Below are positions 1 to 43,396 of a stretch of DNA of 43,396 bases, one piece after another (the stretch's first letter is position 1; each line of letters begins with the position of its first letter). The DNA lies in NCBI GenBank assembly GCA_017694255.1, contig JADINC010000049.1:1-43396 (forward strand), in the 5' to 3' direction. Position numbers and translations under genes: made by a program. The notes below the pieces were generated by a model. It was given only the letters and a program-made list of their open reading frames with translations. It ran no database searches and had not been told where the DNA came from. Origin of the DNA: Candidatus Enterousia avistercoris (lineage in GTDB: Bacteria; Pseudomonadota; Alphaproteobacteria; Rs-D84).

Positions 1-180
1 CTGCGCCGGTCTTTCAAACCGACGGTTTTGTTCGCTGACCGCACCTGGCGGTGCTGCTCACCACTCGTTCGCGCTCGACTGCGCGATGCTTGTCTCGCTG
101 ACTCGTACGCAAGACCGTCGCAATCGACCGCGGCTCTCACCCATCCGAAACTGCTCTATGCGCCGGTTTGGGCGTCAATA
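1..180. other. GC-rich non-coding segment truncated by the window edge (structured RNA or repeat element, identity unknown)
   Basis: No protein-like ORF on either strand; the 28..231 ORF is W/C/R-rich. Much more GC-rich than its flanks. Hairpin gcacc-tggc-ggtgc at 41-54. Long-range complement cggtctt (7-13) / aagaccg (111-117). 9-nt direct repeat tgcgccggt at 2-10 and 159-167. Ends ...gggcgtcaat followed by a T-run. Confidence 0.3.
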
Positions 181-340
181 TTTTTTGTTTTCTGGGTAAG
201 CCGCGTATCATTGTACATGTTTTTTTTGTAAATGCAACAATAACATAACGATTATATGTCAATCCATTGGTGCCCCGGTATTATTTATTTGATTTTATTT
301 ATACATCGGGTTAAGATTTCCGTCGTTAAACCTAAGGATA

Positions 341-868
341 TTGTGCAACATGTCTGAAATTATTGATTTATATGATAACGCGCGCCAAATTATTGCCCAG
401 GGCGAACGTCGTGCCCCAATTCCGCATGGGCTGAATAAACTGTCGGTCCAGGCATGGTTTTTGAATTCGAACGGTGAAATTTTATTGCAACAGCGTCCGC
501 ACACTATGGCCAAGTATGCCGACATGTGGGGCAAAACTGGGGGTGGGGCGATGGCTGGTGAAACATCGTGGCTGGCATGCGCGCGCGAATGCTGTGAAGA
601 AATTGGTATAACCCCGCGTATTGAAAACGCCACGTTGGTTGGCACGTTCAAGCGTAAAAATAAATTTTTTGACGTATGGCTGATTGAACAAGATGTTAAT
701 CTGGCCGATATCATAATGCAACCGGACGAGGTTCAGTCTGTCCAATGGGCGACCCCTGGGCGCATATCTGAAATGCGTGCACACGGGCAAATTATTCCAT
801 CATCGTGTGATGGGTATGAAATATTGATAAAATATTTACGTCGTATATACCCAAATAAATTTGACTAA
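341..868 (+). CDS. NUDIX family hydrolase
   Basis: 175-aa ORF. The Nudix box GX5EX7REUXEEXGU is readable as GGAMAGETSWLACARECCEEIGI. Confidence 0.8.
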   Translation: MCNMSEIIDLYDNARQIIAQGERRAPIPHGLNKLSVQAWFLNSNGEILLQQRPHTMAKYADMWGKTGGGAMAGETSWLACARECCEEIGITPRIENATLVGTFKRKNKFFDVWLIEQDVNLADIIMQPDEVQSVQWATPGRISEMRAHGQIIPSSCDGYEILIKYLRRIYPNKFD

Positions 869-969
869 ATATCGCGTTATAAACTGTTTTTTTATTGACT
901 TAATTTTTTATATAGAATACTGTGCATTAGGTATTTAAACCTATACAAAAATATCTAAGAGGAGAAACG

Positions 970-1800
970 ATGAAGTCAAAAGTTGCATTATTTATGGCGG
1001 CGTTTATGTTCGCGCCATCTGCGTTCGCAATGGAAATAACCCCATATGTTGGACTGGGCGTTGTTATTGACAAGGCCGGCACATCCGCAAAGCGTGTTGG
1101 GCTGGACACAAAACCACTGACGGGGTTGATGGGTGCCACTGATGCCGCCGGTGTCGCTGAAATCATGAACCAGGCGTTCGTTCGCAATGGTGGCGATGAT
1201 ATGGATTTTGATATGGCATTTGCGGGCGAAATAACCGCAGGTGTTAAAATAGATAACGTCCGTGCGGAACTGGAAGTTGCCCTGCGCAGTGCATCCGAAG
1301 ATGATTATGACGTGTTCGATGGTGATTTAGTTTCTTCTATTGCTGGTGGTATGCCTGGATTGCAGGGTGGTGTACCGGCCGAAATTGAAACATCGACCAA
1401 GGTTCGCCATAATTCATACCTGGCGAACGTATGGTATGATTTTGAATTGGCCAATTCAAATTGGACCCCATATATTGGTGCCGGTGTTGGTTTTGGTGTG
1501 TACAGACAAAAGGCCACGGTTGATATTGAAATTGATCAATTGGCATTAAAACAATTTATAGATGATAATCCAATGGCTGGAGCAGTGGTGGGTAATACTT
1601 TAAAAAACATCCCATTGGGTGAACGTACGGTTGCCGATGATACCCTGTATCGCTTTGAATGGCAGGTCGGCCTGGGCGCGGCATATAACTTTAACGAAAA
1701 TTGGGCATTGGACATTGGTTATCGGTTCAATTCGTCCAATGTTGCTGATGAATTCGTGTATGCCCATGAAATCAAGGTTGGTGCGCGCTATTCATTCTGA
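970..1800 (+). CDS. outer-membrane beta-barrel protein (porin / OmpA-like barrel family)
   Basis: RBS aagaggag upstream. Signal peptide MKSKVALFMAAFMFAPSAFA. Alternating amphipathic strands and a C-terminal ...VGARYSF with terminal Phe, typical of OMPs. A terminator hairpin follows. Confidence 0.7.
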   Translation: MKSKVALFMAAFMFAPSAFAMEITPYVGLGVVIDKAGTSAKRVGLDTKPLTGLMGATDAAGVAEIMNQAFVRNGGDDMDFDMAFAGEITAGVKIDNVRAELEVALRSASEDDYDVFDGDLVSSIAGGMPGLQGGVPAEIETSTKVRHNSYLANVWYDFELANSNWTPYIGAGVGFGVYRQKATVDIEIDQLALKQFIDDNPMAGAVVGNTLKNIPLGERTVADDTLYRFEWQVGLGAAYNFNENWALDIGYRFNSSNVADEFVYAHEIKVGARYSF

Positions 1801-1812
1801 TGCATTGTTTGA

Positions 1813-1837
1813 ACACCGCCCAAACGGGCGGTGTTTT
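1813..1837 (+). terminator. rho-independent terminator after the OMP gene
   Basis: acaccgccc-aaac-gggcggtgt hairpin followed by tttt. Confidence 0.6.
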
Positions 1838-1874
1838 CGTATTTATACTTTATAATACCACCCAGGAATTTACA

Positions 1875-2192
1875 ATGGCCCATAAAATAATAATAAATCT
1901 GAAAATTGAACTGTCATTAAATACATCGCCAATATGCAGTATTTGTGGCCAACCCATCGAACCGAAACAGCGCATGTCGTTGGACCATTATATTCCCAAA
2001 TGCCATGGTGGAACCGATACCGCGGATAATCTGTTCCCGGCGCATACAATTTGTAATTCTATTAAAAATGATTTAATGCCTGATGAATTCGAACAACAAA
2101 AACAGGAACTTTATCAAACGGCGCTGGATAATTGGCATCTAAAGCGCAAGGATAAAATAATCCTGGAAAACGCGTTAAAGCATATGCGCTAA
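1875..2192 (+). CDS. small stand-alone HNH endonuclease
   Basis: ATG at 1875 (MAHKII...) chosen inside the longer 1800 ORF. HNH/zinc motif CSICGQ...SLDHYIPKCHGGTDTADNLFPAHTICNSIKND. Confidence 0.65.
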   Translation: MAHKIIINLKIELSLNTSPICSICGQPIEPKQRMSLDHYIPKCHGGTDTADNLFPAHTICNSIKNDLMPDEFEQQKQELYQTALDNWHLKRKDKIILENALKHMR

Positions 2193-2203
2193 ATTATCTG
2201 GTA

Positions 2204-2776
2204 TTATTGTTTGGCGTATAAAAAGCATTCTGGTTCGTGCGAATTAATAATCCCCACAGATTGCAGATATGCATAAATAGTGGTCGTTCCAACAAATTTC
2301 ATCCCACGACGTCGCAAATCCGCGGATATTTTATCAGATAATTCTGAACGTGTTTTATCAAATTCGTATATTGTGGCGCCGTTTGTCCAGCCCCACAGAT
2401 ATTTATCAAATGTTCCATGTTCTTTGACAATTGTGGCAAATACCCGTGCATTGTTAATTGTTGCGGCAATTTTGCGTGCATTACGTATTATGCCTGCGTC
2501 TTGCATTAATTCTGCGCATTTTTTATCATCATATTTACATACCGTCATCAAATCAAAATTATCAAATGCCCGGCGGAACGCGTCGCGTTTATTCAATATA
2601 CATTCCCACGACAGTCCGGCCTGGAACGTTTCCAGCATCAGCATTTCGAACAGTGCGGCATCGTCATGCACACCCACACCCCATTCGTTATCGTGATATT
2701 TTATATAGTTTTTATTTTTCGGGTTGGCCCAGTGGCATCGGCATTGGCCGTCTGGCCATGTTGGCGTTTTTTTCAT
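2204..2776 (-). CDS. tag: DNA-3-methyladenine glycosylase I
   Basis: Start MKKTPTWPDGQCRCHW at 2776. Motif run YHDNEWGVGVHDD..LFEML.LETFQAGLSW..IL.KR..FR.AF..FD and KFVGTTTIYAYLQSVGIINSH matches the Tag family along its whole length. ATGA overlap with the ogt stop. Confidence 0.9.
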   Translation of the reverse strand: MKKTPTWPDGQCRCHWANPKNKNYIKYHDNEWGVGVHDDAALFEMLMLETFQAGLSWECILNKRDAFRRAFDNFDLMTVCKYDDKKCAELMQDAGIIRNARKIAATINNARVFATIVKEHGTFDKYLWGWTNGATIYEFDKTRSELSDKISADLRRRGMKFVGTTTIYAYLQSVGIINSHEPECFLYAKQ

Positions 2777-3264
2777 AATGCACCTTCGTGTGTTAACAGT
2801 TTTATTTTCGTCTGTACACCGCCGGCATAGCCCGTCATATCCCCATTTGCGCCCACCACACGATGACATGGAATAATTATAGATATCGGATTGTGCCCAA
2901 TTGCCACGCCCACCGCGCGCGGAGATTTGGCGCCGATGCGCCGGGCAATGTCGCCATATGTTGTGGTTGTGCCATATGGAATTTTAGACAATTCACGCCA
3001 TACGCGTTTTTGGAAATCTGTTCCCCGCGGGGCCAATGGTAATTCTGTAATGCATGGATGCAAACCATTAAAATATTTGTCCAGCCATTGTTTCGTTTGG
3101 ATAATTATGGGCACATTTGAATGAATTGCCCCGGCGGGTATGCCCGCCATATAGTATTTTTGCCCGGCAAACCACAGCCCAACCAGTGCATTATCGTGGG
3201 CTGTAATGGTAATTTTTCCAATTGGTGAATTATATTCATCAATAAAAAACGAATTTGGTTCCAT
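2773..3264 (-). CDS. ogt: methylated-DNA--protein-cysteine S-methyltransferase
   Basis: Active-site IPCHRVVG motif, and RVWRELSKIPYGTTTTYGDIA upstream of it. Confidence 0.9.
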   Translation of the reverse strand: MEPNSFFIDEYNSPIGKITITAHDNALVGLWFAGQKYYMAGIPAGAIHSNVPIIIQTKQWLDKYFNGLHPCITELPLAPRGTDFQKRVWRELSKIPYGTTTTYGDIARRIGAKSPRAVGVAIGHNPISIIIPCHRVVGANGDMTGYAGGVQTKIKLLTHEGAL

Positions 3265-3299
3265 ATTTGGATATTATGCAATACAGGCAAAAAGTCAAA

Positions 3300-4001
3300 T
3301 TATTCGCGCCAAACGACGGAATCAAACAGCGCATCTACAGATTTGCGTAAATTTTCATCATTGAAAAATTGTGCGCGCATTTCTGGCGTTGTGTTGTGTT
3401 CAGAATCTTCGAAATGTGGAATGTATTTTTGCACCGCAAATTTTTTTACCCCGCGCGCATGTAAATCATTTGCAATTTCCATCAAGTCCATTTTTGATAC
3501 AAACCGTGGGTCGCACGTAATACGAACCTCGTAATCTTTACCGGTTGATTGCCACACATCCAGACTGCGCATCATGTGGTCATACGCAACATTTTGCCCG
3601 ACCAGAGCAGGATATTTATCGCGTCGTGCCTTGCAATCCAAACCAATCCAGTCCACCACATCCGCGGCCTGGGCCAGTGTTTCTGGATAAAAACCATTTG
3701 TGTGCAGTCCAATGGCAAACCCCAGTTCCCGCACACGTCGCATATATTCGATTGCCACGCCGCCCTGCATCAATGCTTCGCCACCAGAAAAAACGACGGC
3801 TTCCAGTTTTCCGACACGACTTTTCAGCCATTCGAAAACTTTTTCTGGATCGTATTCGCCGTCATGTACACCAATCAGATGTGGATTGGAACAATACGCG
3901 CACCGCAACGGACACCCCACCAGAAACAGCACCGCAGCCAATTTTCCGGGGTAATCAATTGTCGTGAACGACACCAATCCACCAATCTGAATCTCTCTCA
4001 T
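3300..4001 (-). CDS. nrdG: anaerobic ribonucleoside-triphosphate reductase activating protein (radical SAM)
   Basis: CPLRCAYCSNP, a CxxxCxxC radical-SAM cluster motif, near the N-terminus. Lies immediately downstream of nrdD and the small glycyl-radical ORF. Confidence 0.85.
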   Translation of the reverse strand: MREIQIGGLVSFTTIDYPGKLAAVLFLVGCPLRCAYCSNPHLIGVHDGEYDPEKVFEWLKSRVGKLEAVVFSGGEALMQGGVAIEYMRRVRELGFAIGLHTNGFYPETLAQAADVVDWIGLDCKARRDKYPALVGQNVAYDHMMRSLDVWQSTGKDYEVRITCDPRFVSKMDLMEIANDLHARGVKKFAVQKYIPHFEDSEHNTTPEMRAQFFNDENLRKSVDALFDSVVWRE

Positions 4002-4008
4002 TTTTTTA

Positions 4009-4194
4009 TTATGCCGCTTTTTTCATTAATTCACTGTGACGTTGGCCTGTGGTCAGACTGTTAGCCTCGGTAAATGTTTTTCTCTCGCAAAATTCAGAAT
4101 ACTTTCCAATATTAAAATTGGATACAGGTCTGATAAAACCCATAGAACGCGAAAATACTTCACATGGTGTTCTTTGCGCATTTGCTTCTGACAT
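4009..4194 (-). CDS. stand-alone glycyl-radical peptide equivalent to the C-terminal tail of NrdD
   Basis: 61-aa ORF with a strong RBS (agggagg, 8 nt before the ATG). EVFSRSMGFIRPVSNFNIGKYSEFCERKTF matches the NrdD C-terminal pattern R-x-x-G-[YF]...[FW]N-x-GK-x-x-E-x-x-x-R (E. coli RRVCGYLG...FNAGKQEEVKRR). Confidence 0.6.
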   Translation of the reverse strand: MSEANAQRTPCEVFSRSMGFIRPVSNFNIGKYSEFCERKTFTEANSLTTGQRHSELMKKAA

Positions 4195-4230
4195 AATGTT
4201 TTCCTCCCTTTCTGTTTTGTTTGTTTATTG

Positions 4231-6279
4231 TTATTTTAAAACTGTGTTTGATTCACTGTTTTGATTTGCCGCGATTTCCGCATCGCACTTTGGACAGAAC
4301 TCATACCGCCCCGGCAGGTAACCGTGTTTTGGACAAATAGAGAATGTCGGCGTTAACGTCATATACGGAATTTTGTAATTTTCGAAAATCGTACGCACGA
4401 TTTTTTCTGCGGCCGCGCCACTGGACACAGGTTCGCCCATATACAGGTGCAACATCGTCCCGCCCGTGTATTTGCGCTGTAAATCTTCTTGGTGTTCCAG
4501 TGCAACAAACGGGTCATCGGTATAATTCACCGGCAGTTGCGTTGAATTTGTATAATACGGTGCGTCTTTGGTTCCCGCGGTAATAATATCCGGGAAATTT
4601 TTCACGTCCGTTTTTGCAAATCGGTACGAGCAACCTTCAGCTGGGGTGGCTTCCAGATTATACAGGTTGCCAGTTTGTTCCTGGAACTGGACCAGGTTTT
4701 CACGGATAAAGTCCATTAAATCCAGCACCATCTTTTTACCCATCGGGGTTGCAATATTTTCTTTATCATTTGTAAAGTTGCGAACCATTTCGTTTGCACC
4801 ATTTACACCGATTGTTGAAAAGTGATGATCCCAATTGCCCAGATACCGGCGTGTAAACGGATACAGACCGCGTTCCATATTTTTGCTGATTATGCGGCGT
4901 TTGATTTCCAACGAATCACGCGCCAAATCCAACAGACGTTTCAGTTCACGGAACAGACCATCGCGGTCGCCCTTGTGAATATATCCCAACCGTGCCAGAT
5001 TTATCGTTACAACACCGATTGACCCGGTTTTTTCTGCTGACCCAAACAGTCCCCCACCGCGCTTTAACAATTCGCGCACGTCCAGACGCAACCGACAGCA
5101 CATAGAACGCACATCGGTCGGATTCAAATCAGAATTCAAGAAATTCTGGAAATTTGGAATTCCATATTTTGCCGCCAAATCAAACAGCGGTTTAACGTTC
5201 GGATGTTCCCACGGGAAATCTTTGGTTATGTTATATGTTGGTATAGGAAACGTAAATGGCCGTCCCATGGCGTCGCCTTCGGTCATAACTTCCAGAAACG
5301 CTTTATTTATAATATCCATTTCGTTTTGCAAATCGCCATATGTGAAATCCATTTGCTTTTTGCCGATAAATGGATGTTGTGTCTTTAAGTCTTCGGGACA
5401 TGTCCAGTCGAATGTAAAGTTAATAAACGGCGTCTGGGTCCCCCAGCGACACGGCACCGCACAGTTAAAGATTAATGTCTGCATGGCGTTTTTAACATCT
5501 GCATACGACAGATTATCCACGCGAACATACGGCGCCAGGTATGTATCCACCGACGAAAACGCCTGGGCCCCGGCAAATTCATTCTGCAACGTGCCCAAGA
5601 AATTCACCATATGCGAAATCGCAGTTGCCATGTGGCGCGCCGGTTCACACTGCAAATATCCTGGGACACCATTGAACCCTTCGTATAACAGTTCTCGCAA
5701 CGACCATCCCGCACAGTATCCGGTCAACCACCCCAGGTCATGAATATGAATTGATGCGTTTTTGTGCGCCTCTGCAATTTCGCGTGGGTACAGGTTTAAC
5801 CAATATTCTGCCGTCACCCGTTCAGATGTACGCAAAATCAAACCGCCAATTGAATATCCAACATTTGCATTTTCTTTGATGCGCCAGTTTGAACCACCGA
5901 CGTATCCTTCGATAACTTCGACCGCGTCAACATAAGAATCGCGGATTTCGGTCCGCTTTTGACGATATATAATATAAGATTGCGCCGTTTTGTACGCGTG
6001 CGCGTCCATCAGTGATTCGATAACCGATTCTTGGACATCTTCGACAGTTGGATTTTTATCAACAAATTGCATCTCCAGTTTTTTCAACGCATTTTGTGTA
6101 ACATTTGCGATTTGGTCATCTGATATTTCGTGCGTGACGGCAACCGCCTTTTTAACCGCGTCAAAAATCTTTTTCGCATCAAATGGAACCGATTCCCCAG
6201 ACCGCTTTTGCACAACACGCAAACGGGTACTAAGTGTCGGAATAATCTGTATTTTGTTATCGTTTTCAGACATAGACAT
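4231..6279 (-). CDS. nrdD: anaerobic ribonucleoside-triphosphate reductase (class III RNR), large polypeptide ending right after the Zn-ribbon
   Basis: N-terminal ATP-cone (VVQKRSGESVPFDAKKI...YIIYRQKR). Long NrdD-like catalytic body. C-terminal CPKH..x13..CPKC zinc ribbon. No R-x-x-G-[YF] glycyl-radical motif in this ORF. Confidence 0.9.
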   Translation of the reverse strand: MSMSENDNKIQIIPTLSTRLRVVQKRSGESVPFDAKKIFDAVKKAVAVTHEISDDQIANVTQNALKKLEMQFVDKNPTVEDVQESVIESLMDAHAYKTAQSYIIYRQKRTEIRDSYVDAVEVIEGYVGGSNWRIKENANVGYSIGGLILRTSERVTAEYWLNLYPREIAEAHKNASIHIHDLGWLTGYCAGWSLRELLYEGFNGVPGYLQCEPARHMATAISHMVNFLGTLQNEFAGAQAFSSVDTYLAPYVRVDNLSYADVKNAMQTLIFNCAVPCRWGTQTPFINFTFDWTCPEDLKTQHPFIGKKQMDFTYGDLQNEMDIINKAFLEVMTEGDAMGRPFTFPIPTYNITKDFPWEHPNVKPLFDLAAKYGIPNFQNFLNSDLNPTDVRSMCCRLRLDVRELLKRGGGLFGSAEKTGSIGVVTINLARLGYIHKGDRDGLFRELKRLLDLARDSLEIKRRIISKNMERGLYPFTRRYLGNWDHHFSTIGVNGANEMVRNFTNDKENIATPMGKKMVLDLMDFIRENLVQFQEQTGNLYNLEATPAEGCSYRFAKTDVKNFPDIITAGTKDAPYYTNSTQLPVNYTDDPFVALEHQEDLQRKYTGGTMLHLYMGEPVSSGAAAEKIVRTIFENYKIPYMTLTPTFSICPKHGYLPGRYEFCPKCDAEIAANQNSESNTVLK

Positions 6280-6302
6280 TTTTACACTCCGATATTACAA
6301 AA

Positions 6303-6351
6303 ACACAATATATAGTGGTTGTTTTATTAATTCGATAACAATATATAGTAT
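6303..6351 (-). promoter_or_regulatory. tandem NrdR boxes upstream of nrdD
   Basis: acacaatatatagtgg (6303-6318) matches the NrdR consensus acaCwAtATaTwGtgt at 15/16. taacaatatatagtat (6336-6351) matches at 13/16. Cores are 33 bp apart, 24-72 bp upstream of the nrdD ATG. Confidence 0.55.
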
Positions 6352-6533
6352 AACGTATTCTGTGGCAACACATAAAAACAAAAATTTTTTTTATTTTTTG
6401 CTTTACTTTTAAAAAGGGGGCTTTTCTGGGGCATACGTGCGTATCGCATCTGTATGAATCGAATACCAAATATTCTTTTGTGTCAAGAAAACACAATTTT
6501 TCACATCGAATACGATTCGAATTTTATAAAAAA

Positions 6534-6581
6534 ACACAAAATATAGACATGTTTTTACGAATCGTTAACTATATATAGATA
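6534..6581. promoter_or_regulatory. possible second, weaker pair of NrdR-like boxes
   Basis: acacaaaatatagaca (6534-6549, 12/16) and taactatatatagata (6566-6581, 11/16 with a perfect core ctatatatag). Cores are 32 bp apart. The background is AT-rich, so chance is plausible. Confidence 0.3.
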
Positions 6582-6697
6582 GATTATGTATATTTGCCCA
6601 CCAGTTTTTCATATATAAAATAGGTTGGAATTCACATAATAAACGTATATACTGGACATACGGTCAATACGAATAACAAAATATAAAAAGCGAAAAC

Positions 6698-8284
6698 ATG
6701 GTAAAAAATATATATGAAATGCTGCACCAGGTATGCAGTCAAAACAAAGATCGTATATTTTTTGTACGACAGAATGAAACATATGCTGACTTGTTGCGTC
6801 GCGTTAAACAGCGTGCGGTGCTGTTGGCAAAGAAATTCGGGATAAAGCGTGGTGATACGGTTGCGATTTTGTCGGGTAATACCCCAGAATTTATAAAATC
6901 GTATTTCGCCATCACGTCCCAGGGTGCACGTGTTTTGATGTTGGATACTGGGTTGAACAAATCAGAACATTTAAATATGATGCGTCGCACGAATTGTAAA
7001 TTGGCATTGGCCCAGCGTGAATATTTTGTTGATGGTGGGCCCAAAATGTATGATATCGAATCTATGGATGATACTGATGCGCGCGAATTCGTGGCTGCAC
7101 CAGCCGTGCCAGATGATATCGCCATGCTGTCATTTACATCGGGGTCGACTGGTAATCCAAAGGTTGTCGGTTTAACCCATGGGAATATAATATCGCTGGG
7201 CAATGGTGCGTTGTTTTACAGTCCGGTGATTCATCCAGGATATACATTCTATGGATTTTTACCGCTGTACCATATATATGGTGTAGTGATTAACATTATT
7301 GCACCATTGGTGTTGCGCGGAAAACTGCTGCTACAGCCTGTATTAAATCCACGTGAATTTATGGCAGATTTTAAAAAATATCGGCCAGAGGTTATACCAG
7401 CTGTTCCGCGCATCTGGGAAACGTTTTACAAGAAAATTATCGCAACCGCCAAAGAAAAACACGTTTATACATTAATGCGCGTCGTTATATCAATGCGCCA
7501 TGTTTTGCGTGCGATTGGATTGGGGGCAATTGTGAACAAGGTTGTTAAACCTGTTCATGATTTATTTGGCGGTAATACGCGTGTTTTGGTATCTGCGGGC
7601 GCAACGTTAAAGCCAACCATCCGCAAATTTTTTGAACGATTGGGTTTTGTTGTGGGTGATTGTTATGGACTGACCGAAACAACAGGGCCGGCGAATTTTA
7701 ACTTTGCGTTTCGCATGCCGGATGGTTCAATGCATTACGCAGGTCCATTGCCTGGGAATGAAATTGAAATTCATAATCCTGACAAACATGGAATTGGCGA
7801 AATCTGGGTTCGTGGGAATTTGGTTATGCCCGGCTATGTTGATAATGATGACGCAAATGCGGCAGCATTTGAAAATGGCTGGTTCAAAACGGGCGATCTG
7901 GGGAAACTGGATCGGCGTGGGCGCCTGGTGGTCAAAGGACGCAAAAAACAAGTAATCGTTCTGGACAGTGGCAAAAACGTATATCCCGACGAACTGGAAG
8001 ATTTATATATGCAAAACAAAGACATATTGGCCGCGGCCGTATTTGAATATGTTATAAATGGGAAAACGGTGCCTTTTGCCGTGTTCCAGGTGTCGCCTGG
8101 GACAACCATGGCGCGTGTAATCACAATGGTCAAGGCGTCAAACCTGAAAATTGCCCCGTATAAATGGGTGCGTCATTTTGCAATAACCGAAGACGAATTG
8201 CCCCAAACATCGGCGCGCAAAATAAAACATTTTGCTGTCAAAGAATTGCTGGATGCGGGAAATTTTTCGCGTGGGGCGGCATAA
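6698..8284 (+). CDS. AMP-dependent acyl-CoA synthetase/ligase (long-chain fatty-acid-CoA ligase-like)
   Basis: AMP-binding signature LSFTSGSTGNPKVV, YGLTETTG, and GWFKTGDLG...KGRKK motifs. Confidence 0.85.
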   Translation: MVKNIYEMLHQVCSQNKDRIFFVRQNETYADLLRRVKQRAVLLAKKFGIKRGDTVAILSGNTPEFIKSYFAITSQGARVLMLDTGLNKSEHLNMMRRTNCKLALAQREYFVDGGPKMYDIESMDDTDAREFVAAPAVPDDIAMLSFTSGSTGNPKVVGLTHGNIISLGNGALFYSPVIHPGYTFYGFLPLYHIYGVVINIIAPLVLRGKLLLQPVLNPREFMADFKKYRPEVIPAVPRIWETFYKKIIATAKEKHVYTLMRVVISMRHVLRAIGLGAIVNKVVKPVHDLFGGNTRVLVSAGATLKPTIRKFFERLGFVVGDCYGLTETTGPANFNFAFRMPDGSMHYAGPLPGNEIEIHNPDKHGIGEIWVRGNLVMPGYVDNDDANAAAFENGWFKTGDLGKLDRRGRLVVKGRKKQVIVLDSGKNVYPDELEDLYMQNKDILAAAVFEYVINGKTVPFAVFQVSPGTTMARVITMVKASNLKIAPYKWVRHFAITEDELPQTSARKIKHFAVKELLDAGNFSRGAA

Positions 8285-8298
8285 AAAACGGCAAACGG

Positions 8299-8327
8299 TT
8301 GACAAATGGATAAAATATGTCTATATT
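8299..8327 (+). promoter_or_regulatory. sigma70-like promoter
   Basis: TTGACA (8299-8304), 17-nt spacer, TATATT (8322-8327), about 30 nt upstream of the 8357 ATG. Confidence 0.45.
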
Positions 8328-8356
8328 TTCTTTATAAGAGATAAAGGGGACATATT

Positions 8357-9175
8357 ATGGCATTATGGGATGACCGGCATATTCAAAGTATTATAAAGTA
8401 TAACACTTCGCGGGCCTATATTGGCGAATTTACCGCGAATGATTTGCGTGATGCCTATGTGCGTCTGCGTACCAGTTATGAAACAGAATTCCCGCTGGGC
8501 TTTACAGATGTGCGCATTGGTTTGATAAACGGTAATGTTATCTGTGATGCATTATGGAACGAAATGTCGTATAATCCGGTGCGTTTTGGGTCTTCATCGC
8601 CGTTTTTGGTTGATGGCCGTAATAATATTTATCGTTTTTGCCAAATTCGCGGTGATATTAATTCGTCGGACAAAACAGAATCTGTTTTGGCAACAATGCG
8701 TTTTAAATTGATACATTTTTTACATTGGAATTCTGACAGAAATGGTGCCTGGCGCGACGCAATGATTACAAATGCCGGCTATGTTCCTGTTGGAATGCGG
8801 GCAGACGGCCATGCAAACAGCATGTATAAACGCCTGGCAAATCTGCGCGACAGTATCAAGATTATTGCATATCAAAATGTGGCAGATTTCAAAGATATTT
8901 ATGGCCCATATCGTGCTGAAATTATTAACATGGTGAAAAAACGTCATCCAGACGGTATTCGTCCATTACGTGCCCCAAAAGTACAACCAATGGCCACCGT
9001 TTCACCGATTGCTTCACCCGCCATTGAATACGATAACGAAGAACGCGTTGACAAAGCAATGGAAAATCTGGCGATTACGATGGACAACCAGAAATATTTT
9101 TCGCCCGATGACTATGCCCAGGCCGTATCTGATTTCGAAAAATTGGCCAAAGAACGCGACCTGCACACACGATAA
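8357..9175 (+). CDS. hypothetical protein
   Basis: 272-aa ORF with RBS aaagggga, a consensus-like promoter upstream and a terminator downstream. No family motif recognised. Confidence 0.55.
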   Translation: MALWDDRHIQSIIKYNTSRAYIGEFTANDLRDAYVRLRTSYETEFPLGFTDVRIGLINGNVICDALWNEMSYNPVRFGSSSPFLVDGRNNIYRFCQIRGDINSSDKTESVLATMRFKLIHFLHWNSDRNGAWRDAMITNAGYVPVGMRADGHANSMYKRLANLRDSIKIIAYQNVADFKDIYGPYRAEIINMVKKRHPDGIRPLRAPKVQPMATVSPIASPAIEYDNEERVDKAMENLAITMDNQKYFSPDDYAQAVSDFEKLAKERDLHTR

Positions 9176-9201
9176 AAAATGCGCCATCTGGCGCGTTTTT
9201 T
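9174..9201. terminator. bidirectional rho-independent terminator
   Basis: aaaaaat-gcgcc-atct-ggcgc-g-tttttt between convergent genes. Confidence 0.6.
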
Positions 9202-10441
9202 ATTTACATACGGCAATATATGGCACAACAGATTTCGCACTGTCTATTTCGCGGTCGCCACAATCCAAACAGTTAAATTTTCTGTTTTGTGAATGCATGC
9301 TGTCGAATGGTACGTTAAATCCCTGGATTGCGGACACATTGCTGGCATATGTGGAATTTGGGAACCCAAAATAGAATGCGCGATTTGATCCCGTGCATTC
9401 GTCTGGATCCGCAGGATAACATGCCGGGTCATTAATTTTTTCTGGGTTTGGTATACATGCCGTGGCGCACGTGTCTGGATCTGTTATCATGGTTTCACAG
9501 TCTGTGCATGACGAAGACGTTGGCACACGCAGTGTTGTTCCAATTGCGCCAAACACCGCGCCACTAACCGTGTTTTGGCATTTTTTTATATTTTGTGTTG
9601 TGTTGGGATCGGCCACACATTCCCATTCCAGTGTAGAATAGTTTAATCGTGCAATCATATTATCGGGACATGCTTTTTCAGGAAACGGGTTTACGCATTC
9701 CCATACTTCATCAACCAGCACAGCTGTTTGTTGTTCCGCGCACAGTGGTTTTTTTGATTCGTCTGCCACACATTCCATCAAATCAGAATCCCATATTGTA
9801 TCCCCACCACAGTCTGTTTTTGTATTATACCCAATACATTGCCAGCGCCCAAATCGATATGTTTTAACGGTTCCAATCGGGCAAATAACATCAGGCTGTA
9901 CCGCCGCAGAAAACACGGTATCTTCATCAGGAATTTGATATTGTGTTAAATAAACCAATTGACCATTTTCCAGATTAATTTCTTCGACAATAACCTCTGG
10001 GACGGTGCGTGCGACAGTGGTTCCGCCCGCCATAATTTTCCCATCCAGAAATATACCAAATGTGCCAGCGTCTGGGAAATCTTGTTCCAGGATTTCCAGC
10101 ATATTGTTATAATTATCCGTATCCAGTGGTTTTGAAACAGTTATTATATAACTGTACGCTGGTTTTTTATTTCCGGTGATTTCGCATTCTGTTATACGGC
10201 TGTTGTCATTCAGGCATATATATTGACTGGTTATAGAATTTTGTTCAATGCATATATCTTGGAACGATGTGCCGATTATTTGCGCATTATGCGCCGCAGA
10301 CACACATTGTGCAATTGACCGCATATCAGAACGATTGATTGCGTATTCTGTTTCTTGTTCACGAACACGCTGGCTGGGGCTGGAAATCATATAGAATCCG
10401 ACCATAAATACTGCGACCAAAATCATCATAAAAATATTCAT
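9200..10441 (-). CDS. cysteine-rich exported or membrane-anchored protein, unknown function
   Basis: N-terminal hydrophobic helix MNIFMMILVAVFMVGFYMISS. About 24 Cys, concentrated in the C-terminal 230 aa. Recurring W-[QE]-C-[IV] units (RWQCIG, VWECVN, LEWECVA) and CxxC-like pairs (SCTDC, TCATAC, NCLDC). Confidence 0.6.
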   Translation of the reverse strand: MNIFMMILVAVFMVGFYMISSPSQRVREQETEYAINRSDMRSIAQCVSAAHNAQIIGTSFQDICIEQNSITSQYICLNDNSRITECEITGNKKPAYSYIITVSKPLDTDNYNNMLEILEQDFPDAGTFGIFLDGKIMAGGTTVARTVPEVIVEEINLENGQLVYLTQYQIPDEDTVFSAAVQPDVICPIGTVKTYRFGRWQCIGYNTKTDCGGDTIWDSDLMECVADESKKPLCAEQQTAVLVDEVWECVNPFPEKACPDNMIARLNYSTLEWECVADPNTTQNIKKCQNTVSGAVFGAIGTTLRVPTSSSCTDCETMITDPDTCATACIPNPEKINDPACYPADPDECTGSNRAFYFGFPNSTYASNVSAIQGFNVPFDSMHSQNRKFNCLDCGDREIDSAKSVVPYIAVCK

Positions 10442-10521
10442 TATTCCCCCTTGCGCTTTATTAAAAGTCTAGGTAATATAAGGATAAAAAGCAATAGGAA
10501 AACAAAAAAACTGTGTTGAAC

Positions 10522-10998
10522 ATGAAAAAATACCTTTGGTTTTTGTTGCCTTTGGCCGCGTGCGGGTTCCAGCCAATGTATACTGAACGCGATACAGATA
10601 TATACGTTGCGCCCATAAGTGGCATTAATGGTATAGATTTGCGAAATGATTTAAGTGCAAAATTTGGTGGTATGCGTGATGCCACGGCAACATATACATT
10701 AACAGTGAATTTGCACAGCCCCATCACCCGGTACAAGGCACTGGAAGCAACTGGTGACGCCACATGGCAAGAAATTGTATTAACGGCGGATTATGTATTG
10801 GCGGTTGATGATACAGAAATTGCCCGTGGTACGGAAAGTGCGTCTGAATCATATACATTTGTTCGCTATTTGGTTGCGGCGAACGCGTCATATAATAATG
10901 CCGTCCAAAATACAATTGGTGTATTAGCGGAAAAAATTGGTGCCCGCGTAATTGCCGAAACATATCGTTATGACAGTAATCACGATGATGAAAAATAA
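10522..10998 (+). CDS. lptE: LPS-assembly lipoprotein LptE
   Basis: Lipobox plus the conserved start MKKYLWFLLPLAACGFQPMY (alphaproteobacterial LptE pattern AACGF.P.Y). Size is about 160 aa. Immediately upstream of holA with a 1-nt overlap, the classical lptE-holA synteny. Confidence 0.75.
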   Translation: MKKYLWFLLPLAACGFQPMYTERDTDIYVAPISGINGIDLRNDLSAKFGGMRDATATYTLTVNLHSPITRYKALEATGDATWQEIVLTADYVLAVDDTEIARGTESASESYTFVRYLVAANASYNNAVQNTIGVLAEKIGARVIAETYRYDSNHDDEK

Positions 10999-11987
10999 TG
11001 AAATGGAAAGAATCTGATTTTAACAGCGGTATCGATAAAATCCGTGCAGTTTTAATTTATGGCCCTGATGCAGGCCAGGTTGACGAATATTGTGATCGTG
11101 CTACAGAAAAACTGGAAATTGAAAAAGATAATTTATTTGCGCTGGATTCGGACGAACTGCGTGAAAAGCAAGACGCACTGTTCGCAGAAAGTTGCAGTCC
11201 GTCTATGTTTGGCGGCCGTAAAATGGTTATAATATCTAATGCCAGCGACAGTGATGCAAAATTAATTTCAGATTTGGTAAATCATTCTGGGTTGTGTGCG
11301 TCTGTTGTTATTACTGCGGGCGATTTACGTGCCGGTGGCGGATTGCGTTCTTTGTTCGAAGGCGCGGATAATTTGGCGGCATTGGCATGTTATACAGATG
11401 ACGCAAAAAGTTTGGCAACATTAATTCGGCGTGAATTGTCGGCAGCATCTGGGATTCAGCAAATAACGCCTGATGCCATGGCATACATGACGTCGCATTT
11501 GGGTGGGGATCGCGGGATTACGCGTGGTTTTTTGGCGAAAATTGCGCTGTATGTTGATGATAAAAAAATTGTCGAACTGGATGACGTAGAAAAATGTTTA
11601 CCAGACACCGGTGCGGCAAACACAGATGATTATTTATATTCATTAACGGCGGGCCATGTTCAGCAAACAATGGTTGCTCTGGATCGTTTATTATATGACA
11701 ATGCTGAACCTAATATGTTGTTGCGCATGTTGGATGGGCATTTCAAAAAATTGTTAACCGCCGTTGTCGAAGGGCAATTGCCGCGCCTGTTTTGGAAGGT
11801 TGCCGAAAAATTCAACCAGGCCATGAAAATATGGACTGAACCAGAAATTGTTGCGGTTTTGCGTCGGTTAAATGAACTGGAACAACAATTACGAACGACC
11901 GGCATGCCGGCGGAAATATTATTGCGCGATTTTTCGCTGAAATTGGCGATGCGTGCAATGAAACTGTCTGTTAAACGGAGAAAATAA
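10998..11987 (+). CDS. holA: DNA polymerase III subunit delta
   Basis: 329 aa. N-terminal AVLIYGPDAGQVDEY pattern. Synteny after lptE. Confidence 0.75.
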   Translation: MKWKESDFNSGIDKIRAVLIYGPDAGQVDEYCDRATEKLEIEKDNLFALDSDELREKQDALFAESCSPSMFGGRKMVIISNASDSDAKLISDLVNHSGLCASVVITAGDLRAGGGLRSLFEGADNLAALACYTDDAKSLATLIRRELSAASGIQQITPDAMAYMTSHLGGDRGITRGFLAKIALYVDDKKIVELDDVEKCLPDTGAANTDDYLYSLTAGHVQQTMVALDRLLYDNAEPNMLLRMLDGHFKKLLTAVVEGQLPRLFWKVAEKFNQAMKIWTEPEIVAVLRRLNELEQQLRTTGMPAEILLRDFSLKLAMRAMKLSVKRRK

Positions 11988-11989
11988 AA

Positions 11990-12754
11990 ATGTTATCTTC
12001 TGTATATGCACCAAAAGATTTTAAACGTCTGCGTGTGGTTGGCGATATCGTGGCACGATGCTTTGACCATATCGCGCCGCATATTCGGGCGGGAATTTCC
12101 ACGGGGGAAATAGATCGCATGGTGGCGGAATTTTTACGTGCCAATGGCGCGCGTTCATCGGACCTGGGGTACCAGGGATATCCTAAAAGCATATGTACAT
12201 CGGTTAATGATGTTATCGTGCACGGCATCCCCAGTGATGATGTTATATTGCATGATGGCGATATTGTAAATGTCGATTTAACGGCCCAGTTCAAGGGCTT
12301 TCACGGCGACGCATCGCGTATGTTTATGATTGGCAACGTTGCCCCACGTGCGCGTGAATTGGTCCAAACATGCCAAGATGCATTAAATGCGGCAATTTCA
12401 ATTTGTGCCCCGGGGGTACCGCTGTCGGAAATTGGCAAAACCATAGAATCTGTTGTTTTACCGCATGGTTTTTCTATATCGCGCGATTTTGTTGGTCACG
12501 GCATTGGCAAGGTTATGCACGACGACCCGCAAATCTATCATTTTTATGACAAGCGCTGGGACAAGGTAAAAATGGTCCCGGGTTTGGTATTTACAATTGA
12601 ACCGATGATAAATATGGGACGCCCCGAATGCCGGATTGATGCCGACGGCTGGACGGCACGCACGGTTGATGGCGGATGGTCTGCCCAGTGGGAACATACA
12701 TTGGGAATAACCGAAGATGGTGTGATAATATTTACTGAAAAAATTATTCCATAG
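11990..12754 (+). CDS. map: type I methionine aminopeptidase
   Basis: Metal-ligand context VNDVIVHGIP..GDIVNVDL...FHGD, GHGIG..MHDDP, and FTIEPMIN...WSAQWEHT. Confidence 0.9.
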   Translation: MLSSVYAPKDFKRLRVVGDIVARCFDHIAPHIRAGISTGEIDRMVAEFLRANGARSSDLGYQGYPKSICTSVNDVIVHGIPSDDVILHDGDIVNVDLTAQFKGFHGDASRMFMIGNVAPRARELVQTCQDALNAAISICAPGVPLSEIGKTIESVVLPHGFSISRDFVGHGIGKVMHDDPQIYHFYDKRWDKVKMVPGLVFTIEPMINMGRPECRIDADGWTARTVDGGWSAQWEHTLGITEDGVIIFTEKIIP

Positions 12755-12773
12755 ATTCTTATGGGGGCCGCAT

Positions 12774-13460
12774 TTGAAACCGAATGATACAGATTTAAAT
12801 TTTCATGCTGGTCATCGTGAACGTTTACGCCAAAAGTTTCTGGATGGTCATTTGGCGGATTATGAAGTATTGGAATTATTATTAAGTTTTGTTATCCCGC
12901 GTTGTGATGTTCGTCCATTGGCGCGGGGTTTAGTCGCGCATTTTGGTGGTATATATGCGGTTTTAACGGCACCGATTTCTGAATTGATGGGATATAAAGG
13001 TGTCGGACGAAATACCGCGATTTTTATCAAAGCAATTGCCAGTCTGATGCAGACCAGTTGTAAATTTGAATTAACGCAATCGCCAATTTTCCATGATGAA
13101 ATAACATTGCGAAATTATTGTATATTGAAAATAGGTGGTAAAACGATAGAAGAATTTCATGTATTATATCTGGATATTAATTTGCGGTTAATTGCGGATG
13201 ATTTACATACTATCGGCACGATTGATTGGTCGCCAGTATTCCCACGTGATATATTGAAACGCGCACTGGATTTGAATGCGCGATCTGTGGTTTTATTGCA
13301 TAATCATCCAACCCCAAATACATCATTTTCTGAACCAGACGTAAAAATAACATCTGAAATCAAGAATATTTTGGCCACGTGCGATATAAATTTATACGAC
13401 CATTACCTGGTATCTGGTGGAATTGTTTATTCGGCGCGCGATTTGTTTTTGTTAAAATAA
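12774..13460 (+). CDS. radC: RadC family JAMM-domain protein
   Basis: TTG start preceded by ggggg. N-terminal GHRERLRQKFL and C-terminal JAMM motif VLLHNHPTPNTSFSEPD..T. Confidence 0.85.
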   Translation: MKPNDTDLNFHAGHRERLRQKFLDGHLADYEVLELLLSFVIPRCDVRPLARGLVAHFGGIYAVLTAPISELMGYKGVGRNTAIFIKAIASLMQTSCKFELTQSPIFHDEITLRNYCILKIGGKTIEEFHVLYLDINLRLIADDLHTIGTIDWSPVFPRDILKRALDLNARSVVLLHNHPTPNTSFSEPDVKITSEIKNILATCDINLYDHYLVSGGIVYSARDLFLLK

Positions 13461-14087
13461 ATCAGAAACATCACACACTGTTTTTAATTGTTGTGATGAC
13501 ACCGGGGCCAGAATGTTGTTTTCGTTAAATGCGTATATTGTACGTGTTGCCATTGTCGGTGTTTCCCACGAATCTTGCCATGGGCGCGATATTTTAATTA
13601 CACGAAAGTCTGGTTGAAATATAAATTTTATTTTTGTTAATGCGCATTCTGCACCTTCGGTTGTTCTGAATCCGTCGGGGGTTATATCAACAAATTCGCC
13701 ATCAATATTCAGTTCTATTTTATATTCATCATAGAAATGTGCTGTTCCATTTTCATTGCGATTTCGTGTAATTCTGTCGCGAATACCATCCTCGTTTATA
13801 TCTATGTCAAAAATATCCCGTTGTGCCAGTCCACTGCCAAATTCGTCCAGTTGATAGCTTTGTGAAAAGTCTGGGTTTATCAATCCGTCTGAAAATTCGC
13901 CAGGGCTTGGCACAAATGTTGGTGCGATTTCATTATCATTTGCACTGGGGGATACAACGCCATGCGTTTGTCCAAATTTTGGCATTGGGCCACCCGCCAG
14001 TATATATATCAATACACCAATTACAACCAGCATTATAATCAATAAAACATTTACAGTTATTCCACCAAATTGATGCGTTTGCTTCAT
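13452..14087 (-). CDS. membrane-anchored hypothetical protein
   Basis: N-terminal TM helix ITVNVLLIIMLVVIGVLIYIL. Last gene of a tightly spaced three-gene minus-strand operon, with a 12-nt gap to the upstream gene. Confidence 0.55.
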   Translation of the reverse strand: MKQTHQFGGITVNVLLIIMLVVIGVLIYILAGGPMPKFGQTHGVVSPSANDNEIAPTFVPSPGEFSDGLINPDFSQSYQLDEFGSGLAQRDIFDIDINEDGIRDRITRNRNENGTAHFYDEYKIELNIDGEFVDITPDGFRTTEGAECALTKIKFIFQPDFRVIKISRPWQDSWETPTMATRTIYAFNENNILAPVSSQQLKTVCDVSDLF

Positions 14088-14099
14088 GTTAAATACCCT

Positions 14100-15158
14100 T
14101 TATCCTGCGACGGTACGTCCCGGGGTCCAGCCTTCGATTTGACGTATTGCACTGGCGACACGTGCCAATTCTGCATCAGACAAATCACTCATTCTGCGAT
14201 TAATTGATAACCCGGTCAGTTGTTCTATTCGTCTGTGATATGCCGACGTATTGTTTTCTGTTGGTGGGGCATATCGGCTGATTGCCCCAGCCACAGTTAA
14301 ACGATTATAACTGTCGGTGCGCAACAGTGCGCTGATTGCGCGATTTCCTGTTTCTTCGTCTGGGAAAACGGCAAAACCGCCAGCCTCGCCAATGGCACCG
14401 GCACGTCTGGAAAATTCAGAATATCGTATATTCCCAGGATTATTGTTTCGCCATGCGCGACTGCCGCCTGTTCGGCGATATTGTGTTCCGTCCGATCCAG
14501 TATATATCACATCGCGTGATGCTGCATGTGCACGGATTGGGCGTTCTGTGCCACGTGTGTCCCGTGGCGTTTGAAGTGTTGCGGTGTCGCGGGTTGCCAC
14601 GGCGGGGGCGTGGGGCACGGCTGGATTAATTGCCGCGGATATTCCGTCTGATGATACGGATACATCCGGGACCATCGGTGTGCCCGCTCCAGACACAGGG
14701 GCACTGGCATACGGCGTGGTTGGCACCCCAGAATCATATATATTAAATTCTTCGTATAAATTATATTTGTTATTATTGCCCAGTTCCATGTTTCGCGCAT
14801 CCAGCAATTTATTTAATTCATCAAATGAAACCTGGATTGTGCGGCACCCGCGCGCGAACAAATCGTCGCCCCAAATCATGTTAACGATTGGGACGGCGGC
14901 TGATAAGGTTCCAAACATTATAATCAGATTTCGTAAATTGGTGAAAATATCGTTTTTTGCGCCACGTATCATTGATATTGCCCATCCGAACAATAACACC
15001 CCAGTGATACAGACAATCACAATCCATGCGTATTCAATGAATGTTTCAAAACTGCGCAGTATGCACGATGGATCTTCCAGATACAGATATGTACTGTCGG
15101 TTCCCAATATATGGAAACCGGAATTTTGCAACAGTCTAATAATTATATCTGTATTCAT
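14100..15158 (-). CDS. membrane protein with C-terminal 'RAWRNNNPG' domain of unknown function (paralog of 16827..17570)
   Basis: Two predicted TM helices (AWIVIVCITGVLLFGWAISMI, LIIMFGTLSAAVPIVNMIW) and a Pro/Ala/Thr linker. The C-terminal roughly 145 aa are clearly homologous to the C-terminus of the 16827..17570 product. Confidence 0.6.
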   Translation of the reverse strand: MNTDIIIRLLQNSGFHILGTDSTYLYLEDPSCILRSFETFIEYAWIVIVCITGVLLFGWAISMIRGAKNDIFTNLRNLIIMFGTLSAAVPIVNMIWGDDLFARGCRTIQVSFDELNKLLDARNMELGNNNKYNLYEEFNIYDSGVPTTPYASAPVSGAGTPMVPDVSVSSDGISAAINPAVPHAPAVATRDTATLQTPRDTRGTERPIRAHAASRDVIYTGSDGTQYRRTGGSRAWRNNNPGNIRYSEFSRRAGAIGEAGGFAVFPDEETGNRAISALLRTDSYNRLTVAGAISRYAPPTENNTSAYHRRIEQLTGLSINRRMSDLSDAELARVASAIRQIEGWTPGRTVAG

Positions 15159-15177
15159 TGTTGTTCATTGTATGCGC

Positions 15178-16233
15178 CTATTTTTTTGATGCGGCGTTTG
15201 TAAAGAATCCAGGAATAGAAAAATCATCATCATTGGCGGCGATTCCGGCCCATCCGAACAAATCGCCCATTATTCCGTTGTCATCGCGTTTGGCTTTTTT
15301 AAACGGCAGAATGTTTTTTAATTTTCCAATTTTACTGTGCGATTCTGGCTTTGGCGTGGCGGGAATTTTATCTTGATTTTCTGCGAATTCAGTCGCCAAT
15401 TGTTCCAGTGTTGCATCTGTATCATCTGGGGCAGGGACAGAATCAGCATCAAATTCTGGTTCTGTTTGTGAATGCACGTCTTCGACAATATCTTCGCGCA
15501 GTGGCGCCATGCTTTCCAGTAATTGTTCCAGTGTCTTTTCCACTGGTGCGTCTGGTGCGTCATCATTTATCATATCTGCGATTGTAGTGTGCGTTTCGAT
15601 TTCATCGCCATTATCGTTTTCAGTGGTTAATTCTGCGCTGATATCAATATCTGCAATTATTGGGGCGGCATCATCATCCGCATTGGAAATATCACCAGTT
15701 ATTGTCGCATTATCATCAGCAATTGGTTGGTTTTGCGCATTTTCTGAATCCATTGCATCTGAATCCTGGTTCGCCGCCAGAATTGATAATATAGGAATTA
15801 TTTTTTCTGTTTTTTCATCATTCCCATCCGCCATTTCTGGTTTGTTATCTTTGGCAATTTGTTCGGCGTTATCTGTTGCAACCGCGCCCACCGATTTACG
15901 ACGACCGCGTGGTTTTTTTACAGGTTTTGTTTCTTCGGGAACCGCCGTAATTACAGTTGTATCAACAGTTTCATTAATTTCATTTTCTGGTTCTGGGGAC
16001 GTATCTATTGAATTTGTGGCTGTATCTGGGGTATTTGTAATTTGAATGGCTGTATCATCTTGTTCGGTCAGATTTTCTGTATGTTTCAATGCGTTATCAC
16101 TGTCCACCGGCACCCCGAACAGCACCGTGTCCCGCCCCAGGTTTAATGTTGCGCGAACCTCTTCAAAAGCGGCGCGAATATCGGCCATTTCAAACGTTTC
16201 ATTACCCGAAATATAAATGATTTTTGTTTTCAT
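15178..16233 (-). CDS. acidic, largely disordered protein with small folded N-terminus and conserved-looking C-terminal peptide
   Basis: ATG at 16233 (MKTKIIYISG) preceded by gggggaaag. About 250 aa are D/E/T/N-rich low complexity, with one basic patch KKPRGRRKS. C-terminus reads ...LFGWAGIAANDDDFSIPGFFTNAASKK. Confidence 0.6.
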   Translation of the reverse strand: MKTKIIYISGNETFEMADIRAAFEEVRATLNLGRDTVLFGVPVDSDNALKHTENLTEQDDTAIQITNTPDTATNSIDTSPEPENEINETVDTTVITAVPEETKPVKKPRGRRKSVGAVATDNAEQIAKDNKPEMADGNDEKTEKIIPILSILAANQDSDAMDSENAQNQPIADDNATITGDISNADDDAAPIIADIDISAELTTENDNGDEIETHTTIADMINDDAPDAPVEKTLEQLLESMAPLREDIVEDVHSQTEPEFDADSVPAPDDTDATLEQLATEFAENQDKIPATPKPESHSKIGKLKNILPFKKAKRDDNGIMGDLFGWAGIAANDDDFSIPGFFTNAASKK

Positions 16234-16316
16234 AGAATACTTTCCCCCACTAGATAGGGCTATTATATCATATTTTAGTGTTGAACGCATGTAAAAAATA
16301 TCTTAAACTGTAAAAT

Positions 16317-16526
16317 ATGTCGGATATAAAGCAGCAAATATTTCAAGAATTATCTGCACTGGAAGATGCCACCGCGCGTCTGCGTTCAACCGCGGTTAAT
16401 GCCGGGCGTCAAACGGATCTAGAGGTTGCAATCCTGACCGAACAGGTTAAAAGTCTGCGGGAAAAAAATGCCCGTGCGACCGAAATGATAAATAAATCCA
16501 TAGATATAATAAAGAATTTGAAATGA
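16317..16526 (+). CDS. ZauP-like coiled-coil protein (ZapA partner, DUF4164-like)
   Basis: 69-aa heptad-rich ORF whose stop overlaps the zapA start (ATGA). Position directly upstream of zapA matches the Caulobacter zauP-zapA arrangement. Confidence 0.5.
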   Translation: MSDIKQQIFQELSALEDATARLRSTAVNAGRQTDLEVAILTEQVKSLREKNARATEMINKSIDIIKNLK

Positions 16527-16801
16527 GTGTTGTGTCCATACCAATTGTTAATAAAAACTATCCCATGGGGTGCGAAGATGGCCAGGAATCGCGCCTGATA
16601 GAATTGGGCAAAATGGTTGATGCACGCGCCCGCGAAATTTTGGACAAGATTGGCCCATTACCAGAATCTGCATTATTGGCAACATTGTGTATTGTTTTGG
16701 CAGATGAACTGCGTAATCGTCCGGCGCCATCTGTATCTGATGCAGATTTGCGGGAAATATTGGCACGAATTCGGGAAATAAAAAACAAAATCGGGCAATG
16801 A
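16523..16801 (+). CDS. zapA: cell division protein ZapA
   Basis: V.I.I..K.Y..GC.DGQE.RL..L...VD............ALLA.L.I.LADEL pattern typical of ZapA. 92 aa. Confidence 0.7.
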   Translation: MSVVSIPIVNKNYPMGCEDGQESRLIELGKMVDARAREILDKIGPLPESALLATLCIVLADELRNRPAPSVSDADLREILARIREIKNKIGQ

Positions 16802-16825
16802 AAAAACGCGCATTTGCGCGTTTTT
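16801..16825. terminator. bidirectional rho-independent terminator
   Basis: aaaaaa-cgcgc-attt-gcgcg-ttttt between convergent zapA and the 16827 gene. Confidence 0.6.
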
Positions 16826-16826
16826 A

Positions 16827-17570
16827 TTATCGTGTATATTGATTTGCGGTCATGATTTTTGCCTGGACTGCTGAAAACTGGTTATATGTTTTCACAGAAT
16901 CTGTCGCATCAGTTTTAATGTTTGTTTCGTGTCCCGGGCGCCATCCTTCGACAATACAAATTATTTTAACGACGCGCATAATTTGTTCATCGTTTAATGC
17001 GGATATTTTTGTATCTATGGGCAGTTCCGTAGATTTGCGAACATGATTTTTATACTCCTGGGTATCGTTTTCATGTGGCGGTGCATATTTAAATATAGCC
17101 TGGGCGATTGTTAAATTGCTGTATCCGTCCGAACGCAACAGTGCGGCAATTGCACGTCGTCCTGTTTCTTCGTCTGGAAAAACAGCGAATCCACCTGCGC
17201 GTCCAATTGCACCATGTGCAACCGCAAATTCAGAATATCGCAAACACCCAGGATTATTATTGCGCCATGCCCGTGTTCCACCACTGCGTTTAAATTGATT
17301 ACCATTCGCCCGTGTATATACAACATCATAGCGTTGTGCCGTGGCCTCTATGGGCGTTTCCATTAATGTCGCGTTATCTGTATACGTATAGTCTGCATTT
17401 GAATTTGCTGCGGAATTTATGCTGTTTTCGGGCGCATGAACGGCTGTTTTTACACAGGCCGATTTTTTATCATTTGGTTCTGAATTACCGTTTGCCCCGA
17501 TTAAATGTCCCGCGCTAAATACCATTGCGGCCCCCGTCAAAAAGTACGGAATTGTGTACTTGAAACTCAT
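16827..17570 (-). CDS. secreted protein with 'RAWRNNNPG' domain of unknown function (paralog of 14100..15158)
   Basis: Signal-peptide-like N-terminus MSFKYTIPYFLTGAAMVFSAGHLIGA. C-terminal block GGTRAWRNNNPGCLRYSEF..GAIGRAGGFAVFPDEETGRRAIAALLRSDGYSNLTIAQAIFKYAPPHENDTQEY. Confidence 0.65.
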   Translation of the reverse strand: MSFKYTIPYFLTGAAMVFSAGHLIGANGNSEPNDKKSACVKTAVHAPENSINSAANSNADYTYTDNATLMETPIEATAQRYDVVYTRANGNQFKRSGGTRAWRNNNPGCLRYSEFAVAHGAIGRAGGFAVFPDEETGRRAIAALLRSDGYSNLTIAQAIFKYAPPHENDTQEYKNHVRKSTELPIDTKISALNDEQIMRVVKIICIVEGWRPGHETNIKTDATDSVKTYNQFSAVQAKIMTANQYTR

Positions 17571-17908
17571 TTTTTATTTCCTCCTTTGCAATCAAACAGA
17601 CACGACCGGAATCATCCGGACAGTCAATTGTTTTCAATGTTCTTTTTTGATTGGTTCGTCGCAATAAAGCAATTTACGACGTACATTCAGACATAACGGC
17701 GAACCATTACGCCCCGACTTACCATTATTTCGGCAGCCCGCCCCATAACAGGGAACCAAAGTTTGTATATACATATATATAAAAAATTAAAAATTTCAAG
17801 TGAAAAATGCAAAAATATTAATTTTTTTAATGATTTTTTTATTTGTGTTTATGAAATGTATTTTTTCAGTTGTTATTTTTTTTCAAATGTTCTAAATTTT
17901 CCGTTGTC

Positions 17909-20140
17909 ATGAGCAAGGAAATTATCGAAAAAATTGATTCACAGCAACTGTCGGATGCGCTGTCCGAACGGTATCTGTCATACGCGGTCAGCACCATTGT
18001 ATCCCGCGCATTGCCAGATGTTCGCGACGGGCTAAAACCTGTGCATCGTCGTATTTTATATTCTATGTTGCGCCAGAAATTGTCGCCCAATGCGGCATTT
18101 CGAAAATGTGCGACTGTTGTTGGCGATGTGTTGGGGCATTATCATCCGCATGGGGATTCTTCGGTTTATGACGCGATGGTCCGTCTGGCCCAGGATTTTT
18201 CCGTTCGATATCCATTAATCGATGGCCAGGGTAATTTTGGAAACATCGATGGCGACCCCCAGGCGGCATATCGATACACAGAATCCAAGATGACTGATGC
18301 CGCCATGCTGATTATGGATGGTATCGACGAAGACAGTGTCGATATGATGCCGAACTTTGACGGCACAACGGTTGAACCGACGGTTATGCCGGGGGCATTT
18401 CCGAATTTGCTGGCCAATGGCGGCATGGGTATTGCGGTCGGTATGGCGACAAATATCCCAACCCACAATGTGGCCGAAGTTTGTGATGCACTGGCCCTGG
18501 TGGTGGATAATCCAGATGCAACCACTGCCCAGATTATGAAAAAAATGGTTGGACCAGATTTCCCAACTGGTGGCGTTCTGATTGATTCTTTTGACACGAT
18601 TGTAAAGAATTATGAAACTGGCCGTGGTGCGTTCAGAATTCGCGCAAAATGGGAAGTTGAAAAACTGGACCGCGGGGCCGAACAGGTTGTTATCACCGAA
18701 ATTCCATATGGGATTATAAAATCTAAACTGGTGGAACAAATTGCAAATTTAATAGATGCGAAAAAACTGCCATTGGTGGATGATATATCTGATGAATCAA
18801 CGACTGATGTTCGCATTGTTATCACCCCAAAAAGTCGCAATGTCCCGGCGGACAAAATGATGGCGCATTTGTTTGCGATGACGGATTTGGAATATAAATT
18901 CAATATGAATTTTAACGTCATTGATTCGCGTGGTGTACCGCGTGTTATGGGCATTGGCGATGTATTGCGTGAATTTATTGCGCACCAGAAAAATGTGTTG
19001 GTGCGTCGTACGAATTGGCGCCTGGGCAATATTGCGCGTCGTTTGGAAATTTTGGGCGGTCTGTTAATTGTGTATTTGAATTTGGACCGTGTTATTGAAA
19101 TTATCCGAAACGAAGATGACCCGAAATCTGTACTGGTCGCAGAATTTAATTTGACCGATGTCCAGGTAGAGGCAATTTTAAACACCCGCCTGCGTTCGTT
19201 GCGCAAACTGGAAGAAATGGAAATCCGTCGTGAAGATGCGGCATTACTGGCAGAACAGCAAGAATTAAATGAATTATTAGCCAGCCCCGTTCGCCAAAAC
19301 GAACAATTAAAGGCATGGTTTGCCGATATTAAAAAGCGTTATGATAAAAAGACCACATTGGGGCGTCGTCGTACCCAATGGGCGCCACAAACAACGGAAA
19401 TCGTTGTGAATACGGACGAATTTATCGAAAAAGAACCATTAACGATTATATTGTCAACAATGGGATGGATTCGCGCGGCCAAAGGAACGCTGGATTTAAA
19501 CAATCTGGATTTAAAATTCAAAGAAGGGGACGGTCTGCAATTCGCGTTCCACGCCATGTCGACTGATAAAATCAATCTGTTTGCCAGTGGCGGGAAAATG
19601 TTCACCGTTGCCGCCAATGATTTGCCGTCGGCACGTGGTTTTGGTGAATCAGTGCGCATGATGGTTGATATTGGTGCGGATGAAAATATAGTATCGGCAT
19701 TTGTGTTGGATACATCTGCAAAATATTTATTGGTGGGCCGCCATGGTACGGGCTTTATCGTGCTGGGTGAAAATTGCCTGGCCCAGACGCGTACTGGGAA
19801 ACAGGTCATGAATACAGACGCACGTAATCCGGCGATAATGTGCGTGCTGGTCACGGGCGATACGATTGCGATGTCGGGTTCGAATGATAAACTGCTGATA
19901 TTCCCGACGTCTGAAATCCCAGAAATGACCCGGGGCAAGGGCGTAATACTGCAAAAATACAATGCGGAACGCACGTATGTTTTGGACGTTATGTTCTTTA
20001 ACGCATCGGATGGCTTTGGTTGGACCACGGGGCGGGGCACAACAAAGCTGGACGATTGGACCCCATGGATGGGCCGGCGCGCGTCCCAGGGACGTACCGT
20101 CCCGGTCGGATTCCCGCGCAGTGGTAAATTTGGAAAATAA
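17909..20140 (+). CDS. parC: DNA topoisomerase IV subunit A
   Basis: ATG at 17909 ([10 protein letters not shown]). [34 protein letters not shown], and active-site AAYRYTE (catalytic Tyr context). About 743 aa with no GyrA-box, favouring ParC over GyrA. Confidence 0.8.
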
Positions 20141-20163
20141 AAATCCCCGTTTGGGGATTTTTT
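20138..20163. terminator. bidirectional rho-independent terminator
   Basis: aaatcccc-gttt-ggggattt flanked by A- and T-runs, between convergent parC and the Slam-like gene. Confidence 0.65.
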
Positions 20164-21532
20164 AAAATCGCTGTTGCAGGGTAAATTCAATTGCCCATTT
20201 GTCGTATTCGCGTTGCCACATGTTTGAATCGCGCCGGGTATAGCTGAATATCAATGTGGGTGCAAATCCCATAATACTCAATTTATTATTTGATACCGAC
20301 AGTGAATATCGCTGGGTAAAGTCGCGTTCAACGATTTGCGTGAAATTACCGTCTTGGACCGACCACTGTTCCGCGTCATAGTTTTGCCAATAAAACATAG
20401 GCTGGACAAATATTCCAAATCCATACGGCAATTCGGCGCCAACGCCAACACTGACATTCGGTTGCCAGTATGAATATGTGTCCGACCGCGCGTCTTCGCG
20501 CGTTATTCCGCCACGCAGAATGGTGTATATATTTGGCGTAATGGAATAAAACAAACTGGCCCCCATGGAATAAGTATTTCCATCCAGATATTTACCATAA
20601 TTATCATACTTGTTATTGGTATATTGCAGACTTATCCCGCCCATCAGTTTGCGTGTAAAGTCATAATTTGCGTTTAATCGTGTCCCCACGGACCAGTTAT
20701 AACCGTCCCACCCGTACCAGCGTCGTGCCCCAGTTGCCGCCAACCACACATCCCCGCGCGACCAGATAAATCGTGGCCCGGTGCTGGTGTACAAGAACAC
20801 ATCGTCATAAGTCTGCAGGTTATAGATATTAGAATACACCCCGGCATCAGATTTCCACCGCCACTGGTCAGACAGTTTAAATTCATAATCGCCCCCCAGT
20901 GAAAAATTAAAACCAACGGCAGATTCTGGTTCGATTAAATTGCGACACATGGGCCCGAATATTGTCATAACACATTCTTCGCCCCCGGTCGCGTTATTAA
21001 CATTATTGTCGGGCGCAGCGCCAAAGTTAAAATAGACGTTCCAGTTTTTATTTTGGCGAATCACATATCGGTAATAGTTCATCATCTGGCGCACATTATC
21101 GGTCAAATCATCCCCCGCCATGGCCAGCCGTAATTGATAATCAGCACGATACCATTGTTCTGTCTTCATATAGCATATGGCCAGTTCGAAGCGCACCCGG
21201 GCCAGATCTGGGTGCGCATCCAGTATTGTGCGATATATTTCGATTGCCTCATTAAAGTTGCCACGAAAACCGGCAATTCGCCCCAGCAAAAACCACCGTT
21301 CTATTTCCAGCGGTCCCGCCATTTTCGGAATCGCGGTCAATATTTCTTCGGCCGTGTCCAGGTTGCCATTGTCAACCATTGCGCCCGCCATTTTAACCGC
21401 GTCCATAACAGACATAGTTATTTCAGTTGTTCCATCTGGATTTTTTTTTATTGTATCCCCAGACAAATTTTCTGCCCGCACAGCGCCGGGCAGAATGAAT
21501 AATACCGCAAAAATTACAGCAAACTTTTTCAA
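20162..21532 (-). CDS. Slam-like surface lipoprotein assembly modulator (TPR + DUF560 outer-membrane barrel)
   Basis: Signal peptide MKKFAVIFAVLFILPGAVRA. TPR-like region (FNEAIEIYRTILDAHPDLARVRFELAICYMKTEQWYRADYQLRLA). Then ...VRQMMNYYRYVIRQNKNWNVYFNFGAAPDNNVNNAT followed by a Y/W/G-rich barrel ending ...EFTLQQRF. Its start overlaps the stop of an upstream lipoprotein gene. Confidence 0.7.
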   Translation of the reverse strand: MKKFAVIFAVLFILPGAVRAENLSGDTIKKNPDGTTEITMSVMDAVKMAGAMVDNGNLDTAEEILTAIPKMAGPLEIERWFLLGRIAGFRGNFNEAIEIYRTILDAHPDLARVRFELAICYMKTEQWYRADYQLRLAMAGDDLTDNVRQMMNYYRYVIRQNKNWNVYFNFGAAPDNNVNNATGGEECVMTIFGPMCRNLIEPESAVGFNFSLGGDYEFKLSDQWRWKSDAGVYSNIYNLQTYDDVFLYTSTGPRFIWSRGDVWLAATGARRWYGWDGYNWSVGTRLNANYDFTRKLMGGISLQYTNNKYDNYGKYLDGNTYSMGASLFYSITPNIYTILRGGITREDARSDTYSYWQPNVSVGVGAELPYGFGIFVQPMFYWQNYDAEQWSVQDGNFTQIVERDFTQRYSLSVSNNKLSIMGFAPTLIFSYTRRDSNMWQREYDKWAIEFTLQQRF

Positions 21533-22704
21533 TTATTAAGCTTTTTTACACCAAACGATAAATCCAATTTGACCCCGTTTTCAATACCTTCTTCAAAGTG
21601 CGCAATACCGGCGGCCTCTATTGGTGTATTGCCATTACCATAATATCCAACATTCATCGTCCCGGTTCCGTTTGGGACCCCTGCATCGTTTATATTCGAC
21701 AACTTGGGACCTTCGATATCTCTGTCCCCACTTTCAAAAAACGTAAATGTTGCGTTTGTATCATCCGTGGCACTCTGTTGGATGTTTACAGTATACCAGT
21801 TGTTAAACTGGGCGTTTAACCCAGACCGGGCTGTATTTTTATAAAAATGCAGTGTCGCCCCACCGTCCAGATTTACCGTATCTGTGCCGTTTGTTGCCAC
21901 GCCAACCGCGCGTCCCCTAAAACTCATATCAGTTTCGATATTTGCAACGGCGATTTTTTTATCATTATAACCGCCCGCAAATGGTGCGTACCTCGATGGG
22001 GTGATACCATTGTTATATTCAATTTTGTACATACCGAAATCAGCATAGGTCAGTGGTTGATCAGAATTCGGTTTATACGAATCATATGTCAGTGTTGCTA
22101 CATCATTGGTAAACGTGTTTCCTGTGCCACGATCAAATTTCATTGAACTGTCCGCGCCCGTGGATACCGTTATGCCCGTGATTTTCCCAGTGTTTTCATC
22201 CACAGAAAATTTCAGTGTGGCATCTGGGGCGGCAAATTCCACCATGTCCGGGGTCAGCACCTGTAATTGTGATTGTAAATCTTTAATATTTTCATTAAAC
22301 AGACTTTCATTATTGCCCTTCGCGCGCCACCAAGATATACATCCCGATGTGGGGTTATCTTTACATGCGCTGTATAATTCTGGTGATACGATGTACATTG
22401 CCTGGCGCACAATATCTGGATCTGCATCATCGCCCAGATTCCCCAGGTCAAACACCATTTCTGCCACGGCCAAATAGTTATCAGATGTTGTCGCACCCGG
22501 ATATTCCGCCAGACCGGCGGCAACCCGCCCATTAACTGTTTTTTCCGTTATTGTTGTCATTTGCGTTATTGATGAATTAGGATTCGTTTGTGGATTCCCA
22601 CCTGGGCGCAGTCCGTCGGGCCGGCCATATGCACCCGATGGTGTTCCGCCATCTGTACACGCCGCCAGTAATCCCAAGACCGCAAATAATGACAACTTTT
22701 TCAT
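21529..22704 (-). CDS. surface-lipoprotein candidate with TbpB/HpuA/fHbp-like C-terminal beta-barrel (SLP-1)
   Basis: ATG at 22704 preceded by aaggagat. Lipobox MKKLSLFAVLGLLAAC. C-terminal block PFAGGYNDKKIAV..MSFRGRAVGVAT...GGATLHF...LNAQFNNWY...GTGTMNVGYYG...EAAGIAHF....LSFGVKK resembles the 8-stranded lipoprotein barrel of Slam substrates. Confidence 0.65.
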   Translation of the reverse strand: MKKLSLFAVLGLLAACTDGGTPSGAYGRPDGLRPGGNPQTNPNSSITQMTTITEKTVNGRVAAGLAEYPGATTSDNYLAVAEMVFDLGNLGDDADPDIVRQAMYIVSPELYSACKDNPTSGCISWWRAKGNNESLFNENIKDLQSQLQVLTPDMVEFAAPDATLKFSVDENTGKITGITVSTGADSSMKFDRGTGNTFTNDVATLTYDSYKPNSDQPLTYADFGMYKIEYNNGITPSRYAPFAGGYNDKKIAVANIETDMSFRGRAVGVATNGTDTVNLDGGATLHFYKNTARSGLNAQFNNWYTVNIQQSATDDTNATFTFFESGDRDIEGPKLSNINDAGVPNGTGTMNVGYYGNGNTPIEAAGIAHFEEGIENGVKLDLSFGVKKLNN

Positions 22705-22780
22705 TAAAATCTCCTTTGCCCCAGAATTGTATAACATAATTATATTGGTATTATTAAAAGCATTCAAGTGCAAAAACGGC

Positions 22781-22809
22781 TTGAACAAAATTTCACATGT
22801 TTGTAATAT
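22781..22809 (+). promoter_or_regulatory. putative sigma70-like promoter for SLP-2
   Basis: TTGAAC, 17-nt spacer, TAATAT, about 22 nt upstream of the 22832 ATG. Confidence 0.35.
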
Positions 22810-22831
22810 GACAGTACCAGGGGGATTTGCT

Positions 22832-24049
22832 ATGGCACGAGTATTGTTTTCATTATCATTATTGTGTTCGGCTGTATTGTTATCAGGTTGTCTGGAAACA
22901 GGCAGTGGCACGCCACAACATAATCCGTTCAAAGATCGCCCGAACTATGGCGCGGATATAAATATTACAAAGCCATATGCTGATACTGTTGCCAAAGAAA
23001 ACGCCGAAATAACGAATATGTATTCGCGTAATGCTGCTATGATTAATGATTGGGTTAGTTATAAATTATCGGGTTCAAAATTTGATGTAAATGAATCCGA
23101 ATATCCCGGTATAATAAAAATTGCACAATCATTAATAACGGCATCGGCATCAGATATTAATTCTGTTGATAGTGATTTGTTGTCGCCCGCCATGGCATTA
23201 CTGGACAGTTCGATGCGTCGCGCATGTGCGTCTGCTGAAAATATTGGCGACTGTATTGTCAACTGGCGTGAAAATAACGCGATTCAGTTTGCAACATCTG
23301 CAAATACATTAATGAATTATACAACAGAATTAACCGTGGATAACGCAACATTGACCGCCACGAACGGATATCAAATGAAATTTACAATTGACCCTGATAC
23401 GGGCGAGATTGATGGTATGACATTAACTCGTGATTCTGGGGATGTGGATCTGGCAAAGCTGGGGGACAGCAGCACATTTTATGGTTCTGATATTGAAAAC
23501 GGGCGGGTTTTAGAACTGGATTATGTTTCAGATGCAAAACAAATGGGGTTGTCATATTCTGATTTTGGTTTGATTAATATACAATCATCAATGGATAGCG
23601 ACCACCAGGTGGATGCATGGTTAGTGCCATTTGCCGGCGGATATGATGACAAGAAAATCGCTGTTGCGGATATTGATTCTGATATGACATTTAGGGGACG
23701 TGCGGTTGGTACGGCGACCAAGGGGGAAGACAGCATAAATCTGGGCGGGACAGCAACATTAAACTTTAAAACAGGTGACACGCCAACATCTGAATTAGCA
23801 GCGAATTTTGACAATTGGTACAATGTAACAATAACCCAAAACGGGGACGCACCAAATGCAAACTTTGTATTTTCTGGTAATCCAACAGAAACAGATGTTA
23901 TATTAACAAACACAACCGGCACAGGAACAATGAATGTTGGATACTATGGACCGGCTGGTTCCCCGACCGAGGCGACTGGTCTGGTTCATTACCAGGAAAC
24001 AGACGTCGAAAACCCCGTTTCATTGGACATGGCGTTTGGTGTAAAGTAA
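22832..24049 (+). CDS. surface-lipoprotein candidate, paralog of SLP-1 (SLP-2)
   Basis: ATG at 22832 preceded by aggggga. Lipobox MARVLFSLSLLCSAVLLSGC. Collinear with SLP-1 over its full length (C-x7-8-C-I-x-W loop; KF[ST][IV]D..TG[KE]I.G[IM]T[VL]; PFAGGYDDKKIAV..MTFRGRAVGTAT...GTGTMNVGYYG...MAFGVK). Confidence 0.65.
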   Translation: MARVLFSLSLLCSAVLLSGCLETGSGTPQHNPFKDRPNYGADINITKPYADTVAKENAEITNMYSRNAAMINDWVSYKLSGSKFDVNESEYPGIIKIAQSLITASASDINSVDSDLLSPAMALLDSSMRRACASAENIGDCIVNWRENNAIQFATSANTLMNYTTELTVDNATLTATNGYQMKFTIDPDTGEIDGMTLTRDSGDVDLAKLGDSSTFYGSDIENGRVLELDYVSDAKQMGLSYSDFGLINIQSSMDSDHQVDAWLVPFAGGYDDKKIAVADIDSDMTFRGRAVGTATKGEDSINLGGTATLNFKTGDTPTSELAANFDNWYNVTITQNGDAPNANFVFSGNPTETDVILTNTTGTGTMNVGYYGPAGSPTEATGLVHYQETDVENPVSLDMAFGVK

Positions 24050-24053
24050 CCCC

Positions 24054-24425
24054 CGCGTTCTTCTCTTCTATGTCATCCCGTGGCGGGGCCCGGCGTTCTC
24101 CTTGCTTGTCATCCCGCGACACAGGTGTTTTATATCGTCATCCCGGCGCAGGCCGGGATCCATTGCACCGCAGGTTTTACATCCGGTATTTGTATCTGTC
24201 ACCCCGTGGCGCGGCCACAGTGCCCGGCGTTCTCCTTACTTGTCATCCCGCGGCCCGGGCCCCGCGAAAACGTCAGTTTTCGCGGGTGGATGCAGACCGC
24301 GGGATCCAGGTGAATAGAGTCCTGTGCGTCAGCACAGACAATATTAATTTGTGTCGCTGCGCGACGGCTCTTTATGACCTGGGCCCCGGTGTCAAGCACC
24401 GGGGTGACAAGGGGGACACTTTTCT
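24054..24425. repeat. cluster of GC-rich REP-like palindromic repeats (GTCAYCCCG family)
   Basis: GTCAYCCCG at 24071, 24106, 24137, 24199 and 24241. The longer unit CGGCGTTCTCCTT[GA]CTTGTCATCCCGCG is at 24090 and 24225 (degenerate copy at 24054). An inverted copy ggggtgacaaggggga is at about 24400. Hairpins: tcccggc-gca-gccggga (24140-24158), cgcgaaaac-gtca-gttttcgcg (24262-24283), ccccggtg-tcaag-caccgggg (24384-24404). Confidence 0.7.
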
Positions 24426-24488
24426 TTTTTGAATACAAAAAAACAGGCACCACACGATGCCCGTTCAAATAACAATAACGTCCTGAAA

Positions 24489-24668
24489 TTAATGAGGCAT
24501 TTTACCTTCGGTCATGACGACATGCTTGCGCAGTTTCGGATCATATTTGCGAAACTTCATTTTGCCTGCGGTATTTTCAGACTTAGTATTTTTTGTTGTC
24601 GTATAAAAATAACCAGTTTCCTTGTTTTCCAGTTTTACGACTTCTTTGCTACCTTTCTTGGATGCCAT
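24489..24668 (-). CDS. rpmG: 50S ribosomal protein L33
   Basis: 59-aa ORF below the ORF-track cutoff, read by hand: MASKKGSKEVVKLENKETGYFYTTTKNTKSENTAGKMKFRKYDPKLRKHVVMTEGKMPH. Matches the L33 pattern (..TG.FY.T.KN......K...RKYDP..RKHV...E.K). Confidence 0.85.
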   Translation of the reverse strand: MASKKGSKEVVKLENKETGYFYTTTKNTKSENTAGKMKFRKYDPKLRKHVVMTEGKMPH

Positions 24669-24760
24669 TTTAAAAACCCTTTATTATTTATTCTGCCATG
24701 AATTTTATTGTAAAAATTACTGGAAATCAAGTCTTTTTTATCATAATATAATATTCCATT

Positions 24761-24845
24761 GCGGGTATGGCGAAACTGGTAGACGCGCTGGATTTAGGTT
24801 CCAGTGGGGCAACCCATCAGAGTTCAAATCTCTGTACCCGCACCA
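24761..24845 (+). tRNA. tRNA-Leu (anticodon UAG)
   Basis: 85 nt. Acceptor gcgggta/tacccgc plus A-CCA. Anticodon arm ctgga-ttTAGgt-tccag. Long variable arm. T-arm agagttcaaatctct. Confidence 0.9.
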
Positions 24846-25118
24846 AAATTTTTACATATTCTTTAATACACGGGATAATCACGTGGAAAATCTGGATTCG
24901 GGTTGGCCAAATTTGATTTCACCCCACATGCCGCGATGGCCATTGTTGCAAACAGTAAAAAAACAAAAAATATCCGTTTCATGCCTGGTATTATAGTCCC
25001 CGCGCAGGGCGGTTGTCAAATATCTGTCGTAAATTATGAAATCAGTCTTGTTTATTTATGTGCTTATAACGTACTAGAATTACGATGCAGCATAAATTTA
25101 ATCAAGGGAGAGAGAATT

Positions 25119-26891
25119 ATGTATTACAGCAACGGTAATTACGAAGCGTTTGCCAACCCCATGCCACCCGCAAACGCGACAAAAAAGTCGGCATATATTG
25201 TTGGTGGCGGTCTGGCCGGGTTGGCGGCGGCCGTGTTTATGATTCGCGATGGAAAAATGCGCGGCAATAAAATCCATATATTCGAAGAGTTATCTATTGC
25301 CGGGGGCAGTATGGACGGCATAAAAAATCCCCAGCGCGGTTTTATAATTCGTGGTGGTCGCGAGATGGAGGCGCACTTTGAAACACTGTGGGACTTATTT
25401 CGGTCAATACCTTCGCTGGAAAATCCAGATATAACCGTGCTGGATGAATTTTATTGGCTGAATAAATCAGACCCCAGTTTTTCGCACTGTCGTGCAATTG
25501 AACGCCGTGGTCGCCGTATGAAAGACGACGGAAAATTAACACTGACGCCGACCGCTATTCGCGAAATGATAGATTTGGTTTTAATGCCAGAAGAAAAATT
25601 ACAAGACGTTCAAATCGACCAAGTATTTGGCGAAGAATTTTTTGAATCTAATTTCTGGCTGTATTGGGCAACAATGTTTGCATTTGAACGCTGGTCCAGT
25701 GCGATGGAAATGCGGCGGTATTTGTTGCGTTTTATCCATCATGTTGGGCGTTTGGCAGATATGTCGGCACTAAAATTCACAAAATATAACCAGTATGAAT
25801 CGTTAATAACACCACTGGTTCGCTGGCTGGAAAATAATGGGGTAAAGTTCCACTTTGACACAACAATAACAAATATTATTGTTAAATGCAGCCCAGATAA
25901 AAAGGTCGCCCAGAAAATAGAAATGGTAAAATCAGGACGCAAGAAAGAAATTAAACTGACAACCGATGATTTGGTGTTTGTAACAAATGGCTCTATAACC
26001 GAAAGTACCACATACGGCGACAACGATACCCCGGCCGACCCGCGGCATGAACTGGGCGCATCGTGGCAGTTGTGGAAAAATCTGGCGGCACAGTGCGCCG
26101 AATTTGGCCGCCCAGAAAAATTTTGTGAAAACATTCCCGATGCCAATTGGGTTATATCAGCGACAATTACATTAACTGATGATACGGTTGTGCCGTATAT
26201 TGAAAAAATCTGTAAAAAAGACCCGCACAGCGGTTCAATCGTCAGCAGTGGTCCCGTTACAATCAAAGATTCTAATTGGCTGTACGGGTTCAGTATTTCG
26301 CGCCAGCCACATTTTCGCAGTCAAAAACCAAATGAAATAGTTGTTTGGACATATGGGCTGTTGTCAAATACGTCGGGCAATTATGTGAAAAAGAAAATCA
26401 CAGAATGCACAGGTGCCGAACTGTGTGCAGAATGGCTGTACCATATCGGTGTTCCAGAATCGCAAATTGACGATATTGTACACAATCGGTCAAATACAGT
26501 CCCGTCCCACATGCCGTATATAACGACGTACTTTATGCCACGTGCATTGGGTGACAGACCACTGGTTGTGCCGCGTGGTTCGGTGAATCTGGCGTTTATT
26601 GGCAATTATGCAGAAACCGAACGTGATACGGTATTTACAACTGAATATTCTGTACGCACCGCAATGCAGGCAGTATACACACTGTTGAATATCGACCGCG
26701 GTGTACCCGAAGTCTTTGATTCTTGCTTTGACATACGTATGTTATTGCAAAGTATATATTACCTGAACGACGGGAAAAAGTTGCGTGATATTGACGTTCC
26801 ATGGGTTATGAAATTATTGGAACACCAGGGCATGAAACACGTCCGTGGAACATACCTGGAACAGTTATTGCATGATGCGAAATTGATATAA
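25119..26891 (+). CDS. ohyA: oleate hydratase (FAD-dependent, MCRA family)
   Basis: ATG at 25119 preceded by aagggagagag. [11 protein letters not shown]...[22 protein letters not shown] (Rossmann GxGxxG), then GGREME.HFE..WDLF..IPSLE, typical of the MCRA/oleate hydratase family. About 590 aa. Confidence 0.85.
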
Positions 26892-26895
26892 AGAA

Positions 26896-26930
26896 ACCGC
26901 CCAAACGGGCGGTAAATTTTTATTTTTGAC
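26896..26930. terminator. rho-independent terminator (bidirectional)
   Basis: accgccc-aaac-gggcggt followed by aaatttttattttt. Confidence 0.6.
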
Positions 26931-27150
26931 GCATTATACGTCCAAATTCTTCGGGGGACATATGGGCGACAGATGCGATTTTTGATAAAGTATTGCCAGA
27001 TGGCCAGTGTGGCTTTCCATACTTTGATATACGTTTGCTTTTGTTAAACGCGGTTGGATCCATTCCGCATCGTTTGGCCAGTCCTGAACAACTCAGCCCC
27101 ATTTTTGCGGCGATTTTATCGACCGCATCCCATATACCAGTGTGTGTCAT
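26920..27150 (-). CDS. short HTH DNA-binding protein (N-terminal module of S24/LexA-like repressors, no peptidase domain)
   Basis: MTHTGIWDAVDKIAAKMGLSCSGLAKRCGMDPTAFNKSKR....G.PHWPS..TLSKI. Paralog of the 40526..40771 product. Confidence 0.65.
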   Translation of the reverse strand: MTHTGIWDAVDKIAAKMGLSCSGLAKRCGMDPTAFNKSKRISKYGKPHWPSGNTLSKIASVAHMSPEEFGRIMRQK

Positions 27151-27339
27151 GATTTCTCTCTTTGGTTAAAATCCAGATTGATTTCTAGATATAAGTGAAT
27201 AATATCCCAAAATCTTATTTTTGTACAGGGGTAAAGATTCCTAATATTTCCACATGCTATTTAATGGACCACGTTGTTGTTTTTAACCAATTGGGCTGTA
27301 ATTAAATTTTTTCAATCGTGATTGATACATATTGTACAG

Positions 27340-27663
27340 TTACAAAATATATCGCCATGCATCTTCGGCATTCATATGCGTCAATATGATTGCTTGCCAG
27401 TCATCTGTATAGTGATTATTCAAATCAGGAATTTCGACATAGTTTCCGCGTTTGAAATTAACGGGGATTATCTTTGACTTGTTTATATCGATGTTTTTGT
27501 CGCGTTCCCATTTGCCTTCATTCAGCACCCTTTTTGCTGCATACTCTGTTCCAAAGTGCGTAAGAGGAAAGAAATAATCAAAATCATAATAAGTTCCATG
27601 GAATGCGGTTATCACATTTCCATTGTTATCTGTTAAAAGTTGTGTTCCTTGTGTCATGCGCAA
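27340..27663 (-). CDS. hypothetical protein
   Basis: 107-aa ORF. AFHGTYYDFDYFFPLTHFGTEYAAKRV segment. No family assigned. Confidence 0.45.
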   Translation of the reverse strand: MRMTQGTQLLTDNNGNVITAFHGTYYDFDYFFPLTHFGTEYAAKRVLNEGKWERDKNIDINKSKIIPVNFKRGNYVEIPDLNNHYTDDWQAIILTHMNAEDAWRYIL

Positions 27664-27877
27664 ATTATATAACGATTTTCACATTTTTTTACGCAAAATC
27701 ATGAACGTATTAAAAAACGACAAAAAACACCGCCCAAACGGACGGTTAATCAGATTTGGCAGGGCCATTTGTGCAATTTGCGAACTAATGAGATGCGTGA
27801 TTTATTGTGGTTCGGGAGAGATGTTAAGGCGTTTTTGAAGTCTTTATAAAAAACGTATAAATTTATTATAATGCAAC

Positions 27878-27905
27878 TTGACAAATACGATTGTTGTGCT
27901 ATATA
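27878..27905 (+). promoter_or_regulatory. sigma70-like promoter for the J-domain gene
   Basis: TTGACA (27878-27883), 16-nt spacer, TATATA (27900-27905). A leader hairpin gtgatacgg...ccgtatcat follows. Confidence 0.4.
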
Positions 27906-27960
27906 TCCGTGATACGGAGAGTAAGCCGTATCATGAGCAGCATAACCAAGAGGTGCTATC

Positions 27961-29505
27961 ATGACAAACGTAAAAACAAATCTTCCTGAAACATCATCAA
28001 TCAATAAAGCAGCAAACATCATTTCTGAAACACGCCGTCCAGACGGTTCTTTGGCCACGCAGATATTAAAAATCGGATTCGATAAATATTTAATTCAATA
28101 CGATTCCCAGGGTCAGGCTGTGTTCAAAGAAAAATTTGACGCATTGTACTTTAATGAAAAAGACATAACATATCATAATGGGTGCGTTGCATCAATTACA
28201 CGTCGTGATTTTAGGGGTAACAGGGCCATTTCTCAATACGATGAAAACGGCCACATTGTTGCGACTATAAATGCTAACAAAAACGATATTGTGAACTTTG
28301 CACCATCGGGACATGTTAGGTCGGTTATCAAACATTTGTCGGAATACAATGATTTTGGCAAAACAAATGAAATTGAAGAAATCACATTTAATGATGCAGG
28401 ACGCATAGTGTCTTCTGCACATAAGGTGAAAATGACGGACTGGTTTGGTCCAGGACGTGAAAAATGGCTGACAACAGACACCAAACAATACTATCCTAAT
28501 GGACAAATGGCCAGTCATATAACGTATAAGCAAAAGACAAAACGCACAGGCCAGTGGCATTCCGAAAACCAAGAAGACGAAGCGGCCTCATACATTGCTT
28601 CTATAACGCAATACAGCGAAAATGGCAAAATGCAAGTATCGGCCCAATTAGGTGAATATGACGAGATAAGTTTTAATGGCGATAAAGTTGCCTGTATCAC
28701 CAGACGTGTTAAGAAAGGCGATAGTCTGGAAACCATGTCTCAGACAACATATTATCCATCTGGAAATTTGTGCACAATAACAAATTACCAAGACGGCAAG
28801 GTTGTGTCTTCTGTAACCTATGATGAGCAGGGTAAACCACAAAGCAGTACCCAGCAAGGAACAGAAAATTATCAGGATATATATAAAGCCGCCCAGAAAA
28901 CGAAACAAAATACCCAGAATATAAAATCGTTTGCCAAGGCTATTATGACACCGCAACAGGCAGCAAGCATTTTAGGTGTGTCCTTGAACGCAACCGAGCA
29001 AGATGTAAAAGCGGCGTATCGTAAACTGTGCAAAATTTGGCACCCAGACAGAAACCAGGGTAATGAAGAAGCAGCAAAACGCAAGATGCAACAAATAAAC
29101 GAGGCGTACAGTGTTATGTCGCGATACATCAGGACCCGCGGTCAGCGTCCGGAACAGCCACAACAACCGCGCCCAGACCATGTCAATGATTTACAACGCG
29201 CATGGAATAAACTGCAACAGGCTATTCGTGATTTTGAATATGCTGTGGACAGATTAAAAGCCGCCACAGCAGAAAAAGAAAAAATCAAAAATGAATACGC
29301 CAGAACACCGGCAAATGATCCAAAGAAAAGAAAGTTGGAACAGCAATTAAGCAAAGCGCAAATGACTTGGTCAGCATGTGTTAATAACAAAATCCGGGCG
29401 CAGGCATATAAAGAAAAATGCGAACGTGAATACAACTTGTTACGTATGCAAAAATATACAAAAATGTACCAACAGAAATGTTGTGAATATCAGCGCGCTG
29501 CATAG
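27961..29505 (+). CDS. J-domain protein with N-terminal MORN/YwqK-like repeats and C-terminal coiled coil
   Basis: J-domain with HPD: ILGVSLNATEQDVKAAYRKLCKIWHPDRNQGNEEAAKRKMQQINEAYSVM. N-terminal degenerate repeats (YYPNGQMASHITYK, YYPSGNLCTITNYQDGKVVSSVTYDEQGK, YDENGHIVATI). Q/K/E-rich helical tail. Confidence 0.8.
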   Translation: MTNVKTNLPETSSINKAANIISETRRPDGSLATQILKIGFDKYLIQYDSQGQAVFKEKFDALYFNEKDITYHNGCVASITRRDFRGNRAISQYDENGHIVATINANKNDIVNFAPSGHVRSVIKHLSEYNDFGKTNEIEEITFNDAGRIVSSAHKVKMTDWFGPGREKWLTTDTKQYYPNGQMASHITYKQKTKRTGQWHSENQEDEAASYIASITQYSENGKMQVSAQLGEYDEISFNGDKVACITRRVKKGDSLETMSQTTYYPSGNLCTITNYQDGKVVSSVTYDEQGKPQSSTQQGTENYQDIYKAAQKTKQNTQNIKSFAKAIMTPQQAASILGVSLNATEQDVKAAYRKLCKIWHPDRNQGNEEAAKRKMQQINEAYSVMSRYIRTRGQRPEQPQQPRPDHVNDLQRAWNKLQQAIRDFEYAVDRLKAATAEKEKIKNEYARTPANDPKKRKLEQQLSKAQMTWSACVNNKIRAQAYKEKCEREYNLLRMQKYTKMYQQKCCEYQRAA

Positions 29506-29599
29506 TCTAGTGCGGTATAAAAAGTTCGTAAATGTGTAAAACGGTACCTGTTTTTGATACCTAACTTGCGAACTCGTCAAAACATTGGAAATCCAATCA

Positions 29600-29624
29600 A
29601 AAAAACACCCAAACGGGTGTTTTT
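29600..29624. terminator. bidirectional terminator (J-domain gene / tRNA-Glu)
   Basis: aaaaa-acaccc-aaac-gggtgt-tttt. Confidence 0.6.
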
Positions 29625-29630
29625 GAATTT

Positions 29631-29706
29631 TGGCAGCCCCAACCAGATTCGAACTGGTGTTCTCGCCTTGAAAGGGCGGTGTCCTGGGCCTCTAGACGAT
29701 GGGGCC
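29631..29706 (-). tRNA. tRNA-Glu (anticodon UUC)
   Basis: 76 nt on the minus strand: ggccccatcgtctagaggcccaggacaccgcccTTTCAaggcgagaacaccagttcgaatctggttggggctgcca. T-arm accag-ttcgaat-ctggt. Encoded CCA. Confidence 0.9.
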
Positions 29707-29807
29707 AAAACTGCCATTCAAATGATTTTATTCAAATCAAACGCTGGCAAATTATAACTGGCGCGGCGGCCTTTGTCAAGGCAAAATACCACCGTGCCAT
29801 ATTTTTG

Positions 29808-30296
29808 TTATTCTGCCGTTTTTGTTTCTGGTTCGGCGGCAACCGGAACTGCGACTGCATCGGCTGGCACTTCTTCGACAACAGCGGCTTCTTCAACAAC
29901 TTCTGCGGTCGGTTCGACCTGTTGGAAAACGATTTCTTTGCCGTCGGCATTTTTCAGCGTCAAACGACCATCTGTTAAATCATATGTTTCAACCGTTGTC
30001 ATGAACTGGAAATAGTCCTGTTCTGTCTGCATTGCATCCATTGGCCCCATCATCATTGTTGATGCGAATGGGCTGAATTTAATCTGGTTACCTTCGGCCG
30101 TATATGTTCCGTTATACAGGTTTACAACCTGGCCATTGACGCGCATTTCATTTGCGTCAAACGACAGTGTGATATCCGTGCCGTTACCCGTGGCGACAAA
30201 GTTTGCGCCCTTTAACATTTCTGGATTTGGTGTGTTATCACCACATGCGGCCAGCGCCAAAACACCCGCCAATACTGCAAAAGATTTGATGTTCAT
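29808..30296 (-). CDS. META-domain (HslJ-like) lipoprotein
   Basis: Lipobox MNIKSFAVLAGVLALAAC. NGTYTAEGNQIKFSPFASTMMMGPMDAMQTEQDYFQFM..VETYDL.DGRLTL pattern of META domains. Acidic A/V/E-rich tail. Confidence 0.7.
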   Translation of the reverse strand: MNIKSFAVLAGVLALAACGDNTPNPEMLKGANFVATGNGTDITLSFDANEMRVNGQVVNLYNGTYTAEGNQIKFSPFASTMMMGPMDAMQTEQDYFQFMTTVETYDLTDGRLTLKNADGKEIVFQQVEPTAEVVEEAAVVEEVPADAVAVPVAAEPETKTAE

Positions 30297-30382
30297 GTTT
30301 TCCCCTTTTGTTTTGTTCAGGCATAATTATATCAATTGAAAAATATATATCAATACGATTATTTTAATATTTGATACAAAAT

Positions 30383-30428
30383 AAAAAACGCACCATGTGG
30401 TGCGAAATTGCTGGCGGGATTGACGGGG
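30383..30428. repeat. direct repeat copy 1: duplicated tRNA-Asp 3' end plus terminator
   Basis: aaaaaacgcaccatgTggtgcgaaattgctggcgggattgacgggg. Identical to 30556-30601 except for one base in the hairpin loop. Confidence 0.85.
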
Positions 30429-30554
30429 TTGTAAATTCCCACCATGCCTTGGTGGCATGGCGGGCCCCTTTCGGCTCGGTAAGGCTTAACCGCGCCGGGG
30501 CGCGCTTTCGCCAACTCCGCACACGAACCCGCACGGGTTCTTCGCCCCGTCAAT
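30419..30554. other. GC-rich, hairpin-dense insert bounded by perfect 10-bp inverted repeats (attgacgggg / ccccgtcaat)
   Basis: Inverted repeats at 30419-30428 and 30545-30554. Internal hairpins: ccatgcc-ttggt-ggcatgg (30442-30460), cgcgc-cggg-gcgcg (30491-30504), gaaccc-gcac-gggttc (30525-30540). No ORF. Confidence 0.6.
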
Positions 30555-30555
30555 A

Positions 30556-30601
30556 AAAAAACGCACCATGCGGTGCGAAATTGCTGGCGGGATTGACGGG
30601 G
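30556..30601. repeat. direct repeat copy 2 (overlaps the functional tRNA-Asp 3' end and its terminator)
   Basis: aaaaaacgcaccatgCggtgcgaaattgctggcgggattgacgggg. Confidence 0.85.
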
Positions 30602-30662
30602 CTCGAACCCGCGACCTTCTGCGTGACAGGCAGACGCTCTAAACCAGCTGAGCTACAACCCC
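30585..30662 (-). tRNA. tRNA-Asp (anticodon GUC)
   Basis: 78 nt on the minus strand: ggggttgtagctcagctggtttagagcgtctgcctGTCacgcagaaggtcgcgggttcgagccccgtcaatcccgcca. Encoded CCA. The terminator gcaccgcatggtgc plus T-run follows. Confidence 0.9.
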
Positions 30663-30755
30663 TGTAAAGCACAGCATATATTATATTGTTGTTTGATAAA
30701 ATGCAAGAAGTTTTTTATGAAATTATGCAAAAAATTATACACGGTCGATAAAGAA

Positions 30756-30785
30756 TAAAAAAAACGGGGCGTTTGCCCCGTCTTT
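30756..30785 (-). terminator. rho-independent terminator of gap
   Basis: acggggc-gttt-gccccgt with a T-run on the minus strand (aaaaaaaa on plus). Confidence 0.65.
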
Positions 30786-31787
30786 TTATTTAATCAGTTT
30801 TCCCATCGCCACAGCGGTATCGCCCATGCGGTTTGAAAAACCCCATTCATTATCGTACCATGCCGTTACATGGACCAGACGATCGCCCAAGACTTTGGTT
30901 TGTGATGCGTCAAATATTGAACTGTGTGCGTCGCCTTTGAAATCGACGGAAACCATCGGCAGTTCATTGTATCCGAACGTTTCTGATTCTGCAGCGCGCA
31001 TTGCATTATTGATGGCTTCGACACTGGCGATTTTTTCCAGATTCACAACCAATTCAACCACAGAAACATCTGGGGTTGGAACGCGAATTGCCATTCCGTC
31101 CAATTTGCCCGCCAATTTCGGCAGAACCAGGCCGATTGCCTTGGCGGCACCCGTGCTGGTCGGAATCATAGACAGCCCCGCCGCGCGTGCACGACGAAAA
31201 TCTTTATGGTTTTTGTCCAGTAATTGCTGGTCCCCGGTATATGCATGAACAGTTGTCATCCACCCTGATGTGATACCAAATGTTTCGTCCAGAACTTTGG
31301 CCACTGGTGCCAGACAGTTTGTTGTGCATGATGCATTGGATACAATCAAGTCATCTGATGTCAATGTATCTTGGTTTACGCCATACACAATTGTTTTATC
31401 TGCACCCGCCGATGGGGCCGACACCAAAACGCGTTTCGCGCCACAGTCCAGATGAACGCGTGCCTTGTCTGCGGCGGTAAAGATGCCTGTGCATTCCATA
31501 ACGATATCTATGTCCATATCGCGCCATGGCAATTTAGTCGGATCTTTTTCCGCGATGCATTTGATTTTTTGGTTGCCAACAATGATATATTCACCGTCCA
31601 GCTTTACATCCATCGGCAATTTTCCGTGCACAGAATCATACTGTAATAAATACGCATTTTGTTCTGCAGGCGCCAAATCGTTCACCGCAACAAATTCTAT
31701 GTCATCACGGCCAGATACCAGTGCCGCGCGTAAAACCAGGCGGCCAATACGGCCGAAACCATTAATTGCTACTCTTACTTTTGACAT
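30786..31787 (-). CDS. gap: glyceraldehyde-3-phosphate dehydrogenase
   Basis: ATG at 31787 (MSKVRVAINGFGRIGR). Active site SNASCTTNCLAP. C-terminal WYDNEWGFSNR. Confidence 0.9.
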   Translation of the reverse strand: MSKVRVAINGFGRIGRLVLRAALVSGRDDIEFVAVNDLAPAEQNAYLLQYDSVHGKLPMDVKLDGEYIIVGNQKIKCIAEKDPTKLPWRDMDIDIVMECTGIFTAADKARVHLDCGAKRVLVSAPSAGADKTIVYGVNQDTLTSDDLIVSNASCTTNCLAPVAKVLDETFGITSGWMTTVHAYTGDQQLLDKNHKDFRRARAAGLSMIPTSTGAAKAIGLVLPKLAGKLDGMAIRVPTPDVSVVELVVNLEKIASVEAINNAMRAAESETFGYNELPMVSVDFKGDAHSSIFDASQTKVLGDRLVHVTAWYDNEWGFSNRMGDTAVAMGKLIK

Positions 31788-31914
31788 TTTTATTCCTTTC
31801 GTTTTTTTCTGTATTGGACGGGGGTATTTTATCATTATGGGAAAAATGTGCAATCTGAAAATTTAGTATTGTACTATGCTTGAATTTTGTCATGTTCGCA
31901 TTTATAATCACGAC

Positions 31915-32781
31915 ATGGAATTGCATACGTCATATATTATTACTGGGCCGACGGCATCGGGCAAATCAGATTTTGCCCATCGTTTGGCGTGTCGTGTTAA
32001 TGGCACGATTATAAATTGCGACAGTGTTCAAATATATCGTGGCATAGAAAACATTTCGGCCAGTCCATTTGCCGGGCGGCCCATCAGTGATGAAATAGAC
32101 GGTGTTCCGTATCGTTTGTTTTCGATTTTAGATTTATCTGACCAAATCAGTGTGGCAGAATATTTGAATATGGCGCGCCGTGAATATGACGCTGCACGTG
32201 GGGCGGGGCGCGTGCCAATATTTGTTGGTGGTACGGGGTACTATATAAATGCGCTGGTTAATGGCATATCGCCCATGCCAGATGTTTCCCCAGAAAATCG
32301 TGCACGTGCACGTGAAATGGTGGCCACAGATATAAAATCAGTGCGCGATTTATTACCCCCAGACTTTACCGCAACCGACCCCCAGCGTGTCGCACGTGCA
32401 CTGGAAGTGTTCTTGCAATCAGGCCGCCATTTAACCCAGTGGTGGCAGGTGCCACGCGTTGGTGCAATTACGCCACGCCCGTACCAGATTTTGATAAATC
32501 CACCATCTGATATTGTTCGTGCAAAAATTGCGGCCCGTATTCCAAAAATGCTAGATGGTGGCGCCATGGACGAAGCGCGCTATGTTATCGCCAACAATTG
32601 GGATGTGTGTCGTGCGATTGGGGCGGAACAGTTATGTGCATATTTATGTGGCGAAATATCAATGGACGAATGCATTCATAATTGGATTGTAAAAACGAAC
32701 CAGTATGCAAAAAGACAGCGAACATGGTTTCGTACTCAGTTCGCTGCCGATATAGAAATTAAAAATCCGAATGATTTTTAA
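31915..32781 (+). CDS. miaA: tRNA dimethylallyltransferase
   Basis: ATG at 31915 (MELHTSYIITGPTASGKS P-loop). INCDSVQIYRG, GGTGYY, and RQRTWFR motifs. Confidence 0.85.
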   Translation: MELHTSYIITGPTASGKSDFAHRLACRVNGTIINCDSVQIYRGIENISASPFAGRPISDEIDGVPYRLFSILDLSDQISVAEYLNMARREYDAARGAGRVPIFVGGTGYYINALVNGISPMPDVSPENRARAREMVATDIKSVRDLLPPDFTATDPQRVARALEVFLQSGRHLTQWWQVPRVGAITPRPYQILINPPSDIVRAKIAARIPKMLDGGAMDEARYVIANNWDVCRAIGAEQLCAYLCGEISMDECIHNWIVKTNQYAKRQRTWFRTQFAADIEIKNPNDF

Positions 32782-33296
32782 TGACTTTTTGAAATCTTTT
32801 TTTCGATAATTTCTATAAGTTCTTGTTTTGTAATACGGTGCGTTGTGTGGCGTTTACGCTGATTATCAGGCTTGTATGCGTTTTGTTTTCGCTTTGCACG
32901 CTTTTCCATTTGTTTATTCAACAGGCTTTGAATATATGCAGATTGATTATACAACGTATCTTGCAGTATACCGATTGCTTGTTCCTGGGTTTGAACCATT
33001 GGATTTCTGGCGGTATACCCAGATAAATATTTTGCCATTAACTTTGTTAATGCCTGCAACAAACATGGATCCGTAGAACTGCCATTGTTATTTCCCAGAA
33101 AGTGGATGTACATTTTTGTTTTAAATATTATAAAGTTTTCAATTTTTTTATTGTACGGTATTTTCTGTTGCCATGAATTTATGTATTCACCAGTTGTGGC
33201 ATATGACGGGCCGTATTCTTCCACTATTATACTGGTAATATGTGTTTTGTATTCTTCAAACAGACGTTGTGTGGCAACAGGCCGATATTTTGACAT
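32778..33296 (-). CDS. hypothetical protein
   Basis: 172-aa ORF, convergent with miaA and overlapping its end by 4 nt. Basic C-terminus. No motif recognised. Confidence 0.45.
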   Translation of the reverse strand: MSKYRPVATQRLFEEYKTHITSIIVEEYGPSYATTGEYINSWQQKIPYNKKIENFIIFKTKMYIHFLGNNNGSSTDPCLLQALTKLMAKYLSGYTARNPMVQTQEQAIGILQDTLYNQSAYIQSLLNKQMEKRAKRKQNAYKPDNQRKRHTTHRITKQELIEIIEKKISKSH

Positions 33297-33383
33297 GATA
33301 TTCCTTTTTTGATTAATTTAATTGAAATTATACGTAAATATATATTATACAAAAAATATTGTTTGTCAATAACGTTTTAGATT

Positions 33384-34112
33384 TTATTTTGAATTTTTCT
33401 TTAATTGGGCGTAATTGTCCATGATAATCTGTTTTATCCCAGATTTGCGCAATTTACTGGAAAAAAATACAGTATTATTAAATTCTGATTCCAGTGTTCC
33501 CCATCCGGCATATTCCCAATCAATTACACCGATAATTTTTTTTGTTTTTTTATCCACGATAACATTGTTGCATATATCGTTATGATTCCATCCGTCGCCC
33601 GCGCGATCCCCACGCAGATCATCTATTTCATGCGGGTGCGCGTTATGAATTGCGTATATAAATTCAGCCAACTGTTGCCCCCAGACCGGCGCGTTTTTTG
33701 TTATCGCGCGCAATGAATGAAAGTTTAAATTTTTCCCAGGTATAAAATCATATTTATAAAAAGTATATCCGCCCGTATGCACAATCTCTATTTTGGGTAT
33801 GCGCAGTGGCGATATGTTTGCAAATGCGTCCGTTATACGTTTTTCACGTGTAATTTTTTCAATTGACGTATGCGAGTCAAAACGTTTTTTAATTTTAAAC
33901 ACATATTTATTATCAACGATAAATCCGATATTCCATCCGCCTTTAATCATTTTGGCGCCCCAAAAGTTTAATTCTGGGTATTTTTTTCGCAATGCGTTAT
34001 ATTTCTTGCGCCAATCGAACAGTTTTTCACGACGAATACGGTGCCGAACATCTTTGATTGGGATGCAACTGCACAAAATATCGCAAATTTCAAAAAACAG
34101 TTTCCACAGCAT
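33384..34112 (-). CDS. phosphotransferase-family kinase (APH / choline-kinase-like fold)
   Basis: Catalytic-loop and DxD-like segment GWNHNDICNNVIVD....IIGVIDWEYAGWG, the pattern H.D....N......(I/V)DWE of the APH/ChoK family. N-terminal CSCIPIKDVRHRIRREK motif. Confidence 0.6.
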   Translation of the reverse strand: MLWKLFFEICDILCSCIPIKDVRHRIRREKLFDWRKKYNALRKKYPELNFWGAKMIKGGWNIGFIVDNKYVFKIKKRFDSHTSIEKITREKRITDAFANISPLRIPKIEIVHTGGYTFYKYDFIPGKNLNFHSLRAITKNAPVWGQQLAEFIYAIHNAHPHEIDDLRGDRAGDGWNHNDICNNVIVDKKTKKIIGVIDWEYAGWGTLESEFNNTVFFSSKLRKSGIKQIIMDNYAQLKKNSK

Positions 34113-34183
34113 TTATATATTTCCTGTAAAATATTATGATAAATGGTATTGAAAAAAACAAAAAAAGCAAGTACCTTGTAATC

Positions 34184-36391
34184 ATGTTTAATTCTGGGGA
34201 TATTGTAAAAGTTTTAATACCGAATGTGGTAAATACCGGGTACGATTATCGTCTGACTGCGCCGGCAGATTTAGGCACGTTCGTCCGTGTAAATGTTATG
34301 AATCGTCCATATATTGGCATTGTGTACGGTATCGGGGACAGTGGTCTGGGGGCGGATAAAATTCGCGATGTTGTATCTGTTTTTCCGTGGCGTTTATCCG
34401 TACCAGATTTACAGTGGATACAAAAAATGTCCGAATGGACATTAATGACCCCAGGCGCGGTACTGCGTTTAATTATAAATGTCCCAGATGCCTTTTTGCC
34501 ACCACGTACAGAACAATTATATGAATATAATTTCGACGCTAAAACACGTATGACCGATGCCCGCCAGGCGATTGCTGATGCGTTTGCATCAAATGATAAC
34601 GAAGCGATGTCCGCATCTGACATACAAAATATTACGCATGTTGGCGCGTCTGTTATCAGAACGATGGTTTCGCGTGGTATTTTAATTCCGCGTGATGTGC
34701 GTGTACGTGATGATAATTCGTTCCGTTATATATATCATGATATGGGCAATGTTCAGTTAAACCGTGAACAATCTGTCGCGGCTGCGGAAATCTGTTCGGC
34801 CATTGCGCATGGTGGGTATTCGGCGTTTTTACTAGATGGCATCACCGGCAGTGGCAAAACCCAGGTATATTTTGATGCCGCCTGGCACGCATACAGTGCT
34901 GGAAAATCTGTATTATTAATGATGCCAGAAATTGCACTAACGGCCCAGTTTATATCGCGATATGCGGCGCGGTTTGGTGCACCACCTGTTGTCTGGCACA
35001 GTAATTTAACCGCATCGCGTCGTCGTGCGATATGGCGCGGGGTTTTGGACGGAACAATTCGAATGGTTGTTGGCACGCGCAGTGCGCTGTTTTTACCATG
35101 GCAAAATTTAGGTCTGATTGTTGTAGACGAAGAACACGATACATCGTACAAGCAAGAAGATATGGGAAATTATCACGCGCGCGATATGGCGGTTTTGCGT
35201 GCAAAGATTGCTGGGTTTCCGATTGTGTTGGCGTCTGCGACCCCATCGGCAGAAACGTTGCAGAATGTTGCGGATGGGAAATACCAATTGTTAAAATTAA
35301 CGTCGCGTTTTGGTGGGGCGTCTATGCCGACCATAGCGACGATTGATATGCGCGCCGGGCGGCCTGAACCATATTCTTTGCCATCTGATGACAAAGATGC
35401 GCCGCCACGCGTGGGGTATTTATCCCCGGCATTATGCGATGAAATTCATCAAACATTGACCGCCGGTCGCCAGGTTATGTTATTTATAAACCGTCGTGGT
35501 TTTGCCCCGATTGTACAATGTAAAAAATGTGGCTGGGTTGCCCAGTGTCCTGATTGCAGTGTTGGCATGACGTATCATAAACATATGGGAAAATTGCTGT
35601 GTCATATGTGTGGCCGCGTGGCCCCGATGCCAGACAAGTGCCCTGAATGTGGTGATACGGTTTCGTGTCGTGGGGCGGGGCTGGAAAAAATCCAAGAAGA
35701 AGTTTCTGTAAAATTTCCATCGGCACGTACCGCATTAGTTTCCAGTGATACAATCATGTCGCGCCAGGCATTGGAACGCATTGTAAAAAAAATGGAATCT
35801 GGGGAAATAGATATTGTTATCGGAACACAAATCCTGGCCAAGGGACACCATTTCCCAAATTTAACCTTGGTTGGTGTGGTTGATGCAGACATGGGGCTGT
35901 TTGGTACAGATTTTCGCGCGGCCGAACACACGTTTCAGCAATTGTTCCAGGTGGCCGGCCGTGCCGGTCGTGGCGAATTCCCGGGGCGCGTTTTATTACA
36001 AACATATCAGCCCACGCACCCAGTGCTGATGGCGATATGCGACGGCAGTCGTGATACATTTATGGCGTCTGATATGAACGCGCGGCGCGTGGCGCAAATG
36101 CCCCCGTATGGGCAATTAATCGCCGTTATCGTTGAATCCCAGAAAGAATCTGTGTTAAAAAAATTTTGTGCCGATTTGTCCGCGTTGGCGCCGACGGCAC
36201 CTGGGGTGAAAATTATGGGCCCCATCGCCGCCCAGGTATACCAGGCCCGCAATTGGTATCGTATGCGCTTTTTGGTTGCGGGTGGGGCGCGCACAATGTT
36301 GCAGCCATTGGTTCGGCGCTGGATGGAACGTGCGCGCATCCCATCCGGGGTTCGGGTCAAGATTGATGTTTCACCCCAGAATTTCATGTAA
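34184..36391 (+). CDS. priA: primosomal replication protein N' (PriA helicase)
   Basis: ATG at 34184. Walker A LLDGITGSGKTQVY. DEEH box VVDEEHDTSYKQ. Cys-rich Zn region CKKCGW..QCPDC....H.....LLCHMCG......CPECG. Motif VI QVAGRAGRG. Confidence 0.85.
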   Translation: MFNSGDIVKVLIPNVVNTGYDYRLTAPADLGTFVRVNVMNRPYIGIVYGIGDSGLGADKIRDVVSVFPWRLSVPDLQWIQKMSEWTLMTPGAVLRLIINVPDAFLPPRTEQLYEYNFDAKTRMTDARQAIADAFASNDNEAMSASDIQNITHVGASVIRTMVSRGILIPRDVRVRDDNSFRYIYHDMGNVQLNREQSVAAAEICSAIAHGGYSAFLLDGITGSGKTQVYFDAAWHAYSAGKSVLLMMPEIALTAQFISRYAARFGAPPVVWHSNLTASRRRAIWRGVLDGTIRMVVGTRSALFLPWQNLGLIVVDEEHDTSYKQEDMGNYHARDMAVLRAKIAGFPIVLASATPSAETLQNVADGKYQLLKLTSRFGGASMPTIATIDMRAGRPEPYSLPSDDKDAPPRVGYLSPALCDEIHQTLTAGRQVMLFINRRGFAPIVQCKKCGWVAQCPDCSVGMTYHKHMGKLLCHMCGRVAPMPDKCPECGDTVSCRGAGLEKIQEEVSVKFPSARTALVSSDTIMSRQALERIVKKMESGEIDIVIGTQILAKGHHFPNLTLVGVVDADMGLFGTDFRAAEHTFQQLFQVAGRAGRGEFPGRVLLQTYQPTHPVLMAICDGSRDTFMASDMNARRVAQMPPYGQLIAVIVESQKESVLKKFCADLSALAPTAPGVKIMGPIAAQVYQARNWYRMRFLVAGGARTMLQPLVRRWMERARIPSGVRVKIDVSPQNFM

Positions 36392-36423
36392 ATTAAAATC
36401 TGGGGATTGAATTTTTTACTGCC

Positions 36424-36783
36424 TTGGATTATAATACATTCGTACATAACATGGGGGCAAATATGCTGGAAGTAATAGTTGCATTTTTTATAATGTTTTT
36501 AATTGCGGCCGTTGCGGTTGCGATTATATCGATTCCAATTTTGATTGCGAATGCGCGTGGTATTTGCGGTGGGGAAAAGACTGCGATTGTTTTGTTGTCG
36601 ATTCTGGGCGTGTTTTTTGGAATAACGTGGTTTGTGGCATTAATACTGTCATTGGTATGGCACGCACAATGTCCTGCGGGTGATGATTTGGATAAATTGG
36701 AAAAGTTATCCAAATTGTACAAGGATAAAGTTATCACAAAATCCGAATACGAACGTATGAAATCAAAATTGTTGCGGGAATAA
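36424..36783 (+). CDS. small membrane protein: superinfection-immunity-like (Imm) TM domain plus C-terminal SHOCT domain
   Basis: IPILIANARG.....KTAIVLLSILGVFFGITWFVALILSLVW resembles the Imm_superinfect TM pattern. C-terminal LEKLSKLYKDKVITKSEYERMKSKLL is SHOCT-like. The exact start is uncertain (several Met within the first 15 codons). Confidence 0.55.
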   Translation: MDYNTFVHNMGANMLEVIVAFFIMFLIAAVAVAIISIPILIANARGICGGEKTAIVLLSILGVFFGITWFVALILSLVWHAQCPAGDDLDKLEKLSKLYKDKVITKSEYERMKSKLLRE

Positions 36784-36785
36784 AT

Positions 36786-36812
36786 AAAACGCCCGAATGG
36801 GCGTTTTATTTT
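36786..36812. terminator. bidirectional rho-independent terminator
   Basis: aaaacgccc-gaat-gggcgtttt followed by attttgttttt. Confidence 0.6.
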
Positions 36813-37039
36813 GTTTTTATATATTTATGAATTTTTAAAAACACATCACGTGCCCGTTTGAATTGTGTTGTGATTTTTTCTGAAATAGACGGCGCATTCA
36901 AAAATCTTTCTTCGCGCAGTTTGCTGTACAATGCTTTTTCTTGTTCATATTCGCGCAATATTTCGTTGCGTTGTTCATCGGTTTTTGCGGCCTTTAACCG
37001 GTCATCCAGCCATGGACTGAATATATCTTTTTGTGTCAT
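36806..37039 (-). CDS. small helical hypothetical protein downstream of the VirB11-like ATPase
   Basis: 77-aa charged, helix-prone ORF, 44 nt after the ATPase stop on the same strand. Confidence 0.4.
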   Translation of the reverse strand: MTQKDIFSPWLDDRLKAAKTDEQRNEILREYEQEKALYSKLREERFLNAPSISEKITTQFKRARDVFLKIHKYIKTK

Positions 37040-37083
37040 TTTTATACCTTTGTTTTATTTTTGTGTATTTTTGTGTAGGGGGA

Positions 37084-38043
37084 TTATACCACTTCTGTAA
37101 CCGCGCGCAAGGCCCCATCGCGTGATAATTGCACAACGCGAATTTTCTTTTTCATTTCGGCAATCAAATCCGTTCGGTCGTATGCCGGCTGGGTATGTAA
37201 AATGCGGTCAGCAAACGCAGCATAGGCCGCTTCGGCACTTTCGGCATGAATCGTCGTGTAAAAGTGGTCGTGTCCCGTCCCCAGCATTTCCCACAGCACC
37301 GCGGCATTATCCGTTGATATTTCGCCACCAATAATTACATCTGGCGTCATACGAACAACTAAATCCAATAATCGCGCATAGTTAAAGTCGTTTGTTTGTT
37401 CTGTGCGTGATAATATAAAATGCACATGGTTTGGTTGTGGAACCTGGATTTCGCGGGCGTCTTCGACCGTTATAACCCGACTGTTTTTATCAATCAGCGT
37501 CAGCATATGGTTTAAAAACGTTGTTTTTCCTGTTGCAGTTGCGCCACTAATTAAAATCGGACTGCCATCGTTTATGGCGGTCATCAGCCGGTCGTACGGA
37601 TCGTCCGGACGCACAGATTCGCGCGGTTTAACCTTTAACAATTTTTTTCCACGTGCCAAATGATAGTTTTCAAACGATGTATCTGGGGCCGATGTTCCGC
37701 GAATGTTCAAAGCCACCCCGCCTGTTATATCGCGGTCGTCATATTGCACATTTGGGCCCGCAATTGCCGTAAAACGATGATTGCCCGGCAATGTTGCATA
37801 TACCACAGGCATTCCATGCACGGGATCGAACGGCCGTTCATATATATTCGCAACCGTATGAATTAAATCAATCAAGTATTGTTTTGTCAGCACTGCGGCA
37901 TCATATGCCACCCATGGCACGCGCGCCCCGTGCAGGCGCATCCAAACCTGGCCCGCGTGATTTATGGCAATTTCTTCTACGAACGATGGTTTATAGAATT
38001 CCGCCAACGGCTTTAACAAAGATTCCAGAACTACATTTGTCAT
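37084..38043 (-). CDS. VirB11/TrbB-like secretion ATPase (T2SS/T4SS 'T2SSE' family), orphan
   Basis: Walker A ISGATATGKTTFLN. Asp box VITVEDAREI. Walker B/His box PDVIIGGEIS...LGTGHDHFYTTIHAES. ATG at 38043 is preferred over the TTG at 38079. Length of about 320 aa is typical of VirB11/TrbB. Confidence 0.7.
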   Translation of the reverse strand: MTNVVLESLLKPLAEFYKPSFVEEIAINHAGQVWMRLHGARVPWVAYDAAVLTKQYLIDLIHTVANIYERPFDPVHGMPVVYATLPGNHRFTAIAGPNVQYDDRDITGGVALNIRGTSAPDTSFENYHLARGKKLLKVKPRESVRPDDPYDRLMTAINDGSPILISGATATGKTTFLNHMLTLIDKNSRVITVEDAREIQVPQPNHVHFILSRTEQTNDFNYARLLDLVVRMTPDVIIGGEISTDNAAVLWEMLGTGHDHFYTTIHAESAEAAYAAFADRILHTQPAYDRTDLIAEMKKKIRVVQLSRDGALRAVTEVV

Positions 38044-38120
38044 CTGTTTAATTTTATCATAAATCCTGACTTGAATCAAAACGCTTTATTTGATAAAATT
38101 GAAAAAAAGAGAGAACGCCA

Positions 38121-38684
38121 ATGAAGAAATCTTTATTGCTAGCTATTTGTTCGGTCATTGCATTGGGGGCGTGTGCGACGGATTCTGATACACCGTATAA
38201 CACGACTGATTTTGCCACCGGTGGTGCAGATGCGCCACTGTATAACGAACGGACCAGTGATTTTATGCAGTCGGATAATCAATACGCAAACATTGATTCA
38301 TACAAGCCCAAGACTGATGCCGAAAAAGAGGCCAGCAACAACCGCTGGAACACGGCGCGCATGGAAACCCGCTGGCAGGAATATCGCGGCACTATGGTTC
38401 GTGTTCAAATATTGTTGGGAAATACCGATTTGCGTGAAATGCGTCTGCGTTTGGTTCAAAATGCTGATGGTATGGATATTGATGGTGATGCGCGCACCAT
38501 ATTGGCCAAGGTTGCTGACTATGAAATGAAGCGTGTCTGTGGTCGCAATGCGGACAGCATTGTTATGGTTTATGATCGTCCATCATTTGATGTAATGCGT
38601 CCGACACCGTATTTTGATTATCGTATAGAGGCCGAAGGTTCAACCATGCGTGAATATGGTTTCAGATGCGTTTATAATAATTAA
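38121..38684 (+). CDS. lipoprotein, unknown function
   Basis: Lipobox MKKSLLLAICSVIALGAC. 187 aa. Confidence 0.55.
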   Translation: MKKSLLLAICSVIALGACATDSDTPYNTTDFATGGADAPLYNERTSDFMQSDNQYANIDSYKPKTDAEKEASNNRWNTARMETRWQEYRGTMVRVQILLGNTDLREMRLRLVQNADGMDIDGDARTILAKVADYEMKRVCGRNADSIVMVYDRPSFDVMRPTPYFDYRIEAEGSTMREYGFRCVYNN

Positions 38685-38723
38685 ACAACAAACAAACTTA
38701 AAAAAACAAAAAAAGGGGAAAGT

Positions 38724-39059
38724 ATGAAAAAACTGATGTCTGTTATGGCGGTGTGTGGCACAGCATTTTTGGCGGCATGCGACAGCAATGTTGGCGCGCA
38801 AAATGGTGATACGGTCGTGATTGATTTTGCTGGATACAAAGATGGCGTTGCGTTTGCGGGCGGAACCGCGACCAATTTCCCACTGGTTTTGGGCAGTGGT
38901 CAATTTGTTCCGGGCTTTGAAGAACAGCTGGTCGGCATGGAAAAAGGCGAAACCCGTGATATTAACATAACATTCCCAGAAAACTATGTCCCAGAATTAG
39001 CGGGCCAGGATGTTGTTTTCACCGTAACAGTAAATGATATTGTTCGTCCAGAAAAATAA
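38724..39059 (+). CDS. FKBP-type peptidyl-prolyl isomerase domain (trigger-factor PPIase type) with lipoprotein signal
   Basis: Lipobox MKKLMSVMAVCGTAFLAAC. GDTVVIDFAGYKDGVAFAGGTATNFPLVLGSGQFVPGFEEQLVGMEKGETRDINITFPENY..ELAG..V.F.V.V..I is collinear with the trigger-factor PPIase domain (GD.V.IDF.G..DG..F.GG.....L.LGSG..IPGFE..L.G...GE). Confidence 0.7.
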   Translation: MKKLMSVMAVCGTAFLAACDSNVGAQNGDTVVIDFAGYKDGVAFAGGTATNFPLVLGSGQFVPGFEEQLVGMEKGETRDINITFPENYVPELAGQDVVFTVTVNDIVRPEK

Positions 39060-39076
39060 TGGTTGAAAAACACATG

Positions 39077-39105
39077 AAAAACCGGCAATTTGGCCGGTTT
39101 TTTTA
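39077..39105 (+). terminator. rho-independent terminator
   Basis: aaaaaccggc-aatttg-gccggttttttt. Confidence 0.65.
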
Positions 39106-39197
39106 TTTAATTGCGTTTTATAAATAAACACATTAACCTGGGAATATATGCTGAAACTAAACGGTGGTTTAGATTCGGCAAGAAAATGGGGGTAAAA

Positions 39198-40133
39198 ATG
39201 GCATTGCCAAATATATCAAAGGCACGAAGCTTCTGGGCAAAAACAATAACTTGTTGGATTCCGTTTAAAACCTGGCGCAAGGCTTTACGTGGTATTATTT
39301 TAATGGGAATTTGCAATTATATTCGGGTATTGCGCAACGATAAAAAAACGACTTTCCCGCACGAGTTAACAATTGCCGCCATCATGAAGAACGAAGGACC
39401 GTATTTAAAAGAATGGCTGGATTTTCATATTTTGGTTGGTGTAGAAAAATTTTATCTGTATGACAATGAATCAACCGACAATACACGCGACATATTGGCG
39501 CCGTATATAGCGCGCGGCATTGTTGAATATACATATTTCCCAGGCACAAAACAGCAAACACCGGCCTATATCGATGCGTTAAATCGTTTTGCAAATGATA
39601 CGCGTTGGATGGCTGTAATTGATTTGGACGAATTTATTGTCCCTGTTCATACGAAAACGATTACAGAACTGTTGTATACATTGCCGCGTAATTTTGGCGC
39701 GCTGGTTATAACATGGATGATGTACGGATCATCTGGCCATGTTCATGCCCCAGATGGTCTGGTTATTGAAAATTACAAATATCGCGCGAACAGCACCAGA
39801 AAATCTGGGTGCAAATCGATTGTTAATCCGCGTTTAGTTGTATCTTGGCATAATCCGCATATAAATGCGGTTGCGGGATTCCTGGTTGATGAAAATGGGC
39901 GTCATTTGGGGCGTATAGACCAGACTTATAACCCGCCATCGCACGATAAAATTCGTTGTAATCATTATGTTACAAAATCGTTTGATGAATTTCGAACGCG
40001 CTGTGCCAAGGGCAGTGCTGGCGGCAATACTGCCAAGAAAGCCTGGACCCGTGAAAAATTTGATGCCCTGGACACAAATGACATCTATGACAATATTATG
40101 GACAAATATGTTTCGCAATTAAAAGAACAATAA
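39198..40133 (+). CDS. glycosyltransferase (GT92 / Glyco_tranf_2_4-like)
   Basis: LTIAAIMKNEGPYLKEWLDFHILVGVEKFYLYDNESTDNT...DLDEF pattern. The start is uncertain: ATG 39198 preceded by gggggtaaaa, with alternatives at 39186 and 39111. Confidence 0.6.
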   Translation: MALPNISKARSFWAKTITCWIPFKTWRKALRGIILMGICNYIRVLRNDKKTTFPHELTIAAIMKNEGPYLKEWLDFHILVGVEKFYLYDNESTDNTRDILAPYIARGIVEYTYFPGTKQQTPAYIDALNRFANDTRWMAVIDLDEFIVPVHTKTITELLYTLPRNFGALVITWMMYGSSGHVHAPDGLVIENYKYRANSTRKSGCKSIVNPRLVVSWHNPHINAVAGFLVDENGRHLGRIDQTYNPPSHDKIRCNHYVTKSFDEFRTRCAKGSAGGNTAKKAWTREKFDALDTNDIYDNIMDKYVSQLKEQ

Positions 40134-40162
40134 AAAACGCCGCCGGTTTCCCGGCGGTGTTT
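40132..40162 (+). terminator. rho-independent terminator (short T-run)
   Basis: acgccgccgg-tttc-ccggcggtgt, a 10-bp stem followed by only ttt. Confidence 0.45.
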
Positions 40163-40164
40163 CC

Positions 40165-40310
40165 GAATGCCCCGAAAGGAAGGAAAGGAGAAAAAAGAAA
40201 TTGGGCATTCTAAACCAAGTTTTGGGGCCCAGAGTCCAGAGGAGAGAGAATGTAGGAGGGAGTCTGAATCCCTGAACCCCATGGGGCTTTCACCCCGTCG
40301 CCGGGGTGTT
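40165..40310. other. GC/purine-rich structured intergenic segment (candidate ncRNA or repeat)
   Basis: gaatgccc (40165-40172) pairs with gggcattc (40203-40210) around a 30-nt purine-only loop (cgaaaggaaggaaaggagaaaaaagaaatt). Hairpin caccccg-tcgc-cggggtg at 40291-40308. The TCACCCCGT[CG]GC motif is shared with the 24199 repeat. Confidence 0.25.
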
Positions 40311-40470
40311 CCCCCTTTGACGAATCGAAATGTAATACATTTTATTTAATTTGTCAAGTATTTTGTCAAAAATAATTTTTGTGTATATTTTTCTGTCGAT
40401 TTTTTGCTGGGTTTATAGGAAATCGTCCTTGTTGCGTGTGTATGGTTATGTGGAATAAAATCAATATCAG

Positions 40471-40501
40471 ACAGAATACTTATCTACAGATTGTATTCTG
40501 T
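40471..40501. promoter_or_regulatory. 9-bp inverted repeat (candidate operator) just upstream of the HTH gene RBS
   Basis: ACAGAATAC-13 nt-GTATTCTGT, ending 10 nt before the gggagagag RBS. Confidence 0.35.
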
Positions 40502-40525
40502 ATAAATAACAAGGGAGAGAGAAGC

Positions 40526-40771
40526 ATGACACATGATGATGTTTGGCGCGCAATAGAGCGCTTTGCCACAGAACACGGGATGTCTTGTTCGGGTTTGGCG
40601 AAATGCAGTGGTCTGGACCCAACGACATTTAATAAAAGCAAACGTTGGTCCAAAGAAGGCCAGCCACGTTGGCCATCAACCAACAGTATTTCAAAAATAT
40701 TATCGTCAACCGGTGCCAGTATCCAGGATTTTACCAAATTCATAGAACCACATGGCAAAGACCGGGAATGA
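40526..40771 (+). CDS. short HTH DNA-binding protein, paralog of 26920..27150
   Basis: ATG at 40526 after aagggagagagaagc. MTHDDVWRAIERFATEHGMSCSGLAKCSGLDPTTFNKSKRWSKEGQPRWPSTNSISKIL. Confidence 0.65.
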   Translation: MTHDDVWRAIERFATEHGMSCSGLAKCSGLDPTTFNKSKRWSKEGQPRWPSTNSISKILSSTGASIQDFTKFIEPHGKDRE

Positions 40772-40793
40772 TTGGATGCGTAAATCAGCGCGT

Positions 40794-40820
40794 AAAACCG
40801 CGGCGATGTCCGCGGTTTTT
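40794..40820 (+). terminator. rho-independent terminator
   Basis: aaaaccgcgg-cgatgt-ccgcggttttt. Confidence 0.6.
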
Positions 40821-40857
40821 ATTGGACAATTCTATGTTATTTTATTATTCTGGAACC

Positions 40858-41280
40858 ATGCTGGACGGTATAAAAATATTTTCATCAGATAGTGTATGGC
40901 GACAAATCTTGTCTGATTTTGGCGCGACGGTGCCAGATTCGCCTGATGGCGCGGATGTTAATTTTGATTTGTTGAATATACATCTGCCCGCGTCGGCATT
41001 GGATATAAAGACTGCAATCCAAGACGTGCTGGACGGTGATAGGTTGATAATTCGCAATATATTTGGGCATGATATTCATTTGCCTGCGATTCAGGCGCGC
41101 ATAGTAATAATGCTGTATAAATCTGGGGGCATGTCGGGTAATGATTTGCGTGTGGCACTGGGGTATGCGCCAGATGCGACAACGCACGTTGTTGATACCG
41201 CAATATACCAGCTGCGTCGAACATTCGGGCGCGAATTTATCCAGAATAACGGTGGAATATATAAAATTGGCAAATTATAA
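40858..41280 (+). CDS. stand-alone OmpR/PhoB-type winged-helix DNA-binding protein (no receiver domain)
   Basis: C-terminal AIQARIVIMLYKSGGMSGNDLRVALGYAPDATTHVVDTAIYQLRRTFG.EFIQNNGGIYKIG fits the trans_reg_C pattern. The start is uncertain: ATGs at 40858 or 40834 lie after the upstream terminator. Confidence 0.5.
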   Translation: MLDGIKIFSSDSVWRQILSDFGATVPDSPDGADVNFDLLNIHLPASALDIKTAIQDVLDGDRLIIRNIFGHDIHLPAIQARIVIMLYKSGGMSGNDLRVALGYAPDATTHVVDTAIYQLRRTFGREFIQNNGGIYKIGKL

Positions 41281-41932
41281 ACTGGTATCATTTGATAAAA
41301 TCCCCAGTACCCAGACATATGCATTGGGATTGGTGTCGCGTGGTGCGGCACACGATCATATGATTATTATGGCAAACGCGCAATCTGCGGGGCGGGGGCG
41401 GTATCGTCGTACATGGATTTCGCATCATGGTAATTTATACGCCAGTTTTATTTTCAGCGCGGACGAACGTGATCCGCGCTTGTCGTATGTTGCCGCGGTT
41501 GCGGTTGCAGATACGTTGTTGTCTTTTGGTGTGCATGCAAAGATAAAATGGCCAAATGACATTCTGATTGATGGGAAAAAGGTTTGCGGAATATTAATTG
41601 AATATGCGGGAAATTTTGTGATTGTTGGTATTGGAATAAATATCAAGACAAATCCCACAATACCTGAATACCCAACGACCAGGCTGGATAATTATGCACA
41701 TATTGACAGAAACAGTCTGTTAAATAAATTAATGCGCAATCTGGATCGGTGGCGTTGCACAGAATTTGCCAGCGTGCGTGCCCGTTGGATGGATATGGCG
41801 GCGGGGCTGAATCGCATGGTAAAGTATCGTGGTGATATGGTTGAATTAATCGGCATAAATGAAAATGGTGCGCTGGTATTGCGCGATAAAACGCGATATA
41901 TTTTGGCATACGGCGACGAAATCAGTATGTAA
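41252..41932 (+). CDS. birA: biotin--[acetyl-CoA-carboxylase] ligase (group I, no HTH)
   Basis: FDKIPSTQTYA, QSAGRGRYRRTWIS..GNLY.S, KWPNDILIDGKKVCGILIE. There is no in-frame ATG near the conserved N-terminus, so the start is GTG 41252 or TTG 41267, overlapping the end of the preceding gene. Confidence 0.7.
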   Translation: MEYIKLANYKLVSFDKIPSTQTYALGLVSRGAAHDHMIIMANAQSAGRGRYRRTWISHHGNLYASFIFSADERDPRLSYVAAVAVADTLLSFGVHAKIKWPNDILIDGKKVCGILIEYAGNFVIVGIGINIKTNPTIPEYPTTRLDNYAHIDRNSLLNKLMRNLDRWRCTEFASVRARWMDMAAGLNRMVKYRGDMVELIGINENGALVLRDKTRYILAYGDEISM

Positions 41933-42000
41933 AAATTATTTTCTTGACTTTTTATGCAAAATGTGATACTATTAGATGCGTAATAAAAATGAAAAATATG

Positions 42001-42055
42001 TCCGCGTTGTGCGGATTTTTATTTTTTTCGGGCCACATTATGTGGCCCGTTTTTA
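42001..42055 (+). terminator. tandem rho-independent terminators after birA
   Basis: tccgc-gttgt-gcgga plus tttttattttttt, then cgggccaca-tta-tgtggcccg plus ttttt. Confidence 0.6.
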
Positions 42056-42096
42056 TACAAAATAATCTGAGTTTTTTTCGTGGGGGGACAATTCGT

Positions 42097-42507
42097 ATGA
42101 ATTTAACATTAATAAAAAATCCAGATGAATCAAAATCTGTATTATATAAAATCGCCCGCATAGTATACGCAGAAACGCATGCCGTATCATTGCATTCTGT
42201 GGAAGCGTTAACATCGATGATTGCGAACAATGCGCGCGTATATGGACGGGAATATTCAGACATTGTATCAGACAATGATTTATTTGAAGTATTAACCCCC
42301 GAAAGCAAAAATCACAACTTATTATCAGTCAATGTTTCTGATGAAAAATTTCAAATGTGTCTGCGTGTGGTGACCCGCATGTTGCATGGCGCACTAGATG
42401 ATTGCTGTAATGGTGCTACGCGATTTCATCATGCTGATGAAATTCCGCAATGGGCGACATCACGCGGCTATATCGCAGATATAGACGGCATATTGTTTTA
42501 CTTGTAA
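42097..42507 (+). CDS. cell-wall hydrolase (SleB/CwlJ 'Hydrolase_2' family, phage-type)
   Basis: ATG at 42097 after gggggga. IARIVYAETHA....VEALTSMIANN...and ..GATRFHHADEIPQWA......IADIDGILFY match the Hydrolase_2 pattern (..YgEar.e...AVa.Vi.NR....A..fH....P.Wa....IG.H.FY). Confidence 0.65.
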   Translation: MNLTLIKNPDESKSVLYKIARIVYAETHAVSLHSVEALTSMIANNARVYGREYSDIVSDNDLFEVLTPESKNHNLLSVNVSDEKFQMCLRVVTRMLHGALDDCCNGATRFHHADEIPQWATSRGYIADIDGILFYL

Positions 42508-42523
42508 ACATGGATATTAAGTT

Positions 42524-42748
42524 ATGCGAAAAATTATCAGTGGCGGTTTTATGGCCGGGCACAGAACATACGTTATTTCAGGCATTGGTATTTTATCTGC
42601 TGTTGGCGCGTATTTAGTTGGCGATACAGATATATTTACAATGTTGCAATCTGTTTTTACATTTGGCGGAATTTATTTCTTGCGCAAATCCAGCGAAACC
42701 AAAGGAAAAAAATATGAAAAACGTCCCAGAAAAATTTCTGAACAATGA
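42524..42748 (+). CDS. possible small membrane protein (holin-like position)
   Basis: One clear TM helix YVISGIGILSAVGAYLVG, a second hydrophobic stretch, and a basic tail. No good RBS. Its 3' end overlaps the next gene by 35 nt. Confidence 0.3.
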   Translation: MRKIISGGFMAGHRTYVISGIGILSAVGAYLVGDTDIFTMLQSVFTFGGIYFLRKSSETKGKKYEKRPRKISEQ

Positions 42749-43370
42749 TGGAACATTAAATACAGATGCATTATTAAAATCATATTGTGAATTAGAAAAG
42801 AAAATCAGCAGCATGGTTTCTGTTCCAGGTGCAGATGCTGATACAGACACAGTAAAAAAATTTAATCGTGCAATTGGTGTTCCAGATTCTGCATCAGAAT
42901 ATCCAACGAATCGTTTGTTTGATGATGATGAATTACGTGAAAAATTTTTAGAAATCGGTCTGACATCAACCCAGGTTGAAAAAATTTATAACATTGCAGA
43001 AGAATTTTTATCACCTGTGTTAAATGATTTGTTTGATGTAAAAAATGAAACAAATGCAATTGCAGAATTAAAAAATTTTTTCGGCAGCACCGAAAAAATG
43101 AACGAAGCATTGCGTGCAATAAATACATTCGGACAAAAGTATTTGCCGCGCGATGCATTTGATGCGTTGTGCGCTACACCCCAGGGAATCTGTGGGGTTT
43201 ATCAGATGATGCAAACAATGGAACCATCGATTCGCATTGATGACGATGACGCAAAAAATTTATCTGATACCCAGTTGCGTCAAATGATGCGTGATCCAAA
43301 ATATTGGCGTGATTATGATCCAGAATATGTTCGTAAAATAGAAAACGGATTTAAAAAATTATATTCGTAA
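42714..43370 (+). CDS. phage head scaffolding-like protein
   Basis: ATG at 42714 after aaaggaaaaaaat. MKNVPEKFLNNDGTLNTDALLKSYCELEKKI... and C-terminal ..MRDPKYWRDYDPEYVRKIENGFKKLY resemble, from memory, scaffold/assembly proteins of tailed phages. Acidic and helical. Confidence 0.45.
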   Translation: MKNVPEKFLNNDGTLNTDALLKSYCELEKKISSMVSVPGADADTDTVKKFNRAIGVPDSASEYPTNRLFDDDELREKFLEIGLTSTQVEKIYNIAEEFLSPVLNDLFDVKNETNAIAELKNFFGSTEKMNEALRAINTFGQKYLPRDAFDALCATPQGICGVYQMMQTMEPSIRIDDDDAKNLSDTQLRQMMRDPKYWRDYDPEYVRKIENGFKKLYS

Positions 43371-43396
43371 TGAAAAAAATGCACTTTCTTCTTTAC

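Follow-up and report, generated by a model that had tools for sequence, protein, structure and literature searches.

The ribonucleotide reductases (RNRs) of class III are oxygen-sensitive enzymes that make DNA building blocks without oxygen, and at the locus described here the radical-carrying tip of such an enzyme is encoded as a separate protein. To our knowledge, the radical-storing glycine lies on the catalytic chain in all characterised class III RNRs, so that oxygen destroys a protein of ~80 kDa. For glycyl radical enzymes in general, it is a question of mechanism how the buried glycine loop becomes accessible to the activase. For pyruvate formate-lyase, Wagner and co-workers are said to have described in 2001 a spare part, GrcA/YfiD, with a phage T4 homologue, Y06I. 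According to a 2026 review, formate lyases are the only enzymes for which such spare parts are known. Division of an RNR catalytic chain is known from class II, as NrdJa/NrdJb in Pseudomonas aeruginosa and a Thermus phage, and phage nrdD genes (T4, Aeromonas phages) may be interrupted by introns, inteins or homing endonucleases. In the X-succinate synthases, the glycyl radical catalytic subunit assembles with small polypeptides (BssB/BssC) that have no radical glycine themselves.

The window, i.e., the whole stretch of 43,396 nucleotides of Candidatus Enterousia avistercoris that was analysed, carries on its minus strand an operon in the order nrdD (6279..4231), a 36-nt spacer, a 61-aa ORF (4194..4009) and nrdG (4001..3300). 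The coordinates and sequence details given for these elements in the preliminary description were correct to the base. The large subunit (4231..6279, 682 aa) is recognised by Pfam and NCBIfam as an NrdD with an ATP-cone, a catalytic barrel and a Zn ribbon and lacks a glycyl-radical loop. Reading the sequence directly, its TAA stop codon occupies 4233-4231 and is followed by an A-rich spacer (4195..4230) with CAA TAA and a Shine-Dalgarno (SD) sequence, AGGGAGG (4209-4203), 8 nt upstream of the ATG of the small ORF at 4194. The small subunit (4009..4194, 61 aa, MSEANAQRTPCEVFSRSMGFIRPVSNFNIGKYSEFCERKTFTEANSLTTGQRHSELMKKAA) consists of the NrdD glycyl-radical loop and the segment that follows it. 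The ATG of nrdG, at 4001, comes 7 nt past the stop of the small ORF, as previously noted. The product of nrdG (3300..4001, 233 aa) belongs to the radical SAM proteins (Pfam Radical_SAM; CPLRCAYC at residues 30-37, nt 3891-3914) and matches the NCBIfam model TIGR02495, NrdG2, with an E value of 2e-54 (183.9 bits against a curated cut-off of 131), so the predicted activase of a class III RNR is encoded next door. Upstream of nrdD, a pattern search located two palindromes resembling NrdR boxes (ACAATATATAGT; 6305-6316 and 6338-6349, together 6305..6349), 33 bp apart, that overlap a promoter-like site (TTGCCA-17-TATATT, 6368..6340) just upstream of the gene. The pattern has three matches in the window, all upstream of nrdD, with 0.59 expected. 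By the known NrdR consensus, nrdD would presumably be under NrdR control.

The large ORF matches positions 1-529 of the 562 in the Pfam model NRDD (PF13597) with an E value of 1.8e-170 (568.8 bits, cut-off 26.2). Its closest curated model is NCBIfam PRK08270 (positions 4-656 of 684, 1030 bits); against NF006126 it scores 1030 bits, the cut-off being 548. It also aligns to residues 101-609 of Thermotoga maritima NrdD. The ATP-cone, the allosteric activity site, spans residues 22-111 (5947..6216; Pfam PF03477, 74 bits, E value 1e-20). The finger-loop motif MCCRLRLD (residues 393-400, 5080..5103), which resembles the SCCR motif of T. maritima NrdD, is invariant in 76 of 76 orthologues and probably provides the thiyl-radical cysteine(s). 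At the C-terminus, CPKH-x10-CPKC (residues 649-665, 4285..4335) is equally invariant (76/76), and its C-x2-H...C-x2-C pattern is universal among the C-terminal fragments of 119 fused and split relatives; it is predicted to form the four-ligand Zn ribbon that stands ahead of the glycine loop in NrdD. The polypeptide ends 17 aa past CPKC, with no RxxG[FY] motif anywhere in its 682 residues. The glycine motif that a class III RNR has on the polypeptide of the barrel itself is found instead, as RSMGF, on the 61-aa ORF. Pfam and the motif scan therefore agree with the preliminary description, in which the large ORF was an ATP-cone, a body and CPKH...CPKC without RxxG[FY].

The small ORF takes up the Pfam model where the large one leaves it, matching positions 532-562 of 562 in NRDD (E value 1.5e-4), and matches PRK08270 at positions 649-682. 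Because the match is short, the Pfam score is weak by itself, and the identity of the ORF as an NrdD tail follows from the exact complementarity of the profile matches together with its conservation in relatives. In fused relatives the sequences of the large subunit and the tail run on continuously, e.g., CPTCGAECEVWTRVMGY, which identifies the small ORF as the missing NrdD tail. A profile of its homologues aligned, weakly (E value 0.5) and in the expected register, to residues 614-645 of T. maritima NrdD, which include the radical Gly621, while phmmer with the single 61-aa sequence found no match among PDB sequences. The Pfam scan, with E values up to 1, returned NRDD and no match to Gly_radical (PF01228), the family of the pyruvate formate-lyase C-terminus to which GrcA belongs. 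The preliminary description had taken the ORF for the missing tail and proposed its alignment to NrdD C-termini, and the NRDD and T. maritima alignments and the fused relatives all confirm it. The glycyl-radical motif R-S-M-G-F (residues 16-20, 4135..4149) is invariant in our alignment A1 and, over the six frames of the whole window, is the only occurrence of RxxG[FY] and also of RxxG[FY]xxP. The predicted radical residue is Gly19 (codon 4138-4140), and the system possesses a glycyl-radical loop homologous to NrdD C-termini. An AlphaFold2 model of the small chain alone (26 homologues) was of low confidence (pLDDT 56, pTM 0.33) and uninformative.

A relative of the small ORF is encoded in 232 species-representative genomes, and the loci were compared for 80 of them (the window and 79 loci). 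In 80 of 80 the genes follow one another as nrdD, small ORF, nrdG, the last starting 3-12 nt downstream of the second. Purifying selection on both ORFs is strong, dN/dS being ~0.05 for the large one (76 orthologues) and ~0.06 for the small one, which has 31 invariant columns. We consider it probable (about 85%) that nrdD and nrdG form a functional operon here and that the catalytic chain of this class III RNR occurs naturally as two polypeptides, each translated separately. The body of 682 aa would supply the ATP-cone, the barrel (with the cysteines of the finger loop) and the Zn ribbon. The 61-aa subunit, translated from its own strong ribosome-binding site, would supply the glycyl-radical loop and C-terminal segment. 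NrdG would abstract a hydrogen atom from Gly19, and the loop would be seated in the large subunit's barrel without a covalent bond, beside the MCCR finger loop, much as the covalently attached tail is in NrdD of T. maritima or phage T4. The assembly of the two chains, the action of NrdG on the small one (free or bound) and any exchange or repair are what we infer from these sequences. In principle, a radical piece on its own chain of 7 kDa could be provided in trans, or replaced after cleavage by oxygen.

With respect to single-chain NrdD (T. maritima 4COI/4U3E, phage T4 1H78, Prevotella copri 8P23 and Escherichia coli), the domains, their order and the NrdG partner are the same, but the glycine loop and C-terminal segment are here on a separate 61-aa chain, while the body keeps the Zn ribbon. 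GrcA/YfiD, likewise small and stand-alone, is homologous to the C-terminal radical segment of a glycyl radical enzyme whose activase presumably activates it, as here, and phage copies exist in both cases. However, the PflB that GrcA supplements is full-length and has a radical domain of its own. The partner encoded by the adjoining gene here has none, which makes the small chain obligatory. Here the stand-alone gene for the radical glycine is confirmed, lone copies in prophages suggest that its product may be used in trans, and a GrcA-like role in exchange or repair is plausible. In NrdJa/NrdJb, too, an RNR catalytic chain is divided over two consecutive genes with a short gap, the C-terminal module being on the second chain, but that enzyme is of class II (adenosylcobalamin) and its second chain is large and without the radical site; two consecutive, separately translated genes make the class III locus its analogue, not a member of the same group. 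Interrupted phage nrdD genes are also annotated in more than one piece, but there mobile elements cause the interruption, and the pieces are spliced or are fragments left unexplained, whereas the 36-nt spacer here contains translation signals and no mobile element.

The arrangement extends far beyond this clade. A profile of the small ORF matched 2576 clusters (50% identity), the best 150 of which were all 47-118 aa long; 32 of 32 inspected matches had an initial Met. A profile of divergent tails matched >6000 clusters (90% identity), and stand-alone tail miniproteins number in the thousands. The same three-gene order was recovered at distant loci (L081, L084, L086, L169, L170 and L171), among them the split operons of Cupriavidus necator H16 on the plasmid pHG1 (L169), where RefSeq annotates H16_RS32675 as a 66-aa "nrdD", of Paracoccus denitrificans (L170) and of the T. 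muris type (Turicimonas; L171). Judged by these sequences, the split has been inherited and is widespread across Proteobacteria, cultured denitrifiers among them. The preliminary description was not aware of an earlier account of such a split for NrdD. A literature search of incomplete coverage found no paper on it. The split is not confined to this genome, and the small gene is already annotated automatically in RefSeq.

Both forms are common in the subfamily: fused ones, present for instance in Actinobacteria, make up 66 of 119 C-terminal fragments and split forms 53. On a rough tree we count nine inferred changes between the two states, with fused forms with long linkers nested among split ones and apparent re-fusions that retain a split-type tail and the N-terminus of the small subunit. 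The linker in which the break falls, from Zn ribbon to glycine loop, is variable. Since the two states interconvert, the split may be selectively neutral and not an adaptation to repair: a gene fission giving an obligate, permanently assembled heteromer that acts as a single-chain NrdD, with no meaning for exchange, repair or regulation. This shares the two-subunit core with the reading preferred here and disputes only that the small chain is replaceable. Adjacent and tightly coupled genes in 80 of 80 relatives, a break that falls in a variable linker and the precedent of the split class II RNR speak for it, and against it stands the stable inheritance of the split over a very large clade under strong selection. 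The repeated fusions and fissions fit neutral fission and a replaceable part equally well, and we put neutral fission at somewhat below even odds.

The lone tail genes of phages are harder to reconcile with permanent assembly. In the IMG/VR contigs, 72 of the best 80 viral matches were tail ORFs with no nrdD match within 4 kb. In the T. muris case, a prophage tail carries the same lineage-specific core, RPTSSF, as the small subunit from the split operon of T. muris type, i.e., the prophage tail matches the small subunit of the split operon of its own presumed host. Lone viral tails, one of them in a prophage of a split-operon host lineage, are hard to explain unless the tail acts outside its operon, and together with the prophage/host match they suggest that the tail works in trans. 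Prophages appear to exploit the separability of the radical-bearing chain, and their lone tails lend circumstantial support to the idea of a replaceable part. Some of the phage tails are adjoined by a conserved ORF of ~110 aa that has no Pfam or PHROG match. Against cultured-phage genomes, tblastn with the tail proteins gave no match in one search and two weak matches in another.

A bolder version, which we hold only tentatively and find rather unlikely, would make the 61-aa protein a cofactor of ribonucleotide reduction that diffuses and can be exchanged, with phage copies and a docking cysteine. NrdG would charge it away from the barrel, and it would then plug into the large subunit; upon cleavage by O2 or NO, only the 7-kDa piece would be discarded and replaced. 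Temperate phages, through their copies (some with the ~110-aa partner), would sustain the anaerobic dNTP supply of the host, and the recurrent -AA/-AAE C-termini may tag unbound copies for turnover. The conserved Cys 8 residues before the glycine, present in 60 of 66 fused relatives too, could contribute to a metal site, which in the exchangeable-cofactor scheme may be completed between subunits for docking. However, a Cys-based metal site would hold the small chain tightly, which counts against free exchange.

It is very improbable that the small ORF merely serves as a spare part to a full-length NrdD from another locus, the 682-aa ORF being a decaying or non-catalytic paralogue. The locus was seen through the 43-kb window only, and GrcA does coexist with full-length PflB. 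Nevertheless, strong purifying selection acts on the large ORF, whose finger loop and Zn ribbon are invariant, and the ORF stands in an operon with nrdG behind the NrdR-box-like sites. On pHG1 of C. necator, moreover, the split operon is the anaerobic RNR locus, which Siedow and co-workers reportedly found in 1999 to be required for anaerobic growth.

Even less probable is a fused NrdD chain restored by programmed recoding (readthrough, frameshift or hop) or by protein splicing. In this genome the ORFs are in the same frame and the spacer is short and A-rich, as readthrough would want it. In the 80 sequences, however, the spacer between nrdD and the small ORF ranges from 20 to 56 nt and the frame relation is 0, +1 and +2 in 32, 29 and 19 of them, and in other lineages the gap spans from an overlap of 26 nt (L084) to 211 nt (Sutterella, L086). 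This variation in spacer length and frame excludes readthrough and frameshifting, and here there are two stops, with a strong SD and ATG that are conserved, the SD core standing ahead of the ATG in 79 of 80. The junction TAA-CAA-TAA followed by an SD sequence is as the preliminary description gave it; since the frame differs in relatives, the two in-frame stops to which it gave weight are incidental to this genome. Its broader claim, a separately translated gene and neither a sequencing error nor readthrough, was borne out by the conserved stop, SD and ATG and the varying frames, and the survey of related nrdD loci that it suggested found the architecture of stop, SD and ATG kept in the 80 examined. 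A split intein was considered separately and rejected, the flanking segments (~17 aa and ~8 aa) being far too short for intein halves. A continuous nrdD broken by an assembly or sequencing artefact or by a recent pseudogenising mutation, as the small ORF lying in frame only 36 nt from nrdD might suggest, has a negligible probability, because the stop, SD and ATG layout recurs in 80 independent species genomes with varying spacers and frames and a dN/dS of 0.06, and the split is also found in complete genomes of cultured bacteria.

Having the radical loop as a separate polypeptide of 6-7 kDa makes two questions directly testable, whether NrdG can activate the free peptide and whether exchange of the small chain brings back activity after O2 damage. 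C. necator H16, P. denitrificans, Ralstonia and Bradyrhizobium, all of them tractable, have the split architecture. Automated surveys that use full-length NrdD models or drop 60-aa ORFs will misread such enzymes as truncated. The lone prophage copies suggest that phages carry an auxiliary gene so far overlooked. If the small chain is indeed replaceable, the spare-part principle would be extended from pyruvate formate-lyase to the synthesis of DNA precursors.

The layout put forward in the preliminary description, with the glycyl-radical segment of a class III ribonucleotide reductase (RNR) on a gene of its own, was confirmed from the window sequence. On the minus strand follow nrdD (6279..4231; 682 aa, ending in TAA), a spacer of 36 nt (CAA TAA ACA AAC AAA ACA GAA AGG GAG GAA AAC ATT), a 61-aa small ORF (4194..4009), its ATG preceded at 8 nt by AGGGAGG, and the activase gene nrdG (4001..3300), which starts 7 nt past the small ORF. 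The large ORF encodes the NRDD body together with an ATP-cone (aa 22-111); 17 residues separate its end from the Zn-ribbon motif CPKH-x10-CPKC. By six-frame translation, RSMGF in the small ORF is the only RxxG[FY]xxP motif of the 43-kb window. NrdR-box-like palindromes (ACAATATATAGT; 6305-6316, 6338-6349 and 6568-6579) are found within the window only in the intergenic region upstream of nrdD; two exact ones lie directly upstream of the gene, 33 bp apart, overlapping a promoter-like -10 element. The divergent upstream gene (6698-8284, plus strand) is AMP-binding (acyl-CoA-ligase-like), as is one upstream in a Sutterella locus (L086) and in one other distant split-nrdD locus (L084), which suggests a conserved or co-transferred block. 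Directly downstream of nrdG are the DNA-repair genes tag (methyladenine glycosylase, 2204-2869) and ogt (O6-methylguanine methyltransferase, 2773-3264), both on the minus strand. In its longest form the tag ORF shares ~97 nt with ogt, so translation probably begins at an internal Met (2776). A gene for an HNH endonuclease occupies 1800-2192.

Profile matches to NrdD C termini support the small ORF as the missing tail. Within the Pfam model NRDD (562 positions), the large ORF covers 1-529 (E 1.8e-170) and the small one 532-562 (E 1.5e-4); NCBIfam PRK08270 (684 positions) matches at 4-656 in the large ORF and 649-682 in the small. Residues 101-609 of T. maritima NrdD align with the large ORF, and a profile built from homologues of the small ORF falls on 614-645 (DEYMRIVGYLVPVSAFN...). 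This stretch includes the radical residue Gly621, whose loop, in the crystal structure, dips into the barrel and meets the finger loop (PMC4493059). In fused relatives, the small-ORF sequence is continuous with the Zn ribbon (e.g., ...CPTCGAECEVWTRVMGYHRPVSSFNIGKKGEH... of Streptomyces and Microbacterium). Almost all stand-alone tails have a Cys 8 residues before the radical Gly (Cys11 in the window, 4162-4164), and so do 60/66 fused relatives (such as proteins P0394, P0405 and P0455). The Zn ribbon of this CxxH-type subfamily is always C-x2-H...C-x2-C, and we speculate that the Cys might contribute to the metal site, possibly as a fifth or alternative ligand bridging the two chains.

The database holds 351 relatives of the small ORF, the best 120 being 58-92 aa long (79-95% identity); the longer ones are out-of-frame upstream extensions with the true Met internal. 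In a survey of one genome per GTDB species, relatives appeared in 232 genomes, and the best 80, which we examined, are MAGs of Alphaproteobacteria from gut or rumen, in many cases under the label Candidatus Enterousia. The survey of these orthologous loci by tblastn found nrdD-large upstream and nrdG 3-12 nt downstream in 80/80, with a Shine-Dalgarno core before the small-ORF ATG in 79. In the 79 loci with a locatable Zn motif plus the window, nrdD stops 8-21 aa past CPKC, the spacer measures 20-56 nt, and the small ORF is in frame 0, +1 or +2 relative to nrdD in 32, 29 and 19 cases, respectively. The same architecture with varying spacers and frames rules out a one-off sequencing error, and the spacer lengths together with the three frame relations exclude readthrough and frameshifting. 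Since the frame varies, the two in-frame stops from which a separate gene had been argued, which do exist in the window, are incidental. Median pairwise dN/dS of the small ORF was 0.06 (54 codons, 81 small ORFs), with codon-position entropies of 0.32, 0.17 and 1.03; that of the large ORF was ~0.05, and the motifs MCCRLRLD, CPKHGY and CPKCDAE did not vary among 76 sequences. A separately translated tail gene thus stands, on the Shine-Dalgarno cores, the varying frames and the purifying-level dN/dS. Two records labelled Bacteroides fragilis and Muribaculaceae (L022, L053) carry typical alphaproteobacterial split-nrdD operons and are probably mis-binned contigs. Small-subunit C termini are -AA in 98/116 of this clade (...KKAA in the window, 4009-4020) and -AAE in 54/255 of other lineages (examples of these endings are proteins P0137 and P0183 and viral loci L089, L097 and L113), reminiscent of ssrA-type C-terminal degrons.

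The split architecture extends far outside the Enterousia-type clade. Searched against 1.84 billion representatives (clustering at 50% identity), a profile built from 26 small ORFs matched 2576 clusters at E≤1e-3, of which the top 150 are all 47-118 aa long. A second profile, from 31 divergent tails, matched >6000 clusters at 90% identity; its top 120 matches all measure 53-92 aa. An initial Met was present in 32/32 sequences inspected, with the common core ER[TQ]xCE[IV][WFY][ST]R[VSA]MG[YF]xRP[VI]xx[FWY]NxGKxxE[FY]xxRxxFxE. Where genomic context was retrievable (L081, L084, L086, L169, L170 and L171), we found nrdD (690 aa), a 61-aa small ORF and nrdG in L081, a 26-nt overlap between nrdD and the small ORF in L084, a 211-nt gap in Sutterella sp. 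(L086), and split operons in Paracoccus denitrificans (L170) and a Turicimonas muris-type locus (L171). Cupriavidus necator H16 pHG1 (L169) encodes a 676-aa "ribonucleoside triphosphate reductase," a 66-aa CDS named nrdD in RefSeq (WP_011154154.1), and an activase overlapping the latter by 17 nt. In plasmids and chromids, tblastn matched 163 records (Ralstonia 133, Bradyrhizobium 7, Cupriavidus 5, Paracoccus 4, the remainder including Allochromatium, Thiothrix and others).

A chimeric query (large-ORF end plus small-ORF core) retrieved 120 C-terminal fragments of the CxxH-type subfamily. Fused forms (66, mostly Actinobacteria) have 11-41 residues from CxxC to the Gly, and split-type ones (53, including Rhodoferax, Phaeospirillum, Turicimonas and Gammaproteobacteria) end 2-29 residues past CxxC, with a common extension, CPKCD[AE]E[LI][IL]A[RK]KR. 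A few long-linker fused proteins (P0395-P0397) keep this extension together with the DERQxCE N terminus of the small subunit, and such forms nest among split ones in a rough neighbour-joining tree of ~85 residues, on which fused and split states cluster strongly (9 changes versus 36.5 with shuffled labels). This rough tree may be read as showing that a variable linker was broken once or a few times long ago and that the pieces were occasionally re-fused afterwards.

Tails were also found alone in phages and prophages (L082 and L083, 4001-4177; L089-L168). An IMG/VR scan gave 518 tail-encoding stretches; the best 80 (L089-L168) are all small ORFs, 8 with an nrdD-large match within 4 kb and 72 lone, those inspected often lying between lysis genes (holin, endolysin) and integrase. 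Protein P0341 (58 aa, named for Turicimonas muris) is encoded just after the genes for holin and endolysin; phage tail genes lie upstream of these, and neither nrdD nor nrdG is within 4 kb. This prophage copy is a close match to the 57-aa subunit of the split T. muris-type chromosomal operon (L171, 481-654), with a lineage-specific core (...ERTKCEVWTRVMGYHRPTSSFNIGK.GEFA.RKYFTEEK) in common. The phage tails match PHROGs family phrog_4132, labelled unknown function. Pyruvate formate-lyase has stand-alone spare parts in GrcA and phage T4 Y06I, which the phage-borne NrdD tails parallel; these phage copies give the strongest indication so far that separate supply of the small chain is possible. 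In 14/80 viral loci, the lone tail gene adjoins a conserved ORF of ~110 aa (MKELRLDFPDYPAVEQEKDAER...FRCIENQGVADHI) without match in Pfam or PHROG (L097 and L113, both 3679-4008 and overlapping the tail start by 14 nt; L091, 3654-4004; L110, 4321-4635; L123, 3715-3999). The nrdD-large ORFs of viral L100, L101 and L102 have 856-1002 aa, versus 679 in L103; the extra sequence is inserted near residue 282, the proteins being collinear elsewhere, and looks like an intein.

Phylogenomic and structural RNR papers place the glycyl radical domain at the NrdD C terminus and mention split genes for class II only, whereas the split here is in class III; where a phage nrdD is called "split," introns, inteins or endonucleases are involved. 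In RefSeq, well-known bacteria already have the small gene under an automatically assigned name. Given that those papers describe no split NrdD and that neither Pfam nor NCBIfam has a curated model for the small protein, the arrangement is apparently undescribed within the part of the literature covered.

The best-supported reading is that the locus encodes a two-subunit class III RNR. The large body would supply the allosteric sites, active site and Zn ribbon, and the 61-aa chain Gly19, the predicted radical residue; this chain would be activated by NrdG and sit non-covalently in the barrel. Structure prediction of the small chain alone gave no confident fold (pLDDT 56), which fits, and does not prove, folding upon binding. 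The lone phage copies favour a role in repair or exchange, in which the split may serve to replace the radical-bearing chain after oxygen or NO damage; the interconversion of fused and split forms is compatible with a tolerated neutral fission.
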